Shown: positions 1 to 27,525, counted from the first letter of the stretch. The stretch is 27,525 nucleotides of DNA from Candidatus Aenigmatarchaeota archaeon (GCA_039091855.1 JAWCLA010000008.1:320-27844); one strand, 5' to 3'. Numbers and translations are program-made. The notes: a model not told the origin generated them from the sequence alone.

Positions 1-319
1 CTCCTTCACCCTTTATTCTTTCGGAAACTGTGGAATCAAAAGGCGGTACATAGTTTTCAAGAATCCTGCTTCCCGCAGTGCATCTCATACCCTTCACGCA
101 GATGTTGTCCTTTATTGAAACAGGGAGATAGAGCAGCCTTCCTTTTCCGGGTTTTTTATCTTTTAATTTGGGTTGCTCGCCTATTGTTACAAAAAACCCA
201 TACTCCTTGTCGAGCTCTTTTATCCTGCTGAACAGTTTTGAGTAGAAATCCTCCAAATCCAAACTGCCTGCTCTTGACTCCTTGATAAACTCCCCAACAG
301 AAAGCCTGGAATAATCCAT
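1..319 (-). CDS. gatA: Asp-tRNA(Asn)/Glu-tRNA(Gln) amidotransferase subunit A, 5' part (runs off window)
   Basis: Manual translation from ATG 319: MDYSRLSVGEFIK...LPVSIKDNICVKGMRCTAGSRILENYVPPFDSTV, the amidase-signature N-terminal motif. Not in ORF track because truncated. Confidence 0.9.
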   Translation of the reverse strand, partial: MDYSRLSVGEFIKESRAGSLDLEDFYSKLFSRIKELDKEYGFFVTIGEQPKLKDKKPGKGRLLYLPVSIKDNICVKGMRCTAGSRILENYVPPFDSTVSERIKGEG

Positions 320-367
320 ACAATTTATTTGGTTGGGATATTAAAAGCCATCTCCAAATAACTTATT

Positions 368-724
368 ATGTCAATGAAAAAGCCCCCTTCGATGCGCTCA
401 AAGAAAAGGTACGTAATCTTTCGCCTGCATTCGGATTCCCCTGCCAGCTTTCAGGACGTCAAGAACGCGATATGGAATTCCGTTCTCAACTGGCTTGGCG
501 ACAACGAGGCACCAAAGGCCGAAATCCATATTATAAAAAACCTCTGGAACAACAGGGAGCAGACAGGCTTTATAAGGTGCCAACCAAGGTATGTGGATTC
601 TGTAAAAATCGCCCTCGCATTGATTCACCAGATAGGGGACCAGAAGGTTATATTTCAGACCATAAGGGTCTCGGGAACGATAAAAAGCGGCAAGGCTAAG
701 GCTTTCAGAATACAAAATTCCTGA
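368..724 (+). CDS. rnp2: RNase P protein subunit, Rpp14/Pop5 family
   Basis: PPSMRSKKRYVIF N-terminus and RVSGTIK C-terminus typical of archaeal Pop5. Confidence 0.9.
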   Translation: MSMKKPPSMRSKKRYVIFRLHSDSPASFQDVKNAIWNSVLNWLGDNEAPKAEIHIIKNLWNNREQTGFIRCQPRYVDSVKIALALIHQIGDQKVIFQTIRVSGTIKSGKAKAFRIQNS

Positions 725-747
725 ATTCCTTAAAGGATTTCCAGCGC

Positions 748-1089
748 TTACTTGTAAAGCCTTGCTGTAAGAGTGGAAACGTTCAGCTTCTGGTTCTTAT
801 CGTCTGTTATTACCTCTGTCCCTGTTTCCATATCGCACTTAATTCCCTGAAGGAACTTGTTCTTAACTACCTCTATCACGTCCACTGCCCTTGATATTGA
901 CCTTCCCCTTGCCTTCACGAATACCTCGTTGTTACCGTCCGAGAACTGCGTTATAACGGCAAGCACGTAGCTCATTGCAGGCTTTTTCCCGACAAAAATC
1001 ACGTTGTCATTCTTGCCTGCCTTTTTCTCCTTCTGCTGAGCTTCTGTTTTTGCCTCAGAGCTGTTTTTTGTTTCCTTGCTCGTTGCCAT
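748..1089 (-). CDS. albA: DNA/RNA-binding protein Alba
   Basis: VIFVGKKPAMSYVLA and VKARGRSISRAVDV motifs; GGAGGT SD upstream; charged N-terminal extension. Confidence 0.93.
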   Translation of the reverse strand: MATSKETKNSSEAKTEAQQKEKKAGKNDNVIFVGKKPAMSYVLAVITQFSDGNNEVFVKARGRSISRAVDVIEVVKNKFLQGIKCDMETGTEVITDDKNQKLNVSTLTARLYK

Positions 1090-1182
1090 TTAACCACCTC
1101 CGTCACTTATTCCGCTTTTGTCATTGCATGCCACTTTTAACTAATCATATATTGAAGTGAAGTTTTTAAACCTTTCAGCAGC

Positions 1183-2193
1183 CTATTCCAGAATCTCCTT
1201 AACGAATTTTTTCGGCTCGAAAATCTCTATGTCCCCGTATCCTTGCCCTGTTCCGAGGAAAAGTACGGGCTTCTTTATTGCATAGCACACGGAAAGTATG
1301 GCTCCTCCTTTTTGGTTAACGTCCGTTTTTGTCATAACCACTGCATCAACTCCCGCCCCCTTTTCGAATGTCTTTGCCTGCTCCACTGCATCATTGCCTG
1401 TCAGGGAGTCCACGACAAGAACCCTGAGGTCGGGCTTGTTCACCCTTATCACCTTTGAAAGCTCGTCCATAAGATTTTTGTCGGTATGAGACCTTCCTGC
1501 GGTGTCAGCCAATACCACGTCATAGCCCCTTGACCTTGCAAACTTAACAGCATCAAAAACAACTGCCGCTGAATCCGCACCATACTGGTGCTTTATTACC
1601 TTGACCCCAAGTTTCTCGCCGTGATGCTCAAGCTGCTCTATTGAGGCGGCTCGAAATGTGTCAGCAGCGGCAATCACAGGAGTATGACCCTTCTCTTTAA
1701 GGTAGTTGGCAAGCTTGGCTATCGAAGTCGTCTTTCCTGAACCATTGAATCCGAGGAAAACAAGGCATGCCGGCCTGCCATCTGAGCGGGCTTTCTTTAT
1801 CAGTGAGTCCAGGTTAACTTCGCCTTGGTTCACCACTTCCAGAAGGCTCTCCTCGAAAGCCTGCCTGACAAAATCCGATGCACCGAACCTTTTTGCACTC
1901 TTGCCTAAAAGCTTCTCCTTTAGGCTTTTTCTCAGGAAATCCACAACCTCAAGCGCCACGTTTGCCTCAAGGAGCCCTGCCTCGTTCTCTTCAAAAAACC
2001 TATCTATGTCAGATTCGGATATCTCTCTTGTTGTGACCTTCTCCTTAACCTTTGAGGCAATCCCAGGCTTTAACTTTTTTTCATCTGGCTTTTCCTTTTC
2101 CTCCAAAACAACCTTTGCCTCTTCTTTAACCTCTGCCTTCCCTGAAAGCTTTTCAACGGATTCCCTGAGCTTTTTCTTCAGAAAGTCGAACAT
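1183..2193 (-). CDS. ftsY: SRP receptor GTPase FtsY
   Basis: MFDFLKKKL start, GFNGSGKTT, DTFRAA, DTAGR, TKTD motifs. Confidence 0.96.
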   Translation of the reverse strand: MFDFLKKKLRESVEKLSGKAEVKEEAKVVLEEKEKPDEKKLKPGIASKVKEKVTTREISESDIDRFFEENEAGLLEANVALEVVDFLRKSLKEKLLGKSAKRFGASDFVRQAFEESLLEVVNQGEVNLDSLIKKARSDGRPACLVFLGFNGSGKTTSIAKLANYLKEKGHTPVIAAADTFRAASIEQLEHHGEKLGVKVIKHQYGADSAAVVFDAVKFARSRGYDVVLADTAGRSHTDKNLMDELSKVIRVNKPDLRVLVVDSLTGNDAVEQAKTFEKGAGVDAVVMTKTDVNQKGGAILSVCYAIKKPVLFLGTGQGYGDIEIFEPKKFVKEILE

Positions 2194-2219
2194 AGCATTG
2201 GATATTTGTCAGAAAGGAT

Positions 2220-2513
2220 TTATATCTGCTTTTCGCAAGTGCCGTATTCCTCGGAAAGGTTAACTGAAAAATTGCAATAGTATCCGGGAGGGCATTGAAG
2301 ATTTGATATGCACTCGCAACGCGGAACGCAGGTATTGGAACAGCTGGTGTTTTCCTGCTCACCCGTGCATAACGATTCGCATTTCCATACCCCATCAGAA
2401 TCCTCGCACAGTTCCTTTGTGATTTCAGGTGGCTCAAAATTAACCGGAAAAAACGCAAAAACCATAGCAATCAGCATTGCCACCAAAATCAGGGTTAGTT
2501 TCACCTTGTCCAT
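2220..2513 (-). CDS. Hypothetical membrane-anchored or secreted Cys-rich protein
   Basis: N-terminal hydrophobic helix followed by 10 Cys in ~60 aa. Confidence 0.7.
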   Translation of the reverse strand: MDKVKLTLILVAMLIAMVFAFFPVNFEPPEITKELCEDSDGVWKCESLCTGEQENTSCSNTCVPRCECISNLQCPPGYYCNFSVNLSEEYGTCEKQI

Positions 2514-2582
2514 TATTATATTTTATTTTGTGGATTAAAGGTAGTTATTGCCTTATAATAGTATGCTTGTACAATAAAACCC

Positions 2583-3110
2583 CTAAAATCTCAGTTGCCA
2601 TAATTTTTTGATGCCAACGTAGTATCCAAGGGCAATCCCGAACAAGGCTGCAAAAAGCGCGATTCCTATTATATGGAAGTATGGTACTTGCTGTAAAGCG
2701 GGCAGTGTGGACTGATAGTCTCCCGCCACCATCTCAGGAGCTGATTTCATAAAACCTTGGCCTGAGCGCAGGAAACCCACAATAAGATCATATGTAGTAA
2801 ACAGAAGCGCAAGCATAGAAAGAGACAGGATAATCCATATCCTTCTTTCCCCAGGTCTTAATATCTCCCTTCCCTTTCTTGTAAGCTCGTAATACTTCCA
2901 CTTGTGTCCATCATCCTTTAATGTAACAAGCCCCGCCTTCATTAATGATTCCATATGTTCTTTTACTGACGATGGTGTCATACCGAGCTCCTTTGAGAGC
3001 TCCGCGAGCATCTTTCTCCTCACAAAAAGGCTCTTAAGTATGTATATCCTTGTTTCTGATGCGAGGCTCCTGAAAGCCTCCCTGTCCAATGTTATCCTGT
3101 CCTCGCTCAT
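2583..3110 (-). CDS. ArsR-like winged-helix regulator with two C-terminal TM helices
   Basis: FRSLASETRIYILKSL...LAELSKELGMTPSSVKEHMESL...YYELTRKG wHTH, then two hydrophobic segments; ATG 3110 chosen as start. Confidence 0.8.
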   Translation of the reverse strand: MSEDRITLDREAFRSLASETRIYILKSLFVRRKMLAELSKELGMTPSSVKEHMESLMKAGLVTLKDDGHKWKYYELTRKGREILRPGERRIWIILSLSMLALLFTTYDLIVGFLRSGQGFMKSAPEMVAGDYQSTLPALQQVPYFHIIGIALFAALFGIALGYYVGIKKLWQLRF

Positions 3111-3142
3111 AGCATTCAATTGGCAACAGGGCTTAAAAGTGT

Positions 3143-3643
3143 TCAGGCTTGCTTTGTAACCTTATCCCACATCTTCAAAAACAGAGAGTCTATGGCATCA
3201 AGTTTATTTACAAAGAGCCTCTCAAACCTTGCGTAATCCTTTGAGTTGTATGCAGAAACAATCTCCCTGTCCGAAAATTCACGGGGTATTCCCTCCTTTT
3301 TGCAGTAATGATCAAGCCCCTTTATCACACCCCTGTTTATGAAAGTGAGGATTATGAAAAGGTCCTCAATGTTGGCATAGTTTATCTTCCTGAAAAATTC
3401 CCTGAATTCGGGAAGGCCACAGGAGCGCAGCAGTAGAATCGGTATGTCCAGCTTGAGGTTGTTGAACCCTATGAAAATCTTGTCGTTTGTCTTGAGAAAG
3501 TATCTTATGAAGTCAGAAACCATATCCCTCTCTGAAGGGAATTCCCAGGATTTCCACACTTTAACGAAACTTCCCCTTTTAAGCCCTATCGCAAGGATTT
3601 TCGCTTCGCTTGAAAACCCGTCTGTCTGGACAGAAAGGATCAT
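3143..3643 (-). CDS. RNase H-fold 3'-5' exonuclease-like protein, probably degenerate
   Basis: IGFNNLKLDIPIL resembles ExoII (GFN..FD); LSVQTDG occupies the ExoI DxETxG position. Confidence 0.6.
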   Translation of the reverse strand: MILSVQTDGFSSEAKILAIGLKRGSFVKVWKSWEFPSERDMVSDFIRYFLKTNDKIFIGFNNLKLDIPILLLRSCGLPEFREFFRKINYANIEDLFIILTFINRGVIKGLDHYCKKEGIPREFSDREIVSAYNSKDYARFERLFVNKLDAIDSLFLKMWDKVTKQA

Positions 3644-3822
3644 ACTACCCCTTTGCTTCTTTAAGCACTAATTCTTTCCGAACCTTCTCCTCTCTTTTCA
3701 TAATTTTCGCCTTGTGACTTCCATACAAATCAACATTGACGGAGAAGTCGGCTTCGCCAACTTCCACTTATTTTCGCCTTGCAACAGTTCAGCTTGCTGT
3801 TGGTTATCCTTTTGACAGATGT

Positions 3823-3905
3823 TTGGAAAGACGACTTTGTTATGTTGGTGAAGTTCGTCAATCTATTGGAAAGACGACTTTGTTATGTTGGTTAATCTTC
3901 AAACT
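3823..3905 (+). repeat. Tandem pair of family-1 hairpin elements (27-bp exact direct repeat, period 43)
   Basis: TTGGAAAGACGACTTTGTTATGTTGGT at 3823-3849 and 3866-3892; first unit closes with AAGTTCGTC-AATCT. Confidence 0.8.
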
Positions 3906-3962
3906 GGAATCCTCAAAAAAATATGGATTTAAGCTTAATAAAACGCTTCCCAAGATTTTTCT

Positions 3963-5096
3963 ATGAAAATTGACTGCATTCTTGTGAGGTTTGGGGAGAT
4001 AGGGCTCAAGGGGAAAAACAGGCCCTTTTTCGAGATGGTTTTGGTTAGAAACATAAAGCAAATTTTAAAGGAGAACGGGGCTTCTTTCAAGAAAATTTAC
4101 AGGATACCTGGTAGGTTTGTGATAGAGAGTGAAGACCAAAAATCACTCGAGGCGCTGAAATATGTTTTTGGGATAGTTTCCTTCAGCCCCGCTTTAAAGA
4201 CAGATATAGACATTGAAAAAATAAAGGCAGAATCCCTGAAAGTCCTGATTGAAAGAAATCCTAAAAGCTTCAGGGTTTCTGCAAGAAGGCTTGACAAAAC
4301 AGTAAAAACAACCTCCCAAAAGATTAACGAAAAGGTAGGAGAGTATCTTCTTGGTAAAACCAAAATCCCAGTCAATCTGAAAAGCCCGGAGTTGGAGATA
4401 GGAATTGACTTCACGAAAGACAAAGCCTTCATTTTTGCGGATGAGTTTAACGGTTTGGGAGGATTGCCTGTCGGGGTTTCGGGAAAGGTTTTGTGTTTTG
4501 TTTCAGGCGGTATAGACAGCCCTGTCGCTGCATGGCTTGGTATGAAGAGGGGATGCGAGGCAATACTTGTGCATTTCCTTCACGGAGGCATCAAACCAAA
4601 CAAAATAATCAAATTGCGAGATATTCTGAAAAGATACCAGCCGTCACTGAAACTCTTTATCGTTCCTATGGAGAAGGTAGAAAAGGAAATAATAAGGTGG
4701 TCCCCTTCTGGTTTGAGGATTGTGATTCTCAGGAGAGCCTTCCTGAAAATCGCGGAAAAAATAATGGAGCAGGAAGGTGCAACAGCTGTTATTACGGGGG
4801 ACAACATAGGTCAGGTAGCATCACAAACCCTTCACAACATAAGAGTAATAGACAAGGCTTTCAGCGGAACGATATTAAGACCTTTGCTAGGATATGACAA
4901 GGTTGAGATAATAAGCCTCGCACAGAAAATAGGAACATATCCAATAAGCATTCAGCCTTACGAGGATTGTTGCAGCTTTATGCTGCCAAAGCACCCTGAA
5001 ACAAGGGCGAGTGTTGATGAGGTTATCAAGACAGAGGAAATGATTGATAAGGGGATTTTTGAAGAGGCTTTCAAAAGAGCAGAAGTTGTTTGTTGA
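3963..5096 (+). CDS. thiI: tRNA 4-thiouridine synthase ThiI (THUMP + PP-loop)
   Basis: ILVRFGEIGLKGKNR, GLPVG, SGGIDS, GDNIGQVASQT, RPLLGYDK. Confidence 0.95.
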   Translation: MKIDCILVRFGEIGLKGKNRPFFEMVLVRNIKQILKENGASFKKIYRIPGRFVIESEDQKSLEALKYVFGIVSFSPALKTDIDIEKIKAESLKVLIERNPKSFRVSARRLDKTVKTTSQKINEKVGEYLLGKTKIPVNLKSPELEIGIDFTKDKAFIFADEFNGLGGLPVGVSGKVLCFVSGGIDSPVAAWLGMKRGCEAILVHFLHGGIKPNKIIKLRDILKRYQPSLKLFIVPMEKVEKEIIRWSPSGLRIVILRRAFLKIAEKIMEQEGATAVITGDNIGQVASQTLHNIRVIDKAFSGTILRPLLGYDKVEIISLAQKIGTYPISIQPYEDCCSFMLPKHPETRASVDEVIKTEEMIDKGIFEEAFKRAEVVC

Positions 5097-5101
5097 GGAA
5101 C

Positions 5102-5123
5102 TTGTAATGCGCCCGCATTACAA
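5102..5123 (+). terminator. Perfect hairpin just after thiI stop, terminator-like
   Basis: TTGTAATGCG-CC-CGCATTACAA followed closely by a T-run. Confidence 0.5.
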
Positions 5124-5199
5124 AATTTTATTAGCCAGTTTTTCAACAATAAACCAATTTTGAAATTCTGGTGAGAGACTGCATTACATAAATTCCATC

Positions 5200-5628
5200 T
5201 TGTCCAAAAAAGACATTGGAAAAACAAGGCATGACTGGCTCGTTCTTATGTTGTATGAATCATTAAGAAGCAGTTCTTTTAACCCAACAAATGAGGATTA
5301 CCAGACGGCAAAGGTCTTGTTTGAAAGCTACAATACTGTTCTTGAAAATCTTGAGGAAGCAACAAAATTCATAGGCAATGGCTTCTCTTATCTTGAGCCT
5401 TTCTACAGATACCAAATAGGAAAACACAAGTTTGAGATAGATATTTTCGGTATCAGAGATAACTTTGTTACAGGAATAGAGGTTAAATGCAAAAAGCCAA
5501 AAAGGTTAAAATATCAGAAAAGCCGTTTTGCCGACTTTGCCAGAAAAAAATATGCCGAACTCATCCCGGAACTTTACTATTTCAGCGGAATGAATGGAAT
5601 AAGGCTGGAGGATATTGAAGATTATTAA
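5200..5628 (+). CDS. Small PD-(D/E)xK nuclease-fold protein
   Basis: FEIDIFG...TGIEVKCK matches the E..D..ExK core; start uncertain (TTG 5200 or ATG 5248). Confidence 0.6.
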   Translation: MSKKDIGKTRHDWLVLMLYESLRSSSFNPTNEDYQTAKVLFESYNTVLENLEEATKFIGNGFSYLEPFYRYQIGKHKFEIDIFGIRDNFVTGIEVKCKKPKRLKYQKSRFADFARKKYAELIPELYYFSGMNGIRLEDIEDY

Positions 5629-5649
5629 ATACCACCAACTATTATTATT

Positions 5650-6495
5650 ATGCTTCTTTATGAGTGGATTCTTCTTGCCATTGGAACAGCGGGATTCGGG
5701 CTCGGGGCCTACTGGGATCTTAAAACAACCGAGTTTCCTGACTGGCTTCCTTACTCTATAATACTTGCTGCAATATCAATAAGGGCGGCATTCTCTTGGT
5801 TTATGGGTGACTGGCGGATTCTCCTCTCTTCAATAGTTGTTGGTTGCCTTTTTCTCGGCTTCGGGCTTTTGCTTTCCATACTGAAGCAATGGGGAGATGG
5901 TGACGCCTGGCTTCTTGGCTCCAGGGGATTCCTTTTCCCTGGTTATTCAGGATTCCAAGAGAAGGAAATTTTTATTGATTTTCCTGTTGTTACACTTTTC
6001 AACTTCTTTCTTTTGTCATTCTTTTATCTTGTTGCCTATTCTGTTGCGCTTGGCTTAAAGCACAGGAAGGTTTTGCATAAGTTCAAAGGGGAAATTTCAA
6101 AAGACTGCAGAAGCCTTTTGGTGTTAATAGTGTTTTTCGCTGCTATTTGTTTTGGTGCGGCTTTTTACCTTAGTCTTGGAGTGGGGATTCCACTCGAGAG
6201 AATGACAAACCTGCTCTCCCTCCCGTTCCTTTTCGCTTTTGTCCTTGTTTTCATAAGATACGGGAGGTTTGTGGAGAAAAACCTGTTCAGGAAAAAAATC
6301 CCCGTGAGCAAGCTTAAGCCGGGAGACGTGCTTGCGAATGAGAGATGGAAAGGGTTGACAGAGAGGCAGATAAGGATTCTCAGGAAAAAAGGCGGACACG
6401 TCTGGATAAAAGAAGGCGTCAGGTTCGCACCCGTGTTTATAATCAACCTTTATGTAACCCTCTTTTTTGGCAGCCTGCTTTGGGTTTTTATATAA
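5650..6495 (+). CDS. A24-family prepilin/preflagellin peptidase
   Basis: YWDLKTTEFPD, WGDGD aspartyl motif, multiple TM helices, C-terminal EGVRFAPVF. Confidence 0.88.
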   Translation: MLLYEWILLAIGTAGFGLGAYWDLKTTEFPDWLPYSIILAAISIRAAFSWFMGDWRILLSSIVVGCLFLGFGLLLSILKQWGDGDAWLLGSRGFLFPGYSGFQEKEIFIDFPVVTLFNFFLLSFFYLVAYSVALGLKHRKVLHKFKGEISKDCRSLLVLIVFFAAICFGAAFYLSLGVGIPLERMTNLLSLPFLFAFVLVFIRYGRFVEKNLFRKKIPVSKLKPGDVLANERWKGLTERQIRILRKKGGHVWIKEGVRFAPVFIINLYVTLFFGSLLWVFI

Positions 6496-6612
6496 TAAAA
6501 AATTTATAGTAAATATATGAAAGTTATTTTGTTTTTATTTACATTTGGAATTTTTACCATATAAATAACCCCGCCATAAATGGCGGTGTATTCTTGTAAT
6601 TGGTTAAAGCGG

Positions 6613-7296
6613 TCAGCCAGCTCTGTTAAACTGTTTCAGTGTTGTTTGACCTTTTGGTGTCAGCTTCAGTTTGCCCTCAAGGAATTCTATGTACGGGTCA
6701 TTCGTGCAGACAGGTTTCCTGGTTCCCTTACCGTATGTGCAGTACTTCTTCCTCAATGCAGGATTGTTGGCAACATCTATGTAGAATTGGATGGCCTTGT
6801 CAGTTGTTGAGCCTATTGAACGGAAGAAGTGACCGTCATACCAGAACTGGCCTCCCCAGAAGCGCTTCTTGTCTCTTGGGTCTTTCTGCTTGAGCTATGG
6901 GAATGTCTTGAATATCTTGTTCGCGGAGTATCCTTTGAGTTCGTGAACCGCGTAAGCTGGTGACTGATCGGGTTTCAGGGAGATTAATTGATGAACATGG
7001 TCTGGGTTTATTCGCTTGATAACTATGCGAAACCTCCACTTCTTTCCTGCCTCCTCGAATGCGTAATCGCATATATGTGCTATGCGACCTGTTAGCACAG
7101 GATGCCTGTGTTTGGGTGCAAATACAATGTGGAAGTCGGGTTCGCCAAAGTCTTGCGGCTACACCGCAAGAGATGTCTGCGTCTCGTATCGCATAGAGCG
7201 CAGAGACGTCTCTTCGTCCTTTGCAGCGGAGACGAAGATGCCGCATCTCTTGTGCATAGGCACAAGACTGTGGCTGAATGGTTGTGTTTCCATCAT
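6613..7296 (-). pseudogene. tnpA: IS200/IS605 HUH (Y1) transposase #1, interrupted by a 117-nt insert (7151-7267) and a TAG at 6895-6897
   Basis: Manual translation MMETQPFSHS[insert]FGEPDFHIVFAPKHR...PDHVHQL...ELKGYSA...FWGGQFWYDGHFFRSIG...IQFYI...; AAGGAG SD upstream; stop TGA at 6613. Confidence 0.88.
7151..7267. mobile_element. Four-hairpin palindromic insertion (family 2, possibly nested) in tnpA #1
   Basis: Four TCT...AGA stems separated by short linkers; removal joins FSHS to FGEPDFHIVF in frame. Confidence 0.75.
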
Positions 7297-7660
7297 AAAA
7301 TCAGTGCTCCTTATATATTCGCAGAGCCAAGAAAATCTTGGTGCTGCAATCGATGAGCTGTTATAAGCCCATGCGCCAGCATGGGCTGCTCATCGATATT
7401 TGATATTTGGTTAAGCAGAAATAATGATTTGGTTTCGTCTATACCCCGTCATAAATGACGGGGAATAACATATTGGTTAGAGGTTATTTAACCAAGTCTT
7501 CATCCTCGTTCTGTGTTAGGTTGAGTCTCAACAGCTATGGATAAACGAATTCATGTTTTCACCTTACATATATGGCTTGGATAGTTGCGCAGCTGTTAAC
7601 TGCGCAACACCATCCATTTATTATTTGGTTAGAAACGAGAAATAGAGCCGGCTATGAGTC

Positions 7661-7698
7661 GCAATTCATCTGGTGGCTGAAGCCACAGGATTCTTGCT
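7661..7698 (-). mobile_element. Orphan IS200/IS605-type end remnant
   Basis: Minus strand CAAGAATCCTGTGGCTTCAGCCACCAGATGAATTGC resembles GGCTT(T/C)AGCC-cored IS605 end hairpins (recognition from memory only). Confidence 0.5.
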
Positions 7699-7787
7699 CC
7701 ATAAATTTTAAAATAAAATGTTGAGAGATATATATTCGGGAAAGCCAAAATAAAAATATAATAGGATATGAATATTCTATCAACAAT

Positions 7788-7901
7788 TTCTGCAACGACA
7801 TAAAATGCAAGAATATAAAGAATGGAATAGAAAACATACAATCATTTATCGAGGTATTTGTGGAAGTTTATAACATAGAAATAGGATTTTAATTTAACAG
7901 T
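7788..7901 (+). pseudogene. 3' remnant of an archaeal IS6-family transposase with right terminal repeat
   Basis: FCNDIKCKNIKNGIENIQSFIEVFVEVYNIEIGF* aligns with FYNNINCKDLKSGIE/LQAFLEVFVGLYNLEKGF at ~14097-14200; both are followed by TTAACAGT. Confidence 0.75.
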
Positions 7902-7925
7902 TACTGAAATATAAAAGGTGAATGA

Positions 7926-8093
7926 ATGAGAAAAACTAAGATAATAATATGCCCATTTTGCGATCAAGAAGCTGTAGTTAAATTAAATCAAACACTAATA
8001 AAGTGTAGTAATTGCGGAGAGGCTTTTGAGATTGAAGAAGAGAGCTATACTGACGATTTTTGGCATAATCCCAGAACATCGCATACATTTTAG
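7926..8093 (+). CDS. 55-aa Zn-ribbon protein
   Basis: MRKTKIIICPFCDQEAVVKLNQTLIKCSNCGEAFEIEEESY...; two CxxC motifs, AGGTGA SD; not in the ORF track. Confidence 0.7.
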   Translation: MRKTKIIICPFCDQEAVVKLNQTLIKCSNCGEAFEIEEESYTDDFWHNPRTSHTF

Positions 8094-9002
8094 AATACAG
8101 GTCTGTATAAATCTTTGTTCAACAACCGGTCACAGTTCGCCTGTAGATTATTTACTCGCTATATACCAGTTAAATTTATTGGTTAAATAACTTACTGAGT
8201 GTTTCGTGGTTCTTTTATTTCATTTATTTTGAATAACAGTTGCATATCTGTGTTTGTTACTTATCAAGTTGCTGTATATAACTATTTAACATTACCTATA
8301 CACCAACCCTATAAAATCACTTCTTGCTTTTGATAACTACTTAAGATTTTACTTAAAGTAGTGTATTGAGTTTTTGGCTGTGTTTTAACATTCAGATTTA
8401 TTCGCATTCAATGTATATCTATTTGGACATATTCTGTTGTAAAGCTTTTTTTGAAGTCAAAATTTCAAAGAAATTGTGGAAGTATTTGGTTTTGAATATA
8501 GAAATCATTAGAAGTAAGTCTGTCCCCTGTGTATACTACAAAACATTTAAATGCTCGGTTAATTTGCCCGCTCGCCTATCCAACAGTCACATGCAATAGG
8601 TGAATAAGACTGGTGGAATTTCGGCGAGCACTGTTAATTGGCTAAATAATGGCATAGGCTTGACTGCGACTTTGGCATGGATTGGTTCCTCACGTAATTT
8701 GACAATTGTTGCAGGTCTTTTCCGAGTGAATCGAAGTGATATGATGGGTTCCACAAACCAGATCCACAGAAATACTGCTTCTTCAGTATTGGATATTCCT
8801 GAAGCAGTTTCTTAGCAGTAAAGCCTTTCAGCTTCTTGACTATGTTAGGTAACGAGGAAAGACCAATATCCAGAATCAAATGCACGTGGTTGCTGTCCAT
8901 TCCCAGTTCATTGCATTGTATGTTAAGTTGGTTTATTGCTTCCCAAAGCAGTTGTTCACATCGAGCTTTTATTTCAGTAATATCAAATATTTTATGGCAG
9001 TA

Positions 9003-9068
9003 TCGTGTCTCACCTTCTGCTGGAGAAGAGACATCTCTGCATCTTCAAATAAATGGAAGGGATGCAGA
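9003..9068. mobile_element. 66-nt two-hairpin insertion (family 2)
   Basis: Minus strand TCTGCATC...GATGCAGA-GATGTC-TCTTCT...; core matches 7200-7215 at 15/16. Confidence 0.72.
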
Positions 9069-9102
9069 TTTCACCTTGAATGCAAGGTGAACCCCAATAA
9101 AT

Positions 9103-9142
9103 AGACTGACGGCTTAAGCCAATGTAACCAAGCCGTCCTCCC
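9103..9142 (-). mobile_element. Family-1 hairpin element inside tnpA #2
   Basis: GGGAG-GACGGCTT-14nt-AAGCCGTC-AGTCT; 34/40 identical to 13838-13877. Confidence 0.8.
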
Positions 9143-9366
9143 ATTTCTGCCAACGCTAGAGCTATGGCTGACAAAATCGGCCATGGCTTCACCTCCCTGT
9201 TAATTTTAGATATTGATTAATTAGTGAAGCCAGAATTAATTCGGGATGGGCCAAGCCCATACCCACCACCGGTCACAGATCGGTGGAATTCTTTATTTAA
9301 ATATTAATTGATGATCATTTAGGTTATATTTAAACAAGCACTCATAGCCAAACTGACTATAAGAAT

Positions 9367-9882
9367 TCAGGCGTTGAATTTCAGGTTCCATATCACATCT
9401 AATATATTCAAGAACCGCTGCATATAAATAATCCTGAATCCTTTAATACCGTGATAGATGCGCCTCAACAAGGTGTTCCAGACTTCTATTTGGTTGTTGC
9501 TCAGGGAATAAAATTGCTGTTTATGTATGAGCAGTTTATTTTTCAAGTACATCTGCACATAGTTCAATTTTAGATTTCTCGTTCTGAACACCTTTCGATG
9601 GTTAGCGAGTAAGTATTCCGTTAATCATTAACTATGATATCAGGTTTACCTACTGTACATCTTACCTTTCTAAGAGAAACTATTGAGGATGTTTTGTTTC
9701 TTTGTTCAGACATATGGTGAAATAACATTGTTGTGGAATCAATAACATCGAACATAGACAGAAATAAATTGCCTATAAAAAATTACGCTTAACAATATGG
9801 TTTGTTTGAGAAACTATGCCTAATATATTTGGAAAATCTAAGTTGGGAAAATGACCTTACATTTATTCCATCTGTAAACTGA
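9367..9882 (-). pseudogene. Heavily decayed IS6-like DDE transposase
   Basis: Fragments SVYRW, DVIDSTT, GKPDIIVND*, NNQIEVWNTLLRR...GFR...QRFL spread across stops and frameshifts. Confidence 0.6.
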
Positions 9883-10045
9883 TAATTATTATAAAACCGT
9901 ATTTCCATAATTCTGAATACATCTTATTTAACCAGATAGTATAGTACACATTTTCATTACTTTATAGTATTATTTATGGTTTTACAGAATTAAGTTCGAA
10001 GAACCTTTTTCAGAAATAAAAACTCTTTCAAACAATTAATTAAAG

Positions 10046-10417
10046 TTGAATATGCCAAAAAGGAAAAAATCGAGAAAAACCAGAAAAAATAAGAGAAAGA
10101 GGCGCATTGAAAAATGCCTTAGCGCGGAAGAGAAAAGGACCTTGCTCCTTAAGGAGCAGACGATACTGTCCAAAGAACGAACAATTCTCTCCTTTATGAG
10201 GACAGGACTCACATTCGTGACTGTTGGCTTTGCTATGTTTGCCGCAGGTCCCTGGCTTTCCCAAGGATTCAATGTGAGCCCTTGGGTTTCAATAATAATA
10301 GGGGTATCAGTTGCTTTTGTTGGTTTTTTTGAGATAGTGGAATCATTCAGGAGGCTTAAGATTTACAAAAACAAGATGAGAGAAATAACAGAAAGGCTTG
10401 GCGAGGAAAACGTATAG
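10046..10417 (+). CDS. DUF202/YidH-like small membrane protein
   Basis: LSKERTILSFMRTGL motif followed by two TM helices; ATG 10052 is an alternative start. Confidence 0.8.
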   Translation: MNMPKRKKSRKTRKNKRKRRIEKCLSAEEKRTLLLKEQTILSKERTILSFMRTGLTFVTVGFAMFAAGPWLSQGFNVSPWVSIIIGVSVAFVGFFEIVESFRRLKIYKNKMREITERLGEENV

Positions 10418-10459
10418 CTTAAGCTAAACAAAACGGTTTCTCTTACCACCGGAAACCGT

Positions 10460-10948
10460 TCATTGCCCGGATTCCTTACATTCGCTGCAAACCCATTTTC
10501 CTTCCCAAAGTTCTGCTTCCTCAGAATACTCACCACATTCCTCGCATATTCCTTCAGAAACAGTTCTTTCACTATAGGATATTGGCTTTATCCCGTCAAC
10601 CCACACGCACCCGCTGTTCTTATCCACTGTCCAGTCAGAATCAACAGGTAGCATCATAAAAAGCGCCCTTGCGAGTTTCCTGTCTTTTTCCTCAAGCCAG
10701 TGAAATGCCTCTGCTATGTAGCAGAATGGACAGACAGTTACTTCCTTCTTTGAAAGACATTTCAAACAGGGCAAGATTGTCCTGTTGCTTTCCACTGAGT
10801 TAAAGATTTCCAAGAAAAAGCGACTGAACTTCCTGAACTCAGCTGACAGCTTTCTCGGCAGCCACTTCAATATGTCTTTGGACAGGCAATCCGGACAGAT
10901 GTAACTCCATACAGGATCCTTGCATATCTGGCATACCGCAAGCTGCAT
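10460..10948 (-). CDS. Hypothetical multi-CxxC (Zn-finger) protein
   Basis: Six CxxC pairs (CQIC, CPDC, CLKC, CPFC, CEEC, CSEC); GGGTGA SD before ATG 10948. Confidence 0.75.
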   Translation of the reverse strand: MQLAVCQICKDPVWSYICPDCLSKDILKWLPRKLSAEFRKFSRFFLEIFNSVESNRTILPCLKCLSKKEVTVCPFCYIAEAFHWLEEKDRKLARALFMMLPVDSDWTVDKNSGCVWVDGIKPISYSERTVSEGICEECGEYSEEAELWEGKWVCSECKESGQ

Positions 10949-11134
10949 CCCTTTCACCCTTCCTTCTCCATTCAAGTGGGCAAGGTGGGAAACTCATCAA
11001 CCTGCTGTTAAAAAGCCTATTAAAAAGCATTTCTGTTGCAGAAAATAGATTATCAAATGCATCGATGTTTGCCTGTTTTTTCGACATTAGTGCCAATGCT
11101 TAAGCGTATAAATTTGGCTGCTGAAATATTGGGC

Positions 11135-11791
11135 ATGAAGGAGATTTTTCCAGGAGTTTGGAAATTGAAAGGGGAAATAGTCACAAAAAACCTTGTTCCG
11201 GGTTCAAGGGTTTACGGGGAAAGGACAATAGCTGAAAAAAAGTCAGAGTACAGGTTTTGGAACCCTTACAGGAGCAAGCCGGCGGCTGCAATAATGCTCG
11301 GGCTCAAGAGTTTTCCATTGAAAGAGGGTATGAAAGTCCTTTATCTGGGAGTTGCAAGCGGGACAACAGCGAGCCATTTCAGCGACATAGTCGGTCCGGA
11401 AGGGATAATCTACGGGGTCGAGATTTCAGAGCGCTCTATAAGGGACCTTAACCCTGTTGCAGAAAAGAGGGGAAACATAGTGCCCATACTTGCCAATGCA
11501 AAAAAACCAGAGGATTATTCCTGGGTTGAGCCTGTTGACATAGTTTACCAGGATGTTGCGACAGACGACCAGTCGGACATTCTCATAAGGAACTGCGAAA
11601 TGTTTCTCAAGCCTGACGGGTTTGCGATAATTTCCATAAAGGCGCGCTCTATTGATGTCACGAAGCCACCGAAGGAGGTTTACAAACAGGAGCTCCAAAA
11701 GCTCAAAGGATTTTTTGATATTGTTGAAAAAATAGAGCTCGAGCCTTATGAGAAAGACCACCTTTTTGTCGTTATGAAAAGGAAAGGTTGA
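11135..11791 (+). CDS. flpA: Fibrillarin-like rRNA/tRNA 2'-O-methyltransferase
   Basis: VYGE, YRFWNPYRSK, VLYLGVASGTTASH, IKARSID, LEPYEKDH; ATG 11135 chosen. Confidence 0.95.
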   Translation: MKEIFPGVWKLKGEIVTKNLVPGSRVYGERTIAEKKSEYRFWNPYRSKPAAAIMLGLKSFPLKEGMKVLYLGVASGTTASHFSDIVGPEGIIYGVEISERSIRDLNPVAEKRGNIVPILANAKKPEDYSWVEPVDIVYQDVATDDQSDILIRNCEMFLKPDGFAIISIKARSIDVTKPPKEVYKQELQKLKGFFDIVEKIELEPYEKDHLFVVMKRKG

Positions 11792-11829
11792 ATTTTATTT
11801 TTGCCCGACAAATAATATATTGGAATGTT

Positions 11830-12267
11830 ATGGAGATGCAAACAGAAACTTCCTATTCCAACAGCTTTTTGTACGAAGAAAAATTTACTGAAGACTACAA
11901 TTATCTTATTTACGGGGGAAAGGTTGTTTTTGAAAATGATGTGGAACCGTTGCTGAAAAGGGTTGAAGACTCTCCTGAAGACGTAAGGAAGATTGGTTCT
12001 GCAATAAAGGAAGGGGTTAAAAAGTTTTTGGGTTTTTACAAGAGGGCTTTTGTGTTAGATGACTACAACCCGAAAGACAAGATAACTCCTGATTGCCTGT
12101 TCAACCGTATATTTTTTATTAACAAGAAGATTGAGGGAATCAACAGTAATGGTGGGGAAATGCTTCCTTACATAGAAATTGCCGAGGAATACAGGGAATA
12201 CGAAAAGGTTGTAAAAGATGCTGATTTAAGACATTTCATAAAAAATGAAAGCCAATATTGGCCATAA
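11830..12267 (+). CDS. Hypothetical protein
   Basis: Open frame filling the gap between flpA and tuf; no motif recognised. Confidence 0.55.
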   Translation: MEMQTETSYSNSFLYEEKFTEDYNYLIYGGKVVFENDVEPLLKRVEDSPEDVRKIGSAIKEGVKKFLGFYKRAFVLDDYNPKDKITPDCLFNRIFFINKKIEGINSNGGEMLPYIEIAEEYREYEKVVKDADLRHFIKNESQYWP

Positions 12268-12280
12268 AAATAAAGAGGGA

Positions 12281-12310
12281 GGGGAGAGAAAAGGCCTGAC
12301 CTTTCTCCCG
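12281..12310 (-). terminator. Hairpin plus pyrimidine tract downstream of tuf
   Basis: GGGAGAAAGG...CCTTTTCTCTCCC on the minus strand right after the stop codon. Confidence 0.5.
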
Positions 12311-12318
12311 CTAAAAAA

Positions 12319-13590
12319 TCACTTTGCCTTTACCAGGTCTATCACAACTCCTGCCGCAATCGTCTTGCCCATGTCTCTTATGGCGAATTTTGCAAGCTGG
12401 GGAAAGTCAGACTGCTTCTCCAACACAACAGGTTGTGTTGGGACTGCCTTTATTATTGCAGCATCTCCAGCCTTCAGCATGTCTGGATGCTCCTCAAGCG
12501 TTGCGCCTGTCTTCGGGTCTATCTTCTTCACTATTTCTGTTATCTTGCAAGCAACGTGTGCTGTGTGCATATGGAAGACGGGCGTGTAACCCTTTGTTAT
12601 CACTGTCGGGTGCTGCAACACTATTATCTGTCCTGTGAATTCCTTTACCACCGTTGGTGGATTGTCAGGGTGACCAACAACATCACCGCTCTTTATCTGG
12701 TTTTTTGCTACTCCCCTGACATTGAAGCCTATGTTGTCGCCAGGCTCTGCCTTTGGCAGCTGCTTGTGGTGCATCTCTATGCTCTTTACCTCAGCAACTA
12801 CACCACTCGGCTCAAATATTATCTTGTCATTAGGCTTCAAGACTCCTGTCTCGACCCTTCCAACAGGAACAGTTCCAACCCCTGTTATGGAGTAGACATC
12901 CTGCACAGGAAGCCTCAGTGGCTTGTCTATCGGCTTTTCAGGCGGTTCTATTCCCTGATCCAGAGCCTCCACGAGCGTTGGACCCTTGTACCATCCCATC
13001 TTGTCAGATTTCTTAACTACATTGTCTCCCATATATGCAGACACAGGGACGAACAGGATTTTTTCTATCTTGTAGCCAACTGATTGGAGTAGTTTTGAGA
13101 CAGCTTCCTTAACTTCCTTGAACTTTGACTCCTCATAATTTACGGCGTCCATCTTGTTAAGGACTACTATCATCTGGTTTATTCCAAGGACCTTTGAAAG
13201 GTAGACGTGTTCCTTTGTCTGGTCCTGGACACCATCCTTTGTTGACACCACAAGTATTGCAGCGTCTGCCTGCGAAGCCCCTGTTATCATGTTCTTTATG
13301 AAGTCCCTGTGGCCAGGAGCGTCAATTATTGTGAAGTAATACTTGGGTGTGTCGAATCCCTTGTACATAAGGTCTATCGTGACCCCTCTTTCCCTCTCCT
13401 CCTTCAGGTTGTCCATAACGAAGGCAAACTCGAAAGTCTCCTTCTTGAGCTCCTTAGCAATCTCCTTGAGCTTCCTCATCTCTTGCTCAGGAATGGAACC
13501 TGAATCGAAGAGCAGTCTTCCTATCAAAGTTGATTTACCGTGGTCTACGTGACCAATAGTCACAATGTTAATGTGTGGTTTTTCTGCCAT
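12319..13590 (-). CDS. tuf: Translation elongation factor EF-1alpha
   Basis: [39 protein letters not shown]. Confidence 0.98.
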
Positions 13591-13837
13591 TCAATCACCC
13601 GCTTTTTGAAAAAAAACCAGGGCATTTGTTGCCTGGTATAATACCCGTTTGGGCTTTATCTTAAACCCTTTATATCAAGGGCAGTTATTTAGTTAACAAT
13701 TGTATATATAAAGATTTTATAAAGATTGAGACTGTTAACATAATAATGTTGGGAGCATAGTTATATGCAGTAAAACCACCATTACATATGCATGAACCTC
13801 CACCCAACAATAGAGAATAGTATCAGGGACATGATTT

Positions 13838-13877
13838 GGAAGGACGGCTTTATGAAATTGGCTTAAGCCGTCAATCT
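13838..13877 (+). repeat. Family-1 hairpin element
   Basis: GGAAG-GACGGCTT-14nt-AAGCCGTC-AATCT. Confidence 0.8.
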
Positions 13878-13914
13878 AAAAACATCTTCAAGCGCAACAA
13901 GAAGCCAGATAATT

Positions 13915-13976
13915 GGAAAGACTGCTTCACATCATTAAATGATAAAACCGTTAATGGTGTGAAAAGCCGTCAATCT
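13915..13976 (+). repeat. Family-1 hairpin element with expanded, paired loop
   Basis: GGAAA-GACTGCTT-[CACATCATTAA...TTAATGGTGTG]AA-AAGCCGTC-AATCT. Confidence 0.75.
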
Positions 13977-14267
13977 GGATTTGGCTATAAGGGTAACGCC
14001 AAATGGAGCTTAAGAGGATTCGAGCACGAACACATGACCTTCGGCTTGAGGAACAGCACAGAGAGGCTCAGGCTGGTCAAGAACAGGACCAAAGGGTTCT
14101 ACAACAACATCAACTGCAAGGATTTGAAGAGCGGCATAGAAACCTCCAGGCGTTTCTCGAGGTTTTTGTGGGGCTGTATAACCTTGAAAAGGGCTTTAAG
14201 TTAACAGTCAAAAATTAGCAACTTTTAGATTTTTATATCAAACTGCCCAATATAAGCAGGAGATAGG

Positions 14268-15992
14268 ATGAAGATTCTTCTGCTGCACACGGACTTTGTA
14301 CAGTGGGAACCGAAGAAAAAGGCTGTTCCGATGGCTGAAGAGGTGGAGAAAAAGCCAAAAAAGGTCAGGGAAGCTCTTGTTGTTTTCACCGCCGTGGAGA
14401 GGGGTGATGGGGAGAACGAGAGGCAGGTTGTCGGCAAGTCGGTAAAGGAGATTGCAAATGTTTTTAATCAGGTAAAGGCTAAGTCTGTTGTGATTTATCC
14501 TTATGCTCACCTGTCCTCTGACCTTGCGCAGCCTTCCGTCGCCCTTAACGTGCTTAGGGAGATGGAGAAATCGCTGAAGTTGGATAAAATACCTGTTGTG
14601 AGAGCCCCGTTCGGCTGGTACAAGGCTTTCACCCTTTCCTGCAAGGGACACCCGCTTTCCGAACTCAGCAAGACAATATCAGTCGGGGAGAAATCCCAGC
14701 CTGTCCCGCAAAAAGTGGAGCAGGAAGTGGTGGACACAAAGAGGCTTCTCAGGGAAATATCAAAGGTAAAGCTTGACAGGGAAAACCTCAAGGAGAACGA
14801 CCACAGGATTCTCGGCCAGAGGATGGACCTGTTCTCTTTCTCCGAAACAGCTCCCGGAATGGTTTTCTGGCACCACAAGGGATGGATTATATACAATGAG
14901 CTGGTGAGCTTCTGGAGGGAGGAACACAGGAAGGCTGGCTATCAGGAAATATCAACTCCTCTTGTGCTGGAAAAGAAGCTCTGGCTTATATCGGGTCATT
15001 GGGAGAAATACAGGGAAAACATCTTCCTCACGAAATACGAGAACAGGGATTTTGCTGTCAAGCCCATGAACTGCCCTGGCGGGATTCTGGTTTACAAGAG
15101 CAGGCCGAGGTCTTACAGGGACCTTCCTTTAAGGATTGCGGAACTCGGGATTGTTCACAGGCACGAGCTTTCTGGTGTGTTGGCAGGGCTTTTCAGGGTG
15201 ATAAAGTTCACGCAGGACGATGCCCACATATACTGCACTGAAGAGCAGTTGGAGGATGAAATAAACGGCATAATTGAGATGGTTCAGAGGTTTTACAAGA
15301 TGTTCGGTTTTGAATACCACGTTGAGCTTTCCACAAGGCCTGAAAAGAGGATAGGAGACGAAAAGCTTTGGGACAAGGCAGAGAGAATACTGGAGGATGT
15401 GCTGAGAAAAAGGAGGATGAAGTTCAAGGTTAACCCGGGCGACGGGGCGTTTTACGGTCCAAAGATAGACTTCCACATAAAGGATTCCTTGGGGAGGACC
15501 TGGCAATGCGCGACAATACAGCTTGATTTTGCAATGCCGGAGAGGTTCGAGCTGACTTACAACGGCGAGGACAACAAGCCCCACACGCCTGTTATGCTTC
15601 ACAGGGTTGTTTACGGCGCAATGGAAAGGTTCATAGGAGTGCTTCTCGAGCACCTGAACGGAAACCTCCCTGTCTGGCTCTCACCCGTTCAGGTCAGGGT
15701 TATATCCTTCACGGAAAGGAACAACGAGGCTGCAAAAAAGGTTTATAAAAAGCTGGTCGAGGCAGGGATAAGGACCGAGATTGACACGGAAAACAGGACT
15801 GTCGAGTACAAGATCAGGGAGGCTGAGCTGCAAAAAATCCCGTATATGATCGTTATAGGCGACAAGGAGGAAAAAACCGATACGATAGCGTTGCGTGTCA
15901 GGGGTGAAAAAAGAGTTCAGTTCGGGGTGAGGCTCGACGGTTTCCTGAAAAGGATTGAAGGCGAAATCAGGGAAAGGAAGATGTGTCCTTAG
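14268..15992 (+). CDS. thrS: Threonyl-tRNA synthetase
   Basis: Archaeal editing domain (YPYAHLS, APFGWYKAF, GHPLSE) plus KPMNCP, TQDDAH, GAFYGPKID, QCATIQLDF. Confidence 0.97.
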   Translation: MKILLLHTDFVQWEPKKKAVPMAEEVEKKPKKVREALVVFTAVERGDGENERQVVGKSVKEIANVFNQVKAKSVVIYPYAHLSSDLAQPSVALNVLREMEKSLKLDKIPVVRAPFGWYKAFTLSCKGHPLSELSKTISVGEKSQPVPQKVEQEVVDTKRLLREISKVKLDRENLKENDHRILGQRMDLFSFSETAPGMVFWHHKGWIIYNELVSFWREEHRKAGYQEISTPLVLEKKLWLISGHWEKYRENIFLTKYENRDFAVKPMNCPGGILVYKSRPRSYRDLPLRIAELGIVHRHELSGVLAGLFRVIKFTQDDAHIYCTEEQLEDEINGIIEMVQRFYKMFGFEYHVELSTRPEKRIGDEKLWDKAERILEDVLRKRRMKFKVNPGDGAFYGPKIDFHIKDSLGRTWQCATIQLDFAMPERFELTYNGEDNKPHTPVMLHRVVYGAMERFIGVLLEHLNGNLPVWLSPVQVRVISFTERNNEAAKKVYKKLVEAGIRTEIDTENRTVEYKIREAELQKIPYMIVIGDKEEKTDTIALRVRGEKRVQFGVRLDGFLKRIEGEIRERKMCP

Positions 15993-16131
15993 TCTTTTCT
16001 GACTTGTATTCCTCCTCCAGCTCCTCAAGAAGCCACTTGTATTCGTTTGGTTTTATAGTTCCCATTTGCAGGCACCAGTCAAGGGCCTTTTTCTCTTCAA
16101 GGTATTTTTCTATGTTTTCATTTTTCAACAT
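15967..16131 (-). CDS. Small hypothetical protein with a convergent overlap of thrS
   Basis: MLKNENIEKYLEEKKALDWCLQMGTIKPNEYKWLLEELEEE; helical, charged. Confidence 0.5.
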   Translation of the reverse strand: MLKNENIEKYLEEKKALDWCLQMGTIKPNEYKWLLEELEEEYKSEKTKDTSSFP

Positions 16132-16210
16132 AATATCACTATTAAAAAGTGACAAATATTATTTATAAACCTTTCGGAAGGTTTCTTAACCCCAAAGTCA
16201 AAAATACCCT

Positions 16211-16867
16211 ATGGCAAATGGGCGTGCTGGATTCCGTTGGCTTGCACTTTACCTGACAGGGATTTGCATCGTGGTTTTTGTCCTTTCCCAGGCATTTCCT
16301 GAAATGCTTTACGGAAATTTCGTTCTGGAAAGGGAGTCATTCAACCAAAAGCCTTGGACATTCCTGACTCACATTTTCTTGCATATAGACATTAAACACC
16401 TGTATTTCAATATGTTCGCTCTTGCTGTTTTTGGCACGATGTTTGAAAGGCAGGCGGGCTCAAGAAGGTTTCTGCCGGTTTTTATTCTTGGCGGAATGTT
16501 CTCAGCTGCTGTCGGGCTTTTCTTCTATTCCTCTCTTCTTGGCTCATCAGGGGCCATATTTTCTTTACTTGGATGCTATGCTGTATTCAGGCCGAAGTCT
16601 GTGGTTTGGGTTTTGGGCGTCCCAATGTATGTGATAGTTGCCCTTTTTGTTTGGGCTTTCGTTGACCTTCTCGGGATTTTTGCTGTTGACAACACGGCAC
16701 ATGTTGCGCATCTTGGGGGAATGCTCTTTGGTGTTTTTTGCGGGCTTTACCTGAGAAAGCTCATACCTGAACAAAAGGCGGGGAGAAAAAAGCCCGCGCT
16801 CACGGAAAGGGAGTTGGAAGAGTGGGAGAGAAAATATATGGAATTAAAGGTAGCCGTGCCTTTTTAG
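16211..16867 (+). CDS. Rhomboid intramembrane serine protease
   Basis: HLYFNM, GSSG catalytic Ser, AHVAHLGG catalytic His. Confidence 0.92.
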   Translation: MANGRAGFRWLALYLTGICIVVFVLSQAFPEMLYGNFVLERESFNQKPWTFLTHIFLHIDIKHLYFNMFALAVFGTMFERQAGSRRFLPVFILGGMFSAAVGLFFYSSLLGSSGAIFSLLGCYAVFRPKSVVWVLGVPMYVIVALFVWAFVDLLGIFAVDNTAHVAHLGGMLFGVFCGLYLRKLIPEQKAGRKKPALTERELEEWERKYMELKVAVPF

Positions 16868-17365
16868 GATTGCCTGAGAAGTATGAGGAAGATGTCCCAA
16901 AAATCCCCTTTGGCTTTTTACAGATTTTTTCAGCCACTCTTCGTTTTCTTCTATCCAGCCTTCTGTATAGTCCCTAAGGAAATCCTCTCCCATCACCGAA
17001 ACCGCCCTGAATTCCATAAGAGTTGCCTTTACGCAGTCTCCTGTATATGCTTCGACACATTCGTGGAAGGCCTTGTGCCTGCGGAACCTTTTTTCTATTC
17101 GCTCGGGGACAAAAATGTAAAACGGTTCTGAGTAAACGAAATGTCCTCTCCAGAAAACGCTTTTTCCTGTGACGGTGAATGGGAGGTGCTTTCCGTTCTT
17201 TCTCCGGAATTTTTCAGGAATTTCAGAACTCCCCAGTACGGCATATTCATGCTCTTCAAAAGGAAGTATTTCTATTTTTTCTGTCCTGCCATTCTTTTTT
17301 GATTCTGAAAAAATCTCCCTGCAAATCTCATACAAACTTAACATCTCACCTTGCAAATCTTCCAT
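16844..17365 (-). CDS. Hypothetical protein with HExxE motif
   Basis: 173-aa ORF containing HKAFHECVEAY. Confidence 0.6.
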   Translation of the reverse strand: MEDLQGEMLSLYEICREIFSESKKNGRTEKIEILPFEEHEYAVLGSSEIPEKFRRKNGKHLPFTVTGKSVFWRGHFVYSEPFYIFVPERIEKRFRRHKAFHECVEAYTGDCVKATLMEFRAVSVMGEDFLRDYTEGWIEENEEWLKKSVKSQRGFLGHLPHTSQAILKRHGYL

Positions 17366-17616
17366 AAAATCTAAATATGTTTGGCGTAAAAGAATTTAAG
17401 AATATTTTCAGCCGGTTTTAACAACTTAATTATGGAAAACTCTTAATTTGGAAGCGCTTTCAATCCTGAATGTGTGTGACATCAAATCTTGCAACTTATG
17501 GGTCAACCTTTGGCCTTTGCTCAAATTCCAGATTTAAGTTGGCAAAGCCTTTAAGCATAAGGTTCAGAGATATTAACCCAGTTAACAAATAATAATAAAT
17601 TCTAAGAGGGTTTGTA

Positions 17617-18369
17617 ATGGCTGAGGGAGAAATTCTCGGGTGGATAATATTCGGGATAGGTTTTGGCATATTATCATTTATTACTGGGCTGAAAACGCTT
17701 TTCCTTAAGAGGATGATAGAAAACATCCCAACCTCAAAGGTTAGATCAATAGCAATGGGACTCGTAGAGATTTATGGCCAAGTAGTTCCCATAAAGTTGC
17801 TCAAGTCCCCGTTTTCCGGAAAGGACTGTGTTTACTACAAGTACAAGATAGAGGAGATGAGAGGCAGCGGTAAGAACAGAAATTGGACAACAGTCAAATG
17901 TGAAGAAAAATGTGAACCATTTTATATCAAAGATGAGACAGGTGCTGTTCTTGTTGACTGCACAGGCGCAAATGTGGATATAAACTATGACAGCAGATTC
18001 GAGTCAAGAATGGGAAAGGACCCTCCGTCTCAAGTGGTTTCCTTCCTTAAAGCGCACAAGCTTTCACATGAGGATTTTCTTGGCATAAACAAGCATATGA
18101 GATATACAGAGTGGTTCATAGGGCCTGGTGAAAAAATCTACATTCTCGGCACGGCAACGGACAACCCAAACGTCAAGCTTTCGTCAAAAGGAACGGAAAA
18201 CATAATAATAAAGAGGGGAGAGAACGAGAAAATATTCTATGTTTCGGACAAATCCGAAAAGGAGATTCTCTCCTCTCTTGGATGGAAGGTGATAGTTGGG
18301 GTTTTTGGTGGCGCAATATTGACTGTTGTTTGCCTGGGTTTTCTGATTTTATATTTGCAGAATATGTGA
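17617..18369 (+). CDS. GIDE-domain membrane protein, LemA-associated
   Basis: N- and C-terminal TM helices, IENIPTSKVRSIAMGLVE, PFSGKDCVYY, FYIKDETG. Confidence 0.8.
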   Translation: MAEGEILGWIIFGIGFGILSFITGLKTLFLKRMIENIPTSKVRSIAMGLVEIYGQVVPIKLLKSPFSGKDCVYYKYKIEEMRGSGKNRNWTTVKCEEKCEPFYIKDETGAVLVDCTGANVDINYDSRFESRMGKDPPSQVVSFLKAHKLSHEDFLGINKHMRYTEWFIGPGEKIYILGTATDNPNVKLSSKGTENIIIKRGENEKIFYVSDKSEKEILSSLGWKVIVGVFGGAILTVVCLGFLILYLQNM

Positions 18370-18412
18370 AGTTAACTTTTTATACCAGGAACTCCAAAAT
18401 TAATGTGATAAG

Positions 18413-18997
18413 ATGGCATTTGAGATATGGCTGATAGTTGGCGTGTTCTTCCTTCTGCTACTCATAGCTTTCATAGTTTATTTCATAGCGGTGTTCAATG
18501 GGCTCGTGAGGCTGAAGAACAACATAAAAAAGGCAATGGCGAACATAGATGTCTTGCTTAAGCAGAGGACGGACGAATTGACAAAGCTTATTGAAACCGT
18601 TAAGGGCTACGCAAGGTTTGAGAGAAGGGTTTTGAACGAGATCACGAGGGCAAGGACTGCGTTTTTGGAGGCAAAAACTCTTCCGGAGAAGGCGAGGGCA
18701 TCGGACCAGATATCGGCAGCCCTGAAGAACCTGTTCGCAGTGGCTGAAAACTATCCCAAGCTGACTGCCAGCGAGAACTTCAGGCAGCTTCAGGAAAGGA
18801 TATCGGGGCTCGAGAACGAGATTGCTGACAGGAGGGAGTTCTACAACGATTCTGTCAATACCTACAACATCAGGATACAGCAGATACCGGACAGGTTCAT
18901 AGCGGCAATTCTCGGCTACCAGCCGGAAGTCCTCTTCAAGGCAGAGGAATCTGAGAAAAGGGATGTGAAGGTCGACTTCTCGGACATAGTGAAATGA
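18413..18997 (+). CDS. lemA: LemA family protein
   Basis: FNGLVRLKN, IDVLLKQR, AVAENYPKL, RREFYND. Confidence 0.93.
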   Translation: MAFEIWLIVGVFFLLLLIAFIVYFIAVFNGLVRLKNNIKKAMANIDVLLKQRTDELTKLIETVKGYARFERRVLNEITRARTAFLEAKTLPEKARASDQISAALKNLFAVAENYPKLTASENFRQLQERISGLENEIADRREFYNDSVNTYNIRIQQIPDRFIAAILGYQPEVLFKAEESEKRDVKVDFSDIVK

Positions 18998-19339
18998 TTA
19001 GTCCCTGTTGTCATATTCTGAGAAAACAGAAATCTCTTCCAGCAGATCGCTTGCTATCTCATCTGCCACCCTTTCTGGCTCGGGAAATCCCATATCCCTT
19101 ATTTTTTGTATGAGAGCATCCCTGTTATGGGAAGACTCTATTAGATTTTTGATTATTTCTGCCTCTCTCGAATATTCATAAATAACTGATGAAATCCCGT
19201 AAACGCACCTTGAGCAGAAATTGATAACCTGTTCGCTAACAAAACTGTCTGAAAGAGAGAGATAGCCCATCCTCTCCGTGTATGCCTCTATCTCCTCGCA
19301 CACAGGGCAGTTTTCACTGCACTCTTTGGGGAATCTCAT
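18998..19339 (-). CDS. Hypothetical Cys-containing protein
   Basis: 113-aa ORF with CxxxCxxC and CxxC. Confidence 0.6.
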   Translation of the reverse strand: MRFPKECSENCPVCEEIEAYTERMGYLSLSDSFVSEQVINFCSRCVYGISSVIYEYSREAEIIKNLIESSHNRDALIQKIRDMGFPEPERVADEIASDLLEEISVFSEYDNRD

Positions 19340-19413
19340 AAGTCAGTTATGTCCTGAAAAAAATTAAAACCTTTATTAAAACCAAAATAAGAAATATTAT
19401 TGGAGGTGCTGAT

Positions 19414-19461
19414 ATGCCAAAGAAGAAGGCAAAGAAGAAATCTTCCGGGTGCTGCCAGTAG
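19414..19461 (+). CDS. Putative 15-aa basic micropeptide MPKKKAKKKSSGCCQ
   Basis: GGAGGTG SD at 19402-19408, upstream TATA-like TTTATTAAA, downstream hairpin and T-run. Confidence 0.5.
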   Translation: MPKKKAKKKSSGCCQ

Positions 19462-19511
19462 GCATCCGGTTTTTGATTTTTTCAAGTATCAAATAGAAAC
19501 CTGTTTTTAGT

Positions 19512-19759
19512 TCAGATTGTATACACAATGAGAATTGCTGCTGTAACAATTAACATTAGCAAAGACCAGAAAAGAGGGCTACGGCAGACTTTTGATTTTT
19601 TCATATCTTTTGCACCGAATAACCCATTAAAACCTATATGGGCCCGTACTGTGAAACAAAATCTAGCTGGATATCAAGAACATTTTTTGATATGACACCA
19701 AGCGCTAAAATACAAAAAGCTGTTAACAAGGAAAGTTTTATATCATTTGATAGTTTCAT
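19512..19759 (-). pseudogene. Decayed small membrane protein gene
   Basis: MKLSNDIKLSLLTAFCILALGVI...QYGPI*VLMGY, then a frameshift to ...SPLFWSLLMLIVTAAILIVYTI*. Confidence 0.5.
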
Positions 19760-19811
19760 AGCAGGATTTATGATAAACAGATATAAAAATGGAGCTCAAA
19801 ACAAGAATCAA

Positions 19812-20759
19812 CTAGAACATCCTGAAAACCTGTTTTGGCGGCTCCCTCAGCAGTATTGTTAAAATGGCTTTTTGCACGTGGAGCCTGTTTTCTGCCTGGT
19901 CAAAACCAACGAAATTCATACCGTCCATAACCTCGTCTGTTATCTCCCTCCCCCTGTGTGCAGGAAGGCAGTGCATCACAAGGCAGTCCTTTCTTGCGAG
20001 AGAGAGGACTTCCGAATTCACCTGATATGGCCTCAGTTCCTTTACCCTTTTCCTTTCCTGCTCCTCCTCCCCCATGCTCACCCAGGTGTCGGTGTATATT
20101 ATGTCGGCATTGTTTGCGGCCTGCTTGACTGTCGGGACAATCTTGAAAGTTCCCCAGAAAAGCCTCGCGTTTTCCTGCGCCTTTCTTAAAATCTCTTTGT
20201 CGGGGGAGTATCTTTCAGGGCACGCCATATAGAAATCCATACCCAATTTTGTGCAGGCAAGCATAAGGGAATGTGCAACATTGCTTCCGCCGTCCCCAAT
20301 GTATGCGAACTTCAGGCCCTTGAGGGGCTTTTTCCTCTCCCTTATAGTGTAGATGTCTGCAAGCGCCTGGCAGGGATGCTCAAGCCCTGAAAGCCCGTTT
20401 ATCACAGGGATTTTTGAGTTTTCCGCAAGCTCCTGAATGTCAATGTGCCTGAAAACCCTTGCAACTATACCGTCAACATATCTTTCCAATGTCTTTGCCG
20501 TGTCCTTTATTGACTCGCCTCTTCCCAGTTGGGTTTCGTTCCAGTTCATATAAATCGTGCTTCCGCCGAGCTGCCTCATAGCTACCTCAAAAGAAACCCT
20601 TGTCCTTGTGGATGGCTTCTCAAAAATCATCGCAAGGATTTTTCCCTTCAGGAGACTCTCGAACCTTTTCCTGTCCTTTCTCAGCTCGTCTGCCCTCCTG
20701 AATATTATCTGCATCTCCTCTACCGTGAGATCGGCTATTGAAAGCAAGTCCTTGTTCAC
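19812..20759 (-). CDS. argF: Ornithine carbamoyltransferase
   Basis: FEKPSTRT, HPCQALAD, YTDTWVSMG, HCLP, QAENRLH. Confidence 0.95.
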   Translation of the reverse strand: MNKDLLSIADLTVEEMQIIFRRADELRKDRKRFESLLKGKILAMIFEKPSTRTRVSFEVAMRQLGGSTIYMNWNETQLGRGESIKDTAKTLERYVDGIVARVFRHIDIQELAENSKIPVINGLSGLEHPCQALADIYTIRERKKPLKGLKFAYIGDGGSNVAHSLMLACTKLGMDFYMACPERYSPDKEILRKAQENARLFWGTFKIVPTVKQAANNADIIYTDTWVSMGEEEQERKRVKELRPYQVNSEVLSLARKDCLVMHCLPAHRGREITDEVMDGMNFVGFDQAENRLHVQKAILTILLREPPKQVFRMF

Positions 20760-20812
20760 AGAACCACTTATAGAATTATTTGCTTATGGTATAATAAATC
20801 AATAAGGACAGG

Positions 20813-21595
20813 TTATTTCTTACCCCTTACAGCCTCTATCACTTCCCTGAACTTTTTCTCGTCCGTTTCCGCAAGCGTTCCGGTAACTATTATGTCTGCC
20901 CCTGCATTAACCTTTTCCCTCGCTGTCTTGCCGTCCCTTATGCCGCCGCCAACTATAAGGAGCATTTCAGGTGATATGCTTTCCTTTACCATTTTTATCA
21001 TTTCATTGGGTATTGTGTATTTTGCCCCTGAGCCAGCCTCCAGATAAACGAACCTCATCCCGAAGTATTTGGCTGCGAGTGCATAACCGACCGCAAACTC
21101 CGGCTTCTCCCTTGGCAGGGGCCTGACATCCCCAACCCAGGCAGCGCTTGTTGTCTCCCCTGAGTCAACTATCAGGTATGCCATAGGAAGCGGCTCAAGC
21201 CTGTAATTCTTCACAAGGATGGAACCCTTCATCTGCTCCTCTATCAGGTATTGGGGAGATTTTGAATTGAGTAATGACATAAAGAAAACGGCGTCAGCAT
21301 AGGCTGAAATTCCGGAGTGGTCAGAAGGGAAAAGTATCACAGGAAGGTCAACCCTCTTTTTTATCTCCTTTATGCATTCGTCAAGGTAGATTGCCTGTGT
21401 TGGGTGGGAGCCTCCAACCATTATAGCGTCCGTGCCGAACCTTTTTGCCCTCTCCGCTATCTCCCCTGCCTTCTCAGGCATCTGCTTGTCTGGGTCTATG
21501 AGGGTGAAGTGAAGTGCGTGGCCCTTCCTCTTCTTCTTTATGTACTTGAAAACGCGCGGCTTCTTTTTCCTCTTTATGTATCTTAGAATTTCCAT
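20813..21595 (-). CDS. Geranylgeranylglyceryl phosphate synthase
   Basis: LIDPDK, IMVGGS, FMSLLNS, YLEAGSGA, VGGGIR; ATG 21595 chosen. Confidence 0.92.
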   Translation of the reverse strand: MEILRYIKRKKKPRVFKYIKKKRKGHALHFTLIDPDKQMPEKAGEIAERAKRFGTDAIMVGGSHPTQAIYLDECIKEIKKRVDLPVILFPSDHSGISAYADAVFFMSLLNSKSPQYLIEEQMKGSILVKNYRLEPLPMAYLIVDSGETTSAAWVGDVRPLPREKPEFAVGYALAAKYFGMRFVYLEAGSGAKYTIPNEMIKMVKESISPEMLLIVGGGIRDGKTAREKVNAGADIIVTGTLAETDEKKFREVIEAVRGKK

Positions 21596-21656
21596 TCTAT
21601 CACAAAAAAATTTGCCAATTGGCTTTATATTTGAATTCCTTTTATATAGGTTTCTA

Positions 21657-22685
21657 TCAGCACACCCCTGTGTCTTTACAGGCCTTCTCAACCATTTTTG
21701 CGTCAACGTCCCGCTCGTTCAGGATTGTGTACCTGTCCCTGTAGTTTTTTGCCTTTAACACTGCATTTATGAACTTCTGCCTTTTTACTCCTATTTCTTT
21801 TGCTGTCACAGGTGCGCCTGCATCCTTGAGGGCCGTTCTTATCCTCCACCAGTCCTGTCCCTGAAGGCAGGCTGTTACTATTGATGCGACTCCGCACTGC
21901 TCGCCGCGAAGGGCCTTTGAGCCCATTGATTCAAGCACGTGGGATATGGAATGCTCTGCGCCTGAAGCAGGCCTTGATGAACCCGCTATTCCCATAGCAA
22001 TTCCCGAGGCTATCAAAGCCTGCATAAGGTTTCTTACGCCCCTTTCATTGCATTTTTTTATGAGCGAAGCCGACCTCATCGCTTTCCTTGCTGCAAAAAG
22101 CGCAATCTCTGCCGCTGACTCTGAATAGTATTCTCCTTTTTTCCTCGCGAGCTTCCAGTCATATACAGATGTTATGTTCGAGACAACATCGGCAAAACCA
22201 GATGCTGTCATCCTTTTAGGTGCCTTTGTGAGGATTTCGGTGTCCGCTATTATCGCAAGGGGAACTCTTGTAGGCAAAGATACCTTTTTTCTCCCATCCT
22301 TCAGGCTTGCGTTTCCAGAAACTATGCCATCGTGGGATGGAGCGGTTGGAACGCATATGAAATCTGCCCTTTTTTTGATGGCAACGACCTTACCTACGTC
22401 TATCACAGAGCCTCCACCAACGGATATGACAGCGTCTATCGGGCCGCATCTCCTTGCTATCCTTTCGGATTCCTGAACGCTGGCTTCCTTTATTATTTCC
22501 ATCCTTGAGTCCAGGTTTTCCAGCTCCTGAAAAATCCTCTCCCCCGCTATATCTCTTGTGATGGAATCGGCAAGAATAAGCGGTCTTCCAAGAATCCTCA
22601 GTTCCCTGCACAGCCCCAGAACATTCTTTGACGCTCCCCTGCCGAGAATTATCTTTCTTGGAAGTTCTATAGGGTGTGGGTCCAT
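21657..22685 (-). CDS. egsA: sn-glycerol-1-phosphate dehydrogenase
   Basis: GGGSVIDVGK, PTAPSHDGI, SSRPASGAEH, GEQCG, RDRYTIL. Confidence 0.92.
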   Translation of the reverse strand: MDPHPIELPRKIILGRGASKNVLGLCRELRILGRPLILADSITRDIAGERIFQELENLDSRMEIIKEASVQESERIARRCGPIDAVISVGGGSVIDVGKVVAIKKRADFICVPTAPSHDGIVSGNASLKDGRKKVSLPTRVPLAIIADTEILTKAPKRMTASGFADVVSNITSVYDWKLARKKGEYYSESAAEIALFAARKAMRSASLIKKCNERGVRNLMQALIASGIAMGIAGSSRPASGAEHSISHVLESMGSKALRGEQCGVASIVTACLQGQDWWRIRTALKDAGAPVTAKEIGVKRQKFINAVLKAKNYRDRYTILNERDVDAKMVEKACKDTGVC

Positions 22686-22911
22686 AATATAAATTGGTTT
22701 TGGGAATATAAATTGGGTTGCAGAGATTTTAAGGAATTAACACTGAAAGTAGGGATGCGAGATTAAAGCCAATAAAATGTAGACAACTGTCTGCTGGCAC
22801 CATCAGCCTTTCAAAAATTTTATTATTGTCCTGTGGGGAGTCTATATACTACTCTATTTATTATTCTGATTGATTACTTATTTTAATCTATTGTTTGGCA
22901 ATTCCCCAAAC

Positions 22912-23103
22912 CTAATCCCCTAATGGATATTGCATCATTTCCGTTAATTTTTTATCCCTGTAGTTGCAATGCCCATTGTATTCAGCGCATCCCGGCCTAA
23001 GAAAAACAAGGCAGTAGTGCACTTCCGCAGGAACAACTTCAAGCTTAAGCGGGCATTCGCCGTTTTGCCATATCATTTCCGAAATCGAAAGTTCGTTTTT
23101 CAT
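22912..23103 (-). CDS. 63-aa Cys-containing hypothetical protein
   Basis: GGAGGT SD 6 nt before ATG; four Cys. Confidence 0.6.
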   Translation of the reverse strand: MKNELSISEMIWQNGECPLKLEVVPAEVHYCLVFLRPGCAEYNGHCNYRDKKLTEMMQYPLGD

Positions 23104-23129
23104 GTTCTTACCTCCAATTTTTTAAGCAG

Positions 23130-23290
23130 TCCGGCATAGTGATATCTGGGGTAAGTCCCAAACAAATCAGAAAAAGCTCACCCCAGCAGAAGACCTTTGA
23201 TTAACAGGACTTGCCTGTCTTCTTTGTTGTCTTCTTAGCCTTGAATGAAATTGGTAGCAAAAACTTCAAATCCCATCCAAAGCTGCCGGA
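23130..23290 (-). ncRNA. Candidate structured RNA or long 5' leader
   Basis: Closing stem TCCGGCA/TGCCGGA encloses CTGGGGTGAG/CTTACCCCAG and AGAAGAC/GTCTTCT stems; family not recognised. Confidence 0.35.
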
Positions 23291-23351
23291 GCGCATAATA
23301 ATATTTATTTTAAACAGATTTAAATAATTCAGTCAAGCAATCATAGTGGAC

Positions 23352-23512
23352 AGCCCCGTCGTCTAGTGGTCAAGGATAGCAGGCTCTGGGCAATAGGGAG
23401 GTACCTGCGGACAGCGGTTCGAAACAAAGCCTTTTTTGAAAAAAGGCTTTGGGATCCAAAAACCTTTACCTGAATTGGTTAAATTGGATATATGAAAATC
23501 CGCTCGGGGCTA
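23352..23512 (+). tRNA. tRNA-Gln(CTG) with two introns (23390-23402 at 37/38; 23424-23498 at 59/60)
   Basis: Acceptor AGCCCCG/CGGGGCT, anticodon stem GCAGG/CCTGC with CTG, T stem AGCGG/CCGCT; both junctions form relaxed bulge-helix-bulge motifs; CCA not encoded. Confidence 0.9.
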
Positions 23513-23572
23513 TAAGAATATCAAAAAGATATTTAAGTCGCTATTTTAATTAGATAAAAATTTGGTGGTTCG

Positions 23573-24178
23573 GTGGAAGCGCAAGGCAATAAAAGGAATG
23601 TGATTGGTGGGGTTGTTTTGGCAGCAAGCTTTGTGTTTTTTATTGCTGCTGCTTATATTTTTTCCACTTAAATAACAGGAAATGTGGTAGCAAATAACAA
23701 TGCGACTGAAAACGTCAAAAAAATCTACGAGCTGCTGACTGAAAGGGGCGTTGAGATAGTGAGCGTCAAGGAGGAGAGCGGGCTTTACAAGATACTAATA
23801 AAGACAACTGACTATCAGGGAAGGTTGAATGTTCAGGAGGCTTTCATCACAAAGGACGGGAAGTTCGTGACAGACAAGATGATTCTTGCAGAAGACTACA
23901 TAAAATCACTTGAAAGCGAGAGGGATTTTGTGAACTGCCTTAGTCAGAAGGGCTTGGTTGTGGCAGGACTTTCCAGCAACAACTACACTATATTGCAGCT
24001 CAGTGTCCTCGGCAACTACTGGTACAAGATTTACCTTGATTGCGAAGCGAACATAGAGAAATGTCAAGATCTTGGGGTAAAGGGCGTGCCTTCCGTAATA
24101 TATAACCAGTCTGTTTATGAAGGCGTGAGACCTGTCACCTTCTTTGAAAACCTGACAGGCTGCTTAAGGAAATTATGA
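23573..24178 (+). pseudogene. Membrane-anchored thioredoxin-fold-like protein with in-frame TAA at 23669-23671
   Basis: GTG 23573 frame gives TM VIGGVVLAASFVFFIAAAYIFST*ITGNVVA, continuing into ORF 23684-24178 (CQDLGVKGVPS, YEGVR). Confidence 0.65.
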
Positions 24179-24762
24179 GATACGAGCCAAAAATATTTGA
24201 TCATCTTATCGGAATGCAAGGGTTTTCAGAAACCTTGCTTACAAACCATTTTGCCCTCTATCAGGGCTATGTGGCAAATGTAAACAAAATTCTTGATTCG
24301 CTGAGCCTTTTGGTGAGAGAGGGGAAGTCAGGAACTCCTGAATATGCAGAACTCAAAAGGAGGCTTGGCTGGGAGTTCAACGGGATGAGGCTCCACGAGA
24401 TTTATTTCGAGAACCTTTCAAAAAACCCGAAAAACATTGACAAAAACTCCGAATTATGCAGGAAGATTGAGCAGGATTTCGGCTCATTTGGGGAATGGGA
24501 AAGGGATTTCAGGGCAACAGGAAGTATGAGGGGGATTGGGTGGGTTGTCCTTTATTACGACCCTTATGGCAAAAGGCTCTTCAATGTCTGGATAAACGAG
24601 CATGACGTTGGGCACTTCCCTGGATGCGTTCCTGTTATTGTGATGGACGTTTTTGAGCACGCATACATAATTGACTACGGACTGAGAAAGGCGGACTACA
24701 TAGAGGCTTTCTTCCGAAATTTGGAATGGAAGGTTTGCGAGGAAAGGTTTGGGAAAGCGTAA
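24175..24762 (+). CDS. sod: Fe/Mn superoxide dismutase
   Basis: NHFALYQGYV, NGMRLHEIYF, GIGWV, DVFEHAY. Confidence 0.93.
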   Translation: MRYEPKIFDHLIGMQGFSETLLTNHFALYQGYVANVNKILDSLSLLVREGKSGTPEYAELKRRLGWEFNGMRLHEIYFENLSKNPKNIDKNSELCRKIEQDFGSFGEWERDFRATGSMRGIGWVVLYYDPYGKRLFNVWINEHDVGHFPGCVPVIVMDVFEHAYIIDYGLRKADYIEAFFRNLEWKVCEERFGKA

Positions 24763-24776
24763 ATTGAGAATGCATT

Positions 24777-25337
24777 CTAAAATTTTGGATTTTCAGGATT
24801 CATCTGTCTTTTTCTCAAGGCTTCCAGAATTCTCTCCACAACCTCTCTTTTTGATAGATGGGTCGTGTCTATTACAAGGTCATAATGCCTCATATCTGTT
24901 ATGTCAATATTGTAGTATTTTTTGTATCTCAGCCTGTCGCTCCTCGCCCTTCTGACAATGGATTTTTCAGCCTCCCTGATCGAACCGAACCTCTCGCTCT
25001 TTCTCCTTTCCCTGAATATCCTTTCCACCCTGACCTTGAGTCTTGCGCAAAGGTAAACCTTGAAGGAGTTGGGGATGAAGTGGAAGCCAAGCCTGCAGTC
25101 AATCACAAGGTTTCCGCCTTTTTTCCCAAGTTTTTCAAGAAACCTGTCCGCCTCCTTGTCTGTCCAATCCTCCTTTTCTCCTATCTTGTTAAGCTGTGGA
25201 AGGGTTAGACCGTGCCTTCTTGCTATCTCCCTCCTTATTTCTCCTATTGAATAATGCCTGAACCCGAGGCGCCTTGCGAGCATTTTTGCAGTGGTTGACT
25301 TCCCCGAGCCTTCCTGTCCGTGGATTGTGACAATCAT
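24777..25337 (-). CDS. cmk: Archaeal-type cytidylate kinase
   Basis: GQEGSGKST, IRREIAR, RYKKYYNIDI, YDLVIDT. Confidence 0.9.
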   Translation of the reverse strand: MIVTIHGQEGSGKSTTAKMLARRLGFRHYSIGEIRREIARRHGLTLPQLNKIGEKEDWTDKEADRFLEKLGKKGGNLVIDCRLGFHFIPNSFKVYLCARLKVRVERIFRERRKSERFGSIREAEKSIVRRARSDRLRYKKYYNIDITDMRHYDLVIDTTHLSKREVVERILEALRKRQMNPENPKF

Positions 25338-25451
25338 AATTGTTATTTTGTGCCTGAATTAATAAGGAATCATTAGGTTTGGTAGCAGTATGCTGCCTTA
25401 TTCTGACTGAAGCAGGAAGGATTTAAGCCCCCATTACATAATAATTTACAT

Positions 25452-25590
25452 ATGGGCATAGAGGAAATAAGGCGAAAGGAAACAGATGCATTGAAATCCC
25501 CTTCTATTCAAGTTTTGCCTTCAAGCAAGCGCCCCTGCAGGATGAAGGCGACAGGCTTCGAGGTAGAGGACGGATGAGCTTTTTCTGGTG
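25452..25590 (+). pseudogene. Truncated paralogue of the 5' end of the pilin-like gene at 26963
   Basis: ...RMKATGFEVEDG* versus RKGIGFEVEEMM; 17-bp and 14-bp exact matches to 27038-27054 and 27063-27076. Confidence 0.65.
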
Positions 25591-25612
25591 CTTTGAACAG
25601 GGGAATATTGCT

Positions 25613-26785
25613 CTAATAGCCTAAAAAATGCCTCATACCCAAAACATCCGTAAAAAAAATCCTGCAGCCGTTCACTTTTGTCTCGCCTTTTGCGCCTTTA
25701 TATGAAACGACAATCGCGGTTTTCGGTTTGTACATAGCTATAAAGGAGCGCATACTCCTCTCTATCTCCCCTGTTTTCGCATTCAGCTTCACCTCAATAG
25801 GGATGATCTCATTTCCCCTTTCAACAACAAAATCAACCTCGGTTTTTGATTTGGTTCTCCAGTGCTTTGGCATAAGACCAAGCTTGATGAGTTCTGAAAG
25901 CACATAGTTTTCAAACAGCTTCCCTTCCGGCTCGGAGTCGAAGGCTTTGGCAACAAAGTTCCTCAAACCTGTGTCCACGAAATATATTTTCGGTTGCTTC
26001 GTGATTTCCTTTCTCTTATTGGTGTGGAAAGGCAATACCCTGAGTATTAAATAGCTTTTCTCCATTGCGTCAAGATATTTCCTGGCAGTCTGGAAAGGCA
26101 TCTTCAGCTCCTTTGAGACGCTCTCGTAGGAGAACAAGCTTCCTATGCTAAGCGAGATGTATTTTGCGAATTCCTCAAGCGCTTTTATATCTTCTATGGA
26201 GAATGTCCTTGCCACGTCCTTGAGTATCATAGTGTCATACAGGTCCTTGAGTATTGTTCTCTTCATTTCCGGATCCTCGGTTGTGACAACCTTTGGATAG
26301 CCTCCATAAACCATATGTTCCCAAATACTCCTTACAAGGATGCCCGCTGTTACCTCTTTCTGTCCCCTCGCTTTTAGGAATTCGGTCAGCGAGAAGGGAT
26401 ATAGTTTTATGATGGAAACTCTCCCCACCAGATAGGAGAGTATCTCTTTTCCCAGGACAATTTCGGAAGAAGAAGTCAGCCATACCCTCCTTCCCATGTC
26501 AGAAAGGTATTTGAGCTTCCTTCCCGCATCATTGCAGTACTGCACCTCATCAAGCACAGTTAGATGGTATCCCTCCATATACTGCTTCTCAAACCTTTTT
26601 ACGTCATCCTCGAAAATCGCTCTCGCGTCGGGGTCATCAAAAAGGACGTAAGAGGACTTCTGGCCTTTCATCTGCTCCTTCAGAAATGTGGTTTTTCCCG
26701 CTTGCCTGGGACCCACAACAGCCACAATATTGTAGATATTGGACACCTTTACGAAAGCTTCCCTGATTTCCCTCTCCACGTACAT
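25613..26785 (-). CDS. AAA+ ATPase with C-terminal DUF4143/PD-(D/E)xK-like region (COG1373-type)
   Basis: GPRQAGKTT, LDEVQ, GGYP, PKIYFVDTG, EVDFV...IPIEVK. Confidence 0.9.
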   Translation of the reverse strand: MYVEREIREAFVKVSNIYNIVAVVGPRQAGKTTFLKEQMKGQKSSYVLFDDPDARAIFEDDVKRFEKQYMEGYHLTVLDEVQYCNDAGRKLKYLSDMGRRVWLTSSSEIVLGKEILSYLVGRVSIIKLYPFSLTEFLKARGQKEVTAGILVRSIWEHMVYGGYPKVVTTEDPEMKRTILKDLYDTMILKDVARTFSIEDIKALEEFAKYISLSIGSLFSYESVSKELKMPFQTARKYLDAMEKSYLILRVLPFHTNKRKEITKQPKIYFVDTGLRNFVAKAFDSEPEGKLFENYVLSELIKLGLMPKHWRTKSKTEVDFVVERGNEIIPIEVKLNAKTGEIERSMRSFIAMYKPKTAIVVSYKGAKGETKVNGCRIFFTDVLGMRHFLGY

Positions 26786-26962
26786 ATCTATTACCTATCT
26801 AATCTATTGGTCTTTTATGTATATAAATCTTACTAAAATTTAACTATTGTTAAGGATTTACCATACTAAAATTAAATCATCATTAAGAATTTATCCATCT
26901 GCCTCAATCACACAAAACCAACCGCAATTCCAATTTAAGCCATCGCGACCATAATATTTTAC

Positions 26963-27525
26963 ATGGTAATCTTCTCCAGAACCTCAGACATACGATCTTA
27001 CCCAATTAAAAAAAGCAGTCATTCCAGAAAGGGGATCGGCTTCGAGGTAGAGGAGATGATGAAGCTTTTTCTGGTGATTATAATAGGGTTGGGGATTGTT
27101 GTTCTCATAATTGCCACGAGCGGGGGGATTAAGAATCTCATAGACGAATTTTGTGCGAAGAATCCGGGGATATGTGGACAGACGCAAACGCAGAAGGATT
27201 ATAATACAGCGAGGGCTTCTTTTAATGCGCTTGTGCTTGCACATAATTGTGTGCTGGATCCTTCCACATGTCCATGCATTAAACCAAATATAGAAGCATC
27301 ATGTATCATAAATCCTAATGATATTAAAGAAAGTTCAGGAAACCTCTTTGGCAGTTCGGGTACTGGCACTTCAAAGATTATAGGTGGGGGGATTTCAGGT
27401 TTTCAGATAAAACCTAGTGCTACAGCTTCCAATGAGGTAAAAGTAGAATGCGATAAATCATCCTATATTCAAACCGAAACAAAAACAGAAATTATTTCGT
27501 CTTGTAATGACTGCAAATGCAACCA
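26963..27525 (+). CDS. Class III signal peptide (type IV pilin-like) Cys-rich surface protein, partial
   Basis: Manual translation MVIFSRTSD...SRKG|IGFEVEEMMKLFLVIIIGLGIVVLIIA; frame stays open to the window end. Confidence 0.8.
   Translation, partial: MVIFSRTSDIRSYPIKKSSHSRKGIGFEVEEMMKLFLVIIIGLGIVVLIIATSGGIKNLIDEFCAKNPGICGQTQTQKDYNTARASFNALVLAHNCVLDPSTCPCIKPNIEASCIINPNDIKESSGNLFGSSGTGTSKIIGGGISGFQIKPSATASNEVKVECDKSSYIQTETKTEIISSCNDCKCN

Follow-up and report, generated by a model that had tools for sequence, protein, structure and literature searches.

A dispersed mobile hairpin of an archaeal order, probably a REP-like element that acts as an intron in stable RNAs and a passenger in dead transposase genes

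A short hairpin recurs in the window analysed here, a stretch of 27,525 nucleotides from a Candidatus Aenigmatarchaeota archaeon (genome G000), and a preliminary description had placed it in the 5' ends of transposase genes. What is this repeat, and how did it come to stand there? Four of the five copies originally claimed are present; the other, at 3868-3905, is a half copy without a fold (z +0.87), yet the covariance model scores it (E 1.2e-4). The features of the window are as follows.

3706..3820, plus strand: separate REP/BIME-like mosaic array of two units
3825..3864, plus strand (the purine-loop strand): copy 1, full element with two stem mismatches (covariance model E 1.8e-10)
3868..3905, plus strand: copy 2, half copy in tandem (43-nt period) that keeps the left arm and the loop but has no right arm
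7151..7267, minus strand: branched hairpin of 117 nt from another family, inserted in codon 10 of tnpA#1 (6613-7296)
8634..9184, minus strand: tnpA#2, IS200-type Y1 transposase pseudogene that hosts copy 3 (PF01797, E 4e-14)
9003..9068, minus strand: a further insertion in tnpA#2, a 66-nt double hairpin unrelated to the element that brings in an in-frame stop
9103..9142, minus strand: copy 3, full element that follows codon 13 of tnpA#2, no BHB on either strand
13730..14209, plus strand: IS6-like remnant that carries two element copies, has two internal deletions and ends in 10-bp terminal inverted repeats
13838..13877, plus strand: copy 4, full element that follows codon 13 of the IS6 ORF (E 8e-13)
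13915..13976, plus strand: copy 5, long-loop variant (E 0.02)

Two of the transposase copies are identical at 34 of 40 positions, as first described, and copies 3, 4 and 5 fold better on the strand that had been named for them (z = -4.6, -4.4 and -3.6). Copy 1 folds weakly (z -1.6 on the plus and -2.3 on the minus strand) and stands at the end of the array of the second repeat family; thiI, which would have served to compare its site, had no match in five relatives. Copy 4 lies at the centre of a short palindrome, and sequence identical to it occurs in the IS6 on contig C14 and at both ends of C1. The loop of copy 5 is similar to the one in a 23S rRNA intron on C8, and in place of copy 5, C14 shows 249 bp flanked by a 7-bp inverted repeat. 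A plasmid collection held no match for 13800-13990.

The repeat unit is a 40-bp hairpin with an 8-bp stem and a 14-nt loop, or, seen as duplex, two 13-bp arms at fixed spacing with a conserved central AT between them. Its 30-nt core, at two mismatches or fewer, gave 3 matches versus 0.02 expected and none in 100 shuffles. Genome-wide, with spacers of 11-17 nt, the loop measured 12-15 nt in all 39 core hits and 14 nt in 26 of them, against a background of 0-5 per spacer length. The loop is thus not freely variable between 13 and 36 nt, as had been proposed; the 36-nt loop marks a small subfamily with long loops, which the 23S intron and IS6 have in common. At stem position 5/26, the 88 copies had G-C in 64, A-T in 20 and no match in 4, so that 84 were paired versus 55 expected, and 17 both-sided changes occurred in 83 rows (covariation score 1/500 shuffles), counts that are not independent of relatedness. 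Loop positions of the aligned copies showed no pairing above expectation. Feet of the form GGA(A/T)N and N(A/T)TCY flank the hairpin on both sides, in columns that are biased because the alignment oriented the copies by these feet, and of 82 informative copies, 44 have a G-T wobble in the feet that speaks for the purine-loop strand, versus 16 for the other. Neither the window (at E <= 1) nor the element in 60 loci had an Rfam match, and the element is not described in the open-access literature searched. The repeat is therefore a real family, a previously undescribed dispersed mobile hairpin, and in this respect, together with its empty alleles and its connection to introns, the preliminary description is supported.

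How widely is the family spread, and are transposase genes its usual site? The covariance model (150 of 325 candidates scored) gave 41 distinct loci in the 689-kb genome. Only 8 of these loci, corresponding to four events, are held by IS genes, none of 19 tnpA loci in relatives was associated with the element and none of the 35 copies viewed in the relative G014 had a transposase host, so accumulation in IS genes as a rule is not supported. ORFs of at least 150 aa contain a single one of the 39 core hits, though they cover 77% of the genome. The exact core was found in 15 of 49 genomes of the same order and in none of 151 from other orders, with 0-34 copies per genome among 47 genomes of the family. 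Many of the copies of this short palindrome are extragenic and stand in tandem or mosaic arrays; the element often occupies linkers of the REP/BIME-like mosaic array, one module of which matches 77 times genome-wide, and the same array layout recurs on C4, C6, C23, C33, C36 and C38. A hairpin on C7 was seen in two forms, with a 4-nt loop or with the element in the loop's place. No clean intergenic pair of empty and filled sites was obtained, reads on the C4 array giving mosaic joints only, and the empty/filled pairs at hand showed no consistent target-site duplication. A MITE of a DDE transposase was rejected, as the arms are unlike the IS6 ends and the duplication is not constant at such pairs. 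Among 166 copies screened for open frames on both sides, none was judged by eye to be a spliceable insert in a housekeeping ORF. One copy in the relative G003 reads through in frame near the C-terminus. Among the matches listed in viral contigs, none of 80 loci had both feet, and we read these matches as chance.

This distribution bears on the view that the repeat is a duplex protein-binding site, an operator or recombination site with two 13-bp arms around a central AT near the starts of strongly expressed genes. A spacer fixed at 14 bp with unpaired, conserved central bases would suit such a site, as would the many copies at the 5' ends of tRNA and mRNA genes. However, the arms covary as a stem, copies are also present within rRNA, downstream of stop codons and between genes that converge, insertion sites differ among genomes of one genus, empty alleles exist and a resolvase was found in just 1 of 47 genomes, making a duplex site highly improbable.

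The main home of the element is stable RNA. In G014, 18 of 35 copies lie inside stable RNA genes, 8 beside them and 1 in an rRNA spacer, and in relatives the element forms 45-49-nt insertions in tRNA and rRNA, in T- and D-loops of tRNA and in rRNA loops. Orthologous rRNA lacks the insertion at seven short-loop sites, where it measures 45-49 nt (47 nt at four), and these empty orthologues and the T-loop junctions indicate that removal restores the conserved RNA. The layout at stable-RNA sites is 1 nt, the element, 4 nt complementary to the exon and 2 nt. On the sense strand, a BHB register was present in 23 of 34 stable-RNA copies versus 4.7 with swapped flanks, compared with 3 of 34 (versus 3.9) on the antisense strand and, for intergenic copies, 9 of 75 versus 11.4 expected in flank swaps. 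A strict BHB with both outer helices was found in 14 of 34 on the sense and 7 of 34 on the antisense strand; the 11 copies without a register include some nested in larger introns. The purine 2x2 loop, said always to lie on the sense strand, does so within the window but mostly not beyond it: stable-RNA copies have fewer than two purines in the sense-strand loop in 24 of 34 cases and more than two in 2, and in 28 the 5' loop position is a U. Stable-RNA copies are read on the pyrimidine-loop strand, opposite to the IS copies of the window, and by G-U count their sense strand is not clearly favoured (11 versus 6, 17 ties). The genome has two EndA genes, on C19 and C12, one a full-length match to PDB 4fz2 (E 1.5e-97), and one encoded EndA is epsilon-like; the element in tRNA and rRNA is predicted to be removed by EndA as an intron. 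As several orthologous intron sites carry other or decayed hairpins, the element may be long-standing cargo of introns and not their creator. ARAGORN finds 4 tRNA genes in 689 kb; tools of this type miss the tRNA genes of this lineage because of the insertions that they carry.

Do the transposase copies also behave as introns? The gene tnpA#2 is bounded by IS200/IS605-type end hairpins unrelated to the element, and true end-pair derivatives of it are present separately on C5, C8 and C35. Between two anchors it has 53 nt where the intact homologues L037 and L038 have 6, a net insertion of 47 nt (about 9100-9146). In IS6, whose Pfam support, measured on the fuller C14 copy, lies below the curated cut-off (PF13610, E 0.004), a contig of run X2 skips 54 nt and has 7 other letters, again a net insertion of 47 nt. 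The search for empty alleles was thus successful in both genes, and the common frame shift that had been claimed for them was borne out, removal of 47 nt restoring the frame in each. Contig depth at the IS copies in run X1 was far above that of single-copy DNA, a measure that does not give copy number. The 117-nt insertion in tnpA#1, with empty alleles in X1 and X2, belongs to a different family, yet shows the same 5'-end targeting. Each of four IS families was first hit at codons 10-14.

A restored frame would be expected if these copies were relaxed BHB mRNA introns through which broad-specificity EndA splicing gates transposase expression. Element-bearing IS6 with three different left flanks in G000, the register of copy 5 on the sense strand and the epsilon-like EndA agree with such introns, as do the mRNA substrates known for EndA (PMC7714728). 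Nonetheless, a strict scan found a BHB in none of five IS copies on either strand, and copies 3 and 4 and those on C15 and C35 had no sense-strand register at all. The hit at copy 5 is one in six IS copies at a chance of ~14%, and splicing there would run into a stop within a few codons. Neither would removal of the element yield an intact protein, as tnpA#2 has its second insert with a stop and IS6, with its deletions, has lost most of its core. The earlier view of these copies as introns is therefore not upheld, and gated expression by splicing seems the least credible of explanations, with very little probability. The transposase association is a side effect, not the main point.

If not concentrated in transposase genes, could the element still be moved by one? 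An IS200-type HUH TnpA had been suggested as the likely mover of a REP/PATE-like element that concentrates in IS genes; a tetranucleotide in the 5' foot would act as guide. The hairpin has a conserved unpaired foot, forms tandem arrays and makes no target duplication, three tnpA families of G000 bear hairpin insertions, the foot wobble favours one strand, and the feet may resemble the guide sequences of IS608. However, Y1 TnpA does not co-occur with the element (4 of 16 element-rich versus 7 of 31 element-poor genomes, Fisher p = 1.0, a weak test given incomplete MAGs and badly assembling IS genes), the 19 tnpA loci examined in relatives were free of the element, both inside the gene and for about 1 kb around it, and the tnpA elements of G000 and its relatives end in other hairpins. 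Furthermore, only IS-type subclass 1.1 TnpA is reported for archaea (PMC6006769). TnpA is thus an improbable mover. Reverse transcriptase was found in 2 of 16 element-rich versus 9 of 31 element-poor genomes, and tyrosine recombinase in 43 of 47, though not in G014. No mobiliser tracked the element among the four candidates searched, TnpA, reverse transcriptase, resolvase and tyrosine recombinase.

Alternatively, the intron RNA may have come first: excised hairpin introns of abundant rRNA and tRNA precursors would be re-ligated into other transcripts and written back into DNA, with intergenic and IS copies as escapees. The orientation of stable-RNA copies follows transcription, as their U at the 5' loop position indicates, 12 of 19 leader copies begin 23-35 nt after a TATA-like box (counted with no null, and with two rows identical), the IS insertions measure 47 nt like introns, and a 23S intron of this genome is similar to copy 5. 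Yet intergenic copies retain no trace of the donor's exon-complementary tetranucleotide or register, IS copies 3-5 have the opposite orientation and no reverse transcriptase was found in G000, G001-G003, G014 or G019. We consider this origin unlikely.

Overall, with a probability of roughly 60%, we favour a model where the repeat is a REP-like, non-autonomous hairpin that is an EndA intron in essential RNAs and a passenger in dead IS copies. The element of ~46-47 bp would land in, or replace, the loops of pre-existing hairpins in transcribed DNA, a target suggested by the T- and D-loops, the rRNA loops, the C7 hairpin, the IS6 palindrome and the 249-bp replacement. Movement may be as folded single-stranded DNA or RNA, and is likely copy-and-paste, feeding archaeal introns. 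In tRNA and rRNA genes, the tRNA splicing endonuclease would splice the element out, and the exon-complementary tetranucleotide would stem from selection or from an invaded pre-existing intron rather than from the insertion step. In the dead transposase genes of the window it would be an inactivating passenger. Our best guess for the mover is a host-encoded activity common to the lineage's other small hairpin families. The model does not explain why the IS copies of the window fold better on, and face, the strand opposite to the RNA copies, nor the first hits at codons 10-14 in all four IS families.

How does such an element compare with known systems? REPs and REPINs served by a RAYT have a GTAG-type unpaired tag at one end and a tnpA that is flanked by, and co-occurs with, the repeats, whereas our element has no such tag, has feet on both sides and showed neither association (0 of 19 loci; 4/16 versus 7/31, among incomplete MAGs). 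PATE-type derivatives are hairpins with a short unpaired foot that make no target duplication. In contrast to these and to IS200/IS605 ends, the element is a single hairpin, forms the end of none of the tnpA elements studied and does not co-occur with TnpA. The end hairpins of IS200/IS605 (PMC6006769) likewise have a short unpaired foot, no target duplication and hosts with Y1 TnpA. Also comparable are bacterial REP, BIME and REPIN sequences, especially CGTC-tagged REPs, which Di Nocera et al. 2013 (PMC3733652) describe as 20-40-bp palindromes in tens of copies, patchy among species, near gene ends, tandem or mosaic, sometimes inside ORFs, and, in the CGTC class, without a dedicated transposase. 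For the element, four candidate families were searched and gave no such enzyme. The right arm of the element is CGTC followed by A-T-rich bases, as in that class. However, compared by description, CGTC-tagged REPs have an unpaired CGTC tag, an 8-9-bp stem starting with AT, a 4-5-nt loop and a CCA tail, whereas the element, in an archaeal host, has its CGTC among the paired bases of the stem and a loop of 14 nt; main sites in tRNA and rRNA with a BHB register are not reported for REPs in the part of PMC3733652 available. The transposed BHB tRNA introns of Thermoproteales (Fujishima et al. 2010, as relayed in PMC4090602 and bioRxiv 10.64898/2026.10.13.758758) and 16S hairpin introns (PMC4496867) are also short (<50 nt), at many tRNA or rRNA positions and with BHB junctions. 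Unlike them, the element stands between genes and in IS genes without a BHB as well, so that a donor family is visible, and most sites need no homing endonuclease. Archaeal mRNA BHB introns (cbf5; the HVO_1309 5' UTR; PMC2738675, PMC7714728) similarly break the frame near the coding 5' end with a short hairpin in hosts with a broad-type EndA, but copies 3 and 4 have no BHB and stand in pseudogenes.

A bolder version holds that this new miniature mobile element is a direct source of archaeal BHB introns: it would read highly transcribed hairpin loops, gain a target-complementary tetranucleotide and so become a spliceable intron in tRNA, rRNA and other stable RNAs, owe its movement to a host enzyme outside the known transposase classes and also silence IS elements via the first 15 codons of unrelated transposases. 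We put this forward tentatively, as an improbable reading. The mechanism behind the Thermoproteales introns is called unknown in PMC4090602, and a 2026 preprint on Asgard tRNAs that tested copying, mobile elements and reverse transcription arrived at no general intron route (10.64898/2026.10.13.758758). Here, one defined 40-bp sequence exists in three states, free between genes, in dead transposases and with splice junctions in essential RNAs, and empty alleles exist too, so that both the enzyme and the succession of steps are open to direct tests.

The hairpin repeat is real and non-random. In the window, its core, GACGRCTT-N14-AAGYCGTC (30 nt), matched three stretches at up to two mismatches, against 0.02 expected, and all five stretches named in the preliminary description were found in place:

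3825-3864, +, copy 1
3868-3905, +, copy 2
9103-9142, -, copy 3, in tnpA#2
13838-13877, +, copy 4, in the IS6 remnant
13915-13976, +, copy 5, in the IS6 remnant

Copies 3 and 4 share 34 of 40 positions, as claimed, whereas copy 2, taken for a degenerate copy, is just a tandem left half and has no fold. Rfam gave no window match at E <= 1. Across the 689-kb MAG (38 contigs, the window being C37), the core scan returned 39 hits at spacers 11-17, all of 12-15 nt and 26 of 14 nt, with 0-5 hits at each other spacer length; the loop, described as varying from 13 to 36 nt, is 36 nt long and internally paired in copy 5 but nearly constant genome-wide. Just one core hit, with two mismatches and unrecovered by the covariance model, lies in an ORF of at least 150 aa. 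This model, built from 83 copies, gave 41 distinct loci (150 of 325 candidates scored). A longer exact pattern occurred at 25 GTDB loci, 16 in named Aenigmatarchaeota, five in unnamed archaea and four in bacteria, the last read as chance. Of 49 same-order genomes, 15 contained the exact core, one of these also giving a control hit, and none of 151 genomes of other orders had it; counts per genome within the family ranged from 0 to 34.

Among the 88 unique copies that were used once 13 non-archaeal or doubtful loci had been removed, the stem was almost invariant save pair 5/26 (G-C in 64, A-T in 20, unmatched in four), which showed 17 both-sided changes in 83 rows with relatedness uncontrolled. 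Just outside the stem are two positions that pair less than expected (4 observed versus 17 expected), and 3-4 looser pairs lie beyond them. Self-pairing of the loop did not exceed expectation and its central bases are kept (A15 in 65/88, T16 in 75/88). The unit is therefore a hairpin whose fixed loop resembles a protein site. Such a loop would also suit an operator, that is, a double-stranded protein-binding site, but covariation of the arms at pair 5/26 makes this very unlikely.

Judged by their structure, the copies in stable RNA count as introns of the bulge-helix-bulge (BHB) type, predicted to be spliced. At seven short-loop sites the stretch is missing from orthologous rRNAs; the inserts measure 45-49 nt (four of them 47 nt) and comprise 1 nt, the element, 4 exon-complementary nt that vary by site, and 2 nt. 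This register was found on the sense strand of 23/34 stable-RNA copies (flank-swapped mean 4.7, maximum 10 in 300), on the antisense strand of 3/34, and on either strand of 9/75 other copies, where 11.4 were expected; a stricter BHB scan gave 14/34 sense and 7/34 antisense. As the register is enriched in RNA genes but elsewhere does not exceed expectation, the tetranucleotide appears to be neither the element's own nor left by ordinary insertion. Other or decayed hairpins occupy some rRNA intron sites in other genomes, so the element may equally well have invaded older introns or created new ones. The MAG encodes two tRNA splicing endonucleases (EndA):

C19:129-1355, EndA gene L122, 408 aa, three-unit type
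C12:5287-5883, EndA gene L121, 198 aa, single unit

One matches along its length PDB 4fz2, which we take to be the broad-specificity epsilon2 EndA of PMC3488258. The long gene is followed, 53-130 nt downstream, by two copies of the element. ARAGORN reported just four tRNA genes in the whole MAG, three with 56-88-nt introns; tRNA genes are heavily interrupted, and the 16S gene is absent from the assembly. The RNA-gene copies resemble the Thermoproteales BHB hairpin introns of PMC4090602 and PMC4496867, and PMC3293823 proposes a mobile-element origin, via a recombinase element, for Caldiarchaeum tRNA introns.

On the sense strand of stable RNA genes the 2x2 loop is pyrimidine-rich in 24/34 copies versus 2/34 of opposite kind, and leader copies agree weakly (7 versus 2, n=15). 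The proposal that the purine-loop strand is the sense strand in every case holds for the window's IS copies, in which the mRNA strand bears both the purine loop and the G-U feet, but fails in stable RNA genes, so that rule is local. The loop of copy 5 can be aligned with that of an intron in the 23S gene on C8, the most direct sign that sequence has passed between rRNA introns and IS genes. Spread as intron RNA copied back into DNA would fit this. Intergenic copies lack the register, however, and the window's IS copies face the opposite strand, leaving this origin rather unlikely.

The supposed accumulation in IS genes did not hold: four events (two in IS6, one in the tnpA#2 family and one in a third tnpA, on C15) account for the eight of the 41 loci that lie in IS genes. 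Roughly twelve, copies 1 and 2 included, occupy linkers of another REP/BIME-like array, and others are found within tRNA genes or next to them, in the 23S gene or between genes of every orientation. Among 35 copies viewed in the relative G014 and classed by eye, 18 were within tRNA or rRNA genes, eight flanked such genes, one was in an rRNA spacer, eight were at mRNA ends and none was transposase-borne; G003 has six inside tRNA/rRNA genes and the rest mostly intergenic. One G003 copy (L165:443) lies close to the C-terminal end of a coding gene whose frame stays open across it, resembling a Rickettsia-type intragenic palindrome. Next to tRNA genes and stop codons, the element often has as neighbour a sister hairpin (L015, L069, L075, L087) that shares its feet but has another stem, of 9 bp, and a loop of 4-5 nt. 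A second repeat family, one module of which gives 77 genome matches, forms same-direction arrays of units that measure 66-82 bp and contain a swapped GC hairpin:

window 3706-3820, second-family array
C4:8880-9360, second-family array
C12:15100-15320, second-family array
C38:20190-22391, second-family array

Empty alleles, sought to fix the boundaries, were found for both tnpA#2 and IS6. At copy 3, 53 nt replace 6 nt of the intact homologues in G011 and G019; at copy 4, 54 letters replace seven in a contig of run X2 (a related IS6 allele, compared over a side of 23 letters). Each is a net insertion of 47 nt, in line with the equal frameshift originally noted. Were these copies mRNA introns, a BHB would be expected, yet neither the strict nor the register scan found one on the mRNA strand at copies 3 and 4; copy 5 has the register once, about the chance rate, in a reading that leads to a stop. 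Both genes carry further lesions (in tnpA#2 a second, stop-containing insert of 66 nt; in the window's IS6 a loss of 249 bp at copy 5 and another downstream), and mRNA introns are the least probable of the readings weighed. In the MAG, IS6 with the element is found next to three left flanks and so likely moved afterwards, helped in trans. In an IS6 copy at C1:62581-62626, copy 4 is fused directly to the sequence following copy 5, as expected from right-arm recombination or from a contig-end assembly artefact. Window 7480-7560 (-) holds what remains of a tnpA of the third family, the one on C15; of the element it keeps just a decayed left arm, missed by the covariance model. Gene-less, PATE/MITE-like derivatives join the left and right ends of tnpA#2:

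C5:2594-2809, short tnpA#2 end derivative
C8:9641-9856, short tnpA#2 end derivative
C35:9106-9285, short tnpA#2 end derivative

Hairpin loops appear to be the insertion targets: copy 4 sits at a palindrome centre and copy 5 in the loop of a 7-bp inverted repeat, and further cases are a C7 hairpin found with and without the element, and T- and D-loops. Codons 10-14 hold the first interruption, once by another hairpin family, of four unrelated IS genes:

window 8634-9184, -, tnpA#2
window 6613-7296, -, tnpA#1
window 13792 onward, +, IS6
C15:11780-11900, IS gene

This pattern and a TATA-like box 23-35 nt ahead of the start in 12/19 leader copies, a count with no null, make targeting near transcription starts possible. 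The tnpA#1 insert (7151-7267, -) is a 117-nt branched hairpin at codon 10, on a small palindrome's axis, with empty alleles in runs X1 and X2; a relaxed BHB is another possible reading of its junctions. The internal stop of tnpA#1 at 6896 is missing from the X1-X3 contigs covering it and from most X4 depth.

The hairpin is probably mobile. Movement by TnpA, as first suggested, is improbable: Y1 TnpA occurs in 4/16 element-rich and 7/31 element-poor genomes without tracking the element, although these genomes are incomplete and related, and at 19 tnpA loci in ten relatives no copy lies within the gene or close to it, the nearest being within tRNA genes 1.0 and 1.3 kb off. Reverse transcriptase occurs in 2/16 versus 9/31, a resolvase in 1/47 and tyrosine recombinases in 43/47, G014 not being among the 43. 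Of 46 family genomes, 11, for the most part element-poor ones, carry reverse transcriptase genes (L316-L321, 345-414 aa).

The element works like REP/RPE-type non-autonomous hairpins. By description, CGTC-tagged REPs, which have no known transposase, are closest (PMC3733652), but their tag and loop features are not those of the element. We found no published description of it in the open-access literature searched. Overall, we favour, at a probability of roughly 0.6, a REP-like non-autonomous hairpin that would be an EndA-spliced intron in RNA genes and a passenger in dead IS; the element, itself undescribed, is a variant of already known kinds, the REP-type hairpin and the BHB intron.
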